Assembly: GCA_001029715.1 (NCBI GenBank)
Contig: CP011212.1
Location: 530,173-594,172 of the forward strand
Reading direction: 5' to 3'
Source: a candidate division TM6 bacterium GW2011_GWF2_28_16
Lineage (GTDB): Bacteria; Patescibacteriota; Microgenomatia; UBA1400; PJMF01
Length of the DNA: 64,000 bases
Part shown: positions 1 to 64,000 of the stretch, one piece after another
Layout: each line of letters opens with the position of its first letter
How positions within the stretch are numbered: position 1 is the stretch's first letter
The notes under the pieces: generated by a model
The model's database searches: none
What the model saw: the letters and a program-made list of their open reading frames with translations, nothing else
What the model was told of the DNA's origin: nothing
Program-made: the position numbers and the translations under genes

Positions 1-2
1 TT

Positions 3-389
3 GGCGTCAATCGCCTGTTCTTAATGGTGCTTTGTGATGCTTATCAAAAAGACGAAACTAAAAATCGCCTAGTGCTTAAATTAGATCAGAAATTAGCTCC
101 TTACCAGTTGGCAGTTTTCCCTTTACTTAAGAATAAGGAAGAACTTGTTAAAAAAGCTAGAGAAATTTTTGAACAACTCGGCAAAAAATATCGTGTTTCT
201 TGGGATGAGCGTGGCAATATCGGCAAACGCTATCTTTCTCAGGATGAATTGGGGACACCTTATTGTCTAACTATTGATTTTGAAACTTTAGAAGACGATA
301 GCATTACTGTTCGTCAGCGAGACAATGCCTCACAAGAGAGAATTAAATTAAAGGATCTTGAAAAATATTTAACAGATATGTTAGCCTAA
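3..389 (+). CDS. glyQS: Glycyl-tRNA synthetase (alpha2 type), C-terminal anticodon-binding fragment; 5' end lies outside the window
   Basis: The translation ...GNIGKRYLSQDELGTPYCLTIDFETL...VRQRD... matches the conserved GlyRS C-terminal motif (GNIGKxYRRxDEVGTPFxVTVDxDT). The reading frame is open from the window edge. Confidence 0.75.
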   Translation, partial: GVNRLFLMVLCDAYQKDETKNRLVLKLDQKLAPYQLAVFPLLKNKEELVKKAREIFEQLGKKYRVSWDERGNIGKRYLSQDELGTPYCLTIDFETLEDDSITVRQRDNASQERIKLKDLEKYLTDMLA

Positions 390-394
390 AGCTT

Positions 395-1204
395 ATGCAG
401 AAAAATCTAAAAAAGAAACTTCTCATTATTTTACCAATTGTTTTATTGTTGATCGTTGGAGCCGTGGCCATCATTAATAAAAACAAAAAAACTACTGAAC
501 AACCAGCACAAGTCAGCACCAAAAAGAAAATCTCTAGTCCCGTCAACGTCATTGCTGTTTCAGAGCGACCTTACATGCGCTTAGAACCAAATGCCAATGG
601 TCATTACATTACTATTGTCATTGAAGAAGTCAAAAAAACTGCCAAAGAGCTAAATTATGAAATGGAATATCAAACTGGCTCAATGTTGCAGGGTTTTGGT
701 GGCTTAATCAGTTTGGGTAAATTACCAATTTCTGAAAAAAAACTTTTTGGATCTCAATCAGCTGGGGGAGCTATTACTTATCATGAAGATATTAAGGGTG
801 GCAACTTCTTGGCTGAATTTAGTGGCAGCGAAAGTTATGCCGTCAAATCAGCTTGGCGTTATTTCCAAAATAATCTCAAAGCAACTGAATTTACTTCTCA
901 AGATACTAAATTCACCATCAGTAATGCTAGCCTAGCTAACTACTCTTACGTGATTATCTACAATTCACCCGGCTATCCTGGAGAATTAAAGTCTGAACTA
1001 TTATCAGATCCTTATGTGGTCACTGCCGAAAAATCTCTAAAGACTATTAGCAGTAATTTTACTGTTAGCTTCCGCTCTAGCGAAGCTGGACAAATTATGG
1101 GCTATGACGGTTCCAAGTGGCAAAAAATGGACAGTACTCATGAAGATGGCATAGTTAAAGCCAGCGGAGCATTGATGGACGTTTACGTCTTAACCAAAAG
1201 CTAA
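395..1204 (+). CDS. Hypothetical secreted or membrane-anchored protein (N-terminal TM/signal, 269 aa)
   Basis: ATG at 395. The N-terminus is hydrophobic (LLIILPIVLLLIVGAVAII). No motif I recognise. Confidence 0.45.
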   Translation: MQKNLKKKLLIILPIVLLLIVGAVAIINKNKKTTEQPAQVSTKKKISSPVNVIAVSERPYMRLEPNANGHYITIVIEEVKKTAKELNYEMEYQTGSMLQGFGGLISLGKLPISEKKLFGSQSAGGAITYHEDIKGGNFLAEFSGSESYAVKSAWRYFQNNLKATEFTSQDTKFTISNASLANYSYVIIYNSPGYPGELKSELLSDPYVVTAEKSLKTISSNFTVSFRSSEAGQIMGYDGSKWQKMDSTHEDGIVKASGALMDVYVLTKS

Positions 1205-1254
1205 ACTTAGCAGTCAATCATTGACTCTGCTAATTTCACTCCTGATTTTTTTAG

Positions 1255-1300
1255 ATTGATATATCAAGATCTATTTTGATCTATTTTGATATTGTCAAGA
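1255..1300 (+). promoter_or_regulatory. 12-bp palindrome TTGATATATCAA followed by tandem 10-bp direct repeats (GATCTATTTT x2, then GATATTG); candidate operator upstream of mraZ
   Basis: Seen directly at about 1255-1300. The 10-bp periodicity is typical of MraZ-box arrays, but the match to a known MraZ consensus is not established. Confidence 0.3.
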
Positions 1301-1462
1301 AGATGAGAAAAGATTATTTGTTTTCCCTTACTTATTTAAAACTATAGGCTTTTATTTTTTCTATTTAGAACTAAAACCAAACTGCCTGTTTACAAGAGCT
1401 TTTTTCTTTTATAAACTTGATTGTGGTAATAAATGGTAGATAGGCTTAATAAGATTAACAAA

Positions 1463-1888
1463 ATGCTAATTGGAAAATATTATCATCATTTGGAAGACAA
1501 AGGACGTTTATCTTTGCCAGCCAAATTTCGAGAAATTAGCAAAGACTGGATTGTGACTAGAGGTTTGGATGGCTGCCTATTTTTATTACAAGAGAGCAAC
1601 TTTAAAAAAGAACTAGAAAAAATTGCTCAAAGCTCTTTTACAAGAAAAGCTAACCGCGATTTGGTCAGATTAATGACCAATGAGGCTATGGAAGTTAGGA
1701 CTGACGAAAACGGTCGAGTAAATCTGCCCGATTACTTGATTAATTTTGCGCACTTAGAAAAAAATGTAGTTGTTGTCGGCAGTCTCAATCATTTAGAGAT
1801 TTGGGATCAAAACAAATATCACGCCTATATTGATCAGATTGAAGATCAGGCCGAAACAATTGCTGAATCGATTAAAGAAAATGATTAA
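1463..1888 (+). CDS. mraZ: Transcriptional regulator MraZ
   Basis: MLIGKYYHHLEDKGRLSLPAKFRE matches the MraZ N-terminus (tandem DUF/SpoVT-AbrB repeats). The ATG at 1463 is preferred over the upstream ATG at 1433. The stop overlaps the rsmH start (ATGATTAA). Confidence 0.85.
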   Translation: MLIGKYYHHLEDKGRLSLPAKFREISKDWIVTRGLDGCLFLLQESNFKKELEKIAQSSFTRKANRDLVRLMTNEAMEVRTDENGRVNLPDYLINFAHLEKNVVVVGSLNHLEIWDQNKYHAYIDQIEDQAETIAESIKEND

Positions 1889-2801
1889 AAACAGTCAAGA
1901 ACACCAAGCCGTCTTAGTGAAAGAAGTGATTGAAGCTCTCAATCCACAAAAAGATCACTATTACATTGATGCCACTTTTGGCAGAGGTGGACATAGCAGA
2001 GAAATTTTGAAGAGAGGCGCCAAAGTCATTGCTTTTGATTTCGATCAGCAAAGTATCGAAAGAGCTAAAGAGCTTTTTAGTAAAGAGATTGACAGTCAAC
2101 AACTTATTTTGCTTAGAGAAAACTTTAACAAAATGAAGTCCAGCCTGTCGAACCTTAAAAAAAGTTTAAACCTAGAAATCAGTGGCATTCTTTTTGATTT
2201 TGGCACTTCTACCGATCAACTCATGTCTAAGGATAGAGGCTTCAGCTTTGAAGCCCATGATGAAATTCTCGACATGCGCATGGATGATCGCTTAGGAGTT
2301 AAAGCCTGCGATCTGCTTAAATTGCTCGATGAAAAGCAATTAGGCAAAATGCTTTTTGAATATGGTGGGGAAAATGATGCTAGAGCAATTGCTAAGAAAG
2401 TCGTCGCTCTGCGCAAAAAAGATCCCAATAGTCTCGACAAAGTTGGCACTTTAGTCGACATCATTGAAGAAGTCAAAGGCCGAGGTCAAAGACAAAAACT
2501 TCACGTCGCCACTAAAACCTTTCAGGCCCTACGCATTATCGTCAACGATGAATTGACTAATATCGAAGAAGCCTTGCCAATGGCTTTGGAGATTTTAAGA
2601 GAGAGTAAAGCAATTGATAAAAAAATTGTCAGCATCGCTTTCCATGAAGGAGAAGATCGTTTGGTTAAAACTTTTTTTAAAGATATTGAGGCAAAAAACC
2701 TCGGCAAAATTATTAACAAGAAACCTATTCAAGCTTCCGAGCAAGAGATTCTAGAAAATCCTCGCTCCAGAAGTGCCAAGCTTAGAGTCTTGGCTGTTTA
2801 A
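1881..2801 (+). CDS. rsmH: 16S rRNA (cytosine1402-N4)-methyltransferase RsmH (MraW)
   Basis: HQAVLVKEVIEAL...YIDATFGRGGHSREIL is the RsmH signature. It follows mraZ as in the canonical dcw cluster. Confidence 0.9.
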   Translation: MIKNSQEHQAVLVKEVIEALNPQKDHYYIDATFGRGGHSREILKRGAKVIAFDFDQQSIERAKELFSKEIDSQQLILLRENFNKMKSSLSNLKKSLNLEISGILFDFGTSTDQLMSKDRGFSFEAHDEILDMRMDDRLGVKACDLLKLLDEKQLGKMLFEYGGENDARAIAKKVVALRKKDPNSLDKVGTLVDIIEEVKGRGQRQKLHVATKTFQALRIIVNDELTNIEEALPMALEILRESKAIDKKIVSIAFHEGEDRLVKTFFKDIEAKNLGKIINKKPIQASEQEILENPRSRSAKLRVLAV

Positions 2802-2807
2802 GAAAAA

Positions 2808-3092
2808 ATGAAAAAAAACCTAACAACTTACTACGGATTACTAATCGCTGCAGTTTTGGCACAAACCATCATTACTGTTTTTAGTCTGAGTCAAAATATT
2901 GGCTATGGCCAAAAAATTAGCTTTTTGGAAAATAAAAGCAACACTCTCCAAATTCAGACTAACCAGCTTAGAACTGAATTAGCCCAAAAAAGTGCCATCA
3001 GAGAACTAGAGCAAAGAGAAAGTAACGATTTTATCGCTATCTCAGAAATTAGTTTAATTAATAGAGATTCTTCAAGCCTAGCACTTAAATAA
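2808..3092 (+). CDS. ftsL: Cell division protein FtsL-like (single TM plus coiled coil)
   Basis: 94 aa with an N-terminal TM (LLIAAVLAQTIITVFSL) and a coiled-coil region. It sits between rsmH and ftsI. Confidence 0.55.
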   Translation: MKKNLTTYYGLLIAAVLAQTIITVFSLSQNIGYGQKISFLENKSNTLQIQTNQLRTELAQKSAIRELEQRESNDFIAISEISLINRDSSSLALK

Positions 3093-3113
3093 GAGTGTTC
3101 TGGACAAACATTA

Positions 3114-4940
3114 ATGCGAGAACAAGAACCAGAAATCAATCACTCTCGAAAAAATATCTTTTTTCTGTTTTTCTATTTAATTTTAGCTGTAGTAGCAATC
3201 AGATTATTTTACTGGCAAATTATCATGGGCAAACAACTCAAAGAGGAGGGTGAGTCTCAAACTTTACGTAAATTAGAGAATAAAGGCTTAAGAGGACAAA
3301 TCTTTACCAACGATGATTATCTTCTTGTAGGAAATCAGCGCGTCTATGATCTTAAATTAGATAAGAAAAATTTTGAAGGTGACTCAAGTTATTTGGCTCA
3401 CAAATTGGCAGAGATTGCTGTTGAAGATAATTGGCAATATCAAGATGCTCTTGAATCTCAACAAAAAGAAAACTTGGCAAATGCAACTAGTGCTGCCCAA
3501 TTAAGCAACGTTGACATTAAAGCTATTAAAACAGAGCTTGAAAAGGAAATTGAGACAGAAATTTTAGGGAAGTTTGAGAGCAGAGGCAACTGGCCAAAAT
3601 TAGCAGATAATCTAAGTAAAGAAAGCAGGGAAAAAATTGAAACCCTCAATAATCCTTATTTATTCTTTGATGAAGATTATCAACGCTTCTATCCAGAAGC
3701 CTCTATGGCTGCCCACTTAACTGGTTTTGTAGGTCGCGATGAAAATGCTAATGAGATTGGTCGTTATGGGATTGAAGGAGCTCTTGAAGATGAGTTGAAG
3801 GCAAGATCTGAAAAAAATCTCTTTAAAATGGATGCACTTGGTTTTCTTCTTGCTGGACAAAAATATGAAAGCGAAAATCTCGATGGTCGTGATATTACTC
3901 TGACTATTCGCCGTGACGTCCAAAATTTAGCCGAACAAAGTCTTGAATGGGGAATTGAACACTATGAGGCAGACAGAGGTGAAGTTATTATTCTTGATAG
4001 TAAAACTGGCAAAATTCTAGCCCTAGCAGCTTGGCCCAGCTATAAACAATGGCAATATTTTAAATATTCTGGTGAAGTTCTCAAAAATCCTAGTTTAACT
4101 CGCCTTTATGAACCAGGCTCAACTTTTAAAACTTTAACTATCTCAGCTGGTATTGACAGCGGAGTCATTACTAAAGACACTACTTGCACAAAATGCTCTG
4201 GTCCACGACAAATAGCTGGCTATTCCATTAGAACTTGGAATGATGTTTATAATCCCAACATTTCAATGGTTGATGGCTACGCTAAGTCTGACAACACAGC
4301 GATGATTTTTATTAGTGACTTATTAGGAACCGATCGTCTGGTTGATTACCTTAAAAAATTTGGAATTGGCCGCAACATTGATATTGATCTACAAGATGAC
4401 ACACGAACTCCTTTTCCTCAAAAAATTGGCCCAGTGGAAACTGCCACAATTTCCTTTGGACAAGGAATTAGCACAAACAGTTTAGAATTACTTCGTGCTG
4501 TCAACACCGTCGCTAATCAAGGAAAAATGCTCGAACCAATTATTGTGGAAAAAGTTTTTGACAAGCAAAATCAAAAAGAAATTGCTTCGCAAATCAAAGA
4601 AGGTGAACAAGTTATTTCTAAAGAGTCTGCCAAAACTGTGACAGAGATGATGATCGAAGCTGCTCTCCATGGCGAGGCTCAATGGATTGCTTCTGATAAA
4701 TACACCGTTGCCGCTAAAACAGGTACCTCACAAGTTCCAGATCCAAATGGTGGTTATAAAGAAGACGAAACTATTGCTAGTTTTATTGGTTTTGCTCCTG
4801 CCAGCAATCCTCGTTTTACTATGTTGGTAAAACTAGAAAATACTAAATCCAGTCCTTGGGCAGCTGAAACAGCCGCACCACTTTGGTACAAAGTCGCTGA
4901 TAAGTTGATGATTCTACTGAACATTACCCCAGATAAATAA
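3114..4940 (+). CDS. ftsI: Penicillin-binding protein 2/FtsI (peptidoglycan D,D-transpeptidase)
   Basis: N-terminal TM. The transpeptidase motifs are present: STFK (SxxK), SDN (SxN) and KTGT. Confidence 0.85.
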   Translation: MREQEPEINHSRKNIFFLFFYLILAVVAIRLFYWQIIMGKQLKEEGESQTLRKLENKGLRGQIFTNDDYLLVGNQRVYDLKLDKKNFEGDSSYLAHKLAEIAVEDNWQYQDALESQQKENLANATSAAQLSNVDIKAIKTELEKEIETEILGKFESRGNWPKLADNLSKESREKIETLNNPYLFFDEDYQRFYPEASMAAHLTGFVGRDENANEIGRYGIEGALEDELKARSEKNLFKMDALGFLLAGQKYESENLDGRDITLTIRRDVQNLAEQSLEWGIEHYEADRGEVIILDSKTGKILALAAWPSYKQWQYFKYSGEVLKNPSLTRLYEPGSTFKTLTISAGIDSGVITKDTTCTKCSGPRQIAGYSIRTWNDVYNPNISMVDGYAKSDNTAMIFISDLLGTDRLVDYLKKFGIGRNIDIDLQDDTRTPFPQKIGPVETATISFGQGISTNSLELLRAVNTVANQGKMLEPIIVEKVFDKQNQKEIASQIKEGEQVISKESAKTVTEMMIEAALHGEAQWIASDKYTVAAKTGTSQVPDPNGGYKEDETIASFIGFAPASNPRFTMLVKLENTKSSPWAAETAAPLWYKVADKLMILLNITPDK

Positions 4941-4944
4941 TCTT

Positions 4945-5769
4945 TTATTTTTCGGCAATTTTCATTAATCTTTGCAAGTCTTCTTGAGTTTTATCTGGAG
5001 GTCCATTGAGAGTAATGGTTACTTTGGTTTGTTTACGGGAGCGAATCACCTTGAGCGTAGATTTGTTTTTGAAATATTCCTGCAACTTGTTTTCCCAAAC
5101 CGCCACCTGTTGTTCATCTTGATTAAGTGGACGACCGCGACCCTCATCTTTTTTACTAGTAGTCAGCTCATTATTTTTGAAACGTCTAACCAACTCCTCT
5201 GTACGACGCACAGAAGCAGTTTCTTTAAGCACTATCTTGTAGCAAGCAATCATCATTTCTTGTGAAGAAATACTAGCCAAAGCTCGAGCATGACCTTCAC
5301 TAATTTGCCCACTAAGTAAGCCGTCACTAACTGCATCTGGCAGACTCAATAGCTTAAGACTGTTGCTAATATAGGCTGGAGATTTACCAATTCTTTTAGC
5401 TACTTCGCTAGTTTGCAAATTAAATTCTCTTTGCAAACGTTGAAAAGATTGAGCTCGCTCAATTGGATTGAGATCGTAGCGCTGGACATTTTCAACGATA
5501 GCCATCTCTAACATACCCTGAGGACTCGTTTTTTTGATAAAAACCGGCACTTCTTCTAACCCAAGAGTCTTAGCTGCTCGCCAACGTCGCTCTCCTGCAA
5601 TAATCTGATAACCAGCTGGAGTTTCTGCAACAACTAGTGGCTCCAAAACACCATGAATACGAATTGATTCTACCAACTCTTCAATATCTTCTTTCTTAAC
5701 TTTGTCTCGAGGTTGAAACGGATTTGGCTGTAAATAATTGACGGCGAGTTTTTGTACATTTTGTGTCAT
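4945..5769 (-). CDS. parB: Chromosome partitioning protein ParB/Spo0J
   Basis: ParB N-terminal box (LQPNPFQPRD...GVLEPLVVAE...YQIIAGERRWRAAK) and an HTH region. Convergent with ftsI. Confidence 0.85.
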   Translation of the reverse strand: MTQNVQKLAVNYLQPNPFQPRDKVKKEDIEELVESIRIHGVLEPLVVAETPAGYQIIAGERRWRAAKTLGLEEVPVFIKKTSPQGMLEMAIVENVQRYDLNPIERAQSFQRLQREFNLQTSEVAKRIGKSPAYISNSLKLLSLPDAVSDGLLSGQISEGHARALASISSQEMMIACYKIVLKETASVRRTEELVRRFKNNELTTSKKDEGRGRPLNQDEQQVAVWENKLQEYFKNKSTLKVIRSRKQTKVTITLNGPPDKTQEDLQRLMKIAEK

Positions 5770-5850
5770 GCTTTATATATAACACAATAGATCAAAATTT
5801 TCACAAGGAAATTTTCACAGACATTATTTATTATTAATTTTTATAGAAAT

Positions 5851-5879
5851 TTGACACGAACAATTTTCTTTGCTAATAT
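5851..5879 (+). promoter_or_regulatory. Sigma70-type promoter of the trp leader: TTGACA, 17-nt spacer, TGcTAATAT (extended -10)
   Basis: TTGACA at 5851-5856, a 17-nt spacer, and TAATAT at 5874-5879 with TG at 5871-5872. Confidence 0.5.
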
Positions 5880-5887
5880 GCTCGTCA

Positions 5888-5947
5888 ATGCGATTAACTT
5901 TAATGCAAATTAGCTTCAACTGGTGGACTACCTCTCTTTGGCGGTAG
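5888..5947 (+). CDS. trpL: Trp leader peptide (trpL-like), 19 aa MRLTLMQISFNWWTTSLWR; the alternative start at 5903 gives 14 aa
   Basis: Short ORF with tandem UGG-UGG at 5921-5926 and a third UGG at 5939-5941. It ends in a UAG stop inside segment 2 of an attenuator, immediately upstream of trpB. Confidence 0.6.
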   Translation: MRLTLMQISFNWWTTSLWR

Positions 5948-5998
5948 TTCTTTCTATATTTAAATTGATTAAGACACCGCCAAACAGGCGGTTTTTTT
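5925..5998 (+). promoter_or_regulatory. Transcription attenuator (mutually exclusive 1:2, 2:3 antiterminator, and 3:4 terminator helices)
   Basis: Seg1 GGACUACC (5925-5932) pairs with seg2 GGUAGUUC (5943-5950), 8 bp. Seg2 uuuGGCGGu (5937-5945) pairs with seg3 aCCGCCaaa (5976-5984), a 9-bp antiterminator. The terminator stem is ACCGCC (5976-5981) / GGCGGU (5987-5992) followed by U7 (5992-5998). Confidence 0.6.
5976..5998 (+). terminator. Intrinsic terminator of the trp attenuator
   Basis: A 6-bp GC-rich stem with a 5-nt loop, followed by TTTTTTT. Confidence 0.6.
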
Positions 5999-6097
5999 AT
6001 GACCGAGCTTTGCGAGGGAATGTCCGAAGTGTAGACGGAGGACGAACTCCTCCACAAAAAATAAATTATCAAGTATTAAGAAAAATTAAAAAATTAT

Positions 6098-7321
6098 ATG
6101 AAAAAAATAAAATTACAAAAAAAACATTATCAAAATTTACCAAATAAAGCAGGTTTCTTTGGTGAATACGGTGGACAATTTGTGCCACCACAATTAAAAA
6201 AAGCACTGGAAGAAGTGACGGCTGCTTACGAAATAGCAAAAAGAGATCCTGATTTTCAAAAAGAATATCAGACTCTTTTGACAGACTACGTCGGTCGTCC
6301 ATCGCCACTTTTCTTTGCCAAAAATCTAACTGAAAAGTTAGGTGGAGCTAAGATTTATCTAAAGAGAGAAGATCTTAATCACACTGGTGCACACAAAATT
6401 AATCACTGTTTAGGCGAAGCACTTTTGGCTAAAAAAATGGGCAAGAAAAAACTCATTGCTGAAACTGGCGCTGGTCAGCACGGCGTAGCTTTGGCTACTG
6501 CCGCTACGCTCATGGGGTTAGAATGCGAGATTCACATGGGTGAAATTGATGTCGTTAAACAATATCCAAATGTTTTACGCATGCAATTACTTGGTGCCAA
6601 AGTGATTACAGTAAAAAGTGGCGGCAGATGTCTTAAAGACGCGGTCGACAGTGCTTTTGCTGCCTATCTGAATGATTATAAAAACACTTTCTTTGGGATT
6701 GGTTCAATAGTTGGTCCGCATCCATATCCAATGATGGTCAGAGATTTTCAATCAGTGGTAGGAAAGGAAGCTCATAAACAAATTTTGCTTAAAGAAAATA
6801 AACTACCAGATTATTTGGTGGCCTGTGTTGGCGGTGGTTCTAATGCCATGGGTTTATTCCACGCTTTTTTAAATGATAAACAAGTACAAATGATTGGTGT
6901 TGAACCAGCTGGCAAAAGCTTTAAGCCAGGTGATCATGCTGCAACTTTAACATTGGGCAAACCAGGCACTTTGCACGGCATGTTCACTTATTTACTACAA
7001 GATAAAAAAGGAAAACCATCGAGGGTTCATTCCATTGCTTCTGGCCTAGATTATCCTGGAGTTGGACCACAGCACGCTTATTTAAAAGATCAAACCAGAG
7101 CAAAATATGTTACTATTAATGATAAAGAAGCCTTGGAAGCCTTTTTGTTTTTAAGTAAAATCGAAGGCATTATTCCGGCTTTAGAAAGTGCTCATGCCAT
7201 TGCTTATGCCATGAAATTAGCACCGACTTTGGCTAAAAATAAGGTCATCCTTGTCAATCTCTCTGGCCGCGGAGATAAAGACCTCGATTACGTTGGCAAG
7301 TTATTAAAAATTAATGAATAA
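6098..7321 (+). CDS. trpB: Tryptophan synthase beta chain (standalone; no trpA in window)
   Basis: [12 protein letters not shown] and the PLP-lysine motif [19 protein letters not shown] is also present. Confidence 0.9.
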
Positions 7322-7342
7322 TAAAAATAAATAGGAAAAATT

Positions 7343-8311
7343 ATGAAAAAAAACATTTTAACTGGTGATCGTCCCACTGGCCAACTACACATTGGTCATT
7401 ATTGCGGTGCTCTTAAAAATCGTGTTGCTTTGCAAGACGAATACAACACCTACGTGATGATTGCTGATGTCCAAGCTTTGACTGACAATTTTAATGACCC
7501 AGAAAAAGTTAGAAAAAATGTCTTTGAAGTCGCAAAGGATAATCTGGCTGTTGGTATTGATCCTCAAAAAACCACCATTTTTATTCAATCAATGGTTCCA
7601 GAAATTGCGGAGCTGACAATTTTTTTCTCTAATTTGGTTACCATTAATCGACTTAAAAGAAACCCTACTGTTAAAGATGAAATTAAACAAAAACATGCCT
7701 TATTTAAGGATGATGTTACTTTCGGTTTCTTAGGTTATCCAGTCAGCCAAGCAGCAGATATTACTGCTTTTCAAGCTGATCTGGTTCCAGTGGGCGAGGA
7801 TCAATTGCCTATGATTGAGCAAACCAGAGAGATTGTTCGTAAATTTAACAGTATCTATGGAGAAACGCTTAAGGAACCACGAGCTAAAGTCGGAGATGTT
7901 CCAAGAGTCTTGGGTATGGATGGTCGTAAAATGAGTAAAAGTCTAGACAATTCGATCACTTTTACTGATTCGGATGAGGAAATTAGAAATAAAATCAAAG
8001 GAGCCTTAACCAATGAAGTCGGAGCCAAGAATCTACTTAGTCTTCTGGAACAATTCTCAGATGAGCAAAAGATGGTCGAGAAATTTAATCAAGAATTTAA
8101 AGAGGGAACTATTAAGTACTCAGAGCTAAAACCTTTCTTGGCGCAAGCAATTATAGAAAAACTCAAGCCAATTCAAGAAAAAAGAGCTTACTATGACCAA
8201 AATCCAAAGATAGTTGAGGAAATACTTATTGAAGGCACAAAAAAAGCAAGAATGATTGCTAAAGAAACCTTAGCTAAAGTCAAAGAGAAAATGTTTATTA
8301 ATTATTTTTAG
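7343..8311 (+). CDS. trpS: Tryptophanyl-tRNA synthetase
   Basis: Class I HIGH motif (TGQLHIGHY) and KMSKS. Typical TrpRS size (322 aa). Confidence 0.9.
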   Translation: MKKNILTGDRPTGQLHIGHYCGALKNRVALQDEYNTYVMIADVQALTDNFNDPEKVRKNVFEVAKDNLAVGIDPQKTTIFIQSMVPEIAELTIFFSNLVTINRLKRNPTVKDEIKQKHALFKDDVTFGFLGYPVSQAADITAFQADLVPVGEDQLPMIEQTREIVRKFNSIYGETLKEPRAKVGDVPRVLGMDGRKMSKSLDNSITFTDSDEEIRNKIKGALTNEVGAKNLLSLLEQFSDEQKMVEKFNQEFKEGTIKYSELKPFLAQAIIEKLKPIQEKRAYYDQNPKIVEEILIEGTKKARMIAKETLAKVKEKMFINYF

Positions 8312-8318
8312 AAAATAA

Positions 8319-8576
8319 TTAAGCTTTAACTACATTGACAACAGTTTTGCCAAATTTTTTGCTGAATTTGACTACGCCGTCGATCATGGAAAAAACTGTC
8401 CAATCGTGACCAAATTTGACACCCTTGCCAACTTTGTATTTAGCGCCTTTTTGGCGAACAATAATCTGACCAATAGTAATTTTTTCACCAGCAAATTTCT
8501 TTACGCCAAAACGTTTACCGTGACGTGCGCCTTGCTTGTGTTGATTAACGCTACCTGAACCTTTAACGTGTGCCAT
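8319..8576 (-). CDS. rpmA: 50S ribosomal protein L27 (no N-terminal propeptide)
   Basis: MAHVKGSGSVNQHKQGARHGKRFGVKKFAGE... The ATG at 8576 is preferred to the upstream extension because L27 begins MAHKKG. Confidence 0.9.
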   Translation of the reverse strand: MAHVKGSGSVNQHKQGARHGKRFGVKKFAGEKITIGQIIVRQKGAKYKVGKGVKFGHDWTVFSMIDGVVKFSKKFGKTVVNVVKA

Positions 8577-8596
8577 ATATCCTTTTTCTGTAAATA

Positions 8597-9748
8597 CTAA
8601 ATTTGACGATCGAAGCTGAACAAACAAATCTGTCTAGCAACTCTTGCTCCTTCTCGAGCATAGATGACCGGATCGACCAAAAGATTGTATCCTTTTGCCT
8701 TTAATTTGTCAATTAAACTATCAAGTGAGTAAATTCTTTTATCAGTTTGCACTCTTGGGAAAACAATTGCCACAATGGCACCATTATTTAAAACATTGCT
8801 AAAAGATTTAAATGAACCTAGATACATTTTTTCTAGACCTTTGAAAACATTGGCTAGTTCTATATCTTTAGGAGTTTGTTTGCCTAAGAAAGGCTCTGTG
8901 ACTAGAAGGTCAATCTTGCTAGTAAATTCTTCTGGATTAATGTGACTTGCATCCATGTAAAAAACTTTACTACTTATATTAATTTCGTATTCTTTTTTAA
9001 ACCATTCCAAGTTATCTCGAGTACCAAAAACAGCTTGCTGATCGATATCTGAGCCATAAACATCAAGCTTTCTCATGCCTGCTTCAAGTAAAACGGTACC
9101 AGTTCCACAAAATGGATCATAGAGTAAAGGTTTGGCAGTATTTTTTTGTTGCCAGAGACCTAAAGCGATGTTGACCATCATGCGAGCCACTTTTGGAGGC
9201 AACATGCCTTTTTTACGATCTGCATAAGGCTTGGAACGATCGCGATTAGTCCAATCATCAATGTCTTGGACACCTCTGATTTGAGCCAATAAAAGTTTGC
9301 CGTCTTCAATTTGGTTAAAAGCTAAAAGCTCAGTGGCTTTGCTTTTGTGAGAAAGAAGTGCGCTTTCGCTAGGATTACTAGAGAAATAGCGAGCCTTCTT
9401 ACCATTTTCTTTAATTAAATCTTTGATATCAGCATTGCTAATTGAATGTTGTCCTTTACCAATTTGGGTAAAAGTAAAATATGGCTCTTCACTTTGAGAA
9501 AGTAATAAAGCAACTATTTCTTCAACTAAAGTAGTATCTTTGATATCACTGTCTAATTCTTTGATTACTTCAAATAACTTGACAGTTCCACCAAGGACCT
9601 CAATCATTTCACTAGCAAGAGTAGCTTCACTTTCGAACATGAAGAGATGCTCGTCTAATTGTTCTAAAGAACAATTTGGATAAGTGGCTTCAAACTCTAA
9701 CTTAGATAGAAGAGTCGTATTACCAAAAAGAATTAGGAATTTAGGCAT
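8597..9748 (-). CDS. THUMP-domain class I SAM-dependent RNA (guanine-N2) methyltransferase (RlmL/Trm11-like)
   Basis: Motif I DPFCGTGTVLLEAG and motif IV LVTEPFLG (an NPPY-like variant), with an N-terminal THUMP-like region. The ATG at 9748 is chosen because the ORF-track start at 9781 is a TTG overlapping rplU. Confidence 0.65.
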   Translation of the reverse strand: MPKFLILFGNTTLLSKLEFEATYPNCSLEQLDEHLFMFESEATLASEMIEVLGGTVKLFEVIKELDSDIKDTTLVEEIVALLLSQSEEPYFTFTQIGKGQHSISNADIKDLIKENGKKARYFSSNPSESALLSHKSKATELLAFNQIEDGKLLLAQIRGVQDIDDWTNRDRSKPYADRKKGMLPPKVARMMVNIALGLWQQKNTAKPLLYDPFCGTGTVLLEAGMRKLDVYGSDIDQQAVFGTRDNLEWFKKEYEINISSKVFYMDASHINPEEFTSKIDLLVTEPFLGKQTPKDIELANVFKGLEKMYLGSFKSFSNVLNNGAIVAIVFPRVQTDKRIYSLDSLIDKLKAKGYNLLVDPVIYAREGARVARQICLFSFDRQI

Positions 9749-9773
9749 AGCTGTGAAGCCAGTTTTTATCTGT

Positions 9774-10088
9774 TTAAACAATCTTCAGAACTTTAACAGT
9801 GCTTTGGTACTGACGATGACCAATCACTTTTCTGTATCTGGATTTCGACTTGTATTTGGCAACACGAATTTTTTCGCCTTTTTGATTAGAAACGAGTTCA
9901 CAAGAAACCTTGGCTTTCTCGACTAGAGGCTGTCCAATTTTGCGATCTTGATCATTAACAACTAACAAAACGTCGGTGACTTCAAATTTCTCACCGGCTT
10001 CTCTACCTAGTTGATCTACCAAAAATTCATCGCCCTCTTGGACTTGAAATTGTTTACCTTGTAATTGAATGACTGCATACTTTGACAT
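9774..10088 (-). CDS. rplU: 50S ribosomal protein L21
   Basis: MSKYAVIQLQGKQFQVQEGD... is the L21 signature. Confidence 0.9.
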   Translation of the reverse strand: MSKYAVIQLQGKQFQVQEGDEFLVDQLGREAGEKFEVTDVLLVVNDQDRKIGQPLVEKAKVSCELVSNQKGEKIRVAKYKSKSRYRKVIGHRQYQSTVKVLKIV

Positions 10089-10139
10089 AACGAACTTGAA
10101 TTATATCAGACTTATTGAAAAATAAAAATGGAAACACCT

Positions 10140-11234
10140 CTAATAAAAATTATAAATAGCTTTTTTCTTAAAATCAGTTGCAATCGACTGTGCAATGCCT
10201 AAAGCGAAGAACAGAGAAATAACACTACTTCCTCCATAAGAAAGAAGGGGAAGGGTAATACCAGTAATTGGTAAAATAGCCAAGTTCATACCTATATTAA
10301 TAAACGTTTGTACTAAAAACATCACAAACAAAACCAAGAGATAAATTTTCTCTGGAAAATTATTAACTTGATAAGCTAAATAAAGTAGAAAAAAGAGTAA
10401 AGAAAAATATAAAGCCAAAAGAAATGCAGCTCCTACAAAACCCCATTCTTCAGCAAAAGAAGCAAAAATAAAATCAGTTTGGCGCTCGGGTAAAAAGCGC
10501 AAATGAGATTGCACACCCTGACCAATCCCTCTTCCCCAAAATCTACCGCTTCCCACGGCAATCAGAGCCTGACGAGCATTATAGGCGCTACTACTTTCTT
10601 GATTTGTGAATTCTTGGCTGATTGTTGGCTCATTTAAATTTAAAAAACTGAGAATTCTATTTTTCTGATAATCTTTAAAAACTAAAAACCATAAAGACAT
10701 TAAAATCAAAAAAGCTCCTGAGATTAAAAATAAAACTTGCTTAAAATTTAATCGATTAAAAATTAGAAAAACTGAAAGCGCGCTAACAAAAACCAAAACC
10801 GTTCCAAAATCTGGTTCGAGCAAAATCAAAATCGCTGGCAAAGCAATAATTAGTAAAGTTTTAAACAGCAAAAACCAATCAAACTTTCTTTCACTAGCAA
10901 AAGAATTAAGCAAATATAAGGTAGTAATGGGAATTGCCAACTGTGATGGTTGAAATTTAAAACCGAAAGGCAAAACAATCCAAGCAGAAATTCCTCTAGT
11001 AATAGAGCCGTAAATCAGTAAAAAAAGTAGCGATAAGTTGAGTAGCAAATAAAGCCACTTGGATATTTTTAAATGAAAAGCGAAGGGTAATTTGTATGTA
11101 ACAAAAAAGACTAAAAAAGCTAAGCCAAAAGAAATAGCTTGCTTGTAAAGTAATTCTGGAACAATACTACGCAAAGTCGTCAACGATAAAACAGTAAAAA
11201 GAAAGAGTACTCCCAGCAAAAAATATTTGCGCAT
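10140..11234 (-). CDS. rodA: SEDS family peptidoglycan glycosyltransferase (RodA-like)
   Basis: FtsW/RodA/SpoVE motifs (RFLPERQTDFIFASFAEEWGFVG). The second SEDS gene in the window (18963-20036) sits in the dcw cluster, so this one is probably RodA. Confidence 0.7.
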   Translation of the reverse strand: MRKYFLLGVLFLFTVLSLTTLRSIVPELLYKQAISFGLAFLVFFVTYKLPFAFHLKISKWLYLLLNLSLLFLLIYGSITRGISAWIVLPFGFKFQPSQLAIPITTLYLLNSFASERKFDWFLLFKTLLIIALPAILILLEPDFGTVLVFVSALSVFLIFNRLNFKQVLFLISGAFLILMSLWFLVFKDYQKNRILSFLNLNEPTISQEFTNQESSSAYNARQALIAVGSGRFWGRGIGQGVQSHLRFLPERQTDFIFASFAEEWGFVGAAFLLALYFSLLFFLLYLAYQVNNFPEKIYLLVLFVMFLVQTFINIGMNLAILPITGITLPLLSYGGSSVISLFFALGIAQSIATDFKKKAIYNFY

Positions 11235-11240
11235 AAGGAT

Positions 11241-14093
11241 TTATAAATTAAGTTTTGTTTCTTCGCCTTTTTTAATTTTAGTATTGGTCTTTTCTTCGAT
11301 TTCTTTTTGAAAAAACTCTGGCCAAGACGGCAACTCTACTTCAACAAGCTCATTCATATCTAATAAGGCTTCTTTGCGTAAATCCTGAATTTGACGAATC
11401 AGAGCCCGAGCTTCACCTTCAGCTATAAGTTCCGGTGTTAATTCAAAATCATAATCAACCATTAAATCGCCAGTTTGCTCTAGCCATTCTATTTTTTTGA
11501 CATTCAGCTCGAGTTTTAATACTTCCTCTAGTTCAGCTCTGTCAGAAATCTCTCCAAAACCACTCACTTTTAAACTTGCTAAAGGCTGACGAGCTTTAAC
11601 CTGCTTTTCTTTACGTAAAGCATGTGCCGCTTCTACAATTTTGCGAATTGAATCCATCGATCTTTCTAATTTTCGATCAAAGAATTGCTCCTTATATTCA
11701 GGGAATAACTCCAAATGAATTGAGCTCTCTTCATCAAACATACTGTGATGAACTAATTCAGCAAAAAATGGCACTATTGGGGCAACAACTTTAGCTAATT
11801 CATAAATCACAGTCGCAAAAACCTGACTAACTTCTTTATTATCAGTTGCTTTGATTCTTTCTCTGGAAAGACGCAAATACCAAGTTGATAACTCATCAAT
11901 GAAAGGTGCTAACAAGCGACTAGCTCTCATTACATCATAAGAATCTAAATATTGTCTCATTTCTTTGATCAGATTTTCTAAGCGACTCAAAATCCAACGA
12001 TCAAGTAAATTACTTGGCAACTTATCGGCACTGAGATCAAAAAAGCCAGCATCCTGATCAGCAAAACTCTTATAAAAAGCCAAAACATTCCACCAAATCA
12101 CAAAAACTCGGCGACGCAAATTGGAAACATCTGATTGCGAAAAATTAAGTGTTTCGGCTTTGACCGCGGGAGAAGACATTAAATAAAGACGAAGAGCATC
12201 AGCCCCATATTTATCCAAAATTGCTCCTGGCTCTGGATAATTTTTAAGACGCTTGCTCATTTTTTTACCATCTTCAGCCATAATTAAGCCAGTGCACATC
12301 ACATTTTTAAAAGCACCGTTTTCTTTCTCACTACCTAAAGTTAGAGCTGTAGCCAAAACATGCAAAGTATAAAACCAACCGCGAGTTTGATCCTGACCCT
12401 CAGAAATAAAATCAGCGGGGAAAGCATGCTCAAAAGCTTCTTTATTATCAAATGGATAATGTAATTCACCATAAGGCATTGAGCCAGACTCGAACCAACA
12501 ATCTAAAACCTCTGGAATATGACGATAAGTTTTGCCATCTTTTTTAATTTCAATCTTATCAACAATGTGCTTGTGCAAATCGCTAACCTTTTGACCAGAA
12601 AGTTTTTCTAATTCTTCAACCGAACCTACGCATAAAAAGTCACCCTCTTCGCTTTCCCAAATTGGTAAAGGCGTACCCCAATAACGATTACGGGAAATTG
12701 CCCAATCTCTAGCACCTTCAAGCCATTTGCCAAAGCGACCGTGCTTGATATGATCTGGCTGCCAATTAACCTTTTCATTATTGGCCAATAGCTGATCTTT
12801 GAAAGAACTCACTCTAACATACCAACTATCAGTAGCGTAATTAAGTAGAGGAGTGTCACAGCGCCAGCAATGTGGATAACTATGTTCGATTTTTTTCTTG
12901 GCAAAAAGTGTGCCATGAGCCGCTAAATACTTAATAATTTCAATGTCGGTAGCCTGAGGATTATCTTTTGCTTTGACTTCCATGTCTGCAAAATCAGTGA
13001 CTTCCTTAGTAAAACGGCCCTCCATGGTCACATGCTGCAAAAGCTCGATGCCCTCAGCTTTACCGATATTGTAATCATCTTCACCAAAAGCCGGAGCAAT
13101 ATGTACAACTCCAGTGCCTTCTTCTGTACTAACAAAGTCAGCAGCAACTATTCTAAAAGATTTGGCCCAATCAGCAAAATAAGAAAAAGGAGGAGTGTAA
13201 GTTAGACCAACTAATTCACTGCCTTTAAAACTTTGGCCAACTAATTCGAATTTTTTATCAGTCATGACTTCTTCTAGAAGTTCTTTGGCTAAAATAAACA
13301 GCCCTTCATGATCTTCAACTCTGACTAAAACATAATCCAAATCAGCTCCAACTGCCAAAAGAACATTGCCTGGCAACGTCCAAGGAGTAGTAGTCCAAGC
13401 AACCGCATAAATTTTTTCATCAGTTTCGACACCTAGTTTTACAGTAGCATCCTGCAATTCAAATTTAGCAAAAACAGAAATATCCTTGACATCTTTGTAA
13501 CCCTGGGTAACTTCAAAGTTTGAGAGCGGAGTTCCACAACGAGGACAGATGTGCATGGATTTATGACTTTTGTAGATCAAATCCTTTTTCCACAATTCAT
13601 TGAAAACCCACCACACGGTTTCCATGAATTCTTTATCCATAGTTTTATAAGCATGATCCATATCAATCCAACGTCCAATGCGACGAATGGTCTTCTTCCA
13701 TTCTTCTGCATAAGTTAAAACAGTTTGACGACAAGCTTCATTAAATTTATCTACTCCATAACCCTCAATATCTTTTTTACTATCAAGATTGAGTTCTTTT
13801 TCAATAATATTTTCGACAGGTAAACCGTGACAATCCCAACCCCAAACGCGACGAACTCTTTTGCCTAGCATAGTTTGATAACGGGGAATCAGATCCTTAA
13901 TCATTGACTGCATTAAATGACCATAATGAGGTAGACCAGTAGCAAAAGGAGGTCCATCATAAAAAGAGAAAGAATTATTTTCATCTCTTTGGTCAACTGA
14001 TTTTTGAAAGGTTTGATCCTTGTCCCAAAATTCTAGAATCTCTTGCTCGAGCTCTGGGAAATTTGGTACTTGTCTAAAATCTTTTATTTTCAT
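11241..14093 (-). CDS. ileS: Isoleucyl-tRNA synthetase, type 2 (eukaryote/archaea-like)
   Basis: PPFATGLPHYGHL HIGH region typical of IleRS2, and KMSKRLKN. 950 aa. Confidence 0.9.
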   Translation of the reverse strand: MKIKDFRQVPNFPELEQEILEFWDKDQTFQKSVDQRDENNSFSFYDGPPFATGLPHYGHLMQSMIKDLIPRYQTMLGKRVRRVWGWDCHGLPVENIIEKELNLDSKKDIEGYGVDKFNEACRQTVLTYAEEWKKTIRRIGRWIDMDHAYKTMDKEFMETVWWVFNELWKKDLIYKSHKSMHICPRCGTPLSNFEVTQGYKDVKDISVFAKFELQDATVKLGVETDEKIYAVAWTTTPWTLPGNVLLAVGADLDYVLVRVEDHEGLFILAKELLEEVMTDKKFELVGQSFKGSELVGLTYTPPFSYFADWAKSFRIVAADFVSTEEGTGVVHIAPAFGEDDYNIGKAEGIELLQHVTMEGRFTKEVTDFADMEVKAKDNPQATDIEIIKYLAAHGTLFAKKKIEHSYPHCWRCDTPLLNYATDSWYVRVSSFKDQLLANNEKVNWQPDHIKHGRFGKWLEGARDWAISRNRYWGTPLPIWESEEGDFLCVGSVEELEKLSGQKVSDLHKHIVDKIEIKKDGKTYRHIPEVLDCWFESGSMPYGELHYPFDNKEAFEHAFPADFISEGQDQTRGWFYTLHVLATALTLGSEKENGAFKNVMCTGLIMAEDGKKMSKRLKNYPEPGAILDKYGADALRLYLMSSPAVKAETLNFSQSDVSNLRRRVFVIWWNVLAFYKSFADQDAGFFDLSADKLPSNLLDRWILSRLENLIKEMRQYLDSYDVMRASRLLAPFIDELSTWYLRLSRERIKATDNKEVSQVFATVIYELAKVVAPIVPFFAELVHHSMFDEESSIHLELFPEYKEQFFDRKLERSMDSIRKIVEAAHALRKEKQVKARQPLASLKVSGFGEISDRAELEEVLKLELNVKKIEWLEQTGDLMVDYDFELTPELIAEGEARALIRQIQDLRKEALLDMNELVEVELPSWPEFFQKEIEEKTNTKIKKGEETKLNL

Positions 14094-14361
14094 AGTTTCC
14101 TCGTTGCTTAATTCTAGTTTGTTTTAATTAATAAAAAAAGCCTGCCTAAAAACGAAAAGATCGTTTCTAAGCAGGCTTATCTAATTCAAGATAAAGGTAC
14201 CAGCCGCTTTTTAGATTTGCCAATGTGCAAATCTTTACTTAATTTAGAGTGATTACGGACTCAGCCGATCTGATTTACTCACTTTTTTATTTCAATTTCA
14301 AAAAAGCTTTCTGCAGACACCTCGCCGTGGATAGCGGCTAAAAAGGTTTTGAATACTAGGA
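14094..14361 (-). promoter_or_regulatory. Candidate T-box riboswitch leader (Ile specifier AUC) with extended -10 promoter TGcTATAAT
   Basis: On the minus strand, the -10 sits at plus coordinates 14353-14361. The candidate specifier AAAUCAGAUCGG (14255-14266) has AUC followed by A. The antiterminator has a 7-nt bulge UGGUACC (14186-14192) flanked by helices GCGGC/GCC(U)GC and UUAUCU/AGAUAA. The terminator lies downstream. Confidence 0.5.
14123..14167 (-). terminator. T-box leader terminator upstream of ileS
   Basis: Minus-strand hairpin AAGCCUGCUUAGAAACG...CGUUUUUAGGCAGGCUU followed by U7. Its 5' arm overlaps the antiterminator 3' strand. Confidence 0.5.
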
Positions 14362-14376
14362 AATTATAGCACGGTT

Positions 14377-15672
14377 TTATCTATCTCTCAAAAAAGCTGG
14401 TACATCAAAATCAGCAAATTCATCGTCAGTCTCGACTTCTTCTTTTTTGTCGCTCTGATCGTCTCTTTTATGTTCATCTTTTTTCTTCAAATTGAAAAGG
14501 GCACTGCGCACAAATGGATTGCGACTTTCTTCCTCTTCTTCTTTCTTCGGTTTAGTAGGGATAATCTGAGGTTGAGTAAAACCACTTGGAGTACGATCAA
14601 TTTTTTCTTCTTCTTGATCTTCTTGTTTCTTGTAAACAGCGGTTGGACCAGTCATCTTGCGACGAGATTCTCTACCGTAAGCTCCAAACATTGCTCTTGG
14701 ACCAGAACCAGAGTAGCTATCGCCAAAACCAGTAGCGATCACACTAATTTTAATCTTGGAACCCATATTATCATCAATGGTGGCTCCAAAAATTATATTA
14801 GCATCTGGATCTGCACTATCAGCAATTACTGCTGAAGCATCAGAGATCTCGCTCATAGTCATATCTGGACCACCAGTAATATTATAAAGAATACCCTTAG
14901 CACCATCGATAGAAACTTCGAGTAGTGGAGAAGAAACAGCCATACGAGCAGCCACCACTGCGCGGTCTTCACCGGAAGCTTCACCAATACCCATTAATGC
15001 TGAGCCAGAATCAATCATGATCGTCTTCACATCAGCAAAATCAACATTAATCATGCCTGGAACAGTAATTAAATCGGAAATACCTTTGACCCCTTGACCA
15101 AGAACGTTGTCAGCTAAACGAAAAGCATCGATAAAAGTCATTTTTTTATCCACTACTTCAAGTAAACGCTGATTTGGAATCACAATTAAAGTGTCAACAG
15201 TATCGCCTAAAGCCTCAATGCCTTCATCAGCGGTCTGCATGCGACGAATACCCTCAAAAGCAAAAGGTTTGGTGACCACAGCCACCGTCAAGGCACCAGC
15301 TTCTTTGGCTATCTCGGCAACAATTGGAGCCGCACCAGTTCCAGTGCCACCACCCATGCCTGCAGTAATAAAAACCATATCAGTGTCGAAAAGCAAATCC
15401 TTGAGCTTTTCACGACTTTCTTCAGCTGCGGTACGACCCACTTCTGGATCTGCACCAGCTCCAAGTCCACGTGTGAAATTGCTACCAATCTGCATTTTAG
15501 TTTCTGCTTTAGAAACTAGAAGTGCTTGAGCATCTGTATTAACAGTGATAAATTCAACTCCATTGATCTGCTTGGAAAGAATCATTGAGTTTACTGCGTT
15601 ACCTCCTCCGCCACCGATACCGATAACTTTAATTTTAGCGAAAGTGGTATTTGAAGGTTTAACAAGTCCCAT
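14377..15672 (-). CDS. ftsZ: Cell division GTPase FtsZ
   Basis: [11 protein letters not shown] and the GGGTGTG tubulin signature. An acidic C-terminal tail is present. Confidence 0.95.
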
Positions 15673-15764
15673 ATTTTTGATCTTTCTTAAGATATCAAAC
15701 TACAACATAAATTAGCTGATTTTTGCCTAAAAGTAAACTGGCAATAATTGAATTAGCTTTTAAT

Positions 15765-17075
15765 TTAAGGCAAGATTGACTTGCTAGTTTTTTTAATTTT
15801 GTCAAAAAGCTTTTTAAATAAATCTTTTGGTAAAATAGCCTGCCAATTGAAATCTTCACTGACGCTGGTCACATTGCCTTGCTTGAGAGCAAAATCTAAC
15901 AGACCAACAGACACCGCAAAATTTGGTTTTTTAATATCTTCGGTCAAACCCTCAATGTCTTCTGGAAAGGCTAAACGCACAGGTAAATTACTAACTTTCT
16001 TGGCTACCTCTACTAATCCGGTAGTCATCGCTCCACCGCCTGTCAAAACTAAACCAGCTGGTACTTTATTTCCAGACAAAAGGTCAGCTCTATCTAATTC
16101 TTGCATCACTAAATTAAAAATTTCTCTAATTCTAGGCTCCATAATGCCACCTACCAATGTTTTTTTAGATAGGAAATCATTGTGAGCAATCCCAACTTTT
16201 TCTGGATCAACTGTATCTAATTTTCTTTTTCTTTTAGTAAAGTCAACCTTAGATTCTCCTGGGTTTGGTCTCAAATCATCAGGACCATTATCAGTCAGAT
16301 AAAGCTTAAGCTTTTCTGCATCATCCATTGGAATGCGACAACCTAAAGCGATGTCCTGAGTGATGTGTTTGGCGCCAATTGGTAAAACAGCTGAAAATTC
16401 CAGAGCTCCCTCAACATAAGCGGCCAAACTAGTTGTACCAGCTCCAATATCTATTAAAACTGCGCCTAGCTCTTTTTCTGTTTCAGTCAAAGCAATTTGT
16501 GAAGCGGCCAAGGCAGAAAAAACAAAAGCGTCAACTTTAACCCCCATATCGCTAATACATTTTTCCAAATTGCGCATCGCGGTAGTCAAACCAGTAATGA
16601 TATGTGCCTCTGCTTCTAAGCGCACTCCAGTCATGCCGACTGGATCTTTGATGCCTTCTTGAGAATCAACTTTGAAATCCTTAGGAATCACGTGAATAAT
16701 TTCTCGATCAGTTGGCATTGAAACAGCTCTGGCCGCTTCAATTACTCGATCAACATCACTTTGGATAATAGCTTGATCAGCGGCGGCTACAGCTACAACA
16801 CCTCTAGAATTTTTATATTTAATGTGTACTCCAGAAATTGAAACGACTGCGCTCTTAACACTAAACCCAGCCATGCGTTCTGCAGCGTCTAAACCCTGAC
16901 TTACGGTGTTTAGAACCTGCTCGAGATCAATAATCATACTGCGTTTCATTCCTCTTGATGGAACCACAGAAAAACCTAAAACCTGCAACTTCTCAGTTTC
17001 TGTTACTCGCGAAATGAGAGTGGTACACTTATCACTTCCTAAATCAATGGCTGCAATTATTTGTTCTTTACTCAT
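15765..17075 (-). CDS. ftsA: Cell division protein FtsA (actin-like ATPase)
   Basis: MSKEQIIAAIDLGSDKCTTLI is the actin-fold phosphate-1 motif. The ATG at 17075 is preferred; the upstream ATG at 17120 is an alternative. Confidence 0.85.
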   Translation of the reverse strand: MSKEQIIAAIDLGSDKCTTLISRVTETEKLQVLGFSVVPSRGMKRSMIIDLEQVLNTVSQGLDAAERMAGFSVKSAVVSISGVHIKYKNSRGVVAVAAADQAIIQSDVDRVIEAARAVSMPTDREIIHVIPKDFKVDSQEGIKDPVGMTGVRLEAEAHIITGLTTAMRNLEKCISDMGVKVDAFVFSALAASQIALTETEKELGAVLIDIGAGTTSLAAYVEGALEFSAVLPIGAKHITQDIALGCRIPMDDAEKLKLYLTDNGPDDLRPNPGESKVDFTKRKRKLDTVDPEKVGIAHNDFLSKKTLVGGIMEPRIREIFNLVMQELDRADLLSGNKVPAGLVLTGGGAMTTGLVEVAKKVSNLPVRLAFPEDIEGLTEDIKKPNFAVSVGLLDFALKQGNVTSVSEDFNWQAILPKDLFKKLFDKIKKTSKSILP

Positions 17076-17126
17076 ATCTTTCCCATATAGACTATACAAA
17101 ATTTTAAAGACAATGTCCATTAATGT

Positions 17127-17819
17127 CTACTCTTTTAACACTGGCAAGTTAAAGCGCATGTCGAGAATCTTTTTGCTAGGCAAAATATCCTTGAGCTCTT
17201 CTTCTTTCAAAACCAATGAAAGACGCTCCACCTGATAATCAAATTCTTTAGCGTCATCCATAATTACTTCAATTTCCTTAAGAAAAATGTGAATTTCTTG
17301 ATTGCTTTGCCAAACAATCTTATTTGTTTCAATTTCATACTTTTTCAATGCTTGGCTTAAAGAAAGAAATTTTTGATGATAATTTTCTTCTAAATAACCA
17401 TGCTCAATCAGAGAAGAATCTCCTAGAAATTCAATGCTTGGCAAAGAAAGACGATCTTGATCATTTTTAAGCTTATTGCCATGATTAAGTAGATAGCGCT
17501 CTTGTCCAATAACAAGTCTGTAGTCTGGTAATTTGGCTAAAAGAAATAAATCAACTTCTCCAGAAATATGCTTGTTAATTTTTTGATATTGATAAGCTTG
17601 TCCATATTGTTGATCTGTCATCAGTTCATCCCAAATTGCTTCATTTTCAAAATCAGTAAAAAACAAAGATTTGCCTTTAAAAAATTGGTTGAGCCTCTCA
17701 CAGACTCCACTTTCAAGCGAATTATCTTCTAAAACACAATCTACTGTTTTTAAAACAAAAATAAAACGAAATAACAAAAATAAGATTACGAAAAAAATGA
17801 CAAAACGTAAAATTTTCAC
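17127..17819 (-). CDS. ftsQ: FtsQ/DivIB-like division protein (single N-terminal TM, about 200-aa extracytoplasmic domain)
   Basis: Assigned from its position between murG and ftsA and from topology only. GTG start overlapping the murG stop (GTGA). Confidence 0.4.
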   Translation of the reverse strand: MKILRFVIFFVILFLLFRFIFVLKTVDCVLEDNSLESGVCERLNQFFKGKSLFFTDFENEAIWDELMTDQQYGQAYQYQKINKHISGEVDLFLLAKLPDYRLVIGQERYLLNHGNKLKNDQDRLSLPSIEFLGDSSLIEHGYLEENYHQKFLSLSQALKKYEIETNKIVWQSNQEIHIFLKEIEVIMDDAKEFDYQVERLSLVLKEEELKDILPSKKILDMRFNLPVLKE

Positions 17820-18946
17820 AAGCGTTTTTTTTCTTTATAAGCAATCAATAAAAGCTGATAAAGTTTGGCGCTAGCGTCTTGGTAAAATTGGTTTTTTGCC
17901 AAACTTGAACGCATTTCTTTATAGTTTTTTTCTAAATGAGAAACACCATCTAATAAAGTAGAAGCACTAACATATTTTTGCTCTAAAACCAAAGCCCCAT
18001 TATTTCTCTGCATCATTTCCGCATTGGCCATTTGCTCATTATGGTAGGCATTTGGCAATGGAATTAAAATCGCTGGTAAAGGTGCCAAAGACAATTCTAA
18101 AACGGCGTTCGCCCCTGACCTAGAAATGGCAAACTTAGCGTGCTGATAAATCCAAAATAAATCTTCCTCTTCAATCCATTCTTTGATGAAATATTTTTCT
18201 CTCAAATCTTTTGGCAGTTTTTGTTTTAATTCTTCGAGATCTTTAGACGAATTCTTAATTTTATTAGCTCGACCACACTGATGAACAATTGAATAATTTT
18301 CTAAGAGCTTTTCTAAGTTAGCTTTAATTAAATCATTAATGATAAAAGAACCTTGATTCCCGCCCATTACTAGCAAGATATTTTCTATTTTTTTAGGCAA
18401 CCAGTTCGGTTTTTTTAAATCTTTGGCAAACAATCTGAATCTAATTGGATTGCCAGTTAGAACAGTATCCTGTCTTTTTGTATATTGCTTAGTTTCTGGG
18501 TAGGAAATAGCCACCTTATCGGCAATGCTAGCAATAAATTGGTTGGCTTTGCCCATTACAATCGTTTGCTCATGAGTCACTACTGTAATTCCCAAACTTT
18601 TGGCAGCGATAGCAAATGGCACTGCTAAGTAAGAACCAAAAGAAAGAAAAAGATCAATTTTTTCTTCAAGCAAAATTCTTCTGGCCTTAGAAACTGTTTT
18701 AGGAAAAGCTAAAAAGCTAATAATTTTGGCCAAAAAAGAATAATTGACAAATTTAGAAGCAGAAAAAGGAATAAACTTTATTTGCCTTTTTTCTACCTCT
18801 TCTTTTTCTACAGATTTTTGAATAAGTTTCTCTTGACTATATAAACGACCTACAAAATAGATTTGATGTTCCTTATGATTGGTCTTGATAAAATCTATCA
18901 TCGCCAAAGCAGGAGTTAAATGGGCACCACTAATTAAAATTCTCAT
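17816..18946 (-). CDS. murG: UDP-GlcNAc:undecaprenyl-PP-MurNAc-pentapeptide GlcNAc transferase MurG
   Basis: N-terminal MRILISGAH..G and the GGNQGS motif. GT28 architecture. Confidence 0.85.
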   Translation of the reverse strand: MRILISGAHLTPALAMIDFIKTNHKEHQIYFVGRLYSQEKLIQKSVEKEEVEKRQIKFIPFSASKFVNYSFLAKIISFLAFPKTVSKARRILLEEKIDLFLSFGSYLAVPFAIAAKSLGITVVTHEQTIVMGKANQFIASIADKVAISYPETKQYTKRQDTVLTGNPIRFRLFAKDLKKPNWLPKKIENILLVMGGNQGSFIINDLIKANLEKLLENYSIVHQCGRANKIKNSSKDLEELKQKLPKDLREKYFIKEWIEEEDLFWIYQHAKFAISRSGANAVLELSLAPLPAILIPLPNAYHNEQMANAEMMQRNNGALVLEQKYVSASTLLDGVSHLEKNYKEMRSSLAKNQFYQDASAKLYQLLLIAYKEKKRL

Positions 18947-18962
18947 AATCTAATTAAAAAGT

Positions 18963-20036
18963 TTATTTTTTAATCTTAGCATGTGAGGCGATAGAGAGTA
19001 AAACCCCACTTGCAAAAAAAGACATTAGAAGTGATGAGCCACCTTGAGAAAAAAATGGTAAAGGCATACCACTTAGTGGCAACAAAACCACTACTGCTGA
19101 AAGATTAAAAATGAGTTGAATTGCCATCCAAGCTAAAATCCCGTAGTAAAGCAGATATTCATATTTATTAAGTGCTTTGTCTTTAACCATTAAATTAGCT
19201 AAAATAAAATAAAGCGCAAATAAAGAGATTATTAAAAAAGAGCCAATAAAACCAACTTCTTCAGCAACAATGGCAAAAATGGAGTCACTGCTGGCCTCTG
19301 GCACATAAGAATATTTCTGTTGAGAGTTGCCAATTCCTCTGCCAAACCAAGAACCACCACCTAAAGCTAGAGTAATTTGTCTAACATGATAAGAATCTCC
19401 TTGTACATTCTCACTCGGGTTTAAAAAAGTAGTTAAACGCTCTCTTCTGTAAGGACTAAGCAAAACCACTGCTAGAGCTAAGAAAAAACCAACTCCTAAA
19501 AGAATTGATAGCCATTTTATTTTTCCACCAGCTAAAAAATACATCACAATACTGGTGGCTACCAAAATCATCATCGAACCAAAATCTGGTTGTAGTAGAA
19601 CTATGACAATTGGCACAAAAAGAAAAAACAAAAAACTACTTAGATCTAATTTTTTAGACAAGAGATAAGCATAAAAATTAATCAAAACAAATTTAAAAAC
19701 CTCTACCGGTTGTAGGGTCCCAAAAGGCAAACTTATCCAACGACTAGCTCCGTTTAATTTAAGACCAATCCCAGGAATAAAAGTTAAAATGAGCAGGAAA
19801 ATTGCTAAAACATAAAAATGCAGAGCAAATTTTTTAAAAAAATTAATCTTAAGTTTGCTTGCTAAAAATAAAACTGCAAAAGACAAGATTAACCAAATTG
19901 CTTGCTGTTTAAAAAAATAATATTGATGCCCAAATAATTTAAAGCTCTCAACAGTTGATGCCTCAAAAACAAAAAAAAGACCAGTTAAAGAAAGAAGAGT
20001 AATTAGAATAAGAAAAAATTTAGAGGGCGTTTGCAT
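18963..20036 (-). CDS. ftsW: SEDS protein FtsW
   Basis: RGIGNSQQKYSYVPEASSDSIFAIVAEEVGFIG. Lies between mraY and murG. Confidence 0.85.
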   Translation of the reverse strand: MQTPSKFFLILITLLSLTGLFFVFEASTVESFKLFGHQYYFFKQQAIWLILSFAVLFLASKLKINFFKKFALHFYVLAIFLLILTFIPGIGLKLNGASRWISLPFGTLQPVEVFKFVLINFYAYLLSKKLDLSSFLFFLFVPIVIVLLQPDFGSMMILVATSIVMYFLAGGKIKWLSILLGVGFFLALAVVLLSPYRRERLTTFLNPSENVQGDSYHVRQITLALGGGSWFGRGIGNSQQKYSYVPEASSDSIFAIVAEEVGFIGSFLIISLFALYFILANLMVKDKALNKYEYLLYYGILAWMAIQLIFNLSAVVVLLPLSGMPLPFFSQGGSSLLMSFFASGVLLSIASHAKIKK

Positions 20037-20052
20037 GAATGTTTATTTAGGT

Positions 20053-21096
20053 TCAAATAACCGCCAACCAAACTCCAAAAATTGTCAGCATAATTTGCAA
20101 GAGCCAAGCTCTCTGAACAATTTTTGGCTCTGCCCAACCTTTTTCTTGGAAGGTTAGATGCAATGGGGCGGCAGGCATAATTTTCTTTTTAAAATATTTT
20201 TTAGAAAATAATTGAATAAAAGTGCTAGCGATTTCTATCACAAAAATTAAGCCAATAATCAGTAGCGCTAAAATTTTTCCAAGTAGTAAGCCAACCACTG
20301 CCAGAGTTGCTCCAAAAGCTAATGAGCCAACATCTCCCATAAAAATTCTGGCTGGAAAAACATTAAAATAAAGAAAGGAAACTAGAGATCCAAGCCAAAG
20401 AGCAAGAAAAACTGAAAGTGGCACATCTAGAATAGTAGAAGATAAAACCCACAATCCAAACAAAGAAAATAAAAGTAAACCAGCAGCTAAACCATCTAGA
20501 CCATCAGTAATGTTAACTGCATTGGCAAAAGCGACAATTACAAAGGCAGCAAAAGGAATATAGAAATAGCCCAATTGAATTGTTCCTACAAAAGGAATGT
20601 GTAAAATAGAAATTTCTAATTGGAAATAAATCATGCAAGCAATAATTATTGCTAGAAGCATTTGCAAAATTAACTTTTGACGCATTCTTAAACCAAAGAA
20701 CTTACTATCATCAAAGCGGAAAAACTTCTTAATATCATCATAAAGACCCAAAATCGCAAAAGATAAGAAAGTGAAAAATAAAACATTAACCTCAGCTTGG
20801 CTATTACGATGAATGCTGGTGACATCAATTCCAAAATAATTGAGGGCTGGAATCATCAAAGCAAAAAGAAGCGAAACCATTATTACCACTAACAATCCAC
20901 CTCCAACTGGTACCCCAGCTTTACTAGCATGAAATTTGTCAAAAATAGGTGTTCTTTCACCAAAAGCATCTAAAGTTTTTTGATCTTGGCGACGAAAACG
21001 TAATTTATAAAGCAAATTAATAAAAGGCACTACAGCAGTGCTGGTTAGTGTAAAAGAAAAAATTAAAATGCCTAAAAAAAGCGCTAGTGATCCCAT
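20053..21096 (-). CDS. mraY: Phospho-N-acetylmuramoyl-pentapeptide transferase MraY
   Basis: MGDVGSLAFGA and NAVNITDGLDGLA motifs. Confidence 0.9.
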   Translation of the reverse strand: MGSLALFLGILIFSFTLTSTAVVPFINLLYKLRFRRQDQKTLDAFGERTPIFDKFHASKAGVPVGGGLLVVIMVSLLFALMIPALNYFGIDVTSIHRNSQAEVNVLFFTFLSFAILGLYDDIKKFFRFDDSKFFGLRMRQKLILQMLLAIIIACMIYFQLEISILHIPFVGTIQLGYFYIPFAAFVIVAFANAVNITDGLDGLAAGLLLFSLFGLWVLSSTILDVPLSVFLALWLGSLVSFLYFNVFPARIFMGDVGSLAFGATLAVVGLLLGKILALLIIGLIFVIEIASTFIQLFSKKYFKKKIMPAAPLHLTFQEKGWAEPKIVQRAWLLQIMLTIFGVWLAVI

Positions 21097-21106
21097 ATGA
21101 TTCTTT

Positions 21107-22435
21107 CTATTCTGTAATTCTTTCTATCTTAGCTCCCATTATAATTAATTTCTCATCTATTTTTTGATAACCGCGCTCAACTTGCTCAATATTATGTAAA
21201 ATAGTTTTATCTTTAGCTCCAATGGCCGCTAATAAAATAGTTGCTCCAGCTCTTAGATCATGAATGGTAAATTCGCCACCTTTAAAATCTGTTGGTCCAT
21301 ATATTTTAATGGCGTGGCGATCACTTTCACTATGATCTTGCCAATTAAAATTATATAGAACCTCTGGATTTTTAACAGTTGGATTAAAATATTCGATCTT
21401 AGCACCCATTGCTTTTAAATCTTCAACATATTGAAAACGGTTTTGCATAACGGTCTCATGAATAATGCTTTCACCATGACATTGACAGAGTAGAGTAGCA
21501 AAAAGAGGTTGCCAATCAGTCATAAAACCAGGATGAATATCTGTTTCTACATCGGCAGCTCTCATCGGACCTTTGTAATAAAAACGAATTCCATAATCGC
21601 CAATTTCATAACCAGCCCCAATTTCATCTAGTTTTTCTAAAAAAGCCTTGAGATCTTTTTGTCTGGCATTTTCTACAACAATATCCCCTCTGCTAGCAAT
21701 CGCGGCACATGCATAACTAACCGCTTCATTTCGATCAGGCATGATTTTATGAATCGCTCCTCCTAATTTCTCTACACCATCAATTTCGATTTTTCTAAAA
21801 GAACGACGACGAATCTTTGCTCCCATTTGGTTGAGAAAAGAAATCAAATCATCTATTTCTGGTTCCTCAGCAGCATTCTCTAAAACTGTTTTTCCCTTGG
21901 CTAAAACTGCCGCCATAATTAAAGTCTCAGTTCCAGTGTGAGTATTTTTCTCAAAACAATAGTTACATCCTCTAAGTTCTTTGCAGCTTGCCCTTAACAT
22001 ACCGTTTTCTTGCTCAAATTTAACTCCCATTAACTCCAAACCATCCATATGTCTCTCTAAAGGGCGTTTGCCAATTTTATCTCCTCCTGGCATTGGCACT
22101 TCAGCCTGACCAAATTTGGCTAAAAGAGCTGGAATAAAAAGAGTAGAAGCGCGTGATTTTTCACCATATTCTTGATTTATTTTTGAAAAACGTAAATTAC
22201 GAGTATCAATAAAAAAAGTGCGCTCACCAGCACGATAAGCCTTAGCACCCAAACCATTGATTATTTCAGCTACCATATCTACATCAGAAATATCTGGTAA
22301 ATTTAAAAGTCGACTCTCCTTACTTCCCAAAAGCGCCGCGATCATCAGTTTATAAGAAGCATTCTTGGCTCCACCAACTCGAACCGAACCATAAAGTGGA
22401 GTACCACCGGTTACGATAAAACTTGCTTTGCTCAT
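21107..22435 (-). CDS. murA: UDP-N-acetylglucosamine 1-carboxyvinyltransferase MurA
   Basis: FIVTGGTPLYGSVRVGGAKNA matches the MurA N-terminus. The EPSP-synthase fold length is consistent. Confidence 0.9.
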   Translation of the reverse strand: MSKASFIVTGGTPLYGSVRVGGAKNASYKLMIAALLGSKESRLLNLPDISDVDMVAEIINGLGAKAYRAGERTFFIDTRNLRFSKINQEYGEKSRASTLFIPALLAKFGQAEVPMPGGDKIGKRPLERHMDGLELMGVKFEQENGMLRASCKELRGCNYCFEKNTHTGTETLIMAAVLAKGKTVLENAAEEPEIDDLISFLNQMGAKIRRRSFRKIEIDGVEKLGGAIHKIMPDRNEAVSYACAAIASRGDIVVENARQKDLKAFLEKLDEIGAGYEIGDYGIRFYYKGPMRAADVETDIHPGFMTDWQPLFATLLCQCHGESIIHETVMQNRFQYVEDLKAMGAKIEYFNPTVKNPEVLYNFNWQDHSESDRHAIKIYGPTDFKGGEFTIHDLRAGATILLAAIGAKDKTILHNIEQVERGYQKIDEKLIIMGAKIERITE

Positions 22436-22483
22436 AAAATAATTCCTAATTTAAATTTATAATAAAATTTTTGTGCTTTAAAG

Positions 22484-22526
22484 AAAGTCTGTCGAACGTA
22501 ACTTGATTTAAAGTGCAAAAATTTTA
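22484..22526. repeat. Imperfect palindrome containing a 26-bp copy of the repeat family also found at 50521-50546
   Basis: GTCGAACGTAACTTGATTTAAAGTGC (22501-22526) differs by one mismatch from 50521-50546. A degenerate inverted arm GTGCTTTAAAGAAAGTC lies at 22484-22500. Confidence 0.5.
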
Positions 22527-23498
22527 TGTTAAATAAAAAACCTCTTCTTTTAGAATAACATTAAATTTTTCTAAAACCACCTTCTTGACTTTTTCAATCA
22601 ATTTTTTGACATCTTCTGCCTTGCCTTCACCAAGGTTAACAAAAAAAGCAGCGTGTTGATCACTTACCTGGATCTCTCCTTCTCTAGCTCCTTTCAATCC
22701 TGCTTGATCAATCAGAAACCCGGCTGGAATAAACTCTGCGTCATTAAATTGCGGAAAAAGTTTTTTTAGCTCATCAGTATTGGCAGGATTTTGGAAAACA
22801 CAGCCACAGCTTGGCATGTGGAGAGGCTGAGTCAGCTCTCTTTTTTCGATTGAAGCTCTAATTCTTTCTTTTATTACATCAGTAGAATCTTTTTTTAACG
22901 CAAAAACAGCGGAGAATATAAGAAGATTTTTGTTTGTTTGAAAAATAGATTTTTCATAGGCAAACTCACATTTTTCACGTGAAAAAGTAATAATTGCTTC
23001 TTTCTCTAAATCAAAAACCTCAACTTCTCTAATATTGTCAGCAATTAAATCCTTTAAATAGTGAGCATTATTATAAATAGCTCCACCAAGAGTGCCAGGA
23101 ACGCCAATAAAACCTTCTAGACCTGCTCCGCCTTTCATTGCCACCTGAGCTACCAAATGAGAAGTTTTAAGACCTACGCCTGCTCTAATGACTAATTCTG
23201 TAGTTGTATCAGAAATAAATTCGAGCTCTTTGAAATCTAGATGCAAAGTTAGGCCTTTTAGACCCTCATCTGCAATTACTACATTACTACCTCCACCAAG
23301 AATAGAAAACTTGATCTTTTGTTTTTTACAAAAAACCAACAAATCTATTGCTTCTTGGCGAGTCTTGGCGCTATAAAAAACTTCTGCCTGACCACCAATT
23401 TTAAAATAACTTTTCGAGGAAAGAGGATAATTAAAAAGAAAATCAAAGGCAGGAAATTGTTGGCTAAAAATTTGCTCTAAATTCATAAGCTTTTTCAT
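22524..23498 (-). CDS. murB: UDP-N-acetylenolpyruvoylglucosamine reductase MurB
   Basis: FAD-binding FKIGGQAEVF...ILGGGSNVV and a C-terminal MurB domain. Confidence 0.85.
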   Translation of the reverse strand: MKKLMNLEQIFSQQFPAFDFLFNYPLSSKSYFKIGGQAEVFYSAKTRQEAIDLLVFCKKQKIKFSILGGGSNVVIADEGLKGLTLHLDFKELEFISDTTTELVIRAGVGLKTSHLVAQVAMKGGAGLEGFIGVPGTLGGAIYNNAHYLKDLIADNIREVEVFDLEKEAIITFSREKCEFAYEKSIFQTNKNLLIFSAVFALKKDSTDVIKERIRASIEKRELTQPLHMPSCGCVFQNPANTDELKKLFPQFNDAEFIPAGFLIDQAGLKGAREGEIQVSDQHAAFFVNLGEGKAEDVKKLIEKVKKVVLEKFNVILKEEVFYLT

Positions 23499-23543
23499 TC
23501 TATCACGAGAGGGGCTAATAAAAGCAAGGTTTATAATGCGAGA

Positions 23544-24242
23544 GTGTTAGAAATAAAAAAAGGTTTATATTTAGTTGACAAACCAAGTGGCCCTAGCAGT
23601 CACATGGTGGTTAATTACTTCAGAAAACTAAGTGGTATTAAAAAGATCGGTCATTGTGGCACCCTTGATCCGCTTGCCTCTGGCTTATTGATTCTTTTAG
23701 TAGGTAAAGAATACACAAGAACACAAGATCTTTACTTAAAAAAAGACAAAGAATATTTAGTCAGAGCTCGCCTGGGGATTGGAACCGATACTTATGACCA
23801 AACTGGAAAAATTATCAAAAAAGACAACTGGCAAGAATTAAAAGACATCAAAAAAACTGATCTGCTAAGAATTTTTCCTCAATTTAAAGGCAAAATAGAG
23901 CAAACAGTGCCTATTTTTTCTGCCGTGAAAGTCAAGGGTCAAAAGCTTTATCAAAAAGCCAGAAGGGGAGAAACTGTAGAATTACCCAGTCGCCAAATTG
24001 AAATAAAAAAACTTATCTTAAAAAGTTTTGAAAAGGATTCAAAAAAAGAAGAAGTCTTTTTTGAACTATTAGTCAAATGTTCGAGTGGAACTTATATTCG
24101 CTCACTTATTCACGATCTTGGGAAAAAACTAGCTCTAGGAGCTCACGTGGTTGCACTGCGTCGTAATAAAATCGATAAATTTCACGTGAAAAAAGCAATT
24201 AAAATGGACTGGGATAGTCAGCTTTACCAACTGGGCTTATAG
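23544..24242 (+). CDS. truB: tRNA pseudouridine(55) synthase TruB
   Basis: GLYLVDKPSGPSSH...GHCGTLDPLASGLL with the catalytic Asp motif. GTG start. Confidence 0.85.
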   Translation: MLEIKKGLYLVDKPSGPSSHMVVNYFRKLSGIKKIGHCGTLDPLASGLLILLVGKEYTRTQDLYLKKDKEYLVRARLGIGTDTYDQTGKIIKKDNWQELKDIKKTDLLRIFPQFKGKIEQTVPIFSAVKVKGQKLYQKARRGETVELPSRQIEIKKLILKSFEKDSKKEEVFFELLVKCSSGTYIRSLIHDLGKKLALGAHVVALRRNKIDKFHVKKAIKMDWDSQLYQLGL

Positions 24243-24786
24243 AGCTGACTGGCCAATATCTGAAAAAAACTCTACCAACAATCTCATCCTTAGTAATAGC
24301 TCCCCAAGCTCTTGAATCACTTGAATAAGGACGATTGTCTCCAGAAACAAAGAATTCATCTGGTCCTAAGTAAATGCTTTTATTTTTGGTGGCATTACCT
24401 GGCAAAATGGAAAAATCACTAGGAATATAGGGCTCTGGCAATTTGTTTCCATTTATCCAATAAGCGTTTTCTTTGACTTCAATCGTATCTCCTGGTACAC
24501 CAATCACTCTTTTAATAAAGTCACAACCAGTTCCTTCTGGACAATTAGCCTCTGGAGGAGCGTGAAAGACCACGATTTCACCTCTTTGTGGATCTCTCAT
24601 CTTAAAAGTTACTTTATCAGTCAAAACATGCTCACCACTTTGAAAATTCGGCACCATTGACTGTCCATTAACCTGATGAGGCTGTAAGAAGAACAAATAA
24701 ACAACTAAAAAAATAGAAAAAGAAATGGCCATAGTTTCTATCAGATCGAGGAAAGTAGCCCCAACTTTTTCAAAAGTATTTTTCAT
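24199..24786 (-). CDS. lepB: Signal peptidase I
   Basis: GQSMVPNF (the Ser box) and GDNRPYSSDSRAWG (box E). Convergent with truB, overlapping it by 44 bp. Confidence 0.8.
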   Translation of the reverse strand: MKNTFEKVGATFLDLIETMAISFSIFLVVYLFFLQPHQVNGQSMVPNFQSGEHVLTDKVTFKMRDPQRGEIVVFHAPPEANCPEGTGCDFIKRVIGVPGDTIEVKENAYWINGNKLPEPYIPSDFSILPGNATKNKSIYLGPDEFFVSGDNRPYSSDSRAWGAITKDEIVGRVFFRYWPVSSISPVGKADYPSPF

Positions 24787-24796
24787 AACGAGCTTT

Positions 24797-26080
24797 ATGT
24801 TACTACTTTGGCAAGGGAGCTTGCAAGCAGTATTGTTTTTAACTTACAATGTAATCGTGAATTATCAAAAACATGCTATCGCTGGTTTTTCTTGGCAAAC
24901 TTTGCAAAGGATTCTTACCACTGGTTTAAGTTTTTTGAAAATTTTTATTTTAGCCAGATTACTTGGTCCTGAACAATTCGGTTTGTTTTCCCTAGTAATG
25001 ATCGCCCTTGGCGTCACAGAAAGCATTACTCAGACAGGCGTCAACATTACCATGTTGCAATCCAAACAACCAATTAAATACTTTCTAGACACCGCCTTTG
25101 TTATCGCCATCATCAGAGGTTTTTTAATTGGTTCTTTGATGATTTTAATGGGTTACCTAATGAGCAATTATTACAATGAGCCAAGTTTATTTCCAATGAT
25201 CTCTATCGTTGCCTTAGTACCAATTATTAAAGGCTTTATTAATCCGGCCATTATTAGTTGGCAAAAAAACTTTCAATTTGCCAGAGATAGTTTCTATTCT
25301 TCTTTGAGAGTAACCATTGAGATGCTGGCTCAAATTGTTTTAGCTCTAGCATTACATTCTGTTTGGGCACTTTGTCTTGGAGTTATCGTCGGAGCTCTTT
25401 TTGAAGTAACCCTGTCATTCTTAATGCTTAAAGAGAGACCAGTCTTCCACTATATTAAAAGCAGAGGAGAAGCCATTTTTAAAAACGCCAAATGGTTGAG
25501 TCTTGGCAGCTTGCTTAGCTACTTAAATGACAACATTGATGACTTTCTACTTGGTAAAATTGTTGGCACCTATCAATTGGGCATTTATCATAACGCCTAT
25601 GCTCTCAGTCATAAAACTAACTATGAGCTATCCAAGTCCGCTTACCATGGAGTAATGCCAATTTTTTCTAAGATAGCTCAAGAGAATGAAAGAGTTCGTT
25701 TAAAAAGAGCTTTTTTTAAATCAATGTTCTCTACATTATTAATTGCGTCTCTTATTTCTTTGCCTTTAATTTTATTTCCCAAGCTTTTAGTTGATTTGAT
25801 TCTTGGTGAAAAATGGTTGGAAGCAATTAATATTTTGCCACTTCTAGCTCTTGCTGGCTTAATCCACACTGTAGCCAACATGACTTACGCTCTGATCATT
25901 GCTAAAAAGCAATATTTTTACATGAACCTACATATGATTGCCTCTTTAGTTCTGATGATTTTGGGGATTATTTACCTTGGCAATATTCATGGTTTAGTTG
26001 GAGCAGTTCTTGGCATTGTCTTAGCTAGAGCAGTAGCTCTGCCTATTGCTCTATTAGGAGTAAAGAAGAGTCTAGAATAG
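24797..26080 (+). CDS. MOP-superfamily flippase (MurJ/Wzx-like lipid-linked oligosaccharide flippase)
   Basis: Multi-TM protein with a polysaccharide-biosynthesis-protein-like N-terminus (ILARLLGPEQFGLFSLVMIALGV). The start is set at the ATG at 24797, not the ORF-track start at 24725, to avoid overlap with lepB. Confidence 0.55.
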   Translation: MLLLWQGSLQAVLFLTYNVIVNYQKHAIAGFSWQTLQRILTTGLSFLKIFILARLLGPEQFGLFSLVMIALGVTESITQTGVNITMLQSKQPIKYFLDTAFVIAIIRGFLIGSLMILMGYLMSNYYNEPSLFPMISIVALVPIIKGFINPAIISWQKNFQFARDSFYSSLRVTIEMLAQIVLALALHSVWALCLGVIVGALFEVTLSFLMLKERPVFHYIKSRGEAIFKNAKWLSLGSLLSYLNDNIDDFLLGKIVGTYQLGIYHNAYALSHKTNYELSKSAYHGVMPIFSKIAQENERVRLKRAFFKSMFSTLLIASLISLPLILFPKLLVDLILGEKWLEAINILPLLALAGLIHTVANMTYALIIAKKQYFYMNLHMIASLVLMILGIIYLGNIHGLVGAVLGIVLARAVALPIALLGVKKSLE

Positions 26081-26082
26081 TT

Positions 26083-27195
26083 ATGAAATTTTTCTTAATT
26101 AGCTTAGTTTTTTTACTTTCTTTGGGTCAATTACAAAGAATTCAAATTACAAATAACATTGCTTTTTATTTGCATGATTCGCTCATTGTGGCTTTCTTGT
26201 TAAAAGAGCTTTTTACGGCAATCGTGCAAAGAAAAAAAATTATTGAAAAGTTAAAAAAAATAAATATTCTTCAAAAAAAAATATTTTGGGGGTTTTTAGC
26301 TACGGTTTTTTTAGCTTGGGTCTTGGCTATTTTTGAAGGAAGATTCGATTTTAGAGCCATTTTATATTCAATACGCTTAATTACTTATGTTTGCTTTGTT
26401 TTTTTACTGCAAAAAAAATTAAAAGGTAAAAATTGGCTATGGAGGCTAGTTTCTTTTAACATTCTTTTACTAGGATTCTTACAATATTTTTTCTTGCCCG
26501 ATTTGCGTTTTTTAATTTATGAAGGCTACGACGATCATCTTTATAGACTGGTAAGCACAATCCTCGATCCTGCATTTACTGGATTAATTTTTGTCTTTAA
26601 TTTAAATTATTATCTTTGGCAAAAAAAGAAAAATTGGTTTTTTATCATTCCATTTGCAATTGGCTTGCTTTTAACTTACTCCAGATCTTCTTATTTGGCA
26701 TTTTTGCTTAGTAGTTTAATCCTTATGCTTATTAGAAAAGATTTGGGTAAGAGAGCAGTTCTGCTAGTTTTAATTAGCTTTTTTGCTAGCTTGCCATTCT
26801 TACCAAAACAAAGTGGAGGAGATGGAGTAAACCTACTTAGAACTACTTCTGCAGAGGCGAGAATCAGTAATGATCAGATGATTCTACGAAACATGAACAA
26901 AACAGATTGGATATTTGGGCAGGGATTATTTATCCCAAATCAAAACAGGCAAACAGTAGAAAATATTCCTAGCCATTCTCACTTTGCCGACAACTTACTT
27001 GTTTTTCTTTTGAGTAATTTAGGTGTTATTGGAAGTTCACTATTTATTATTTTAGTTTGGCAACTTACGAGATCTAGCAAAAAAGAAAATTTAGCTCTGC
27101 TTGCTAGTCTGATTAGCCACGCTATGTTTAACAATAATTTCACACAAAGTTTTGTGCTTTTAATTTTTCTAGGATTTTCTTTATCAGATGATTAG
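26083..27195 (+). CDS. O-antigen ligase/polymerase-like membrane protein (Wzy_C domain)
   Basis: About 10 TM segments and a LTYSRSSYLAFLLS loop typical of the O-antigen ligase family. Confidence 0.45.
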   Translation: MKFFLISLVFLLSLGQLQRIQITNNIAFYLHDSLIVAFLLKELFTAIVQRKKIIEKLKKINILQKKIFWGFLATVFLAWVLAIFEGRFDFRAILYSIRLITYVCFVFLLQKKLKGKNWLWRLVSFNILLLGFLQYFFLPDLRFLIYEGYDDHLYRLVSTILDPAFTGLIFVFNLNYYLWQKKKNWFFIIPFAIGLLLTYSRSSYLAFLLSSLILMLIRKDLGKRAVLLVLISFFASLPFLPKQSGGDGVNLLRTTSAEARISNDQMILRNMNKTDWIFGQGLFIPNQNRQTVENIPSHSHFADNLLVFLLSNLGVIGSSLFIILVWQLTRSSKKENLALLASLISHAMFNNNFTQSFVLLIFLGFSLSDD

Positions 27196-27956
27196 AGTTG
27201 GAATTCAACTTCGATGCTGCGCTCGGTTTTGTTTTTAGCTTTATCTGTAACTTCAAACTTTAACTCGTTCTTACCTTCGTTAAGGTAGTAATTACTTGAA
27301 AAGTTACCTTCTTTATCAGCCAAAACCAAACGACCATTAATTAAGACTTTTGCTTCTGCTTCAGTCTTGCCTTTAATAGTTAAGGTTCGGTTTTTTTTGA
27401 GTTCAATCTTGGCTCCATCTTTTGGCTCCTCAATTTCTAAGCTTGGAGCCTCGCTGTCACGAGTAATTAGATAAGAGCGAGTCTTGAGAGATTCGTTGCC
27501 CATCTCATCAACACCAAAAATCGATAGTTCATTTTCGCCATCGTTTAAATTTATTTCATATTCAAATTGTCCATCTTCAGCGACGTCTATTTCTGCATTT
27601 TTTTCAGAATTAAGCAAGAAGACGACTTTGCTTTTTGGTTCAGCAAAACCACGTAAATTGAGATTGGCTGAATAAGTTGCCTCAAATGGAATAGTAGATA
27701 AAACTGGAACTTGAGGTGGAACAGTATCTTTTTCTTCAAAAGGAGAATCTTTATCAATAATAGAAAAGAAAATTCTAATTAAACCAGGCACAATTAAAAA
27801 TATAAAAAGCAAAAGAAAAACGATCCCAAAAAAAACAAATAAAAAAGTTTGTTTTTGAATTTTACTTTTTTCTCTTTTGACTAAACGAGAAGAAACAACA
27901 TTTTTTTTACTATTCTTTCTATCATAGATGGAAGAGTAGCGACCTGAATTGAACAT
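27192..27956 (-). CDS. Membrane-anchored protein with a bacterial Ig-like (Big) domain
   Basis: N-terminal TM followed by a beta-rich region (IKGKTEAEAKVLINGRLV...NELKFEVTDKAKN). Confidence 0.4.
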   Translation of the reverse strand: MFNSGRYSSIYDRKNSKKNVVSSRLVKREKSKIQKQTFLFVFFGIVFLLLFIFLIVPGLIRIFFSIIDKDSPFEEKDTVPPQVPVLSTIPFEATYSANLNLRGFAEPKSKVVFLLNSEKNAEIDVAEDGQFEYEINLNDGENELSIFGVDEMGNESLKTRSYLITRDSEAPSLEIEEPKDGAKIELKKNRTLTIKGKTEAEAKVLINGRLVLADKEGNFSSNYYLNEGKNELKFEVTDKAKNKTERSIEVEFQL

Positions 27957-27960
27957 AGAC

Positions 27961-29073
27961 TTATATTAACACTCTTTTAACTGATTCGGCTAGATGAACC
28001 AAAAGATCATAAGGAATTGTTTTAGCTTTTAAAGCAGCATTGCTTATAGAGTTTTTATCTGGCTTATTGGAAGAATAGATAATAACTTTTTCACCAATTT
28101 GAGGATCTTTAAGCTTGCTGATATCAATGCTAGTCATATTCATAGAAACTCTACCAACAATTGGGAAATATTGATCTCTTATCTTTACCAAACCCTTATT
28201 GGAAAGGCGTTTATCAACTCCCTCGTAATATCCTGCCGGTAATAAAGCTAAAACTTTATCTGCTCTGGCTTTGAAAGTGCAACCATATCCAACCACCGCA
28301 TCTTTTTTAATTTTTTTAATTTGTACGAGTGTTGAAGAAAATTCCAAAACTGGCTGTAGAGAAATTTTATTTTTATAAGGATCACTTTTAACTAGAGGGC
28401 TAATTCCATAGTGAGCAATTCCTGCTCTAATCATATTGAATGTTTGGTTTTTGACCTTAAAAGCTCCTCCAGAAGCAGAAATATGACGCCACTCTGGAAA
28501 AATTTGCTGCTTATTCATTATCTGGAGAGCTTTTTTATATTGCTTAATTTGTTCTTTTACAAAGTCTTGAGAGTTTGGGTTATCTGCATCAGCAAGATGA
28601 GAGCAAAGACCAGTGATATTTAAGTTTTTTAATTTTTTAAGTTCCATCAGAAAATTTTCTAAGTCTTCAAGATTGACACCTTCACGACTCATACCAGTAT
28701 CAACAAAGACGTGAACCTTACAGCCGCGTTGATATTCATTAAGTATTTTGGCCAATTCAAGGTCAAATATCGCAATGCTAAAGGGGAGACGTTTGAGCTT
28801 AAAATTTTCTGGGTCTGTATAACCCATAATTAGAATTGGAGTCTTAACCCTCATTTTATATAGTTCATAGGCTTCAAATAGGCTGTCCACAATCAGAAAT
28901 TCGCAGTGCATGGAATCAAAAATTGGAGCAAGTTGCTTTAATCCATGTCCATAAGCGTTGCTTTTGAGCACTGGACAAACTTTAGCGTTTTGATGAAAGT
29001 CTTGGAGATTTTTGTGGTTTTGAGTAAGAGCTTCTTTGGAAAGAAGAATCTTATTTAAATTTTGGTATGTCAT
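27961..29073 (-). CDS. alr: Alanine racemase
   Basis: PLP-lysine motif VLKSNAYGHG. Start set at ATG 29073 (MTYQNL...) because the ORF-track start at 29103 lies inside tRNA-Thr. Confidence 0.85.
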   Translation of the reverse strand: MTYQNLNKILLSKEALTQNHKNLQDFHQNAKVCPVLKSNAYGHGLKQLAPIFDSMHCEFLIVDSLFEAYELYKMRVKTPILIMGYTDPENFKLKRLPFSIAIFDLELAKILNEYQRGCKVHVFVDTGMSREGVNLEDLENFLMELKKLKNLNITGLCSHLADADNPNSQDFVKEQIKQYKKALQIMNKQQIFPEWRHISASGGAFKVKNQTFNMIRAGIAHYGISPLVKSDPYKNKISLQPVLEFSSTLVQIKKIKKDAVVGYGCTFKARADKVLALLPAGYYEGVDKRLSNKGLVKIRDQYFPIVGRVSMNMTSIDISKLKDPQIGEKVIIYSSNKPDKNSISNAALKAKTIPYDLLVHLAESVKRVLI

Positions 29074-29078
29074 TTCTG

Positions 29079-29151
29079 AGCCAAAGGTGAGGATCGAACT
29101 CACGACCTACGGTTTACGATACCGTTGCTCTACCAGCTGAGCTACTTTGGC
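29079..29151 (-). tRNA. tRNA-Thr (anticodon CGT); CCA not encoded
   Basis: Manual fold gives acceptor GCCAAAG/CTTTGGC, anticodon loop AUCGUAA, and T-loop TTCGATC. Confidence 0.8.
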
Positions 29152-29169
29152 ATTTTTGTTTATCAACTG

Positions 29170-29240
29170 AGCGACCAGAGGGAGTCGGACCCTCACTTCA
29201 AGCTTGGGAAGCTAGCGTTCTACCGCTAAACCATGGTCGC
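29170..29240 (-). tRNA. tRNA-Gly (anticodon CCC) with an unusual T-loop, TCCGACT
   Basis: The sequence aligns along its length to E. coli tRNA-Gly(CCC). Anticodon loop UUCCCAA, discriminator U, and position 55 is C instead of U. Confidence 0.65.
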
Positions 29241-29253
29241 TTACTTTAGATGA

Positions 29254-29262
29254 AATTATAGC
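29254..29262 (-). promoter_or_regulatory. Extended -10 (TGcTATAAT) promoter for the tRNA-Gly/tRNA-Thr transcription unit
   Basis: The minus-strand sequence TGCTATAAT lies about 15 nt upstream of the tRNA-Gly 5' end. Confidence 0.4.
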
Positions 29263-29340
29263 ATTTAGCTTTCACTAAGTTCATTGAGATAAATCATCTA
29301 ACACGATATAGTATGATTTGAATAAAACGAGAAAGGACTT

Positions 29341-29649
29341 ATGGAAGAATACATGGGTTTGATGTCAACAGATTTATTAGAAAAATCTCCAGCTATAAAA
29401 GACTTAATGGAAAAGTTTGAGAATAAACTTCCAAGTCATTTTGGAAAAGCAAGATTTATTGTAGCTCCACTAAATATAAATCTAGAACATGTCATAAGAG
29501 CTGACTGTCCAGAATGTAAAACCAGAGCCGTTGTTCATGTCGTTAGAAAAGACTATGTTCTCAATATTAAGGAAGTAGACCAGAGTGGGGAAATAAAGAT
29601 ATCTTACGATAGAACTTCAGGGTGTTGCGATAAGTGTAAAAAATTATAG
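29341..29649 (+). CDS. Hypothetical small protein with a C4 zinc-ribbon (CPECK...CCDKCKK)
   Basis: 102 aa with two Cys pairs spaced like a zinc ribbon. No other motif. Confidence 0.35.
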   Translation: MEEYMGLMSTDLLEKSPAIKDLMEKFENKLPSHFGKARFIVAPLNINLEHVIRADCPECKTRAVVHVVRKDYVLNIKEVDQSGEIKISYDRTSGCCDKCKKL

Positions 29650-29655
29650 CAAACT

Positions 29656-29871
29656 TTAATGCTGCTTTTCTAACTTACAACTGTTAAAAAAACCAATAGC
29701 CACTACTTTTAAAAATGTAGACATTTTTGCTGGCTCAACAGTGCTTGCAATAAACAATGCTAAATTATTTGCAAAATCCTCATCTGAAACAAAACCTAGC
29801 TCGCCAGCTATTTTGTCTGCATTTGCTACTGTCCAATTGCTCTTATCTCCTAAATCAAGTTGTTCGCTCAT
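29656..29871 (-). CDS. Hypothetical protein (71 aa)
   Basis: An ATG-initiated ORF between the two plus-strand small genes. Confidence 0.25.
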   Translation of the reverse strand: MSEQLDLGDKSNWTVANADKIAGELGFVSDEDFANNLALFIASTVEPAKMSTFLKVVAIGFFNSCKLEKQH

Positions 29872-29954
29872 AATTGATTATTGTAGCATATTAATAGATC
29901 AATCTTAATCATTGACGAATCATTAATAAATTTATAAGATTTAACCCTTATCCT

Positions 29955-30332
29955 ATGGCAAAATCATCTGCTGAATTCGAGAAAAGATTCATAAAAAATG
30001 CTAAAATAGCTGGTTTTTTAGTAGAAAACCCAAAACCAATTGTAGCTAATCAGGCAGTTGAAGATAGAAATGGCAAAATTAGAAAAATTAAAACTTTACC
30101 AGACTGTTTTATTATTGAACCTATAAACCGACTTTCCATGCATGTTGAAATTACCAATGGCTCTGGCAATAATAATCATAAAGCCGCACAGCAAAGAGTA
30201 GTTAAAGCAGCTGGAATTAAAAATTACATGATGTTAACTGGAAACCAAGTTGAAGAATTTTGCGAGAAAGAAACACCAGCTGATAAAAGATTGTTTCTGC
30301 TCACCATTTTTGGATGGCTAAATTTACTTTGA
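29955..30332 (+). CDS. Hypothetical small protein with a PD-(D/E)xK-like nuclease motif
   Basis: LPDCFIIEP...MHVEITNGSG...K resembles the PD...E.K core of Hjc/VRR-NUC-type endonucleases. The similarity is weak. Confidence 0.3.
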   Translation: MAKSSAEFEKRFIKNAKIAGFLVENPKPIVANQAVEDRNGKIRKIKTLPDCFIIEPINRLSMHVEITNGSGNNNHKAAQQRVVKAAGIKNYMMLTGNQVEEFCEKETPADKRLFLLTIFGWLNLL

Positions 30333-30497
30333 AATTTATAGGGCTTTGTCTAGTGAATATTTAAGCATTGACGACATCGGGATCACCCTACGGGTACTAG
30401 CCACGCGTTTCGACTTCCAAAATTTGAAAACATTCCAAGTTCGCTTGGCGGCGCGAACTAAAAAGCTTAATCACTCTTTGGGATCATAAAATAAAAA

Positions 30498-30527
30498 ATC
30501 CAGACATTAGTCTGGAATTTTTATTTT
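30498..30527. terminator. Bidirectional intrinsic terminator (UCCAGAC-auua-GUCUGGA flanked by A-run and U-run)
   Basis: A perfect 7-bp hairpin with A6 upstream and T5/T4 downstream. On the minus strand it directly follows tRNA-Asp. Confidence 0.55.
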
Positions 30528-30528
30528 G

Positions 30529-30601
30529 CGACCTCGATCGGGATCGAACCGACGATCTTCTCCGTGACAGGGAGACATGTTAACCACTACACCACGAGGC
30601 C
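30529..30601 (-). tRNA. tRNA-Asp (anticodon GTC); CCA not encoded
   Basis: Acceptor GGCCTCG/CGAGGTC, anticodon loop CUGUCAC, T-loop TTCGATC, discriminator G. Confidence 0.85.
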
Positions 30602-30744
30602 GTTTCTTCTTTTAAGGTCTTTATTATAACCAATAGAAGCTCTCCTGTCAGCACTTACTTTGCTTTTTCTACGTATAGCGGAAAGAAGACAAATTTGCAT
30701 AGAAATGCTACAATAATTTTCAAATATAAATAAAAAAGGATCTT

Positions 30745-31326
30745 ATGATGATTGCATTAATTGTTATTTTAGCCGTAATCTTTTTATACGTGATTGGAAT
30801 TTATAATTCCCTCCAAACTCTCAAAACTCAAATCAAGGCTAGTATCCAAGAAATTGGCAATCAATTAAAACGCCAGGCTGGTTTAATCCCAAATCTTGAA
30901 GTAGCTGTCAAAGGTCAACTCAAGCATGAGCAGGGTATTTATAAAATGCTCACCGAAGCTCGCCAATCAGTAGCTAAGGCCGATGCCTCTGGTTCAGCCA
31001 AGGATATTGATCAAGCAGTAGCTAAAATTCAAAATTTAATTCCACAGATTCAAGTGGTTGTGGAAAGTAATCCAGAATTAAAAGCTAACGAAGCTATTAC
31101 TAAATTTATGGATGAATTGACTGATACTGCAGATAAGCTTACCTATGCTCGTCGTAGTGTGATTGATTTATCTCAGAATTTCAATGAAAAATTAGTAGTT
31201 TTCCCTTCTAACATTATTGCCAATATCTTCGGTTTCAAAGAAGAAAAAGGTATTGCTACTTCAACTACTGGAGCTCATATGGAAGTCAGCAGTGAAGAGG
31301 AAAAAAGCCCTAAAGTTAACCTCTAA
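30745..31326 (+). CDS. lemA: LemA family protein
   Basis: N-terminal TM followed by the LemA core (IGIYNSLQTLKTQIKASIQEIGNQLKRQAGLIPNL). Preceded by an extended -10 TGCTACAAT and an AGGA. Confidence 0.8.
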   Translation: MMIALIVILAVIFLYVIGIYNSLQTLKTQIKASIQEIGNQLKRQAGLIPNLEVAVKGQLKHEQGIYKMLTEARQSVAKADASGSAKDIDQAVAKIQNLIPQIQVVVESNPELKANEAITKFMDELTDTADKLTYARRSVIDLSQNFNEKLVVFPSNIIANIFGFKEEKGIATSTTGAHMEVSSEEEKSPKVNL

Positions 31327-31331
31327 AATCT

Positions 31332-32240
31332 ATGACTCATTATCAGTTAGTTGCAAAAAATAAGCGACGCTCTTTTCTGATAGTTTTTTTATTCATTGCT
31401 TTTATAGTCGGCGCTTCCTATGTAATGGCAAAAGGTTTTGGCTATTCTTTAGATATAGTCGCTTGGGCTTTGGTTTTCTCTGGAGTGACTTCTTTTTTCA
31501 GTTATTTTTACAGCGATAAAATTATTTTAGGTATCTCTGGTGCCAAGGAAGCTAGCAGAAAAGAATTCTTTGATTTCTACACTGTTACTGAAAATATTTG
31601 TATGGGGCAAAAAATGCCCATGCCTAAACTTTATGTCATTGAAGACAGTGCCATGAATGCTTTTGCAACTGGTCGCAATCCAAAACATGCAGTGGTTTGC
31701 GCTACTACAGGATTACTGGGCCACTTAAACCGTTCTGAAATTGAAGCGGTAGTTGCTCATGAAATAAGCCATGTTAAAAATTATGACATTTTATTAATGT
31801 CTACTGTTTCGGTTTTGGTTGGTTTAATTGCCTTATTAGCTGACTGGTTTATGAGAATGTCCTTTTGGGGCGGTAAAAAGAGAGATAGTGACAATAATCA
31901 ACTTGGAGCCATAATGGCTATCTTGGCAATAATTCTAGCTATTCTTTCACCAATCATTGCTCAATTAATTCAGCTAGCAATTTCTCGACGCCGAGAATTT
32001 TTAGCTGACGCTGGAAGTGCAGCTATTAGTAAAAATCCAGAAGGATTAATTAAGGCTCTAGAAAAAATTAGTGCTGATAAAGAACCTCTTGAATCAGCCA
32101 ACAAAGCCACCGCTCATCTTTACATCAGTAACCCACTTAAAAATACTAAAGGTGCTGTGCATGCTTTTGCCAAACTCTTTAATACTCATCCTCCAATGGA
32201 GGAAAGAATTGCCGCATTAAAACAAATGAGTATTAAATAA
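31332..32240 (+). CDS. htpX: Zinc metalloprotease HtpX (M48 family)
   Basis: HEISHVKNYD (HExxH) between TM helices. The lemA-htpX pairing is a common conserved gene pair. Confidence 0.8.
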   Translation: MTHYQLVAKNKRRSFLIVFLFIAFIVGASYVMAKGFGYSLDIVAWALVFSGVTSFFSYFYSDKIILGISGAKEASRKEFFDFYTVTENICMGQKMPMPKLYVIEDSAMNAFATGRNPKHAVVCATTGLLGHLNRSEIEAVVAHEISHVKNYDILLMSTVSVLVGLIALLADWFMRMSFWGGKKRDSDNNQLGAIMAILAIILAILSPIIAQLIQLAISRRREFLADAGSAAISKNPEGLIKALEKISADKEPLESANKATAHLYISNPLKNTKGAVHAFAKLFNTHPPMEERIAALKQMSIK

Positions 32241-32269
32241 CCAGAGGAAATGTGGTAAACTAAGCAACG

Positions 32270-32575
32270 ATGTCAGTTAATAACACACAAGTTAAACACA
32301 TTGCCCAATTAGCCAATATTCCCGTTACAGAAGAAGAAAGCATCGACTTAGCTGATGATTTCACAGAAACCCTAAAAATTGTTGATCAGCTCAAAAAAGC
32401 AGAAGTCAAAAAAACCGAGATTACTCATCAAGTAACTGGTTTTAAAAACGTTTTCCGCGAAGATATTGTTAAAGAAGAACAGAGTTTTACCCAAGAAGAA
32501 GCTTTAGCTAATGCCAAAGCTACTTATAAAGGTTATTTTGTTGTACCTTACATTTTACAAAACAAGGATAATTAG
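32270..32575 (+). CDS. gatC: Glu-tRNA(Gln)/Asp-tRNA(Asn) amidotransferase subunit C
   Basis: About 100 aa. VKHIAQLANIPVTEEE is GatC-like, and it lies immediately upstream of gatA. Confidence 0.8.
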   Translation: MSVNNTQVKHIAQLANIPVTEEESIDLADDFTETLKIVDQLKKAEVKKTEITHQVTGFKNVFREDIVKEEQSFTQEEALANAKATYKGYFVVPYILQNKDN

Positions 32576-32577
32576 CG

Positions 32578-33960
32578 ATGAAATTAAATGAACTAACGCT
32601 CAAAGAGAGCATTGATGCTTTAGATAAAAAAGAGATTACTCTTGAAGAAATTTATAAAGATCTGGATCAAGCCTGCCAAGCTAAAAACGAAAAACTAAAT
32701 ATTTATTTAAGTATCAACTCAAAAGCTCTTATAGAAGCTAAAAAAGCTAGCAAAAAACCACTTCGTGGCTTACCAATCGCTGTTAAAGATAATTTCTGTA
32801 CCAAAGGTATAGTAACTACAGCTTCTTCCAAAGTACTTGATGGTTTCATACCTCAATATGAATCCACTGTTACTGAAAGATTAAAGGCTAGCGGTGGTGT
32901 CATTTATGGCAAAACCAATATGGACGCTTGGGCTCATGGTTCTTCCACTGAAACCAGCGATTATGGTCGAACCCTCAATCCTCGAAATTCTGATCATTTA
33001 CCAGGTGGATCTTCTGGCGGTAGCGCAGCTGCCATCGCTGCAGATTTTGCTGTAGCGGCCATTGGTAGTGAAACTGCTGGCTCTATCAGACAGCCAGCCG
33101 CTTGGTGTGGAGCTGTTGGTTTCAAACCAACTTATGGCAGAGTCAGTCGCTTTGGCGTCATCGCCATGGCTTCATCTACTGATAGCCCAGGACCAATTGC
33201 TAAAACTGTTGAAGACGCTTGTATTTTACTCAATGCTTTTGCTGGCCCAGATGAAAAAGATGGCACTAGTAATAAAGAAAAGGCTCCAGATTTTACTAGT
33301 TTTCTTGATCAAAGCATCAAGGGTATGAAAATTGGTGTTATCTACCAAGACGTTAAAGAAATCAAAGAAACTAACCAAAAATTACTCAAGGAATTAGAGA
33401 TTCTCAAAGAACTCGGTGCTACGGTCGAACTCGTTCAAGCCATGGATCCTCATCAAGCAATTGGTGTTTACACAGTGGTGCAGAGAGCTGAAGTAAGCAG
33501 TAATTTGGCTCGTTATGACGGTATTCGCTATGGCGGAGATCGCTCTAATTTTGGCGATGAAGCCAAGAGACGTATTATGCTTGGCACTTTTACTTTGACC
33601 AAAGGCTATGCAGATCGTTATTACAATTTAGCTCAAAAAGTTCGCACTCTTTATCTTAATGACTATAAAGAATTATTCAAAAAATACGACGTTCTGGTTT
33701 CTCCAACTTCGCCATCTTTTGCCAAAGAAGTCGGTGCTTCTTTTAGTTCACCAATGTTTGGAGAATTAGAAGATATGTTGCTTGAAGCTAGCTCAATCAC
33801 TGGATTACCAGGAATTAATGTGCCTTTTTATCGTGACGAAAAAACCAATCTTTACCTCGGTGCAAATTTTATTGCTCCAATGTGGAGAGAAGATTTAGTG
33901 ATCAAAGTCGCTGACGCTTTCGAAAAAAACACTAAATGGAATTCATGGAGAAATAAATAA
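32578..33960 (+). CDS. gatA: Amidotransferase subunit A
   Basis: Amidase signature GGSSGGSAAAIA and the catalytic Ser-cisSer-Lys context. The stop overlaps the gatB ATG (TAATG). Confidence 0.9.
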   Translation: MKLNELTLKESIDALDKKEITLEEIYKDLDQACQAKNEKLNIYLSINSKALIEAKKASKKPLRGLPIAVKDNFCTKGIVTTASSKVLDGFIPQYESTVTERLKASGGVIYGKTNMDAWAHGSSTETSDYGRTLNPRNSDHLPGGSSGGSAAAIAADFAVAAIGSETAGSIRQPAAWCGAVGFKPTYGRVSRFGVIAMASSTDSPGPIAKTVEDACILLNAFAGPDEKDGTSNKEKAPDFTSFLDQSIKGMKIGVIYQDVKEIKETNQKLLKELEILKELGATVELVQAMDPHQAIGVYTVVQRAEVSSNLARYDGIRYGGDRSNFGDEAKRRIMLGTFTLTKGYADRYYNLAQKVRTLYLNDYKELFKKYDVLVSPTSPSFAKEVGASFSSPMFGELEDMLLEASSITGLPGINVPFYRDEKTNLYLGANFIAPMWREDLVIKVADAFEKNTKWNSWRNK

Positions 33961-35300
33961 TGCCATACAAACTCGTTTGTGGACTAGAGGTTCACGCTGA
34001 ACTAAAAACCAAATCTAAAATGTTTTGTTCTTGTAAGAATGATCCTTTTGGTGCTCCAAAACCAAATCTTTATACTTGTCCTGTTTGTCTTGGTATGCCT
34101 GGCGCACTACCAGTTGCTAATCGCAAAGCCATCGAATGGACTATCAAATTAGGCTTGGCACTACACTGCCAAATTAATCTTTTTTCTAAATTCGATCGTA
34201 AAAACTATTTCTACGCAGATTTACCAAAAGGCTATCAAATTAGCCAGTATGACATTCCTTTCTGTCATGACGGTTATCTCGACACTAGTGAGGGAAGAGT
34301 TGGCATTCATCGCATTCATTTAGAAGAAGACACTGCTAAACTTTCTCATCAAGAAATTGATTTTGATGGCGACGGAGAGTTAGATAAGGTCACTCTAATT
34401 GATTTTAATCGCAGTAGTGTTCCTCTTGTGGAAATTGTGACTGAGCCAGATATTATTTCGGCTACTCAAGCCAAAGAATACGGTCAGAAATTGCGTCAGA
34501 TCATGCGCTATTTAGATATCGCTAATTGCGATATGGAAAAAGGTGGCATGCGTCTGGAAGCCAATATTTCTTTGCGCAGAGAAGGTAAAAATGAATTGCC
34601 AGATTATAAAGTTGAATGTAAAAATATTAATTCTTTTAAATTTTTAGAAGCGGCTATTAATTTTGAAGTTGATCGCCAAACTACTATTTTACAAAATGGC
34701 GAACAGCCAATCCAAGAAACTCGTGGTTATAATTCAACTACTGGCAAAACTTTTTCACAACGCAGTAAGGAAGACGCCGCTGATTACAGATATTTCCCAG
34801 ATCCAGATCTTCCACCTATTGAATTTACTACTGAAGAAATTGAAACAATTCGCAGTGAAATTCCAGAATTACCAGCAGAAAAAACTACTCGTTTTATGAG
34901 TGAATATAATCTCAATGAAAAAAGTGCTAAAAATCTAGCTATTAATATGGAACAGGCTCTTTTCTTTGAAAAAATTCTTAAAGAGGCTAAAAAAGAAAAT
35001 CTCGATCCTCAAAAATTAATTAATAATTTGCTTAACGGAAAAATTAAATTTAGTTTCGACGAGAAAATTAGTGTTATCATTGCTAAATTCAAAGCCATCA
35101 GCAGTAATGAAAACATTGATGAAAAAGAGCTTCAACTAGCCATTGATAAAGTTCTGAACGCAGAGAAAGATGCCGTAGCTAAATATAAAGCCGGCAAAAC
35201 TGTTGTTACTGGATTTTTAATTGGTTGCGTAATGAAAGAACTGGGTAAAAAAGCAGATGTTATTCAGGTCAAACAACAATTAATTGCTACTCTCAGTTAA
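33960..35300 (+). CDS. gatB: Amidotransferase subunit B
   Basis: MPYKLVCGLEVHAELKTKSKMFCSC matches the GatB N-terminus. Confidence 0.9.
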   Translation: MPYKLVCGLEVHAELKTKSKMFCSCKNDPFGAPKPNLYTCPVCLGMPGALPVANRKAIEWTIKLGLALHCQINLFSKFDRKNYFYADLPKGYQISQYDIPFCHDGYLDTSEGRVGIHRIHLEEDTAKLSHQEIDFDGDGELDKVTLIDFNRSSVPLVEIVTEPDIISATQAKEYGQKLRQIMRYLDIANCDMEKGGMRLEANISLRREGKNELPDYKVECKNINSFKFLEAAINFEVDRQTTILQNGEQPIQETRGYNSTTGKTFSQRSKEDAADYRYFPDPDLPPIEFTTEEIETIRSEIPELPAEKTTRFMSEYNLNEKSAKNLAINMEQALFFEKILKEAKKENLDPQKLINNLLNGKIKFSFDEKISVIIAKFKAISSNENIDEKELQLAIDKVLNAEKDAVAKYKAGKTVVTGFLIGCVMKELGKKADVIQVKQQLIATLS

Positions 35301-35371
35301 CAATTTTACAAATCCCCTCATTAATGCTAGACTTTTCCAGAGGTTAGTTATTTGTTTTTTCTTAAATTTAT

Positions 35372-38300
35372 ATGCCTAAGCAAGATTTTGTTCACCTGCA
35401 TGTTCACACTGAATATTCAATGTTGGATGGTTTGACGAAGGTTGTTGATCTAGTTAAAAAAGTCAAAAGCCTTGATCAATCAGCCGTTGCCATTACCGAT
35501 CACGGCAATATGCATGGCAATATTTCTTTTTATAATGAGTGTAAGAAAGAAGGCATCAAGCCTATCATTGGCACTGAGATCTATTTAGCTAAAAACTCCC
35601 GCTTTGACAAACAGATTCGCATGGGAAGTGATCAGTTCCATTTGACTTTGTTAGCCCAAAATTACATTGGTTATAAAAATTTGATGAAAATGGTGACCAT
35701 CGCTAACTTTGAAGGTTTTTCATACAAGCCTCGTATCGATGATGAAATTTTGGAAAAATATAGTGAAGGAATTATTTTACTAAGTGGCTGCATGAGTAGC
35801 CAAACTAGCCGATTACTCATGGAGGGTAAAGAAGAAAAAGCTTTAGAAATATTTAAAAAATATAAAAAAATCTTTAAAGATCGTTTCTATGTTGAAATTC
35901 AAAATGCTCCCCACATTGAAGAAAGTAAACCCCTACGTGAGAAGCTGATCCAGGTTGCCCGCCAATTAGATCTTCCACTGGTTGCTACCAATGACTCCCA
36001 TTATTTAGAAAAAGAAGATGCTGAGGCTCAGGATGCTCTTCTATGTGTCCAAACTCGCAAGCTAATTGCTGATGAAAAAAGAATGAAAATGGTTGATAAA
36101 CCAGACTTTTATCTCAAATCAACCGAGGAAATGATCGAGCTCTTCTCTGATGTTCCAGAGGCAATAGAAAATACCATTAAAATTGCAGAAGGCTGTAATT
36201 TCGAAATTCCAACTGGAAACTTAATTTTTCCAAGTTACGAATTGCCAAAAGGAGAAACTTACGAAACCTATTTATATAAATTAAGTTTTGAAGGAGCCAA
36301 GAAAAAATACGGCAAAATTACTCCAGAAATTAAAAAAAGACTTGAATACGAGATTGGCATTATTAATGACAAAGGTTATCCTGCTTACTTTTTAATCACT
36401 CAAGATTTTGTTAACTGGGCCAAAGATCAGGGTATTGCTGTTGGACCGGGTAGAGGAAGTGCTGCGGGATCAATTGTTTCCTATTCACTTAATATCACTA
36501 CTCTTGATCCTTTAGAGCACGGCTTACCTTTTGAACGATTTCTTAATCCAGAACGTCCCACACCTCCTGACGTTGATATTGATTTTGCTGATATTAAACG
36601 TGATGAAGTTATCAATTATGTAGCTAAAAAATACGGTGAGGATCACGTAGCAGCTGTCATTACTTTTGGAAGAATGGAAGCTAGAGTAGCGGTGCGCGAT
36701 ATTGGTCGCGTTTTGGGTATGTCTTATGAAGATCCTGATCGCGTAGCTAAATTAATTCCTAACGAACCAGGTAAAAAAGTTTCTATTAAATCAGCCATTG
36801 AAACCATCCCAGAACTAGCTAGCTTATATAAACAAGATAAATTTAAACGCTTGCTTGATCTCGCTTCTAAAGTTGAGGGCACTATTAGACATTCTGGGAT
36901 GCATGCTTGTGCCATTATTATTGCTGATAAACCTCTAGATAATTACACACCAATTCAAAAAGATTCTCGCTCAGGTAAAACTTTGACTCAATTGGACATG
37001 TATTCAATGGACTGCAATATTGATGACAATGCCATTGGTTTACTTAAATTCGATTTTCTTGGATTGCGTAATTTATCCATTATCCAGGAAGCTCTTAAGC
37101 TGATTAAAAAATATAAAAATGAAGATATTGAAATTGATAAGATCCCTACCGACGATAAAAAAACTTTTGATCTTTTGGCCTCCGGTGAAACCACTGGCGT
37201 TTTTCAGCTTGAATCAGCCGGCATGCGACGTGTAGCTAAATCACTTAAACCTAGTGTTTTTTCAGATATTACTGCTATGGTGGCCCTTTATCGTCCAGGT
37301 CCAATGGATCTTATTCCTCGTTTTATTGAAGGCAAACATAATCCAGAATCAATTGAATATCCTCATGATTCTCTCAAACCATTTCTAGAACAAACTTACG
37401 GCATCATGGTTTACCAAGAGCAGATTTTGGAAATTGTTCACTTTATGGCTGGCTATAGTTTGGGTGAAGCCGACATGCTTCGTCGCGCCATTGGTAAAAA
37501 GAAAAAGAAAATTCTTGATAAAAACAAAAGCCGTTTCATCAAACAATCAGTGGAAAAAGGCTATAAAAAAGAAACTGTTGAAAAGATTTGGGGCTTTATT
37601 GAAGCCTTTGCTAACTACGGATTCAATAAAGCCCACGCAGCTTCTTATGCCATGATTGCCTACGAAACTGCTTGGCTTAAAGCCAATTTTCCGGTTGAAT
37701 ACATGACCTCACTGATGAGTGTTGAATCAAATTCTCACTCGATGAATCGTGATGAAAAGATTGCCGTCGCCATTGAAAATTGTCGCAAAATGGGTATTAA
37801 AATTCTCGCTCCAGACATCAATCTTTCTGGCCAAGACTTTACCATTGAAGAAGATAAAACCTCCAAAGAAAACATGGCCATTCGCTTTGGTTTGACTGCC
37901 ATTAAACATGTTGGTAAAGCCGCTATTGAGAACATTCTTGAAACAAGGAAAAAAGAAAATAAATTTACTTCTTTTACTCATTTTATTCAAGCTACTGATA
38001 GTCGCAAGGTTAATAAAACTACTCTGGAATGTTTAATCAAAGTCGGAGCCATGGATCGCTTTGCTACTAGAGCTTCAATGCTAGAAAATCTTGAAAGTAT
38101 CCGCCAAACCGCTGGTCAATTTCAATCAGAGATAGATGGCCAAGATCATCTCTTTGCTGATGTGGGCGAAAAAAGCACTGAAGTTAAGGATAGCTTTCTT
38201 AAACTTAAAGAATATCCAGAGGCTGAACTACTATCTTTTGAAAAAGAATTGTTGGGTCTATATCTAACTGATCACCCTTTAGCTGATGCTCTCAATTTGG

Positions 38301-38830
38301 TTAACAAGAGAGCTAATATGAGAATTGGCGAGCTTGATCCAGAATTTAGCCAAGACCAAGTCTTTCTTTTTGGTGGACTTCTTAGTCGTTTCAAAGAAAT
38401 TACCACTAAAAAAGGTCAAAAAATGGCTTTTGCCACTCTAGAAGATCAAACTGGTAAAGCTGAACTAATTATTTTTCCACGAACCTACGGAGAACTGGGC
38501 TTTCAGCTAGAACAAGATCAAGTGGTTTTAGTGAGAGGTAAAGTTCAACATGAGGAAGAGGAGTTTAAAATCATCGCCGAAAAAATCGTCATTCCTAAAG
38601 ATGAAGATGTTGAATTTTCCAAAGATCATGATTATAAAGAAATTTTTGTACCACGCAAAACTTCGCCAGAGACTCTCAAAGAACTCGGTGCGCTTCTCAA
38701 AGCCAACCTAGGCGATGAAAAAGTGGTGATTATTATTCCAAACGGTGCCAATCCAGAACGAATAGTTTTACCATACAAAGTCAATTATAATGATGAGCTA
38801 GTCATAAAAATTGCAAAAATCTTGACTTAA
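35372..38830 (+). CDS. dnaE: DNA polymerase III alpha subunit
   Basis: PHP domain (FVHLHVHTEYSMLDG), polymerase core, and a C-terminal OB fold. 1152 aa. Confidence 0.9.
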   Translation: MPKQDFVHLHVHTEYSMLDGLTKVVDLVKKVKSLDQSAVAITDHGNMHGNISFYNECKKEGIKPIIGTEIYLAKNSRFDKQIRMGSDQFHLTLLAQNYIGYKNLMKMVTIANFEGFSYKPRIDDEILEKYSEGIILLSGCMSSQTSRLLMEGKEEKALEIFKKYKKIFKDRFYVEIQNAPHIEESKPLREKLIQVARQLDLPLVATNDSHYLEKEDAEAQDALLCVQTRKLIADEKRMKMVDKPDFYLKSTEEMIELFSDVPEAIENTIKIAEGCNFEIPTGNLIFPSYELPKGETYETYLYKLSFEGAKKKYGKITPEIKKRLEYEIGIINDKGYPAYFLITQDFVNWAKDQGIAVGPGRGSAAGSIVSYSLNITTLDPLEHGLPFERFLNPERPTPPDVDIDFADIKRDEVINYVAKKYGEDHVAAVITFGRMEARVAVRDIGRVLGMSYEDPDRVAKLIPNEPGKKVSIKSAIETIPELASLYKQDKFKRLLDLASKVEGTIRHSGMHACAIIIADKPLDNYTPIQKDSRSGKTLTQLDMYSMDCNIDDNAIGLLKFDFLGLRNLSIIQEALKLIKKYKNEDIEIDKIPTDDKKTFDLLASGETTGVFQLESAGMRRVAKSLKPSVFSDITAMVALYRPGPMDLIPRFIEGKHNPESIEYPHDSLKPFLEQTYGIMVYQEQILEIVHFMAGYSLGEADMLRRAIGKKKKKILDKNKSRFIKQSVEKGYKKETVEKIWGFIEAFANYGFNKAHAASYAMIAYETAWLKANFPVEYMTSLMSVESNSHSMNRDEKIAVAIENCRKMGIKILAPDINLSGQDFTIEEDKTSKENMAIRFGLTAIKHVGKAAIENILETRKKENKFTSFTHFIQATDSRKVNKTTLECLIKVGAMDRFATRASMLENLESIRQTAGQFQSEIDGQDHLFADVGEKSTEVKDSFLKLKEYPEAELLSFEKELLGLYLTDHPLADALNLVNKRANMRIGELDPEFSQDQVFLFGGLLSRFKEITTKKGQKMAFATLEDQTGKAELIIFPRTYGELGFQLEQDQVVLVRGKVQHEEEEFKIIAEKIVIPKDEDVEFSKDHDYKEIFVPRKTSPETLKELGALLKANLGDEKVVIIIPNGANPERIVLPYKVNYNDELVIKIAKILT

Positions 38831-38834
38831 AAAT

Positions 38835-39689
38835 ATGCCTGCCAATTATCAATCTATCAGTAAAACCGCCTGGCAAATTCGTCGCGATTTAATCGAGATG
38901 ATCTATCAGGCTCAAAGTGGTCATCCGGCTGGATCTCTTGGCATGGCAGATATCTTTACAGCTCTTTTTATTGGTAAAATTCTACGCCATGATTCAAAAA
39001 GACCTGAATGGAATAAGCGCGATTATTTTTTTCTTAGTAATGGTCACATCAGTCCAGTTTTTTATGCCACTTTATCTAAAGATGGCTATTTCCCAGAGGA
39101 AGAACTTAAAACTTTTCGCCATATTAACTCTCGTCTACAAGGTCATCCACATTTTACTTTTGATCAAAAGAAAAAACTTCCTGGAATAGAGAATACTTCT
39201 GGTCCGCTTGGACAAGGTCTTTCACAGGCAGCTGGCATGGCCATTGCTTTAGAAATGGATGGCAAAAAAAATAAAGTTTTTTGTATGATGAGTGACGGCG
39301 AACAGCAAGAAGGCCAAATTTGGGAAGCCTATCAATTTATCATCCATCACCATTTAAATAATTTAATTGGCATTATTGATTTTAATAATATTCAAATTTC
39401 CGGCTCAATTAAAGAAACGCTATCTCTTGGAAATTTAAAATTAAAATTAATGAGTTTTGGTTTTAAAGTTTTAGAAATGGACGCTCATGACTTTGCCGAC
39501 ATTTTTGCCAAATTTGAACTAGCCAAAAAAGAAAATAAACAGCCAGTCATTATTATTGCCAAAAGCATTCCTGGCAAAGGCGTTTCATTCATGGAAAAAG
39601 ATTATAAATGGCATGGCAAAGCTCCAAGCGAAAGCGAGTATCAACAGGCCATTAAAGAATTAGCGATTAAGGAAAAATATTGTGGATAA
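38835..39689 (+). CDS. Transketolase, N-terminal (TPP-binding) subunit of a split transketolase
   Basis: GHPAGSLGMADIFTAL and the GDG...E TPP motif. 284 aa. Confidence 0.85.
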   Translation: MPANYQSISKTAWQIRRDLIEMIYQAQSGHPAGSLGMADIFTALFIGKILRHDSKRPEWNKRDYFFLSNGHISPVFYATLSKDGYFPEEELKTFRHINSRLQGHPHFTFDQKKKLPGIENTSGPLGQGLSQAAGMAIALEMDGKKNKVFCMMSDGEQQEGQIWEAYQFIIHHHLNNLIGIIDFNNIQISGSIKETLSLGNLKLKLMSFGFKVLEMDAHDFADIFAKFELAKKENKQPVIIIAKSIPGKGVSFMEKDYKWHGKAPSESEYQQAIKELAIKEKYCG

Positions 39690-40659
39690 ACAAGAATTAA
39701 AAGCTACTAGAGATGGTTTTGGAAACGCCATACTTGAACTTGGTCAAGAAAATGATCAGATAGTAGTGCTGTGCGCCGATTTAAATGAATCTCTGAGACT
39801 TGATAAATTCAAAGAATTCTTTCCCAATCGTTTTATCGAATGTGGTGTCGCTGAACAAAATATGATGAGCGTCGGTGCGGGCTTAGCTTTGGCTGGAAAA
39901 ATTCCTTTTATTGCTAGTTTTGCCGTTTTTAATCCTGGACGTAATTTAGACCAGCTTAGAGTAGCCGTTTATAGCGGTCTAAATATTAAAGTCATTGGCG
40001 GTCATGCTGGAATTAGTACTGGTGAAGATGGCGCCACCCATCAGGCTTTAGAAGATTTAGGCATTGTTTGTTCGCTACCAAAGATGATAGTCGTCGTTCC
40101 TGCTGACAGTAAACAGGCTGAAATCTTAACTAAAGAAATTGCTACTCAAAATGGTCCTTGCTACTTAAGACTTGGTAGAAAAAAACTTGAATCAATTGAT
40201 GACTTCATCAAATCTCCTAAAACTGAGCTTGGCAAAGCGCAAGTTTTAAAAGAGGGTAAAGATTTGAGTATTTTTGCTTGCGGATTAATGGTCCAGGAAG
40301 CTCTTAAAGCTAGTATTGAATTAGAAAAGCTTGGCTTGTCTGTAGAAGTAATTAATTTGCACACTCTCAAACCGCTTGATGAAGAAGCTATTATAAAAAG
40401 TGTTAATAAAACTGGTGCGGCAATTATCGCTGCTGAACATGAAATTTCTTCTGGCTTAGATAGCTTAGTGATTCAAACAATTGTGAAAGCTCAGGGAGAT
40501 TCTTTGAATAAAGTCATTGCCATAGAAAGTCTTGGCACAGAAACTTTTGGCGAATCCGGCAAAGATGAAGAGCTACTCAAAAAATATGGCTTAGATTGTT
40601 TGGGAATTTGTAAAAAAGCAAAATCAGTAATGATCAAGAAAAAGAAATTAAATTCATGA
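39682..40659 (+). CDS. Transketolase, C-terminal (pyrimidine-binding) subunit
   Basis: Transketolase Pyr and C-terminal domains. GTG start overlapping the upstream stop by 8 nt. Confidence 0.85.
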   Translation: MDKQELKATRDGFGNAILELGQENDQIVVLCADLNESLRLDKFKEFFPNRFIECGVAEQNMMSVGAGLALAGKIPFIASFAVFNPGRNLDQLRVAVYSGLNIKVIGGHAGISTGEDGATHQALEDLGIVCSLPKMIVVVPADSKQAEILTKEIATQNGPCYLRLGRKKLESIDDFIKSPKTELGKAQVLKEGKDLSIFACGLMVQEALKASIELEKLGLSVEVINLHTLKPLDEEAIIKSVNKTGAAIIAAEHEISSGLDSLVIQTIVKAQGDSLNKVIAIESLGTETFGESGKDEELLKKYGLDCLGICKKAKSVMIKKKKLNS

Positions 40660-41747
40660 ATAAAATAATTAAAATTATTTTTGTCGTTTTTATTTTACTT
40701 CAAATTTTTAGTGTCAATTCCAAAGCTCAAGAACAGTCTGAAACAAAAACTTATCAAGCAACAATTACTGAAATTCTAGAAAAAAATAATTCAACTAATC
40801 TAAATGCTGGAGAAATGTTCCAAAAATTAGAATTAGTGGTTACAAGTAAAGGAGAGCTAAAATCAGAAAAAATTTCTCTAGAAAATATTGATCCCCGAAT
40901 TGAATATAAAGTTGGAGATAAACTAATGATTTATCGTGCCAATGCAGAAACCTTTCTTATCGCCGACCAAGTTCGTACCAATGCATTATTTATTCTATTT
41001 TTAGTTTTTATTTTTTTTGTTTTACTTATTTCTAGATGGAGAGGATTAGGCTCACTACTTGGCATGAGTTTCTCCTTTTTAGTAATTATTTATTTTATTC
41101 TGCCAAGAATTGCCACTGGCGGCGATCCAATTCTAATTGCCATCATTGGTTCTTTATTAATTATTCCCGCTACTTTCTATCCTTCTCATGGAATGAATCG
41201 TAAAACTACCATCGCTGTTTTCAGCACTCTAATCGCTTTAGTTGTTACTGGTTTTCTAGCAAGTTTTTTTATTAATTTCGCTAAGTTAAGTGGTCTCTCA
41301 TCTGAAGAAGCTGGCTTTTTACAAACAATAAATCCAGGTTTATTTAATATGAAAGGTCTACTTTTAGCTGGAATAATCATCGGTGTTTTGGGAGTTTTGG
41401 ACGACGTAACTGTTTCTCAAGCTTCAATTGTTGAACAACTCAAAATCGCTGATCCTAATCTGAAAACTACTGAGCTTTACAAAAAAGCCATGCAAGTTGG
41501 CCATGATCACATTTCATCAATGGTCAACACTTTAGTTTTGGTTTACGCTGGAGCTTCTTTGCCGCTCTTATTACTTTTCAATGATGCTGCGAGACCATTT
41601 TCTGAAATCCTCAACTATGAAATTATTGCCGATGAAATTGTTCGCACTTTAGTGGGTAGTATTGGCCTCATCTTGGCAGTGCCAATTAGCACCTTCTTTG
41701 CTGTGATCTTTCTTGGCAAATCAAATAATAAAATATCACAGGATTAA
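40656..41747 (+). CDS. YibE/F-like integral membrane protein
   Basis: An N-terminal extracytoplasmic domain followed by about 7 TM helices, which is the YibE/F family architecture. Confidence 0.4.
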   Translation: MNKIIKIIFVVFILLQIFSVNSKAQEQSETKTYQATITEILEKNNSTNLNAGEMFQKLELVVTSKGELKSEKISLENIDPRIEYKVGDKLMIYRANAETFLIADQVRTNALFILFLVFIFFVLLISRWRGLGSLLGMSFSFLVIIYFILPRIATGGDPILIAIIGSLLIIPATFYPSHGMNRKTTIAVFSTLIALVVTGFLASFFINFAKLSGLSSEEAGFLQTINPGLFNMKGLLLAGIIIGVLGVLDDVTVSQASIVEQLKIADPNLKTTELYKKAMQVGHDHISSMVNTLVLVYAGASLPLLLLFNDAARPFSEILNYEIIADEIVRTLVGSIGLILAVPISTFFAVIFLGKSNNKISQD

Positions 41748-41759
41748 AAATTGTTATTT

Positions 41760-42104
41760 TTAAGCAGGAAAAGATGGTACTTCTTCGCTGGTGAATTCCT
41801 TAATAAATCTAGCAAGAAATGTATATTTACCTGCTAAATTAAGGTAACTCTCTTGTAATTCTGGTTTTTCGGCTAAATCTGAAAGTATTTTTATTAAATT
41901 TAAAACTTGATTAGTTATTTCTTCACTAGGCTTATTCTCTTCACTGAAATTAGCCAATATAATTTTCTTTTGTATTTCAGAAAATTTTTCATCGATTTCT
42001 TCTATAACAAGATTAATTTCTTCTTGAGAAAGTTTTTCTTCTTCATTTATTGGCTTGTTCATTCCATCTAAATTTGATTCTGCTATGATCATAAAATCTT
42101 TCAA
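41760..42104 (-). CDS. Hypothetical acidic protein (114 aa)
   Basis: ORF only. Glu-rich. Confidence 0.3.
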   Translation of the reverse strand: MKDFMIIAESNLDGMNKPINEEEKLSQEEINLVIEEIDEKFSEIQKKIILANFSEENKPSEEITNQVLNLIKILSDLAEKPELQESYLNLAGKYTFLARFIKEFTSEEVPSFPA

Positions 42105-42140
42105 TAAATTGTATTAAGCAAATATATCATTTAAAAGATT

Positions 42141-43004
42141 CTAAATACACTGACAGCTTGGACAATAAAACGTCCCGCGACCACCTTGTTTAATTCTAAT
42201 AATTTTGCTGCCACACTTTAAACAAGGCTGACCTTCTCGTCCATAAACTTTTAATTCGTTTTGAAAACCACCTGCAAAACCATCAACTCCCACATATTTA
42301 CCATCAAAAGTCGTGCCACCTAACTGAGTAGAACGTTCAATAATTTTCTGCATGGCCTGGAGTAATTTTTTCATTTGTTTTGGGTTGATTTCTTTGGCAG
42401 GAATTTTTGGATTAAGGCTAACCGCAAAAAGCGATTCACTAGCATAAATATTTCCTACTCCACAAATAACTTTGTTATCCATAATAAATTGTTTTATCGG
42501 GATTTGACGCTTTTTAGCAAGGTCTATTAAGTAATCTGCAGTCAAATTTGGGTCATCAATATCTGGACCATAATTCACAAATTCTTTGCTAACATCAATT
42601 TTAAGCGGCGAGCGGATCCAGCCAAAAACACGCATGTCGTTGAAAAAAAGCCGCGAGCCGTCAGTAAAATTAAAAATCACTCTAGTGTGCTTAGCTGGCA
42701 GATCATTGACCCAATCAGCAGTTGGATGACCGCCGCCGGCTCTTTTGCCATCAACATCGACAAAAATTAATTGGCCAGTCATTTTTAAGTGAATTAAAAG
42801 ATCGCGCTCACCACTGATTACAATTTGTAAAATTTTGGCGCGGCGCTTAACTTCTACAACAGTTTGATTTGAAATTTCTTGACCAAAAATAGGGAAGGCC
42901 AGAAAACTTTTGTCACGTAAAACTTCAATTTGTTGAATTTGTCGATTCGCTAAAACTACATTAAGTTTGCGACGAATAGATTCAACTTCTGGAAGTTCTG
43001 GCAT
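42141..43004 (-). CDS. mutM: Formamidopyrimidine-DNA glycosylase (Fpg/MutM)
   Basis: N-terminal PELPEVE catalytic Pro/Glu and a C-terminal C4 zinc finger (CLKCG...CPSCQ). Confidence 0.8.
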   Translation of the reverse strand: MPELPEVESIRRKLNVVLANRQIQQIEVLRDKSFLAFPIFGQEISNQTVVEVKRRAKILQIVISGERDLLIHLKMTGQLIFVDVDGKRAGGGHPTADWVNDLPAKHTRVIFNFTDGSRLFFNDMRVFGWIRSPLKIDVSKEFVNYGPDIDDPNLTADYLIDLAKKRQIPIKQFIMDNKVICGVGNIYASESLFAVSLNPKIPAKEINPKQMKKLLQAMQKIIERSTQLGGTTFDGKYVGVDGFAGGFQNELKVYGREGQPCLKCGSKIIRIKQGGRGTFYCPSCQCI

Positions 43005-43564
43005 TAGTTTTTTTTAATTAATTCAAGTAAAAATGGAAATTTTTTATATTCTTCACCAAACGAGCCAACGCTGAAATGTTTTTGACCTTTTCTAACAATA
43101 AGTTCGCCACCTAACTTCTCAGCCAAAAATTCAGCGTGTTCCAATGGGCAATAAGGATCGTTATCCGAGTGGATAAAAATAAAATGTTTTGCTTTATTTT
43201 TTATTTTGGCAAAATCAAATGGTTCTTCAAACAAACCGTCCAAAGCATCCCAATCTAAATTGTCTTTAAAAGCACCAATTAAATAACAGCTATTAACCAC
43301 AACTGACTCTGGCAATACTTGTAGTAGTCCCAAAATTGCCACTGCTCCAGAAGAATGACCGATTAGAATACTGTCTTTATTAAATTGATAAGATTTTTCT
43401 TCTAGTAAAAATTTATTGTAGGTTTTAATATTTGGGCGATCACAATTTGGCAATTGAGGCAAATTGACTTGCCATGATTTTTTCTCTAATTCTTGACGCA
43501 ACCAATCAAACCAATTTTCTGTTGGATAGCCATCTGTTCCGTGCAGAATAATGGCATTTTTCAT
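43004..43564 (-). CDS. Alpha/beta hydrolase (RBBP9/YdeN-like serine hydrolase)
   Basis: GHSSG nucleophile elbow and IILHG. The ATG at 43564 is preferred to the ORF-track TTG at 43594, which would overlap secA. Confidence 0.55.
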   Translation of the reverse strand: MKNAIILHGTDGYPTENWFDWLRQELEKKSWQVNLPQLPNCDRPNIKTYNKFLLEEKSYQFNKDSILIGHSSGAVAILGLLQVLPESVVVNSCYLIGAFKDNLDWDALDGLFEEPFDFAKIKNKAKHFIFIHSDNDPYCPLEHAEFLAEKLGGELIVRKGQKHFSVGSFGEEYKKFPFLLELIKKN

Positions 43565-43568
43565 AGAT

Positions 43569-46500
43569 TTACTCCTTATGTTCCTTCGCTCCAATCAAAC
43601 CACATTTTTTATATTTAAGTCCCGAACCACAAGGACAAAGGTCATTGCGACCAACTTTGGCATATTTATCAGTAGTACCACTACCTGTAGTAGTGCTACT
43701 CGAGTTTTGGCCACCAGCCATTTTACCTAATGCGACGGCTAAATCATTAGCGTTGCCTTTTCGGTTACTATTTCCGCTAGTAGCATTTTCTTGTCTTCTT
43801 TCCACTTGAACTGCCTGTCCTAAGCTAGGCGTCGCTTCCGAAGGAGCTTGCAAATTAATTTTTGCTGGCATAGTAGAACGTTGCATCATTGGCTGGACAC
43901 GGAAAATGCGAGCGGCAATGGTACTTTCGACAGTAGCAATTAAATCCTCAAACATTAAAAAAGCTTCTTTTTTGTATTCTGCCAGAACGGTATTTTTATC
44001 GCCACGCAACCAAATACCTTCACGCAAATCTTCCACAGCGTCCAAGTGATCCATCCATTTTTCATCAATGGTGGAGAGGACTACATATTTTTCTAGTTCG
44101 CGCATAATGGCTTCACCAAGAATTTGTTCTCTGGATTCATAAGTCTTGCTAATTACATCCATGAGTTCATTACTAATTTCTTCTGTGTTAGACAGCTTGC
44201 TAATTTTTTTAGCTAATCTACTCTGCGAAGCATCATCAAAAGGAATAATCCTCACAAACTCTTTAGTAATTGCTGCAAATTCCTCATCAGTGAAATTTTC
44301 AGGAGCCCGTAGCGAAACGAGACTTGTGATCTCATTACTTAAGTAATCCATGATTTGGTCTTTGAGAGTAATTTTTTTACCTGTCTCATCGAGCAAAACT
44401 GTTGCTAATTTGTCATCAGAGCCTTTACTTATTTCAGCTTTAATTGTGCCAGCTTCTAATAAACGACGACGACGTTTATAAATAATCTCGCGATGTTTAT
44501 TCATCACATCGTCAAATTCAACCAAGCGTTTACGTTGATCAAAAAAGAAAGTTTCCACTTTGACCTGAGCTGATTCAATGGCTTTGCTAACCATCGGATT
44601 TTCGATGGCCTGATCTTCATCTATCTTGAGAAAATCCATCACTTTGGCAATTTGCTCACCACCAAAAATACGCATAATTTCATCATCAAGAGCCACAAAA
44701 AATTGCGAAGTTCCTGGATCACCCTGACGACCAGAACGACCACGGAGCTGATTATCAATACGACGAGACTCATGACGTTCAGTCGCCACAATTGCCAAAC
44801 CACCTACAGACACTACATCGTCATGATCTTTTTGCCATTTTTCCAAAGCAGTAGCGTAAGCATCTAAATCATAGTTGGCTGGATTAATCGAAGTTGGTAA
44901 GCCAAGCTTCTCATATTTTTTAGCTAAAGTAATTTTCTTTTTACTGCGCTCCTTTTTCAAAAAGTCTTTGAGCTCAGGTTTGGCTCCACCAAGGACAATA
45001 TCAACACCACGACCAGCAATATTAGTAGCCACCGTAATGGCTCCACGACGCCCAGCATCGGCAATAATGAAAGCCTCTTTCTCATGATTCTTAGCATTTA
45101 AAACTTGATGAGGGATATTTTTTCTCTTCAAAAAGTTAGCCACAATTTGATTGTGTTCAATTGAACGAGTACCAATTAAAACTGGACGACCAGCAGCATG
45201 AATTTCTTCCACTGCCTTAACAATGGCTGAATATTTGGCAGCTGTATTTTTGTAAACTTGATCTGGCAAATCTTGACGGACCACTGGTTGATTAGTTGGA
45301 ATAGCCAAAACATCCACGTGATAAATTTGGTTAAATTCTTCTGACTCGGTCAAGGCTGTTCCAGTCATACCAGAAAGTTTCTGATACATGCGGAAATAAT
45401 TTTGCAAAGAAACAGTGGCTAGCGTACGTGATTCTTGCTGAATCGGCACCCCTTCTTTGGCCTCAATAGCCTGATGAAGGCCATCGCTATAACGACGACC
45501 AAACATTAAACGTCCAGTGTGCTCGTCGACAATTACCACCTGATTATCTTTAACAATGTATTCTTTATCGCGATGATAAAGAGTAGAGGCTTTGAGTGAA
45601 GATTCAACGTGATGGATGGTGTCAAAACTTTCTTCGTAGAGATTTTTGACTCCCAATTTAGCTTCAATGCGTTTGACACCTAAATCTGTTAGAGTAGCAG
45701 TTTTGGATTTTTCATCCAATTTGAAATCTTGATCAATTACCAAAGAATGGACCATTTTGGCATATTCAAAATATTTATCTGTTGGCTCACTGTCCGGGGC
45801 TGAAATAATTAAAGGCGTACGCGCTTCATCAATCAAAATGGAATCAGCCTCGTCAACAATGGCAAAATAATGAGGAGTATCTTGGCGCTGAACCATTTGA
45901 TCCAAACTCTGAATCATGTTATCGCGCAAATAATCAAAACCAAATTCATTGTTAGTGCCATAAGTAATATCGGCTAGATAAGCATCTTGGCGAGCAATCT
46001 CTTCGAAATGTTCTAAACGCTCGTCGCCCCGCTCCTCGCTATCAACATCAGGATTATATAAACGAGCATGATCATGAACAATTACAGCAGCTTTAAGACC
46101 TAAGAAATGATACAAAGGACCCATCCAACCCAAACCAATTTCAGATAAGTAATCATTAACAGTAATTAATTGGACACCTTTGCCAAGTAGAGCATTGAGG
46201 TAGAGTGGACAGGTCACGGTCAAAGTTTTACCTTCACCAGTTTTTTGTTCTGTGATGTTACTACGGTGAAGAGCTACTCCAGCCAAAAGTTGCACATCAA
46301 AGTGTCGCATCCCTAAAATACGGCGTGAGGCTTCACGCACCGTGGCATATGCCTCAGGCATAATTTCTTCTAAAACCGCTTGTTCTTTTTCCTTGAGAGT
46401 TTCTGCATTGGCATCAGCAACTACTTCAGCAATTCTGGCCTTAAATTTATCTGTTTGTGCAGCTAATTCCTGATCACTAAGCTCCTGCATTTGAGGCTCA

Positions 46501-46586
46501 AAGGCATTAATTTGATCAACAATTATTTGATATTCCCTAATTTTCTTGGCTTCTTCATCAAATAAATTCTTAAAAAATTTAAACAT
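43569..46586 (-). CDS. secA: Preprotein translocase ATPase SecA
   Basis: DEAD-like motor domains and a C-terminal zinc-binding CPCGSGLKYKKC. Confidence 0.95.
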   Translation of the reverse strand: MFKFFKNLFDEEAKKIREYQIIVDQINAFEPQMQELSDQELAAQTDKFKARIAEVVADANAETLKEKEQAVLEEIMPEAYATVREASRRILGMRHFDVQLLAGVALHRSNITEQKTGEGKTLTVTCPLYLNALLGKGVQLITVNDYLSEIGLGWMGPLYHFLGLKAAVIVHDHARLYNPDVDSEERGDERLEHFEEIARQDAYLADITYGTNNEFGFDYLRDNMIQSLDQMVQRQDTPHYFAIVDEADSILIDEARTPLIISAPDSEPTDKYFEYAKMVHSLVIDQDFKLDEKSKTATLTDLGVKRIEAKLGVKNLYEESFDTIHHVESSLKASTLYHRDKEYIVKDNQVVIVDEHTGRLMFGRRYSDGLHQAIEAKEGVPIQQESRTLATVSLQNYFRMYQKLSGMTGTALTESEEFNQIYHVDVLAIPTNQPVVRQDLPDQVYKNTAAKYSAIVKAVEEIHAAGRPVLIGTRSIEHNQIVANFLKRKNIPHQVLNAKNHEKEAFIIADAGRRGAITVATNIAGRGVDIVLGGAKPELKDFLKKERSKKKITLAKKYEKLGLPTSINPANYDLDAYATALEKWQKDHDDVVSVGGLAIVATERHESRRIDNQLRGRSGRQGDPGTSQFFVALDDEIMRIFGGEQIAKVMDFLKIDEDQAIENPMVSKAIESAQVKVETFFFDQRKRLVEFDDVMNKHREIIYKRRRRLLEAGTIKAEISKGSDDKLATVLLDETGKKITLKDQIMDYLSNEITSLVSLRAPENFTDEEFAAITKEFVRIIPFDDASQSRLAKKISKLSNTEEISNELMDVISKTYESREQILGEAIMRELEKYVVLSTIDEKWMDHLDAVEDLREGIWLRGDKNTVLAEYKKEAFLMFEDLIATVESTIAARIFRVQPMMQRSTMPAKINLQAPSEATPSLGQAVQVERRQENATSGNSNRKGNANDLAVALGKMAGGQNSSSTTTGSGTTDKYAKVGRNDLCPCGSGLKYKKCGLIGAKEHKE

Positions 46587-46612
46587 AGGATCCTACTTAT
46601 ACCATTTATTTT

Positions 46613-47926
46613 CTAGATCATAAATGGGCGCAACACCTCTGGAATCTCTACGGAACCATCGGCCTGTTGATAATTTTCAATCACTGCTGCCAATAGACGT
46701 GGCGAAGCAGCGACAGTGTTATTAAGAGTATAAACAAATTTAGTACTGCCATCTTTAGCTTGATAGCGAATATTAAGACGTCTGGACTGAAAATCATTAA
46801 AATAGCTAGCAGAATGAGTTTCGCGATATTTACTCTGACCAGGGAACCAAGTTTCGATATCGTATTTTTTGCGCTGGCCTGCACCCATATCGCCAGTGCA
46901 CATTAATAAAACTTGATAAGGTAAATTCAAGCCACGCAGTAATTCCTCAGAAAAACCCAACATTTTTTGGTGCCAATCTCTAGTGACTTCTTCGTCAGCT
47001 ACGGTTAGAACCACTTGTTCAACCTTGTTAAACTGGTGAACACGAATAATACCTTTAGTATCTTTGCCATAAGAACCAACTTCACGACGATAGCAAGGAG
47101 AAATACCACAAATCTTAATTGGGAGATCCTTTTCACGTAAAAGTTCACCGCCATAATATGAAGTTAGAGCTACTTCGGCTGTCCCAGCTAAAATTTGGCC
47201 ATCTTGAGTGTAATAATGATCTTCAGCTCCCCAAGGGAAATAGCCAGTACCGAACATTGCTTCTTTATTGACTAAAGAGGGTACAGACATTGGCGTAAAG
47301 CCATGTTTCTTCATGATTGAAAGAGCATAAAGCATTAAGGCTTGCTCGAGCATAAGAGCATCATTCTTCAAGAAATAAGCTCTAAAACCAGCAATCTTGG
47401 TAGCACGTTCAGTGTCTAGCCAATCTAAGTCTTTCATGATTATTTCATGAGTTTTTGGAGTGAAATCGAATTCGCGTTTTTGACCTTCTTGTCTGACTAC
47501 TTGGTTAGAATTTTCATCTTTGCCAACTGGCACATCGGCGGCGGGGATGTTGGGAATGCTCGAAAGCAATTCTAAATATTTTTCGTTAATTTCTTTATCT
47601 TGAGGCTCCAAATCTTTAAGCTTAGTTTTTAAATTTTTGCTTTCTTCTAATTTTTCATTAAAATCCGATTCTTCTTTTGTTGGAAGATTTAATCCTGTAG
47701 AAACTTCTCCGTCTTTTAAGTTTTTTTGGTTTGAGACAATTATTTCTTGTATCTCTTTAGTTTTTTTATTAATCTCTGCTTTCAAACCATCCGTTTTTTG
47801 CTGAAGCAAACGTCTCTCTTCATCAACTTCCAATAACTGATCAACAATAGAAGGATCAAGGTTCTTGTTAAGACAAGCCTCTTTAACCTGATCTTTATTT
47901 TGGCGAACAAAATTGATGTCTAACAT
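46613..47926 (-). CDS. serS: Seryl-tRNA synthetase
   Basis: N-terminal coiled coil and class II motifs. MLDINFVRQN matches the SerRS start. Confidence 0.9.
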   Translation of the reverse strand: MLDINFVRQNKDQVKEACLNKNLDPSIVDQLLEVDEERRLLQQKTDGLKAEINKKTKEIQEIIVSNQKNLKDGEVSTGLNLPTKEESDFNEKLEESKNLKTKLKDLEPQDKEINEKYLELLSSIPNIPAADVPVGKDENSNQVVRQEGQKREFDFTPKTHEIIMKDLDWLDTERATKIAGFRAYFLKNDALMLEQALMLYALSIMKKHGFTPMSVPSLVNKEAMFGTGYFPWGAEDHYYTQDGQILAGTAEVALTSYYGGELLREKDLPIKICGISPCYRREVGSYGKDTKGIIRVHQFNKVEQVVLTVADEEVTRDWHQKMLGFSEELLRGLNLPYQVLLMCTGDMGAGQRKKYDIETWFPGQSKYRETHSASYFNDFQSRRLNIRYQAKDGSTKFVYTLNNTVAASPRLLAAVIENYQQADGSVEIPEVLRPFMI

Positions 47927-47952
47927 AGTTCCTTGCTTTAATTATTAAATTT

Positions 47953-48153
47953 CTATTTTTTATGTGTTATTGCAAAAGTACTAAAAGCTGAATTTTTTTC
48001 ATCCCAAGACAAGGCAATGGCTGCATTAACTAACAACTGTAGTGCTTCTGCATCAACTTTTGAAGCTAGCTCATTTAAAGCCTCTGGACTTGAATTTTGA
48101 TGCAATAATGATTCTGCCTCTTTGGTGTCTGTTATTACGATTTTTTCTCCCAT
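47953..48153 (-). CDS. Hypothetical small protein (66 aa)
   Basis: ORF only. Confidence 0.2.
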   Translation of the reverse strand: MGEKIVITDTKEAESLLHQNSSPEALNELASKVDAEALQLLVNAAIALSWDEKNSAFSTFAITHKK

Positions 48154-48164
48154 ATTTTCTTTCT

Positions 48165-48695
48165 TTAACTCCTAAACACATTAATTAAAAATTCAATGTG
48201 CTCATCTGGAGTTTTATTAATTAATAAAAAGCCTTGTTGAATATCTTCACGACTAACATTAGCTGCAAAAGATTTGTCTTTGATTTTCTTCTTGACTGAT
48301 TTAGTTTGCATATCAGCAAAACCATTGGGTCGCATAAGTGACACTGCATTCATTAAACCACTTAATTCATCACAAGCAAAAAGATATCTATCCAGCAAGC
48401 TTTCAGCTTGAACATTGGTTCGTCCTGGAGCATGGGCTAAGATCGCCTGTTTCATTTCTTCTGGATATTCTTCAAAAAATTCAGCCACGGCTTTCATGGG
48501 ATGTTCGTCGGGAAATTGCTCCCAATCCACATCGTGAAGTAAACCAGTAGCATACCAAAGTTCTACATCTTGATTTAAAGCTTTGCCATAAGCCTCCATT
48601 GCTTGAGCCACCATATAACAATGATGGAGGAGAGCTTCATTTTTGATATATGTTTTTAGTAAGGTTTCGCTAGATGCTCTGCTTGGTAGATTCAT
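48165..48695 (-). CDS. HD-domain metal-dependent phosphohydrolase
   Basis: H...HD motif (YATGLLHDVD). The start overlaps the lysK stop (ATGA). Confidence 0.55.
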   Translation of the reverse strand: MNLPSRASSETLLKTYIKNEALLHHCYMVAQAMEAYGKALNQDVELWYATGLLHDVDWEQFPDEHPMKAVAEFFEEYPEEMKQAILAHAPGRTNVQAESLLDRYLFACDELSGLMNAVSLMRPNGFADMQTKSVKKKIKDKSFAANVSREDIQQGFLLINKTPDEHIEFLINVFRS

Positions 48696-50353
48696 AAGTT
48701 TGCTATTTCCTTAAATCTTTTATCAAGTAATTCGCCATCAACTGATTTTAACAACCAACCAGCTCTGGGCCCAGCTTTTTTACCAAGTAACATGAGATAA
48801 ATACTTTCAAAAGCTTTTCTTGGTCCGATACTATTTTTAGATAAATCAAAAATTGCTTGCTGTAGGTCTGCTGGAGCCAAATCTTTTTTCTCAGTTAACA
48901 AAAGCTGGAGCTCTTTTAAGAAAACTTTTTGTTCTTCACTCAAAGTCTTAGCCTCTTCTGGCATTTCTGCTTTTGGTCTAAGCTGATATTCGCTAGGAGC
49001 ATAATTTTTAACCCAGACTTCTGCATAATGAATGCGCTCTTGAATCAAAGATTTCTCCAAATCATTTAAAGCTTCACCTTTAATTTTGGCAAATTCTTCT
49101 TCCAAATTTAATTCTGGATGCTGCATCCACATCGCCACATCTCTAAAGCGAGGTAAAAAAGAAGTTTGTTGAGCTTGAGCACTTTGAGCTAATTCAAAAG
49201 CTCTGGCTAACCTCTGATCACCCGTTTCTAAGCCCCAAGCAATACGGGCACCCTGATCATATTCATCAAATAAATCAGGAATTGCCATGGTGCTTGGATC
49301 AAAATCAATCACTTGTGAATAATTACGGCTAGCAAATAAAAAACGTCCCACAGCAGGAGGAAAAAGTTTGGTAAATTCACGAGCAGAGGTGCCGACGCCT
49401 TTACTAGAACTCATTTTAGCGCCACGAATCAAAATCCATTCGTAAGGAATATTGAAAGGCACAGGAATTTTGAAAACTTGTTCGCACTGGGCATTGGCCA
49501 TATCTCTAGAGCCACCAGCGCTGGAATGATCTTTACCAGCACCTTCTACATTTACGCCAATAGCAGTCCAGTGAGCTGGCCAATCAACCTTCCATAACAG
49601 TTTGCCGTTGCCACCAAATGGGCTTATTTTGCCTTTATGTCCACATCCTTTGGCCCAAGTAACTTTATTCTCTTGACACTCAAAAGTGACCTCTTGTCCG
49701 TCCCAACCAGTGACTAAAGTAGTGCCAACTTTTCCACAAACTGGACAAATGACTTGGAAAGGATACCAGAGCTCTGGTAATTCATATTTAGCCACATCTT
49801 GATAGATTTTTCTAAGTGGAGTTACGCTGTCCAAGGCTAAACGAATAATTTCATCCATTTTGCCAGATTCATAAAGCTCATGACTCCAAATGATTTTTTG
49901 AGTACATCCTAGAGAACGAAAAGCGTGCATGAAATCCACGGCGTAAATTTCAGCAAAGTTTTTAGCGTTTTTCAGATCTTCTAGCTCTGACTCTGAGGTT
50001 TGAGACAGGTCAATGCCACATTTATCTAATGCTGGTTTAGGAATTTTATAAAGAGGTTTACCCATGTGCTGTCCAAATTCAGTTTCATCTAAATAGGCAG
50101 GTAAACCATCCATAGGATCTACGTCATTAAAAACATAGGTGTTCTCTGGTTCAATGCCTCTTTCACGTAAAACCTGAGCAACTAAATCATGGAGTAGAAC
50201 ACCACGCAAGGCACCAGTATGAACTCTGCCAGATGGAGTTTTCATATCATCCACATGCAATTGTTTAATACCGGTTTTTTCTTGCCACTTTAAGATTCCA
50301 TCAACAACTTTGTCTAACCAATGTTTACTTTGTGCTGTTTGTTTTTCTGACAT
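48692..50353 (-). CDS. lysK: Lysyl-tRNA synthetase, class I (archaeal type)
   Basis: HWLDKVVDGI, TPSGRVHTGALRGV (HIGH-like), VNVEGAGKDH and KMSSSKG (KMSKS). These are collinear with archaeal class I LysRS. ATG at 50353; the ORF-track start at 50383 is a GTG. Confidence 0.75.
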   Translation of the reverse strand: MSEKQTAQSKHWLDKVVDGILKWQEKTGIKQLHVDDMKTPSGRVHTGALRGVLLHDLVAQVLRERGIEPENTYVFNDVDPMDGLPAYLDETEFGQHMGKPLYKIPKPALDKCGIDLSQTSESELEDLKNAKNFAEIYAVDFMHAFRSLGCTQKIIWSHELYESGKMDEIIRLALDSVTPLRKIYQDVAKYELPELWYPFQVICPVCGKVGTTLVTGWDGQEVTFECQENKVTWAKGCGHKGKISPFGGNGKLLWKVDWPAHWTAIGVNVEGAGKDHSSAGGSRDMANAQCEQVFKIPVPFNIPYEWILIRGAKMSSSKGVGTSAREFTKLFPPAVGRFLFASRNYSQVIDFDPSTMAIPDLFDEYDQGARIAWGLETGDQRLARAFELAQSAQAQQTSFLPRFRDVAMWMQHPELNLEEEFAKIKGEALNDLEKSLIQERIHYAEVWVKNYAPSEYQLRPKAEMPEEAKTLSEEQKVFLKELQLLLTEKKDLAPADLQQAIFDLSKNSIGPRKAFESIYLMLLGKKAGPRAGWLLKSVDGELLDKRFKEIANL

Positions 50354-50379
50354 ATTTTTCCTATAACATAAATAAATTA

Positions 50380-50546
50380 GCACTTTAAATCAAGTCCATT
50401 GAAGGAGCTGACTAATAAGCATAAATAAGCAATTATGTTCATAAACAGCGACTTCACTGAGTGAGACAAAGATTGTTAACTCGAATAAGTAACAATTTTA
50501 GTCGAACGTGACTTGATTTAAAGTGCTAATTTATATACTCGATAAG
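50380..50546. repeat. MITE-like element: perfect 17-bp terminal inverted repeats (GCACTTTAAATCAAGTC / GACTTGATTTAAAGTGC) flanking 133 bp
   Basis: Inverted repeats at 50380-50396 and 50530-50546. The right end (50521-50546) is repeated at 22501-22526. Confidence 0.5.
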
Positions 50547-50561
50547 TATAACCTAAAAACC

Positions 50562-50590
50562 CCGCTTTTTGGCGGGGCTTTTTTTTATTT
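50562..50590. terminator. Bidirectional intrinsic terminator downstream of greA (CCCCGC-uuuuug-GCGGGG plus U8)
   Basis: A 6-bp GC stem flanked by A5 and T8. Confidence 0.6.
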
Positions 50591-50600
50591 TTAATTTGTT

Positions 50601-51068
50601 CTATTTAATTTCTAAGATTTTATAAGTAGTTTTGCCCGCCGGGGTATCAACTTCAACCTTATCTCCCTTAGACTTCTTCATTAACGCTTTGCCTACTGGC
50701 GATTCTATGGAAATTTTACCAAGAGCAGGATCAGATTCATATTCACCACTCATCTGGTAACTAATTTTTTTGCTTTTACCAACTATTTCAAGAGTAACAA
50801 AAGAACCAAGAGCAACGAGTCCTGTATTTTTAGCGCTTGTTTTAACTTCTGCTTTAGACAAAATCTCTTCAATATCATAAATACGAGCTTGTAAAATATC
50901 TCTTTCATCTCTAGCACTATGATAATCAGCGTTTTCAGAAAGATCTCCTTGCTCTCTAGCATTAGAAATACGATCAATGACTTTAGGCATTGAAACCGTC
51001 TTTAACTCGAGTAATTCCTGTTGGAGTTCTTCGAAACCAGTCTGAGTAATTGTAATTGTATCTGACAT
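50601..51068 (-). CDS. greA: Transcription elongation factor GreA
   Basis: Coiled-coil N-terminus with the acidic tip (QGDLSENADYH) and a C-terminal FKBP-like domain. Confidence 0.9.
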   Translation of the reverse strand: MSDTITITQTGFEELQQELLELKTVSMPKVIDRISNAREQGDLSENADYHSARDERDILQARIYDIEEILSKAEVKTSAKNTGLVALGSFVTLEIVGKSKKISYQMSGEYESDPALGKISIESPVGKALMKKSKGDKVEVDTPAGKTTYKILEIK

Positions 51069-51118
51069 AACAGTCGCTTAGTATAAATAATTTTTCTGCT
51101 TTGGCAATAGATGAATAT

Positions 51119-52918
51119 TTACTGACCGAGAACTATGACGGCGTCATAAAGATCGCTAGTATCTTCCTTCTCGATCTCAGTATTAAGTATTAAAGTTAAA
51201 GAAGTAGCTTTTTCTAACTCCTTGAGCAAGGCTTGATTGCTAGGATTATCTTCCTTAACTAGAAGATAATCAGCTTCTTCATAAATACCTTTGGCGTTTT
51301 TGGCACTCACATCTTCAAATTCAGCGTCTTTCACCTGAGTAACAACGGTAGAAGCATAACCAGCCTTGGTGGTGGCATTTACTACCAAAAGTTTATAGTC
51401 AGCTTTAGTAATTTCAGGTAAAGGCTCTGGAGTGGGGGTAGCAGTTGTCTCAGGGGTAACTTCTGTGGCTACTTCAACTACAGGCTTATTATTCTCACCC
51501 CGATTGGTCCATTGTAGGTAAGCCAAGCCAAGCCCAACGCCTAGAGCAATGGTTACTACAAAACTCAAGAAGCCAATGAAAAACATTTTTGTGACAGATG
51601 AGCCATCATTGCGATTCTTAATTAGTTTTTTCTCTGGAATTTCTGACATTTTAGCAATTTCTTTGTCATTTTTAGACAAGTTTTCTTCTGATTTAGGTTT
51701 TTGATCTTTATTAAAAACTGAAGGGTCAAGCGCTAAATTAGCGAATTGACTAAAATCTACTTCTTTTTCTTCTACTTGGGTCTGTTTTTCTGGCATAGTT
51801 ACCTTTTCGATTGTTTCTATTTTTTTAGTTTTTTCGACTTCAATTTCTATTTTTTCAGAAGTTTCTTCTTTTTTAATTTCTGATTCAGTCTCGCTCTCTA
51901 GCTCAGCCTCTTCATCCAAACTCTCCACAGCTATTTTAGCTTCTTTAACACCTGGCATAGTAATTGGAGAAGGCAAAGTAGCAGCGCCACCAATAATTGC
52001 TGGTTTAACTAAATTATTTAGATCTTCATCTTCTTCATCTTTTTTGCTCTCTGAAGATTCTTTAGCTTGATAATCTTTGTCCAAAGAAAATTGAGGTAAT
52101 AAAAACTCAGGAATAGAAAATGTTTTAGCACCTGCTTCAATAATTTGTCTCACATATGAAGGCATACTCTCGTTTTCACTGGCTAAATCGGCTAACTGCT
52201 GAACTGGAAGAGTTTCCTTGAGTTTCTCTTTGATGGCATCATCAACCAGACTATTAGTCATTAAGTAAACAGTCTGTAAACTCGACTCAGCTCCTTTGAG
52301 AGTTTTAACCGTTTCAGCAAAATTTTCCCCATCAGCGACTGGAACTGCGTAACATTGATCAACACCAATATAATGTTCAGCCAAAAATAGATGATCGCCC
52401 ATTTGCAAAATAGCTACTGAAGGCTCAAGACTAATAATTGATTTACTGGTCCAACTAAGTGGAGAAATGGAATCAATTTTAATATCTTTATGATCGGCGA
52501 GAATTTTAGACAAAGGAGCAACTACTGATTTTTCCAAAGCAGTTAGTTGAACTTTAAAAGCTCCCTTGTAATTACTTAAGACTGTCGTATCTAAATAATA
52601 ATCTTCGCTATTAATACCCAATTCTGGAAGTAATTTATTATTTAAATGTTCTTTGACTGCTTCTTCGCTGTCTAATTCCAGGTTAACAATAGTGCTGGTA
52701 AAAAGAAAATCTGGTAAAACTATTTTATAGCTACCAGCTTCTATCTTGGAAAATAATTTAATTAAGTTCGCTTCCAACAAATTGCTCTCATCTAAAAACT
52801 CACCATTGATCTGGCGAAAATCAGATAAGACAAAATCATGGGCTTTTTTGCCAGGAATTAATTTAGCGATATAAGCCAAATCAGATAGGATATAAAGTAA
52901 ACGAGTGTCTGTGGGCAT
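51119..52918 (-). CDS. Hypothetical large protein: cytoplasmic PilM/FtsA-like(?) N-domain, Glu-rich low-complexity linker, single TM, C-terminal LytR_C-like domain
   Basis: The architecture is inferred from the sequence only. The ATG at 52918 is preferred; the ORF-track start uses ATT. Confidence 0.3.
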   Translation of the reverse strand: MPTDTRLLYILSDLAYIAKLIPGKKAHDFVLSDFRQINGEFLDESNLLEANLIKLFSKIEAGSYKIVLPDFLFTSTIVNLELDSEEAVKEHLNNKLLPELGINSEDYYLDTTVLSNYKGAFKVQLTALEKSVVAPLSKILADHKDIKIDSISPLSWTSKSIISLEPSVAILQMGDHLFLAEHYIGVDQCYAVPVADGENFAETVKTLKGAESSLQTVYLMTNSLVDDAIKEKLKETLPVQQLADLASENESMPSYVRQIIEAGAKTFSIPEFLLPQFSLDKDYQAKESSESKKDEEDEDLNNLVKPAIIGGAATLPSPITMPGVKEAKIAVESLDEEAELESETESEIKKEETSEKIEIEVEKTKKIETIEKVTMPEKQTQVEEKEVDFSQFANLALDPSVFNKDQKPKSEENLSKNDKEIAKMSEIPEKKLIKNRNDGSSVTKMFFIGFLSFVVTIALGVGLGLAYLQWTNRGENNKPVVEVATEVTPETTATPTPEPLPEITKADYKLLVVNATTKAGYASTVVTQVKDAEFEDVSAKNAKGIYEEADYLLVKEDNPSNQALLKELEKATSLTLILNTEIEKEDTSDLYDAVIVLGQ

Positions 52919-53004
52919 ACCAAAATTATAACTTGAATAGTTTAGGAGTGCAAATAGGGTAAAAAGTTGATATAAAATTATGATAAACTGAGACAATTAA
53001 AGAT

Positions 53005-53778
53005 ATGGACATGGAATTAGAGTCACATGGTAATGAAAACACACTTGCTATCAAAAAAAGTGCTTCGGTTTTTCGTAATACATTGGCTTCAATTTTAGCC
53101 GAAGAATCACCGTTCGCCCGCGCTCCTTTTATTGCTAGAATCGCAGAAAAATATTTAGAAGATAAAAATCAATCTCGTTATTTCACCACCAAAGACGGTT
53201 TTGGTTCAAATATTATTATTCGCAATGGAATTGCGCAGCCTGATATTTATCTGAATATTCAGAAAGGACTAGAAAGTCGTAAAATAAGAAAAAGAGTTGC
53301 AATCCGACTTGATAAAAAAGATCCTACTGATGATGAAGTATTTTATTTTGCTGTTGGACACGAGCTCGGTCATTTAATCCAAGGTTTAGCCGATTATGTA
53401 TCTATGGCAGATCAAAATGTGAGTGGCATGACTGAAGCACAAATTAACGAAAAAAAACGACAGGTTGATGAATACAATAAAAATATTGATGAAAACAAGG
53501 ATATTAAAGATGCTCAAGATTTTTTCCGATCAATTTTTAAGAAAGATATTAATCGTGGGTTCAATGAGGCATATATAGACGTAAGCAATTACACAGACGA
53601 AACTTACTTAAGCTATATTAATTCTGAAGCAGAGGCAAATGCAGACTTCATCTCATTATGGATTATAGGCATGGAAAACCCAGATATAAGAACTTCTCCA
53701 CAAAACGAAGGCTATCTTATTGAAGATTGGCATAGATGGATGGAGGACCACAAAATCAACACAACTCAATTAGCTTAA
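53005..53778 (+). CDS. Putative HExxH zinc metallopeptidase (ImmA/IrrE-DUF955-like motif VGHELGHLIQG)
   Basis: HELGH plus a downstream Glu. There is no adjacent HTH gene. Confidence 0.3.
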   Translation: MDMELESHGNENTLAIKKSASVFRNTLASILAEESPFARAPFIARIAEKYLEDKNQSRYFTTKDGFGSNIIIRNGIAQPDIYLNIQKGLESRKIRKRVAIRLDKKDPTDDEVFYFAVGHELGHLIQGLADYVSMADQNVSGMTEAQINEKKRQVDEYNKNIDENKDIKDAQDFFRSIFKKDINRGFNEAYIDVSNYTDETYLSYINSEAEANADFISLWIIGMENPDIRTSPQNEGYLIEDWHRWMEDHKINTTQLA

Positions 53779-53822
53779 ACGAAGATATTTGACTTTTCAT
53801 CCATACCAGCGCTCAATTTATA

Positions 53823-53850
53823 AAAAAATACGGACATGTCCGTATTTTTC
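53823..53850. terminator. Bidirectional terminator (UACGGAC-AUG-GUCCGUA palindrome flanked by A-run and U-run)
   Basis: Seen between the HExxH gene and tRNA-Lys. Confidence 0.55.
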
Positions 53851-53857
53851 TATATGT

Positions 53858-53931
53858 GAGTCCGGTGGGACTCGAACCCACGACGCACAGCTTAAAAGGC
53901 TGTCGCTCTAACCGACTGAGCTACGGACCCA
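53858..53931 (-). tRNA. tRNA-Lys (anticodon TTT); CCA not encoded
   Basis: Acceptor GGGTCCG/CGGACTC, anticodon loop CUUUUAA, T-loop TTCGAGT. A TTGCAA-17-TATAAT promoter lies upstream on the minus strand. Confidence 0.85.
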
Positions 53932-54007
53932 TGTTAAAAACAAGTTATTATATTTCAGACCATCCTTTTTTGCAAAACAAGAAAAAGGAGCTGGTATGAA
54001 ATAAGAG

Positions 54008-54577
54008 CTAATCATTAACTCTAGAAACATAATCTGCGGTTTCAGTGTCAATCAATAAGGTGTCGCCAGTTTTAATAAAAAGAGGGGCCTGAACAATCAA
54101 TCCGCTTTCCATAGTAACTGGTTTCTTGCCTGCAGTTTGACGATCTCCAGAAATAGCATCTTGAGCATCGGAAACAGTCATTCTTACTTTTGGTGGTAAA
54201 ACTACACCGATAACAGCCTCTTCATAAACAGTTAAATAAACTTTAATGTCAGAAGTTAACATTAGGGCTTTGTCATCTAAAATACTTCTCGGCACTGTCA
54301 TCTGTTCGTAAGAACGAGGATCCATAAAAACAATTTCATTACCATCATGGTATAAAAATTGCATTTCTTTGGTTTCAACATCTAATTCTTCGACATTATC
54401 GTGAGATTTAAAATTAAATTCCAAATTAGAACCATTGCGCATGTCGCGCATTTTAACTCTGGTAAAAGCTGAGCCTTTGCCTGGAGAAACGAACTGAGTC
54501 TTCACTACATAATGAGGAAGGTTTTTATATAAAATATAAATACCTTTTTTGATGTTGCCTGCTTTTATGGTTGACAT
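54008..54577 (-). CDS. efp: Elongation factor P
   Basis: KOW-like domain I with the conserved loop SPGKGSAF (the modifiable Lys) and OB domains II and III. Confidence 0.9.
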   Translation of the reverse strand: MSTIKAGNIKKGIYILYKNLPHYVVKTQFVSPGKGSAFTRVKMRDMRNGSNLEFNFKSHDNVEELDVETKEMQFLYHDGNEIVFMDPRSYEQMTVPRSILDDKALMLTSDIKVYLTVYEEAVIGVVLPPKVRMTVSDAQDAISGDRQTAGKKPVTMESGLIVQAPLFIKTGDTLLIDTETADYVSRVND

Positions 54578-54609
54578 AGATTGCGATATTCTACACCAGA
54601 CAACATTAG

Positions 54610-55674
54610 TTAATCAAGAAATGCTTCGCTGGCTGGGAAAAATAAGGTTTGATCGATATTGCTTACATCTGCAAAAAGCATAATTAGGCGATCTATTCCC
54701 ACTGCCATACCGCTGGATTCTGGCAATCCAAATTCCAGTGCAGTAAGAAAATCTTGGTCGATTTTATGATCTTTTTTGCCTAGTTCTTTGCGCAAAAGCA
54801 TATCTGCTTCAAGACGTTTTTTTTGTTCCTTAGGATCAATTAACTCACCGAAGGCATTGCCTAGTTCCATGCCCGCTAAATAAACTTCAAAACGTTCGGC
54901 AAAACGTGGATCACTAGCTTTTTTTCTAGCTAAAGCCGCCTGAGGAGTAGGATAGTCATAAACAATCACTGGCTTATTAAAAGCAGCTAATTTACTTTCA
55001 ATTTCATTTAAAAACAATTGATTATAGAGTTCTTCCCAAGCTAAATCGGCTGATAATGACTCAAGACCACTAAGATCGTAGCCCAAGCTTTGCGCTTTTT
55101 GACGCAAAAACTCAAGATTTAGAAGCTGATCAGCATTTAAATGCAAATACTTTTCAAATAACTCTGCTACGGAAAATTTCAAATATGGTGAAGTTAAATC
55201 AAAAGTGCACCCCTGATAAACAACTTTTTTGGCATTAAGCGATAGAGCTTGGCAAATAAAAGCCATCATCGCCTCGAAATCATTCATCACATCAAGATAA
55301 TTAGCATTAGCACGATAAAATTCCAAAATAGTAAATTCAGGATTGTGCTTTCCACCCAAGCTCTCTTGATTACGAAAAGTTTTACAAATTTGAAAAATAT
55401 TACCCAAACCAGCAGCTAAAAGTTTCTTCATTGAATATTCAGGACTAGTCAATAAATAAGCTTGTTTTTTTTGACCATCTGGCAACTCTAAACTAGTTTC
55501 AAAAAGGTTGAGATAGGGCTCGGCCCCTGGGCAACTAGCTAAAAGAGGAGTTTCTACCTCATGAAAAGCTTGTCCTTTGAAAAACAAACGAACAGCATCA
55601 ATGACTTTTTCACGCATCAAAAAACGCTCAGCTAGTGAGGGAGTTTCTTTAATTTTTTGCCAGTTCTTCTTCAT
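54610..55674 (-). CDS. epmA: EF-P lysine34 lysyltransferase EpmA (PoxA/GenX; class II LysRS paralog lacking an anticodon-binding domain)
   Basis: Class II aaRS catalytic core (FHEVETP, motif 2/3 arginines) without an N-terminal OB domain. Lies immediately upstream of efp. Confidence 0.7.
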   Translation of the reverse strand: MKKNWQKIKETPSLAERFLMREKVIDAVRLFFKGQAFHEVETPLLASCPGAEPYLNLFETSLELPDGQKKQAYLLTSPEYSMKKLLAAGLGNIFQICKTFRNQESLGGKHNPEFTILEFYRANANYLDVMNDFEAMMAFICQALSLNAKKVVYQGCTFDLTSPYLKFSVAELFEKYLHLNADQLLNLEFLRQKAQSLGYDLSGLESLSADLAWEELYNQLFLNEIESKLAAFNKPVIVYDYPTPQAALARKKASDPRFAERFEVYLAGMELGNAFGELIDPKEQKKRLEADMLLRKELGKKDHKIDQDFLTALEFGLPESSGMAVGIDRLIMLFADVSNIDQTLFFPASEAFLD

Positions 55675-55692
55675 GAGGAGGCTATTATATCG

Positions 55693-56652
55693 CTAAAAGC
55701 CAGTTGTTTTGAGAGAAACGTAAATAAGATATAAAAAGAGGATTAGTAAAGATTCGTTTCTCTCAAGCTTATTCTTGGTTAAAATAAATAAAACCACCAC
55801 TACAACACTAAAGAGCAAATAAGGAATGTCGAATTCCACCAGTCGTCTCTCGACATTCCAGCCAGCAATTGCCGCGCCACTGCCTAAAGCCACAAAAACA
55901 TTAACCACTACACTGCCCACCAAATTACTGACTGATAAAGCCAAGGCACCTTTAATGGCAGCGTTAATGGAAATAATTAACTCTGGTAAACTTGAGCCAA
56001 AACCTAAAATTAAAATGCCTACCGTCGCTTCACTGATACCCAGCTGACTGGCAAGTATGACTCCTTTGCTTAGAACCATTGAGGAAGCTTTGGCAATGAC
56101 AACTAAACCTAAAATTAATTTAAATATATCTTGCCATTTAATTTTACGACGAGCTATCTTTCCTTTTATTTTACTATGCAACTTTTCCATAAAGCTACGT
56201 CGACTAAGAAAAAGAATGTACATTAGATAAAAAAGAATGGAAAGCAAACCTTCCTGTCTGGAAATAAGACCATCCTGAGCCATTACATAAAGAGCCACTA
56301 CGGCAGCCACTGAAAAAGCAGAGTCAAGAAAAACACGATTTTTGTGAAAATTCATCACTTTGAGCAGCCCGGCTAAAGCCAAAACTAGGGTTAATTGATT
56401 AATTGAAGAACCAAGAACATTGCCCACAACAATGGAGGAAGGATCGGATTGACCAGACAGCTTTTGAATTGCGCCAGTAAAAGACATGGTGATTTCTGGA
56501 AAACTAGTCCCAAGAGCAACAATAGTTAGACCAACAAAGCCCTCTGACAAGACTAATGATTTGGCAATTTTGATAGCTGATCTGGTGATTAGTTCAGCAC
56601 CGATCCATAAGCCAATGATTGACGCGAAAAGAATAAGCAGGTCTGTAAACAT
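55693..56652 (-). CDS. CaCA-family Na+/Ca2+ (cation/Ca2+) antiporter
   Basis: Two alpha-repeats: GNVLGSSINQLTLVLALAG and GSSLPELIISINAAIKG. ATG at 56652; the ORF-track start is a TTG. Confidence 0.7.
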   Translation of the reverse strand: MFTDLLILFASIIGLWIGAELITRSAIKIAKSLVLSEGFVGLTIVALGTSFPEITMSFTGAIQKLSGQSDPSSIVVGNVLGSSINQLTLVLALAGLLKVMNFHKNRVFLDSAFSVAAVVALYVMAQDGLISRQEGLLSILFYLMYILFLSRRSFMEKLHSKIKGKIARRKIKWQDIFKLILGLVVIAKASSMVLSKGVILASQLGISEATVGILILGFGSSLPELIISINAAIKGALALSVSNLVGSVVVNVFVALGSGAAIAGWNVERRLVEFDIPYLLFSVVVVVLFILTKNKLERNESLLILFLYLIYVSLKTTGF

Positions 56653-56740
56653 CTCTTGTCTATTAAAGCAGAAAAAGAGGGTGGAGGGCAAGAAGAGGAG
56701 AGATGTTGAGCAAAAATTGGGGTGAAAAAATTACAAAAAA

Positions 56741-56768
56741 ACCACTCTTAAAAGTGGCTTTTTTAGAT
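56741..56768. terminator. Bidirectional terminator (CCACUCUUAAAAGUGG flanked by A7 and U6)
   Basis: On the minus strand it lies about 90 nt downstream of the CCA end of the tmRNA-like gene. Confidence 0.5.
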
Positions 56769-56858
56769 TTGGGTAATTCCCCGACTTCATTTGCGAAACT
56801 AGCTATCATTCTACATATTTTTTTTAAAATTTCAAGTTTAGTTTTAAACTTTTATTAT

Positions 56859-57075
56859 TGGTGGACCGGAGGGGAATCAAACCCCCAAACCTCATTTCGC
56901 AAACGAAGTCACACACCAGTGCTCCGGCCCTACCTTTATTATCTAAGGAGTAGATTGCAAGAAGTGTGATGAAAAGAGGATTGGGATTTGGAGCGGGTGT
57001 CGCCCTACAGGCACTAGGCGGGACTTTCAGTCTCGCCGTCGCCAGAATCAATCCTCACTTTGTTCTACCACATTC
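56859..57075 (-). ncRNA. ssrA: Candidate tmRNA (ssrA)-like RNA; the 3'-terminal 72 nt (56859-56930) form a tRNA-like module with G3:U70, a T-arm GGGGG-UUUGAUU-CCCCU, and an encoded CCA
   Basis: This is the only RNA gene in the window that encodes CCA. The acceptor stem GGGCCGG/CCGGUCC carries the alanine G3:U70 determinant. There is no canonical D arm or anticodon arm. The upstream part contains UGAUUCUGG...CGACGG, which resembles the tmRNA 5' consensus. The total length (about 215 nt) is unusually short, and the 5' boundary is uncertain. Confidence 0.4.
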
Positions 57076-57087
57076 AAATAAAAAAAA

Positions 57088-57115
57088 CGACTCTTCCGAG
57101 TCGTCTTTTTTATTT
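57088..57115. terminator. Bidirectional terminator (ACGACUC-uucc-GAGUCGU flanked by A8 and U6)
   Basis: Lies immediately 3' of tRNA-Gly(TCC) on the minus strand. Confidence 0.55.
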
Positions 57116-57116
57116 G

Positions 57117-57187
57117 AGCGGGTGACCAGAATCGGACTGGCTTCTTCTCCTTGGAAGGGAGACATACTACCGGTGTACTACACCCGC
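57117..57187 (-). tRNA. tRNA-Gly (anticodon TCC) with an unusual T-loop, TCCGATT
   Basis: Acceptor GCGGGTG/CACCCGC, anticodon loop CUUCCAA, 4-nt variable loop, discriminator U. The C55 deviation is the same as in tRNA-Gly(CCC). Confidence 0.65.
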
Positions 57188-57262
57188 GTTTCTTAATATA
57201 GCAGAATTTGGCTATTTTCTGTAGTTTACAATACTTGAGTAAGAAGCAAAATAGGTAAATGT

Positions 57263-58258
57263 TTAGAACTCTAAATTTTCAAAGGATTTGAGAGCTTTTT
57301 GTAAAGAAAATAGCTGGACGGTGGGATTATCTGAGGCGTCAAAAAAACTGAAAGAGGCGAAGGGGCCGGGGCTACCTTTCATCAAAAAAGGCGTCACTGC
57401 TTTGACTCTATCATCGCTCCAAATATGCTGTAATGCATACAGATAGTAATCATCCAAATAGTAGTTGGTGAGATACGAAGAGGCCCAACCGGTTTCGGTA
57501 ATGAAAACGTTGAAATCTTTGCCGGTCTTGTTTTTAAGCCAATTCAATTCATAGGTAAAACCATGGATAGAATTTTGTCCCGTTTTGACAGGCGAGGCGG
57601 CAAAATCTGGATTGGGATAAGAATGAGAATTCCAGTAATCAATGTTGTCAAAAATATGATTGTCAAAATCATAGAGACTTTGCAGATAAGAAAAAGCCTC
57701 TCTCGTATTGACACTATTATTAGCTGCTAAATCCATGGCGGCGGGCAAAATTCGGTAGGTATAATTCTCGCTGTGAAACCAATTACTGGTAAATTTCAAA
57801 ATACTACCATAGAGCAGGGGATCGATTTTGCCACCCCATTCAGAAGCATGATTAACTTCATTAAAAACAATAATAAATTTCTCATTTTGATGCCAATCTA
57901 ATCTGGATAGAAAATTTGACATATCAATAATATTTTTACGGCTAGGGATAATCCAAGCATTAATCTTAGGATCAAAGCGCGTAGTTAAGCGTAAAATAGG
58001 GATAACGCGCAATTTATATGCCTCGTCAAAAAACTTTTGCCATTGCGAATATTTTTCTAAATCATCTAAGGTAAAAGGGATGGTCACGAAGCGCCATTCT
58101 TCATCTAGATAAATTTGCCTAAATTTATCTAGTTCACCAGTATGCAAAATATGAATCCCCATAGCACGACCATCAGCAGCTTGAGCTTTAGCAACAAAAA
58201 AAACAAGAAAAAAGATTGATAAATAAATAGTTTTTTTGATAATATTTCTAAAACACAT
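57263..58258 (-). CDS. Secreted clan GH-A-like glycoside hydrolase (putative)
   Basis: Signal peptide, then NEVNH (candidate acid/base Glu) and ITETGW (candidate nucleophile Glu), spaced as in a TIM-barrel glycosidase. Confidence 0.35.
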   Translation of the reverse strand: MCFRNIIKKTIYLSIFFLVFFVAKAQAADGRAMGIHILHTGELDKFRQIYLDEEWRFVTIPFTLDDLEKYSQWQKFFDEAYKLRVIPILRLTTRFDPKINAWIIPSRKNIIDMSNFLSRLDWHQNEKFIIVFNEVNHASEWGGKIDPLLYGSILKFTSNWFHSENYTYRILPAAMDLAANNSVNTREAFSYLQSLYDFDNHIFDNIDYWNSHSYPNPDFAASPVKTGQNSIHGFTYELNWLKNKTGKDFNVFITETGWASSYLTNYYLDDYYLYALQHIWSDDRVKAVTPFLMKGSPGPFASFSFFDASDNPTVQLFSLQKALKSFENLEF

Positions 58259-58307
58259 TTCTAAATTTATTCTAACACGAAAGATCCAATGCTATACTAA
58301 GGCAGAG

Positions 58308-58970
58308 ATGAAAAAATTCTTCTTTGTTTTTAGTTGGTTACTTCTATCTACCTCTGCTGTTCTAATTGGTACTTCTGCCTATAGTTTTTATTTTCTAGCC
58401 AAAGATAACTCTCTCTCTAAATTTGAACTCACTCAAACTCCCAAAATCCAAAGTCCACAAGAATCTAAAAATCCCTCAATGCTCGTCACTACTGTTATGG
58501 AAAGCGAAGACGCCAGGGGTCAAATTATTGCTCAATTTTTGGAAAGATATAATTCGCCAATGGAACCATATGACTTCTATGGTAAAAAAATTGTCGAAAT
58601 TGCCGACCGTTATCAAATCGATTTCAGACTATTACCAGCCATTGCTATGCAAGAATCTGGTTTATGTAAAAATCAAAACCCAGACGCTCCCCACAACTGT
58701 CTAGGCTTTGGTATTCATAAATCAGGCACTCTAGACTTTGACAGCTATGAAGATGGTTTTGAGCGAGCAGGTCGGGAACTTAAGGCTTACTACATCGATA
58801 AAGGCTTAGTTACTGTTGAGCAAATTGAAAGTAAATACACTCCCTCCAGCAATGGCTCTTGGGCAAATTCGGTTAATCAGTGGATGGCGGAAATGCGTTT
58901 TGATGATCGCCAGATGGGTAGAGAAAACAAAGATAATGCCAGCGTAATAGAGTTCGCCAAGGAAAAGTAG
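58308..58970 (+). CDS. Lytic transglycosylase-like (SLT domain) protein
   Basis: N-terminal TM, then LLPAIAMQESGLC, which resembles the SLT catalytic E-S motif. ATG at 58308. Confidence 0.4.
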   Translation: MKKFFFVFSWLLLSTSAVLIGTSAYSFYFLAKDNSLSKFELTQTPKIQSPQESKNPSMLVTTVMESEDARGQIIAQFLERYNSPMEPYDFYGKKIVEIADRYQIDFRLLPAIAMQESGLCKNQNPDAPHNCLGFGIHKSGTLDFDSYEDGFERAGRELKAYYIDKGLVTVEQIESKYTPSSNGSWANSVNQWMAEMRFDDRQMGRENKDNASVIEFAKEK

Positions 58971-59052
58971 TTCTCCAGGTTGACTATCTTATAATAATTG
59001 CTATAATACCTATTAACTCAGAAGGTTACTCCTCACCAGGATCTACGTTCTG

Positions 59053-59080
59053 AGATCAAAAATCCCGTCTTTTAGGACGG
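59053..59080. terminator. Bidirectional terminator (CCCGUC-uuuua-GGACGGG followed by U6)
   Basis: Lies between the convergent SLT-like gene and the DMT transporter gene. Confidence 0.55.
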
Positions 59081-59112
59081 GTTTTTTGTAACTGGGGTGC
59101 AAATTAACCAGA

Positions 59113-59973
59113 TTAAATGAACAGGAATATTAAGCCCGCAGTTACTCCAACAATGCCAATCATCTTTTTAAGAGATAATTCGTCCTTAAAAATAAACGCC
59201 GACATAAGTGTTAGTAACGATATTGAAGCAGCGTTGGTCGCGTTAACATAGCCCACATTTGGTGCGAGATCAAAACCAACCTGCATAAAATAATTGAAAC
59301 TGGAACCAAATATTCCAATCATCAACAAAGTTAATAATTGAGATTTTGAAATATTAAAAATATTTACTTTTTTAACCTTTATTTCACCAAGAATTAAAAT
59401 TGTTACTACAATCATTGAATAGATAAGTCTCGTTAAAATCGGAACACCAAGGTTTAAAAGATATTTTGAGCTTAATGCTAATAGTCCCCAGCAAAAAAAT
59501 GCGCCGATAGTGTATGGCAACCACAGCTTGTTTGAATCTGTTTTATTTTTGTTTTTATCAATTATAATCAAGGCTGAAAACGCAACAATACATAAAATTG
59601 CAATTACAGATTTAAAAGTCAGTGGCGAGCTAAAAATAAATACTGAAGCAACGGCAGTAAAAACAACATAGCTTTTTGAAATAATTAAACTATATCCTGG
59701 GTTGGGCGAATACCCAATTCCCTTGAGTGAAAAAGCATTTCCAAGATAACTAAAGAAGATCCCCTGAATTAAAATTATTAAGTATTCAAATGGTTTTAAA
59801 GTAAATCGAGTTGGCGTGTTGATAGCTAATAGTAAATACACAATTAAAGGTATTAAGAACATCGCTAAATTATTCAATTGTTGGGGAGTTTTTAACGAAT
59901 TACTTTTTCTGACGAACAAATATAGTACAACCGAACTTAAAAACATTAATATGCTGGCAATTATCCAATTCAT
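59113..59973 (-). CDS. EamA/DMT-superfamily transporter-like membrane protein
   Basis: About 10 TM segments arranged as two 5-TM repeats. Start set at ATG 59973 because the ORF-track start lies inside tRNA-Leu. Confidence 0.45.
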   Translation of the reverse strand: MNWIIASILMFLSSVVLYLFVRKSNSLKTPQQLNNLAMFLIPLIVYLLLAINTPTRFTLKPFEYLIILIQGIFFSYLGNAFSLKGIGYSPNPGYSLIISKSYVVFTAVASVFIFSSPLTFKSVIAILCIVAFSALIIIDKNKNKTDSNKLWLPYTIGAFFCWGLLALSSKYLLNLGVPILTRLIYSMIVVTILILGEIKVKKVNIFNISKSQLLTLLMIGIFGSSFNYFMQVGFDLAPNVGYVNATNAASISLLTLMSAFIFKDELSLKKMIGIVGVTAGLIFLFI

Positions 59974-59988
59974 AAGTTGTTTCCAATG

Positions 59989-60069
59989 TGCCGAAGAGAG
60001 GACTTGAACCTCCATGGATTGCTCCACACGCTCCTAAAACGTGCGCGTCTACCATTTCGCCACTTCGGC
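59989..60069 (-). tRNA. tRNA-Leu (anticodon TAG), long variable arm; CCA not encoded
   Basis: GCCGAAGUGGCGAAAUGGUAGACGC is a Leu-type D arm. Anticodon loop UUUAGGA, 13-nt variable arm, T-loop TTCAAGT. Confidence 0.8.
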
Positions 60070-60124
60070 TTTGATTTTAGTTTTGCGCTTGGCAAAGACT
60101 AAGAAAACATCTTATTATATCTCT

Positions 60125-60538
60125 ATGACCAATTTTAACATAGAGAAGAACTCTGCTAAGTTGAATTACGGATCTATCCATCCTGGGACACTCATTCGAA
60201 AAGCCATTTCTATTTTTCTCGGAGCTCAATCTTTGTATGCAATTTATGAATCAACTAAATTTATTCTTTTTGATCGAGCTGAAATTGAAGCTGCCATTAG
60301 CAAACACCAGCTAAATGAAAGTTCTATGAATTTTTATATAAGTAGAGTTTTGGTAGCTATTTTTTCTGTTCTAAGCCTTTGGTTTGCCGTACATCTTTTT
60401 GGACCAAAAAAAAGCATTAGTAAAAATCTACAAATGCTGATTGGTATTCTATTAATTATTGCCAACACTTACCTTATGAACGTCTTTAGTCAGTTGCCAA
60501 TTTTTGAACAAATTTCACCCCTCATTGACTTTTCCTAA
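60125..60538 (+). CDS. Hypothetical membrane protein
   Basis: ORF truncated to the ATG at 60125 to avoid the tRNA-Leu gene. Two predicted TM segments. Confidence 0.25.
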   Translation: MTNFNIEKNSAKLNYGSIHPGTLIRKAISIFLGAQSLYAIYESTKFILFDRAEIEAAISKHQLNESSMNFYISRVLVAIFSVLSLWFAVHLFGPKKSISKNLQMLIGILLIIANTYLMNVFSQLPIFEQISPLIDFS

Positions 60539-60558
60539 AATTTTCATAAGCTGAATCT

Positions 60559-61221
60559 GTGTCAGATTTTACTTATCAGCTTAAACGTTCCTCGAGAAGC
60601 AGTGGCATTAAAATTGCCATTAGAGCCAATGCTCAAGTTTTAGTGACCGCTCCAAGGTTTATTCCTGAATTTATCATTAAAAAATTTGTTGAATCTCAAA
60701 AAGAATGGATCGAAAACAATCTAGCCAAAAGTAAAAAACAGCAGGCAGAGATCAATCATGATGAAATCTTGATTTTCGACAAAAAATACCAATTAGTGAT
60801 TAATAATTCTGCTGAAAAAATTGGCGTCGAAGTCAGAGGAGAGAAAATTTTCGTCAATAATCTCTCAGAAAAAACTCCTAGTAAAATTAAAAAACAGCTT
60901 GAAGAGTTTCTCAAAAAAACCGCTTTTAAATACATTGGCACCCGCATTCAGATTTTATCTAAAAAAATGGGCGTTACTTATAATCGTCTTGCTTTGCGTG
61001 AACAAAGTAGTCGTTGGGGAAGTTGCAGCTCTCGTGGCAATCTAAATTTCAATTGGCGTTTAGTACATTATCCTCCAGCCATCATTGATTACGTGATTAT
61101 TCACGAACTGGCTCACCGCTTAGAGCTCAATCATTCTAAAAAATTCTGGGAGATTGTCAAAAAACACGACAGCGAATATTTGATTCATAAAGGACAGCTT
61201 AGAAAAAGGCGATACAATTAG
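60559..61221 (+). CDS. YgjP/DUF45 (WLM/SprT-like) HExxH metal-dependent hydrolase
   Basis: WGSCSSRGNLNFNWRL...YVIIHELAHRLELNHS is the DUF45 signature. GTG start. Confidence 0.6.
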   Translation: MSDFTYQLKRSSRSSGIKIAIRANAQVLVTAPRFIPEFIIKKFVESQKEWIENNLAKSKKQQAEINHDEILIFDKKYQLVINNSAEKIGVEVRGEKIFVNNLSEKTPSKIKKQLEEFLKKTAFKYIGTRIQILSKKMGVTYNRLALREQSSRWGSCSSRGNLNFNWRLVHYPPAIIDYVIIHELAHRLELNHSKKFWEIVKKHDSEYLIHKGQLRKRRYN

Positions 61222-61236
61222 GATAGTCAAAAATAA

Positions 61237-61923
61237 ATGCTAAAAATTATTCATGGTGAAAATCTAGTCGCTTCCAGAAAAAAATTAACCGAATTAATTG
61301 ATGAGGCTAAAAAGAAAAATCAGGAAGTTTCAAGCTTAGAAGCAGAGAAGTTGGATAGAGCTAAATTAGAAGCTGCTCTTCTTAGTGAAAGCCTCTTTGG
61401 AAACGAAAAATTACTCATTATTGAGAGTTTATATTCTTTACCCAAATCAAAGAAAAAAGACGAATTTATAGACCTAATATCTTCCGCATCTATTGAATTA
61501 ATTTTATGGGAAAAAAAGCTTCTCACCAAAACTAATTTAAAAAAATTCGGTAATGATTTTGAAAATTATGAGTTTAAAGTTAGTTCAAAATTATGGACTT
61601 TTTTGGATCAACTTTCAGCAAATAAAAATAATAAAAAAGCTTTGCTAAAAATTTTTAGAGAAAGCATTGAAAGCGATGATGCAGAATTTGTTTTTTTGAT
61701 GCTAGCTAGACAAATTCGCCTACTCATTCAGATTAAAGAAAATCATCCGCCAAAAATTGCTCCTTTTATGATGGGTAAATTAAATAGTCAGGCTAGAACC
61801 TTTAGTTTAGAAAAACTCCTGGAACTTCATCAACAACTCTATCAAATTGACCAAAAACAAAAACAATCTACAGGGCTTCTCAGCCTGGCTAGCGAACTTG
61901 ACCTTTTTTTATTTAATATGTAA
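61237..61923 (+). CDS. holA: DNA polymerase III delta subunit-like (HolA-like)
   Basis: N-terminal clamp-loader delta-like region (KIIHGEN...LLIIES). The similarity is weak. Confidence 0.35.
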   Translation: MLKIIHGENLVASRKKLTELIDEAKKKNQEVSSLEAEKLDRAKLEAALLSESLFGNEKLLIIESLYSLPKSKKKDEFIDLISSASIELILWEKKLLTKTNLKKFGNDFENYEFKVSSKLWTFLDQLSANKNNKKALLKIFRESIESDDAEFVFLMLARQIRLLIQIKENHPPKIAPFMMGKLNSQARTFSLEKLLELHQQLYQIDQKQKQSTGLLSLASELDLFLFNM

Positions 61924-61949
61924 ATTGGAAAGACGAAGGGTAACTTTAT

Positions 61950-63371
61950 ATGTACAAACTACTCAAAAAAATTAATCCAAACATTTTCCGTGGTTATGAT
62001 ATACGCGGAGTCATGGATGAAGATTTGAATGAAGATGCTTATTACACTTTAGGCAGAGCCTATGCTACTTTCCTCACTCAAAGAAGAATCAAAGAATCTG
62101 CAGTCGGCAGAGATAATCGTCGCAATGGCGAAAAATATGCCAAAGCCATGATTAAAGGTCTCAATGATGGTGGAATCGACACTATCGATATTGGCCTCAG
62201 CATGAGTCAAATTGTCTATTATTCATCTTATGAATATAAAACCAAGGGTGGAGTAATGATTTCCGCTTCACATAATCCCGGCAACTTTAATGGTTTAAAA
62301 CTCAGCGTTGGCTACTCTGACACTATGATTACTGAAGAAATTCAAGAGATGCGTCAACTCATTGAAAAAGGTAAATTCAGCCAAGGCAAAGGTAAAAATC
62401 GTCAAGATAATCTTTTTCCAAGCTACCTAAAAAACATTCTTAAACTTTTCGATCTTAAAAAGAAATGGACCGTTGTCGTTGATTCTTGCAATGCCACGGG
62501 CGGCATGTTTTATCCAGAAATTTTTAAGAAAGCTGGCTGTAAAGTTTATGAACAAAACACTAAATTAGATAGTAATTATCCACTGGGCGATCCAGATCCA
62601 ACTGAAAGTAAAGTTCTGGAAAGATTGGCTGAAGGAGTCAAAAAACATAAAGCTGACATTGGTTTTGCTTTTGATGCCGATGGCGATCGTATGTCCGTCG
62701 TCGATGATAAAGGCCAAATTCTTTGGATGGATACCATTGTCGCTTTGTTTGCCAAAGATGTACTCGAAACTATGCCAGGCTCTCCAATTGTCTATAACAC
62801 TCTTTGCTCTAGACAGGTCACAGAAAGTATTGAAAAAGCCGGCGGTAAACCATTGATGTGGCTAACTGGCCATTCTTTTATCAAAGCCAAAGTTAAAGAA
62901 GCTCGTTCTCCTTTTGGAGGCGAACTGTCTGGCCACATTTTCTTTATGGATAATTTTTATGGTCATGATGATGGTGCCTATGCATGTTTGCGACTCTTGT
63001 CTTATCTTGAGAGAAAAGACAAAAAACTAAGTGAACTAGTTGAAAAATTACCTAAATATATTAGTAGTCCAGAAATTAAATTTGGCTTAGCTGACGAAAT
63101 TAAATTTAAATTCATTGATGAAGTCATTACAAAAGAATTTAAGAAACAATGGCCTAAGGCAGAGTACATTAGTATCGACGGAATCAGAATGGACACCAGT
63201 GAACAAATGGCTATAATCAGAGCCTCACAAAATGGACCTTATGCCACTGTTAAATTTGAGGCTAAAACTCAAGCTGGCTATGACTCTTTGAAGAAAATTT
63301 TAAAAGGCATTTTAAGTAAACATAAAGAAATTAATTTGAAAAAAGGTACCAATATTGAAGCTTTAGATTAA
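61950..63371 (+). CDS. Phosphohexomutase (phosphoglucomutase/phosphomannomutase family)
   Basis: Active-site Ser loop ISASHNPGNFNG, the FDADGDR metal-binding loop, and an FRGYDIRG N-terminus of the archaeal PMM/PGM type. Confidence 0.8.
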   Translation: MYKLLKKINPNIFRGYDIRGVMDEDLNEDAYYTLGRAYATFLTQRRIKESAVGRDNRRNGEKYAKAMIKGLNDGGIDTIDIGLSMSQIVYYSSYEYKTKGGVMISASHNPGNFNGLKLSVGYSDTMITEEIQEMRQLIEKGKFSQGKGKNRQDNLFPSYLKNILKLFDLKKKWTVVVDSCNATGGMFYPEIFKKAGCKVYEQNTKLDSNYPLGDPDPTESKVLERLAEGVKKHKADIGFAFDADGDRMSVVDDKGQILWMDTIVALFAKDVLETMPGSPIVYNTLCSRQVTESIEKAGGKPLMWLTGHSFIKAKVKEARSPFGGELSGHIFFMDNFYGHDDGAYACLRLLSYLERKDKKLSELVEKLPKYISSPEIKFGLADEIKFKFIDEVITKEFKKQWPKAEYISIDGIRMDTSEQMAIIRASQNGPYATVKFEAKTQAGYDSLKKILKGILSKHKEINLKKGTNIEALD

Positions 63372-63391
63372 TTTAAAAAAGAAAGGTTTTT

Positions 63392-64000
63392 ATGTCCACT
63401 CCTATTTTAGATGACCGCAGCGCAATTAAAAAAATCGATCCAGAGGGTGCTTTAGACTCAGCTGAAAGCATTGCTGACCAAGTCAAACAGGTCTGGGAAG
63501 AACAAGATCGGATTGATCTATCTGCCTACAAAAATGTCAGCAATATCGTTGTAGCTGGCATGGGTGGCTCAGCTCTCGGGGCAGACCTCATCAAAAATCT
63601 TTACAAAGAAGAATTGTCTGTTCCCATGGAAATTTGTAAAGATTACGAATTGCCAAACTTTGTCAGTAAAAACACCCTGGTCATTCTTTCCAGTTATTCC
63701 GGCAACACTGAGGAAACTCTTAATTGTGCCAAGGAAGCGGAACAAAAAGGCGCCATGATCGCTGTAATAGCCGCTGGCGGCAAATTAGTGGAGTTAGCTA
63801 AAGAAAAAAACTATCCTCGTTTCATCATTAATCCAAAAGCCAATCCTTCCAACCAACCACGTATGGCCACTGCCTATAACATCATGGCAATTATTCTAAT
63901 GCTTAAGAAATTGGCTTTGATTAAGTTTGGAGAAGAAGATTTACATCAAATTTTAGATGTAATTAATAAAACAACTCTAGATTGTTTGGTGGAAGTCCCA
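63392..64000 (+). CDS. Bifunctional phosphoglucose/phosphomannose isomerase-like (SIS domain), 3'-truncated by the window end
   Basis: SIS motifs GMGGSALGADL and SYSGNTEET. The reading frame is open to the window edge. Confidence 0.65.
   Translation, partial: MSTPILDDRSAIKKIDPEGALDSAESIADQVKQVWEEQDRIDLSAYKNVSNIVVAGMGGSALGADLIKNLYKEELSVPMEICKDYELPNFVSKNTLVILSSYSGNTEETLNCAKEAEQKGAMIAVIAAGGKLVELAKEKNYPRFIINPKANPSNQPRMATAYNIMAIILMLKKLALIKFGEEDLHQILDVINKTTLDCLVEVP

Follow-up and report, generated by a model that had tools for sequence, protein, structure and literature searches.

A predicted ribosome-mediated tryptophan attenuator with a leaderless leader peptide upstream of trpB-trpS in a CPR bacterium

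Main finding

We analysed a stretch of 64,000 nucleotides from a CPR genome (hereafter the window) and found upstream of trpB and trpS what is very probably a classical ribosome-mediated transcription attenuator. As judged from the sequence of the window and its relatives, the element would sense charged tRNA-Trp and control the two genes as one operon. The sequence features and the alternative folds of the leader are present in the window, and they are conserved and co-vary in related loci. An earlier note on this DNA had already proposed an attenuator of the E. coli trpL type, and this reading fits the folding under ribosome footprints, the conservation in 13 further loci, the compensatory changes in the stems, the curated models of the two genes, the lack of a match to the T-box or another Rfam family, and the CPR host. 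The features are listed below by their positions in the window.

5851..5879, + strand: sigma-70-type promoter (-35 TTGACA at 5851-5856, 17-nt spacer, extended -10 TGC-TAATAT at 5871-5879)
5888..5947, + strand: leader-peptide ORF, trpL-like, predicted to be leaderless (ATG at 5888, TAG at 5945-5947, 19 codons, MRLTLMQISFNWWTTSLWR)
5925..5950, + strand: hairpin 1:2, anti-antiterminator and possible RNA polymerase pause hairpin (GGACUACC at 5925-5932 pairs with GGUAGUUC at 5943-5950)
5937..5984, + strand: antiterminator 2:3 (UUUGGCGGU at 5937-5945 pairs with ACCGCCAAA at 5976-5984)
5976..5998, + strand: intrinsic terminator 3:4 (ACCGCC at 5976-5981, loop AAACA, GGCGGU at 5987-5992, U7 at 5992-5998)
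5999..6054, + strand: ATG after the U-run (5999-6001) with an 11-codon ORF, MTELCEGMSEV, which runs into a GC-rich insertion of about 51 nt (about 6004-6054)
6098..7321, + strand: trpB, tryptophan synthase beta chain of the canonical TrpB1 type (407 aa; TIGR00263, Pfam PALP)
7343..8311, + strand: trpS, tryptophan-tRNA ligase (322 aa; TIGR00233, Pfam tRNA-synt_1b)

Promoter and leader ORF

The promoter described in the earlier note (TTGACA, 17-nt spacer, TGcTAATAT) was recovered by a consensus scan with a score of 10/12 and an extended -10 TG. The promoter ends 8 nt ahead of the leader ATG (5879 to 5888). The predicted transcription start lies around 5886-5887, so the leader mRNA would begin essentially at AUG 5888 and would be leaderless. 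The distance from the end of the -10 hexamer to the first ATG was 6-8 nt in 12 of the 14 loci (window and relatives) versus 3.5 % of 1449 control ATGs, a result that does not depend on the manner of ORF picking and that points to leaderless initiation. The leaderless nature of the ORF had been overlooked in the earlier note. To our knowledge, neither leaderless initiation nor the coupling of transcription and translation has been demonstrated in CPR bacteria.

The leader ORF is promoter-proximal and sits directly upstream of trpB-trpS. Its Trp codons are a tandem UGG-UGG (5921-5926) and one further UGG (5939-5941), and its stop codon lies inside segment 2, within the 3′ arm of hairpin 1:2, all as the earlier note had described. 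With three Trp codons among 19, the ORF is much richer in Trp than the remaining ORFs of the window (0.94 %; P about 7e-4). When both strands of the 64-kb window were searched for ORFs of 8-40 codons that contain two or more Trp and are followed by a GC hairpin with T6, this was the single match, and the leader ORF and terminator immediately precede the window's only Trp-related genes.

A second in-frame ATG is present at 5903 and is conserved in the closely related locus L082. Translation of the same attenuator could start there, giving the 14-residue peptide MQISFNWWTTSLWR behind about 16 nt of 5′ untranslated sequence, and such a start would leave the switching at the Trp codons unaltered; the E. 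coli trpL peptide, also of 14 residues, likewise has a 5′ untranslated region. However, 5903 has no upstream Shine-Dalgarno sequence, the second ATG is absent from most relatives, and the spacing of the -10 hexamer in the relatives points to initiation at the first ATG, so that we consider a start at 5903 rather improbable.

Alternative RNA structures and proposed mechanism

Folding and a terminator scan agreed with the three mutually exclusive helices and the U7 terminator of the earlier note. Hairpin 1:2 (-11.6 kcal/mol) forms when the free leader is folded to its minimum free energy. The antiterminator 2:3 (-14.8 kcal/mol) excludes, and is excluded by, both hairpin 1:2 and the terminator, and its duplex was stronger than in 500 of 500 shuffles. 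The terminator, which the scan recovered independently, has -10.5 kcal/mol by folding and is positioned in the 5′ untranslated region of trpB, about 100 nt ahead of the trpB start. Its stem is short (6 bp), which we counted against the attenuator model. The fold of 5880-6010 as a whole had a z-score of -3.9, and none of 200 shuffles was as stable.

We then constrained the folding by ribosome footprints. The antiterminator formed only with the A site on codons 10-13 (F, N, W, W), while the terminator was the outcome for unmasked RNA and with the ribosome on the third Trp codon or on the stop. The constrained folds therefore switch at the tandem Trp codons, in line with the earlier claim that a stalled ribosome would mask segment 1 and favour the antiterminator. 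The mask proposed for this folding in the earlier note, 5921-5945, was rejected because the 5′ strand of the antiterminator falls under it; a ribosome stalled on the tandem UGG should reach only to about 5933-5936.

We infer the transcription start, the stalling of the ribosome and a read-through dependent on Trp, and the proposed sequence of events is as follows. Transcription would start at about 5886-5887, and a ribosome would load once the 5′ end of the leaderless mRNA emerges. Under low Trp, the ribosome would stall with codon 12 or 13 (UGG UGG) in the A site and cover segment 1, so that 5937-5945 would remain available for pairing with 5976-5984. The antiterminator would thereby keep the terminator hairpin from forming, and RNA polymerase would proceed into trpB-trpS. 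With ample Trp, the ribosome would reach the third UGG or the UAG and cover segment 2, so that the terminator (5976-5992 and U7) could form and transcription would end at about 5998. If the leader is not translated at all, hairpin 1:2 would form and the result would again be the terminator.

The trpB-trpS operon

The identities given to both genes in the earlier note were borne out by curated equivalog models. TrpB scored 572.8 bits with TIGR00263 (cut-off 392.45) and only 184 with the TrpB2-like model TIGR01415 (cut-off 518.85), and TrpS scored 264 bits with TIGR00233 (cut-off 176.75). An identical TrpB is present on 14 contigs. The genes are 21 nt apart, and no terminator was recovered between them in the scan of 5000-9000. 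A promoter-like site at 7293-7322 could give trpS a basal expression. Neither protein contains any Trp residue, which is only mild support for the model, since Trp is also absent from 8 of the 47 other ORFs.

The neighbours of trpB in the window are parB (upstream, on the opposite strand) and trpS. We did not find trpA in this neighbourhood, nor among 9 genes that were scanned downstream of it in relatives. TrpB would probably make Trp from indole and serine.

Conservation in relatives

The earlier note had suggested looking for the leader ORF and the complementary segments in related genomes, and both were found there. The same layout is present upstream of trpB in 13 further Patescibacteria/CPR loci (L082, L083, L002, L003, L084, L085, L086, L004, L005, L088, L089, L021 and L080), whose TrpB proteins are 66-96 % identical. 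Their leader ORFs are homologous and predicted to be leaderless, contain 1-3 Trp codons and end at segment 2 or shortly upstream of it. The peptides include ..NWWTTSLWR, ..NWWATCNSRR, ..TWWTTSHRR, ..TTWWNAYLYRR, ..SWWTTLTIG and ..AWWTAHISG as well as forms with a single Trp. The distance from the leader stop to the 5′ arm of the terminator is 26-35 nt in 11 of the 14 loci.

In MAFFT alignments of the leaders, the window and L082 had their GGCGG core shifted by two columns against the other sequences, and the bases that follow CCGCC were justified to the right. For this reason we used alignments anchored on the core and a test of cognate versus non-cognate duplexes instead of a covariance model. 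In 10 of the 14 loci, the complementarity of the antiterminator exceeded that of shuffles (fraction at or below the observed value 0.02 or less), and it was not significant by this test in L005 and L089. For 10 loci with different stems, the cognate pairings summed to -139 kcal/mol versus a mean of -92.8 +/- 8.8 for mismatched ones, and none of 7477 derangements matched the cognate energy. In the GGCGG subgroup, the flanking pairs of the antiterminator are changed on both sides (U-A/A-U, U-A/C-G and U-A/A-U/G-C), and L004 has the same logic with a wholly different stem, CUACCCGAUAG.

The switch of the minimum-free-energy structure under the ribosome mask was reproduced in 4 of the 14 loci only (window, L082, L086 and L002), and in the others either the terminator or the antiterminator was thermodynamically dominant. 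This test leaves out co-transcriptional kinetics; we attributed its result to the limits of folding at equilibrium, did not read it as counter-evidence, and relied on the explicit complementarity.

The linkage to trpS is less general. The earlier note had coupled the attenuator to a trpB-trpS unit, and while the attenuator is conserved before trpB in the 13 loci, trpB adjoins trpS in only 4 of the loci examined.

The comparative data also bear on two other explanations of the region. Chance could have brought together a short ORF with sequences that resemble a promoter and a terminator hairpin, given that the region is rich in A and T and contains many promoter-like sites (15 observed in the 4 kb of 5000-9000 versus 10.4 expected). 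However, the arrangement is unique in the window, its fold is far more stable than that of shuffles, and it is conserved and co-varies in 13 loci; we regard chance as effectively refuted by these comparisons, with a negligible probability left to it. Alternatively, the promoter and terminator could chiefly form the gene of a trans-acting small RNA of about 112 nt, like the Sinorhizobium rnTrpL, in which case trpB-trpS would be expressed without any Trp sensing, by read-through or from a different promoter. Once terminated, the leader would be a structured and stable RNA, and attenuator-derived small RNAs acting in trans exist (PMC6614838). However, the Trp codons, the co-variation of the antiterminator and the constant position before trpB would then be unexplained, and there is no strong separate promoter in 5998-6098, where the only promoter-like site (9/12, 6086-6113) overlaps the start of trpB. 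We therefore find a gene of this kind very improbable in place of the attenuator. A function of the leader in trans could coexist with attenuation.

Searches for known RNA families

The earlier note had proposed a check with the Rfam Trp_leader model (RF00513), and the leader did not prove to be a member: in 5700-6200 the match to this model, at 5915-6000, had 16.5 bits and an E-value of 1.3, below the gathering score of 41 bits. The T-box model (RF00230) gave no match in 5700-6200 at an E-value of up to 10 and none at the gathering score in the whole window; as a positive control, the same model recovered a T-box in the relative L092 with 46.6 bits (E-value 4e-9). Otherwise, we obtained in 5700-6200 at an E-value of up to 10 sub-threshold small-RNA matches driven by the terminator, and in the whole window at gathering scores tRNAs only. 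The element would function like the RF00513 family and is not a member of RF00513 or of the T-box family.

These searches are relevant to the possibility that the leader is read by something other than a ribosome, namely by uncharged tRNA-Trp as in a T-box, by a TRAP-like Trp-binding protein, or by Trp itself as in a riboswitch, with the ORF being incidental. The T-box of L092 precedes a trpB-trpS pair, and the UGGUGGA of the leader loosely resembles the UGGN core of T-boxes. However, neither the window nor 20 relatives gave a match at the Rfam gathering score to a family that would explain the leader, the leader has only about 110 nt without a Stem I, arrays of GAG/UAG repeats are absent from it, and in 14 loci the ORF is kept in frame, with a predicted leaderless start and with its stop within segment 2 or shortly upstream of it. 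Moreover, the base following UGG varies among the single-Trp leaders, which fits a codon and not a T-box-like site pairing with the acceptor end. The T-box-like reading of UGGUGGA was rejected on this variable base and the missing Stem I, and a reader other than the ribosome seems highly unlikely to us. With a leader peptide in the window and a T-box in L092, the trpB-trpS pair would be under the control of tRNA-Trp charging by two different devices.

Micro-ORF between the terminator and trpB

Aligning the window with L082, which has a 96 % identical TrpB, revealed the insertion downstream of the terminator; the insertion contains a hairpin (GGAGGA-CGAAC-UCCUCC, 6037-6053). No second copy of the 51-nt insertion was found elsewhere in the window within 3 mismatches, and the idea that it is a repeat was rejected on that ground.

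In at least 11 relatives, a micro-ORF with a conserved peptide is located between the terminator and trpB, with the consensus (F/Y)-(Y/I)-F-x-N-R-(S/C/A)-T-x-x-W-(R/Q/H). Its Trp codon is the 14th in 8 of 11, Thr is encoded by all four codons, and Ser by AGY and UCA. The ATG of this ORF follows immediately 3′ of the U-run in L002 and L086, and the ORF at 5999 in the window is probably its remnant. This second micro-ORF of the relatives had been overlooked in the earlier note.

We tentatively suggest, as a possible and still rather doubtful scenario, that control of trpB by two modules is common to Patescibacteria and that the window keeps half of it. The first module would be the leaderless Trp attenuator, replaced by a T-box in some lineages. 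The second would be the micro-ORF, whose peptide could be a nascent-chain sensor of a new, arrest-type kind that responds to Trp, indole or tRNA-Trp and acts on trpB translation. The Pacebacteria lineage would have lost the second module, with the ATG at 5999 and the 51-nt insertion left in its place, and would have recruited trpS, and its leader would have gained the third Trp in an ending T-T-S-L-W-R similar to the second module.

Significance

How CPR/Patescibacteria regulate their genes has hardly been explored, as they are uncultured and their genomes are very small. If the proposed attenuator is real, CPR bacteria use ribosome-coupled attenuation, which requires tight coupling of transcription and translation and working intrinsic terminators, and they initiate a sensor peptide on a leaderless mRNA. 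Spending regulatory sequence on one salvage enzyme, TrpB, and on TrpRS would moreover point to the supply of indole or tryptophan as a real variable in episymbiotic life. The family would offer compact and sequence-diverse natural attenuators, with one logic realised in at least 6 different stem sequences, and the use of a leader peptide in some lineages and a T-box in another would be a clean case of regulatory turnover of the trpB-trpS pair. As the mechanism is a textbook one, the gain lies in the phylogenetic reach and the variant, not in a new principle.

Comparison with known systems

The attenuator model of E. coli trpL is established knowledge, and the element in the window shares with the enterobacterial one a short leader peptide with tandem UGG, the helices 1:2, 2:3 and 3:4 with a U-run, and a stop codon whose position lets a terminating ribosome block segment 2. 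The predicted logic is alike under starvation, under plenty and without translation. However, we detected no sequence or structure homology (16.5 bits versus 41), the leader here is predicted to be leaderless, and trpB-trpS in a CPR host takes the place of trpEDCBA.

In Firmicutes, T-box leaders with a Trp specifier are the usual regulators of trpS and trp genes. Their input, the charging of tRNA-Trp, and their output, a terminator versus an antiterminator, are the same as proposed here, but in a T-box (RF00230) the uncharged tRNA binds the RNA directly and neither a ribosome nor an ORF is needed.

Among reduced genomes, Chlamydia trachomatis keeps tryptophan synthase for salvage in trpRBA and regulates it by Trp availability (PMC7755916); this system differs in its TrpR repressor and iron-dependent YtgR, includes trpA and is unlinked to trpS. 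In mycobacteria, leaderless polycysteine short ORFs form the first cistron and make the genes behind them responsive to the cognate amino acid (bioRxiv 10.1101/834739). These ORFs are likewise leaderless with regulatory codons, for another amino acid and in another phylum. Among the papers searched, we found none tying CPR/Patescibacteria to leader peptides or attenuators, and none tying Gracilibacteria to tryptophan synthase and indole.

Attenuation has reportedly been studied for the Streptomyces trpRS1. In Actinobacteria, classical attenuators have been predicted before Streptomyces trpS (S. avermitilis trpS2) and before Corynebacterium diphtheriae trpB2A (PMC1262725), which leaves less novelty than the earlier note had claimed. 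Both cases have leader peptides with Trp codons, ahead of trpS and of an operon starting with trpB, as in the window. The actinobacterial hosts differ in their high GC content and full trp pathways, with trpS and trpB in separate units, whereas in the window one predicted attenuator would serve trpB and trpS jointly in a genome of about 0.85 Mb.

Organisation of the leader region

We identified the following features in and around the leader of the trpB-trpS operon.

5851-5879, + strand, promoter: TTGACA (5851-5856), 17-nt spacer, TGC-TAATAT (5871-5879), consensus scan
ATG 5888 to TAG 5945-5947, + strand, leader ORF of 19 codons, MRLTLMQISFNWWTTSLWR, from the sequence
5921-5926 and 5939-5941, + strand, tandem and third Trp codons, from the sequence
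5925-5932 : 5943-5950, + strand, hairpin 1:2, GGACUACC : GGUAGUUC, fold, -11.6 kcal/mol
5937-5945 : 5976-5984, + strand, antiterminator 2:3, UUUGGCGGU : ACCGCCAAA, fold, -14.8 kcal/mol
5976-5981 : 5987-5992, + strand, terminator 3:4, ACCGCC : GGCGGU, with T 5992-5998, fold, -10.5 kcal/mol
from 6098, + strand, trpB, with trpS as 3′ neighbour
from 7343, + strand, trpS, 21 nt past trpB
4945-5769, - strand (opposite to trpB), parB, flanking gene
8319-8627, - strand (opposite to trpB), L27 gene, flanking gene

The sequence, scans and folds thus returned the promoter, leader ORF, Trp codons, three helices and terminator as the earlier note had described them. The promoter is the second-best match in 5000-9000 (10/12, extended -10 TG), and the leader ATG lies 8 nt past the -10 hexamer. 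The terminator was also picked up independently by the terminator scan, which gave no terminator-like site in the 21-nt gap between trpB and trpS. Because both flanking genes are on the other strand, the terminator at 5976-5998 belongs to the trpB 5′ untranslated region and has no upstream gene to serve. A promoter-like site (7293-7322; TTGGCA, 18-nt spacer, AATAAT, 10/12) lies within the 3′ end of trpB, just 5′ of trpS; as a consensus match only, it could drive attenuator-independent basal expression of the TrpRS gene.

The 131-nt leader folds 3.9 SD better than dinucleotide shuffles (0/200 as good). Both strands of the whole window were scanned for ORFs of 8-40 codons with at least two Trp codons and a GC-rich hairpin plus T6 run within 110 nt, and the sole match was the leader locus, via its two in-frame ATGs. 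The other 47 long window ORFs contain 0.94 % Trp residues, a frequency at which three Trp in 19 residues has P ~7e-4.

Proposed switching logic

The earlier note had proposed switching of the E. coli trpL type. The transcript that we folded ran from ATG 5888 of the leader through the last U of the U-run; at each codon, the ribosome-covered stretch (modelled as P site -12 to +15) was forced to be single-stranded. The free RNA folds to hairpin 1:2 and the terminator. Placing the A site on codons 10-13 (F, N, W, W), and nowhere else, lets the antiterminator displace the terminator; at earlier codons, at codons 14-19, the third Trp among them, and at the stop codon the terminator re-forms. In these folds the stall positions that favour read-through thus end with the two tandem Trp codons, and the window leader, as modelled, follows the trpL logic. 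The third UGG would not aid induction, since stalling at that codon would place the ribosome over segment 2. The equilibrium folding test gave a clean switch in only 4 of the 14 loci (the window and 13 related trpB loci). Transcription start, ribosome stalling, Trp dependence and terminator function in the host organism are features that we infer.

Conservation in related loci

The TrpB search of a one-genome-per-species collection and JGI metagenomes resulted in 160 loci, 13 of which have the window-type leader layout upstream of trpB. L087 was left out of the separate count, its leader peptide and TrpB identity being the same as those of L088, and the upstream sequence of L001 (108 nt) is too short to show any leader.

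Relatives with the leader: locus, TrpB identity, leader peptide
L082, 96 %, MQSTLMQISFNWWTTSLWR
L083, 82 %, ..LNLNWWATCNSRR
L003, 77 %, ..NLTWWTTSHRR
L002, 77 %, ..EKFSWSTTLF
L085, 76 %, ..FISWKTV
L084, 74 %, ..NTTWWNAYLYRR
L086, 74 %, ..INTWDDCLF
L004, 72 %, ..SQSWWTTLTIG
L005, 71 %, ..TNWQWSYTHSGESSF
L088, 71 %, ..NIAWWTAHISG
L089, 70 %, ..NISWPAAPDRG
L021, 70 %, ..NKLWRSTFDIG
L080, 66 %, ..LTSWWNIPLPFWRIF

A leader ORF with Trp codons thus recurs upstream of trpB in 13 relatives, each time with a hairpin and U-run 3′ of it, and the end of the leader stop codon lies 26-35 nt 5′ of the first terminator arm in 11/14 loci. Labels among these relatives include Gracilibacteria (L003, L080) and Falkowbacteria (L021), and proteins on the L082 contig are named 'Patescibacteria group bacterium'.

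In 12/14 loci the leader ATG is preceded, at 6-8 nt, by the end of the -10 hexamer of a promoter with a score of 8/12 or more; in ten loci the score is 9 or more. Of 1449 other ATGs in these loci, 3.5 % pass the threshold of 8 and 0.8 % that of 9. As this spacing was not a criterion for picking the ORFs, it is independent evidence for the promoter as well as for initiation at the first ATG. An additional in-frame ATG at 5903 would allow translation of a 14-residue peptide instead; the promoter spacing to the first ATG in those 12 loci speaks against this shorter version. With initiation at the first ATG, the predicted transcript start is zero to two bases 5′ of the AUG, so the sequence predicts a leaderless leader ORF, a feature absent from the earlier note.

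Co-variation of the antiterminator

The terminator stems vary (ACCGCC, ACUACCCGAUA, CCCAC, UGCCC, ACUGCC, GCCUGCUCAGUA, GUCUGUCGAA), and the stretch around the leader stop codon shifts in step with the terminator stem of each locus. We tested the duplex of this stretch with its own terminator 5′ arm against shuffle controls (cut-off fraction at or below observed ≤0.02), and it was better than the shuffles in 10/14 loci. L086 was marginal, the L085 stretch was first tested too short, and L005 and L089, which lack a convincing antiterminator, were not significant. For 10 loci, one per stem type, the cognate pairings total -139 kcal/mol against a mean of -92.8 ± 8.8 for derangements (0/7477 as good).

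Six loci share a GGCGG/CCGCC core, and the pairs flanking it vary on both strands. The window and L082 have U-A as the -1 pair, the remaining four loci A-U; the -2 pair is U-A or C-G, the -3 pair U-A, A-U or G-C, and the -4 pair U-A or A-U. Such both-sided changes, together with cognate pairings that beat all derangements, bear out the compensatory pairing. The third Trp codon of the window arises by AGG-to-UGG, which is one half of the -1 compensatory pair.

A second micro-ORF and its loss in the window

At least 11 relatives have a second micro-ORF between terminator and trpB, usually starting 0-25 nt past the U-run.

L083 2408-2464
L003 3887-3973
L002 450-551
L085 500-547
L086 953-1021
L084 2411-2476
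L004 3931-3981
L088 2390-2440
L089 910-972
L092 1565-1642
L005 about 1923-2000

The peptides (e.g. MKHYYFYNRSTESWQ, MHYYFYNRSTQPWRLT, MTKFYFLNRSSYYWRL.., MEKFIFKQHCTEFWRK, MTKNFYFRGFATYYWRLF) share the consensus (F/Y)(Y/I)F-x-N-R-(S/C/A)-T-x-x-W-(R/Q/H), with an invariant Trp that falls on the 14th codon in 8/11 cases. Thr at -3 uses all four ACN codons, Ser uses AGC, AGT and TCA, and Arg at +1 uses four CGN codons; this synonymous spread points to selection on the peptide, which may be a nascent-chain sensor. The micro-ORF is also found behind the T-box of L092 and is thus independent of the upstream device.

It is absent from window 5999-6097. There, ATG 5999 abuts the U-run, as in L002 and L086, and opens an unrelated 11-codon ORF (MTELCEGMSEV) that continues into a ~51-nt GC-rich insertion, missing from L082 in the alignment. 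The insertion carries a hairpin, GGAGGA-CGAAC-UCCUCC (6037-6053), has no other copy in the window and gave no meaningful Rfam match. L082 has ATT at the position of ATG 5999 and no ORF. Window 5999-6054 probably represents what is left of the second micro-ORF.

The end of the window leader, T-T-S-L-W-R-stop (5939-5947 region), resembles the core (S/C/A)-T-x-x-W-(R/Q/H) of the second micro-ORF, a similarity that may be coincidence. Positions 6000-6008 (UGACCGAGC) are complementary to 5880-5887 (GCUCGUCA) with one bulged C and pair with them in the minimum-free-energy fold of 5880-6010; both L082-versus-window substitutions in 5880-5887 create complementarity to the inserted sequence. Given the predicted start at 5886-5887, the 5880-5887 partner would be outside the RNA.

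Genes, neighbours and host

TrpB is canonical TrpB1 and not of the TrpB2-like family (TIGR00263, 573 bits, cut-off 392), and TrpS matches TIGR00233 (264 bits, cut-off 177). Both lack Trp, which is mild support, as 8/47 other window ORFs also lack it. Pfam searches of downstream genes recovered no trpA 3′ of trpB in the window or the relatives scanned; the genes found there were a SpoU methylase, metallo-beta-lactamase, rubrerythrin, class II tRNA synthetase, tryptophanase-like lyase, TrpRS and three ORFs without a Pfam hit. A trpS adjoins trpB in four loci only: the window, L082, L092 and L080. L001 (third-closest TrpB, 87 %) has, 3′ of trpB and instead of trpS, a 495-aa beta-eliminating lyase (1702-3186) of the tryptophanase or tyrosine phenol-lyase family. 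L002 has a Trp_repressor-family gene (PF01371, 37-315) directly 5′ of the trpB leader, and similar ORFs were seen by eye 5′ of trpB in L006, L090 and L091, which have no leader peptide.

Proteins identical to those of window 4945-11234 are deposited under two names, Pacebacteria GW2011_GWF2_38_9 and TM6 bacterium GW2011_GWF2_28_16. AKM81501-AKM81507 belong to Candidatus Pacebacteria bacterium GW2011_GWF2_38_9 (853,053-bp contig), placed by NCBI in Minisyncoccota, i.e. Patescibacteria/CPR. The 36 % G+C of the window fits this name, so the TM6 name is probably a binning carry-over. TGA is the stop in 4/49 window ORFs, indicating the standard code, and the window and L003 read cleanly with code 11. 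In L080 (Gracilibacteria), trpB and its neighbours (4001-6400) fragment into short ORFs under the standard code, consistent with UGA as a sense codon (code 25). ARAGORN predicts 7 tRNAs in the window versus 6 by Rfam; tRNA-Arg (gcg) at 56859-56930 was found by ARAGORN and not by the Rfam tRNA model at gathering score.

Comparison with known systems

The window element would work like the enterobacterial trp leader. The Rfam Trp_leader covariance model gave 16.5 bits versus a gathering score of 41, which places it outside that family, and Rfam searches ruled out a T-box. A T-box-like leader does precede the trpB-trpS pair of L092 (1271-1507) in place of the leader-peptide attenuator; it scores 46.6 bits with RF00230 (E-value 4e-9), under the gathering score of 93, and has the GGUGGUACCGCG core.

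Marinilabiliales loci and others also have short WW/WWW ORFs 5′ of trpB (e.g. MLNLLFNNWWWHSSYLIQVEQ, MTNQLFYTFWWRCSTF, MNNMHLHIWWRQLDF, ..SWRWWQ.., MKLAQLSWWR), which probably represent independent Trp leader peptides.

L010 3794-3859
L014 3804-3851
L019 3850-3900
L071 3517-3564
L074 3476-3523
L103 339-404
L121 2306-2368
L118 1902-1997
L125 1344-1439
L159 1685-1780
L008 3861-3893

The earlier note considered attenuation of trpB and trpS unusual and undescribed in CPR-like lineages. Leader-peptide attenuators were predicted in 2005 before Streptomyces trpS (S. avermitilis trpS2 among them) and ahead of C. diphtheriae trpB2A, an operon that starts with trpB, and pheST is under attenuator control in gamma-proteobacteria (PMC1262725), so attenuation of an aminoacyl-tRNA synthetase gene or trpB is not new in principle. 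Our search of the literature library found no papers tying CPR/Patescibacteria to leader peptides or attenuators. Leaderless short ORFs carrying regulatory codons have been described from mycobacteria (bioRxiv 10.1101/834739). What is distinctive here is the combination of a predicted leaderless leader, trpB with no adjacent trpA, a co-regulated trpS and a CPR host.

Follow-up and report, generated by a model that had tools for sequence, protein, structure and literature searches.

The locus lies on the minus strand of the window, the 64,000-nt stretch of DNA that was analysed, where the gene order is a 331-aa protein, tRNA-Gly(UCC), the element studied here, an Na/Ca exchanger, an EpmA-like class II synthetase paralog and EF-P. 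Identical copies of the proteins beside the element occur on numerous contigs from groundwater metagenomes, and two MAGs (GCA_000991725.1 and GCA_018817305.1) encode them as well; homologs of the neighbouring proteins are labelled Candidatus Woesebacteria or Patescibacteria. A sequence-only reading had described 217 nt between tRNA-Gly and the exchanger as a single, unusually short tmRNA-like gene. The span is instead two unrelated items side by side, namely a duplicate of the tRNA-Gly 3' end and a 72-nt tRNA-like gene (hereafter the module), the latter forming part of a larger cassette (Table 1).

Table 1. Features of the tRNA-Gly(UCC) locus and of the cassette, in window coordinates
Feature	Position	Strand	Details
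Canonical tRNA-Gly(UCC)	57116..57187	minus	Conserved in all relatives
Terminator A	~57087-57115	minus	Directly 3' of tRNA-Gly(UCC)
Block present in the window species, absent from L036	56766..57081	-	~315 nt; from BLAST coordinates and the L036 sequence
Displaced duplicate of the tRNA-Gly(UCC) 3' end	56990..57049	minus	GATTCTGG at 57049-57042; ACCCGCTC at 56998-56991
Hairpin unit splitting the duplicate	57041-56999	minus	~43 nt
Conserved upstream region of the cassette	56931..56960	minus	TTGCAATCTACTCCTTAGATAATAAAGGTA; 28/34 identical to the L038 copy
-10-like box GATAATAAAG	within 56931..56960	minus	Ends 7 nt before G1; putative promoter element
tRNA-like module	56859..56930	minus	69 nt (56862-56930) plus in-register CCA (56859-56861)
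AT-rich cassette spacer	56766..56858	minus	Second promoter-like site and small hairpin/micro-ORF region (GGGGAAUUACCCAAA)
Second promoter-like site TTGAAA-16-TAGAAT	56835-56808	minus	From a promoter scan
Terminator B AAAAAAGCCACTTTTAAGAGTGGTTTTTTT	~56731..56765	minus	3' end of the cassette

The tRNA-like module and its cassette

On the minus strand the module ends in ...GGGGGUUUGAUUCCCCUCCGGUCCACCA, and the reading across it is ...GGUA-GGGCCGGAGCACUGGUGUGUGACUUCGUUUGCGAAAUGAGGUUUGGGGGUUUGAUUCCCCUCCGGUCCACCA-AUAAU.... A GGGCCGG strand, placed exactly 72 nt 5' of the terminal A, pairs with CCGGUCC in a perfect acceptor stem of 7 bp, giving G3:U70 and the discriminator A73. The sequence thus bears out the earlier description of a CCA-ended minus-strand module with these features, as well as the statement that all six ordinary tRNA genes of the window lack an encoded CCA, each of them being followed by 'CA...' and never by CCA. 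The acceptor stem is joined by a D-like hairpin (4 bp, loop UGGU), a central "anticodon" helix of 5-8 bp with a 7-nt loop (UU-GCG-AA), a variable region of 1 nt and a T arm (GGGGG-UUUGAUU-CCCCU). Folded alone, the 72-mer reached -34 kcal/mol (z = -3.6 against shuffles) and formed a compact four-way junction of acceptor stem, 4-bp hairpin, long central hairpin and T arm, in which a 5-bp stem closed by a canonical-looking 7-nt loop is one way to draw the central hairpin. ARAGORN placed a cloverleaf at exactly 56859-56930 and named it tRNA-Arg(GCG). This result overturns the view that the module admits neither a D arm nor an anticodon arm, and a second copy of the module in a related lineage (L038, described below) supports both hairpins. 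A free tRNA-like RNA with alanine identity, which had been offered as the alternative to a tmRNA, is compatible with all results, the correction being that it has the form of a full compact cloverleaf and not of a minihelix.

The module was without a match at the Rfam gathering thresholds, and the tRNA model RF00005, run in sensitive mode, gave 24.9 bits against a gathering score of 29. The conserved tRNA core (U8, the 2-nt 8-9 linker, a variable loop of 4-5 nt, and G18G19 with U55C56) was not found: position 8 is A and not U, and the central helix takes in position 26 and the variable region, which leaves 1 nt and extends the helix to 8 bp. The D loop contains GG, and the T loop reads UUUGAUU in the window (with U56) or UCCGAUU in L038 (with C55). 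Both copies have a 7-nt loop with Y32, U33 and R37 on a 5-bp stem (UU-GCG-AA in the window, CU-AAG-AA in L038), yet no alanine anticodon (NGC) conserved among orthologs was present, the triplet being GCG in one copy and AAG in the other. The alanine identity elements G3:U70 and A73 were invariant in both.

The unit shared with L038 spans ~230 nt and consists of the upstream -10 stretch, the module, the AT-rich spacer, a small hairpin (GGGGAAU..CCCAAA) and the terminator. The shared upstream stretch ends in GATAATAAAGGTA; within the window, the tRNA genes for Asp, Lys and Leu are also preceded by an ATAATAA(A)G motif, and in front of tRNA-Gly(UCC) a TATATT ends 7 nt before G1. Within the spacer, TTGAAA...TAAAAT and GGGGAATAGCCCAAA are kept in L038. 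Of the two terminators that had been proposed to bracket a tmRNA gene, both hairpins are present (~57087-57115 and ~56734-56765), but the upstream one belongs to tRNA-Gly and the pair brackets no tmRNA gene.

An insertion hotspot beside tRNA-Gly(UCC)

The stretch at ~57040-57055 that had been taken for a tmRNA 5' consensus (GGATTGATTCTGG) contains GATTCTGG at 57049-57042, and GATTCTGG together with ACCCGCTC represents a split copy of the adjacent tRNA-Gly 3' end (...CCGATTCTGGTCACCCGCTC). The two motifs occurred in this order within 130 nt in 0/20000 shuffles, which identifies the supposed consensus as a displaced tRNA-Gly 3' end. Duplicates of the same 3' end downstream of tRNA-Gly were also found in L045, L038 (where the copy is uninterrupted), L021 and L004. 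Most loci of the window species are 100% identical over 56700-57200, while the sister-strain loci L003 and L004 carry a ~1-kb insertion with cupin and NUDIX genes at about 57013-57017, between the scar and the module, along with a hairpin unit of ~55 nt that is repeated in tandem three to four times and that, as a single copy, splits the duplicate in the window. In L004, two scar copies flank the cupin/NUDIX insertion. The stretch is an insertion scar and no part of the tRNA-like gene, and the 217-nt span cannot be upheld as one tmRNA-like gene, since 1 kb of genes splits it in L003 and L004. Genomic islands commonly integrate at tRNA and ssrA 3' ends; repeats of such ends are what insertion at a tRNA gene usually leaves behind, and these fragments can mislead tmRNA and tRNA calling (PMC4131195). 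The scar is of the same kind as these fragments (PMC4131195), a displaced tRNA-Gly 3' copy beside the intact gene, whereas the module differs from them in possessing both acceptor strands and a complete fold. A derivation of the module itself from the neighbouring tRNA-Gly was rejected, as the two share 43/72 identities, the lowest value of all comparisons; descent from tRNA-Gly applies to the upstream scar alone.

In the closest relative, L036, in which the neighbour protein is 94% identical and the DNA flanks are ~96% identical, terminator B follows directly after tRNA-Gly and the ~315 nt between them are missing. The module was likewise absent from the syntenic site in nine further lineages with neighbour proteins of 60-84% identity (L019, L021, L022, L024, L025, L037, L038, L045 and L046). 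These nine keep tRNA-Gly, with other cargo at the site, such as DUF7670 proteins in L019 and L021, a zinc ABC transporter in L022, PAP2 in L024, an IS element with an rve transposase in L037 and an LPG-synthase-TM protein in L046. The DNA downstream of tRNA-Gly(UCC) is a variable insertion hotspot, and a conserved syntenic RNA was rejected on account of the ten related lineages without the module at this site.

In L038, whose neighbour protein is 77% identical, window positions 56960-56731 have a counterpart of 74% identity at another site and on the opposite strand. There the copy forms a discrete insertion of ~287 nt at the very 3' end of epmA, inside the epmA-efp spacer, which elsewhere measures ~32 nt. 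The cassette was thus found in 2 of about a dozen related lineages, both times in inserted DNA, and behaves as a discrete unit that can be inserted; in being present or absent at different genomic sites it resembles a small non-autonomous mobile cassette (MITE-like or mini-island). Each of the two copies is found within 2.3 kb of epmA/efp, an apparent link with n = 2. By eye, the junctions show short A/T-rich direct repeats only (AAAT..AAAAAAG; TTATTT), with one cassette copy per region searched, and no integrase gene was found beside the cassette in either genome. A blastn search with the cassette returned nothing from 50,697 phage records or 72,556 plasmids. With these results, and with the 18-mer matches in IMG/VR all falling in ordinary tRNA-Ala genes (see below), a phage or plasmid origin was set aside. 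Genome- and metagenome-wide pattern scans gave no further cassette copy among the matches listed, which comprised only unrelated alanine-type tRNA-like units and tmRNA ends; the source species was also not among them, indicating that the scanned collections do not hold this locus. Literature searches of incomplete coverage returned no description of such an element in Patescibacteria.

Constraint on the two copies and relation to tRNA-Ala

The analysis of constraint compares two independent copies, those of the window and L038, whose modules differ at 17/69 positions. The differences were unevenly distributed, with positions 1-9 invariant, 14 differences in positions 10-32 and 3 in positions 33-69. 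The acceptor and T stems, 24 positions in all, had no difference (P = 1.9e-4 if changes were uniform), and adding the 3' strand of the central helix gave 32 positions that were likewise unchanged (P = 2.7e-6). Among the eight changed stem pairs, seven still pair, two of them by double substitution. Both double compensations fall in the D hairpin (C10:G19 to U:A and A11:U18 to G:C), which also has a one-sided change (G9:U20 to G:C); the central helix has four one-sided, wobble-compatible changes and one broken pair (U25:A39 to A.A). Standard pairs filled 47/48 pair cells, compared to 41-63% when the 3' partners were slid, while a shuffle control reached the observed value in 134/500 trials, so that with two sequences the covariation statistics are weak and the control is uninformative. 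The loop triplet changed from GCG to AAG, with U33, A37 and A38 unchanged, and the T loop from UUUGAUU in the window to UCCGAUU in L038; such differing T-loop deviations are expected under relaxed constraint. The L038 copy ends in ...UCC-A-CA-CCA, with the genome-typical 'CA' after the discriminator and the CCA shifted by 2 nt; a 2-nt deletion would seem to have brought the CCA into register in the window copy. ARAGORN made no call on the L038 copy, and its best Rfam clan match was tRNA-Sec, with 24.1 bits where the gathering score is 47. Taken over the two copies, the fold appears to be maintained, most clearly in the half formed by the acceptor and T arm, which has G3:U70 and A73; the anticodon and the encoded CCA are not maintained.

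As for the origin of this half, a search of IMG/VR with the 18-mer GATTCCCCTCCGGTCCAC gave five matches, all of them ordinary tRNA-Ala genes (UGC, GGC and CGC) in phage tRNA arrays, in which the T arm and 3' strand, GGGG(G)UU(U/C)GAUUCCCCUCCGGUCCA, are nearly identical to those of the module. Bacterial and phage tRNA-Ala genes also have in common with it the acceptor-stem elements G1:C72, G2:C71, G3:U70 and A73. A covariance model built from the two copies scored these at ~94 bits; tRNA-Ala genes followed with 43, 33 and 32 bits, and all other tRNAs with up to 28 bits, a ranking of tRNA-Ala as closest that is partly circular, as the tRNA-Ala set was fetched with the module's own motif. The T arm and 3' acceptor strand of the module are a common tRNA-Ala signature and nothing tmRNA-specific. 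From tRNA-Ala genes the module differs in its lack of an alanine anticodon, 4-nt D loop, 8-bp central helix and 1-nt variable region, and further in having A8 for U8, a non-consensus T loop, a score below the Rfam tRNA threshold and no conservation in close relatives.

Rival readings and possible role

The sequence-only reading had favoured a strongly reduced or rearranged ssrA, with the 145 nt upstream of the module as its body. G3:U70, A73 and CCA do fit a tmRNA 3' end, a 901-nt search with the Rfam tmRNA model RF00023 gave an end-to-end alignment confined to the 72-nt module (15.1 bits; E = 7e-4), and the 5' part of the module (A8, CUGG, GAC) loosely resembles, by eye, the tmRNA D-loop analog. 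The gathering score of that model is, however, 47 bits, its entire interior was deleted in the alignment, and the tRNA model scored higher at 24.9 bits. With ARAGORN and the Rfam tmRNA models, no tmRNA was found at the locus, where the module stayed below the gathering score; ARAGORN called none anywhere in the 64-kb window, and the tmRNA models returned nothing at E<=0.05 over its entire length. Three-frame translation of 57075-56931 gave no tag-like frame, in agreement with the earlier failure to find one, and no SmpB-like ORF was detected in the window with an SmpB probe sequence. A permuted two-piece tmRNA was rejected as well, since the sequence downstream of the CCA offers no 5' acceptor strand and the permuted model RF04321 gave only 12-14 bits against a gathering score of 47. 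In tmRNAs the tRNA-like domain has no D stem or anticodon arm, and the P2 helix leads to pseudoknots. The module shares with that domain (RF00023) the alanine identity elements, the T arm, the CCA end and the dispensability of an anticodon, but differs in its D hairpin and in an anticodon-like helix (8 bp, 7-nt loop) that is closed, where tmRNA lacks the D stem and opens P2 to the tag ORF and pseudoknots. Messenger-less mitochondrial tmRNAs occur in jakobids; reduced mitochondrial tmRNAs are single, conserved, SmpB-dependent ssrA genes, in contrast to the module, which is dispensable among relatives. The proposed 5' end, being a tRNA-Gly 3' duplicate, lies 1 kb from the module in L003 and L004, this upstream sequence is lacking altogether from the L038 copy, and the absence of the module from the nearest relative L036 is unlike an essential ssrA. 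The module is not a tmRNA: this reading fails on models, tag, architecture and conservation and retains only features common to tmRNA and tRNA-Ala, which leaves a reduced ssrA exceedingly improbable.

The main rival is that the module is a decaying tRNA-Ala pseudogene from a phage or island, which lost its anticodon and core and is carried along as a neutral passenger. Its presence in only two of about a dozen related lineages, always in inserted DNA, would be accounted for in this way, as would the unconserved anticodon and in-register CCA, the T loop that is degenerate differently in each copy, and the scores below threshold for every Rfam family. Neutral decay is hard to reconcile with 24/24 unchanged acceptor and T-stem positions against a background divergence of 25%, with the retained pairing in 7/8 changed stem pairs and with the conserved -10-like box upstream; recent transfer between lineages could explain part of the similarity, but not the compensatory pattern, and we consider a pseudogene rather unlikely. 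Alternatively, the module might take part in decoding as a tRNA that has alanine identity but whose anticodon is not one for alanine (GCG in the window and AAG in L038), so that Ala is inserted at CGY or CUY codons as deliberate mistranslation or recoding. Both copies do keep a 7-nt loop with Y32, U33, A37 and A38 on a 5-bp stem, and AlaRS does not read the anticodon. This possibility seems highly improbable, given that the anticodon differs between the copies and offers no consistent codon target, that the core required for decoding on the ribosome is compromised by a central helix of 8 bp, a variable region of 1 nt, A8 and a T loop without C56 (window) or U55 (L038), and that proteome-wide replacement of Arg or Leu by Ala would presumably be costly in a streamlined genome. 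A recombination (att-type) site, in which a tRNA-Ala look-alike is kept as a recombinase target at the T-arm/3'-acceptor, would account for the invariant 3' half, where positions 33-69 show 3 differences against 14 in positions 10-32. The locus is moreover an insertion hotspot with tRNA 3'-end direct repeats, and islands commonly use the 3' ends of tRNA and ssrA genes (PMC4131195). A DNA site, however, needs neither an invariant and perfectly complementary 5' acceptor strand (positions 1-9) nor compensations in the D hairpin, the cassette carries no integrase gene in either genome, and the scar repeats at the hotspot are tRNA-Gly and not module sequences, which makes an att-type site very unlikely.

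On balance, and judging from sequence comparison, we lean towards the module being an accessory, tRNA-Ala-derived tRNA-like gene on a self-contained insertable cassette of ~230 nt, located at the tRNA-Gly(UCC) hotspot of a Candidatus Woesebacteria species. The module is probably alanylatable; PMC6451123 names G3:U70 as the major determinant for AlaRS. It is also probably non-decoding, as decoding is made unlikely by the anticodon drift, the 8-bp central helix with a 1-nt variable region and the altered core (A8; U56 or C55). Such a gene would be transcribed from its own promoter, with a start at or within a few nt of G1, and its transcript may be matured like the CCA-less tRNAs of the genome, by 3' trimming and addition of CCA where needed. 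Alanyl-tRNA synthetase would then charge the product via G3:U70 and A73, with no requirement for an anticodon. If the module acts at all, it most likely does so via its acceptor/T-arm half, as a donor of Ala-RNA or as a decoy for tRNA-binding enzymes, an alternative outcome being that of a structurally constrained passenger of mobile DNA. The non-proteinogenic tRNA-Gly isoacceptors of Staphylococcus, which serve Fem transferases in the formation of cell-wall cross-bridges, are similar in concept, as chargeable paralogs with altered D/T-loops and core that stand outside decoding; they differ in having a glycine anticodon, a normal cloverleaf and the status of core genes. A more far-reaching proposal, which we regard as unlikely, is that the cassette RNA is a free-standing, mobile, non-decoding alanine acceptor, a 'tmRNA tRNA-like domain without the tmRNA', that derives from tRNA-Ala and was horizontally acquired by some Woesebacteria (CPR), its Ala-charged acceptor/T-arm half serving in tRNA-dependent aminoacyl transfer to lipids or the cell wall, or as a decoy that diverts factors binding or targeting tRNAs.

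The analysis has a corrective value, in that a plausible 'mini-tmRNA' resolves into a tRNA-Gly integration scar and a separate tRNA-like gene, and it illustrates that insertion hotspots beside tRNA genes can mimic composite RNAs. Transfer-RNA-derived, tRNA-like genes on mobile DNA are an already known kind of element, to which the module adds a variant. If expressed and alanylated, it would be one of the rare examples in bacteria of a tRNA-Ala derivative that moves horizontally and does not depend on an anticodon, here in a minimal-genome CPR organism, and would bear on the non-ribosomal uses of aminoacyl-tRNA and on the origin of tRNA-like RNAs.

Alanine-type tRNA-like genes and tRNA 3' contexts

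The pattern scans returned a conserved tRNA-like unit in three Acidobacteriota MAGs (L028, L029 and L030), in which a four-base-pair anticodon stem carries a loop without U33. The unit scored 35 bits with the Rfam tRNA model, and ARAGORN made no call on it in these loci. Its acceptor stem (GGGCCGG/CCGGUCC, with G3:U70), A73 and encoded CCA are as in the window's 72-nt tRNA-Ala-like module, though the common stem was set by the search pattern and homology is unproven. A tRNA-Ala(UGC)-like gene in rhizosphere tRNA arrays (L031, L032 and L035) combines an encoded CCA and G3:U70 with a G5·G68 mismatch and C33, and was missed by ARAGORN. On a tRNA-rich contig (L033), the order of the segments is that expected of a circularly permuted (two-piece) tmRNA, making this stretch a candidate for such a gene; ARAGORN made no call there.

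In the window itself, "CA" directly follows the discriminator in all six canonical tRNA genes, a uniform context that may be linked to processing by RNase Z or the CCA-adding enzyme in this lineage.

Locations of the features described
Feature	Location (strand)	Remarks
Acidobacteriota tRNA-like unit, 73–75 nt	L028 2553–2627 (−); L029 3345–3419 (+); L030 1842–1914 (+)	
tRNA-Ala(UGC)-like gene	L031 ~372–447; L032 ~4947–5022; L035 ~173–248	rhizosphere metagenome tRNA arrays
Candidate permuted tmRNA	L033 ~1690–1760 (−)	...UUCGGAC-ACGGGG-UUUGAUU-CCCCGU-CCGGUCC-ACCA, 26 nt, GGGCCGGUCCUGAU...
3' flanks of six tRNA genes	window 29078, 29169, 30528, 53856, 57116, 59988	CAG, CAG, CAA, CAT, CAA, CAT
Cassette downstream of module	window 56835–56731 (−); L038 ~13975–13860 (−)	
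epmA-like stop/efp −35 junction	window 54577–54610; L038 13826–14112	
Hairpin unit, ~43–55 nt	window 56999–57041 (−)	GGCGACGGC..GAGACTGAAAGTCCCGCCTAG..
Hairpin-unit counterpart, sister strain	L004 6440–6640	
Cupin + NUDIX mini-island	L003/L004 about 6616–7590	corresponds to an insertion point at window ~57013–57017
IS element, rve-family transposase	L037 1894–3104	tRNA-Gly-proximal
VanW-like + LPG_synthase_TM genes	L046–L051 (P0004 lineage)	tRNA-Gly-proximal

The cassette and the epmA–efp junction

Downstream of the module, a promoter-like site (TTGAAA-16/17-TAGAAT/TAAAAT) is conserved between the window and the second cassette copy, in the related lineage L038. The short region after it can be read either as a hairpin and terminator or as a micro-ORF (MKSGNYPNLKK... 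in the window, MRLGNSPNLKN... in L038, with two synonymous differences), and may be a second small RNA or a peptide gene. In most genomes, the stop codon of the epmA-like gene shares nucleotides with the −35 box of efp (CTTGATTAA). In L038, the inserted cassette has taken the place of the final few codons of epmA, and it sets a bidirectional terminator between the two genes.

Plasticity of the tRNA-Gly site

The tRNA-Gly 3'-end duplicate is interrupted by a hairpin unit, which forms three to four tandem repeats in the sister strain and recurs downstream of tRNA-Gly in L019/L020 (80% identity); it may be a small repeat element or a recombination site. The sister strain's two-gene cupin + NUDIX mini-island is flanked on both sides by ~31-bp direct repeats (CTAGTGCCyGyAGGGCGAyACCCGCTCCAAA) containing the tRNA-Gly 3' acceptor strand, which suggests serial site-specific insertions at this hotspot; no integrase was found near the island. 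The differing cargo of L037 (an IS element) and the P0004 lineage (VanW-like and LPG_synthase_TM genes) confirms that the tRNA-Gly-proximal locus is highly plastic across Woesebacteria.
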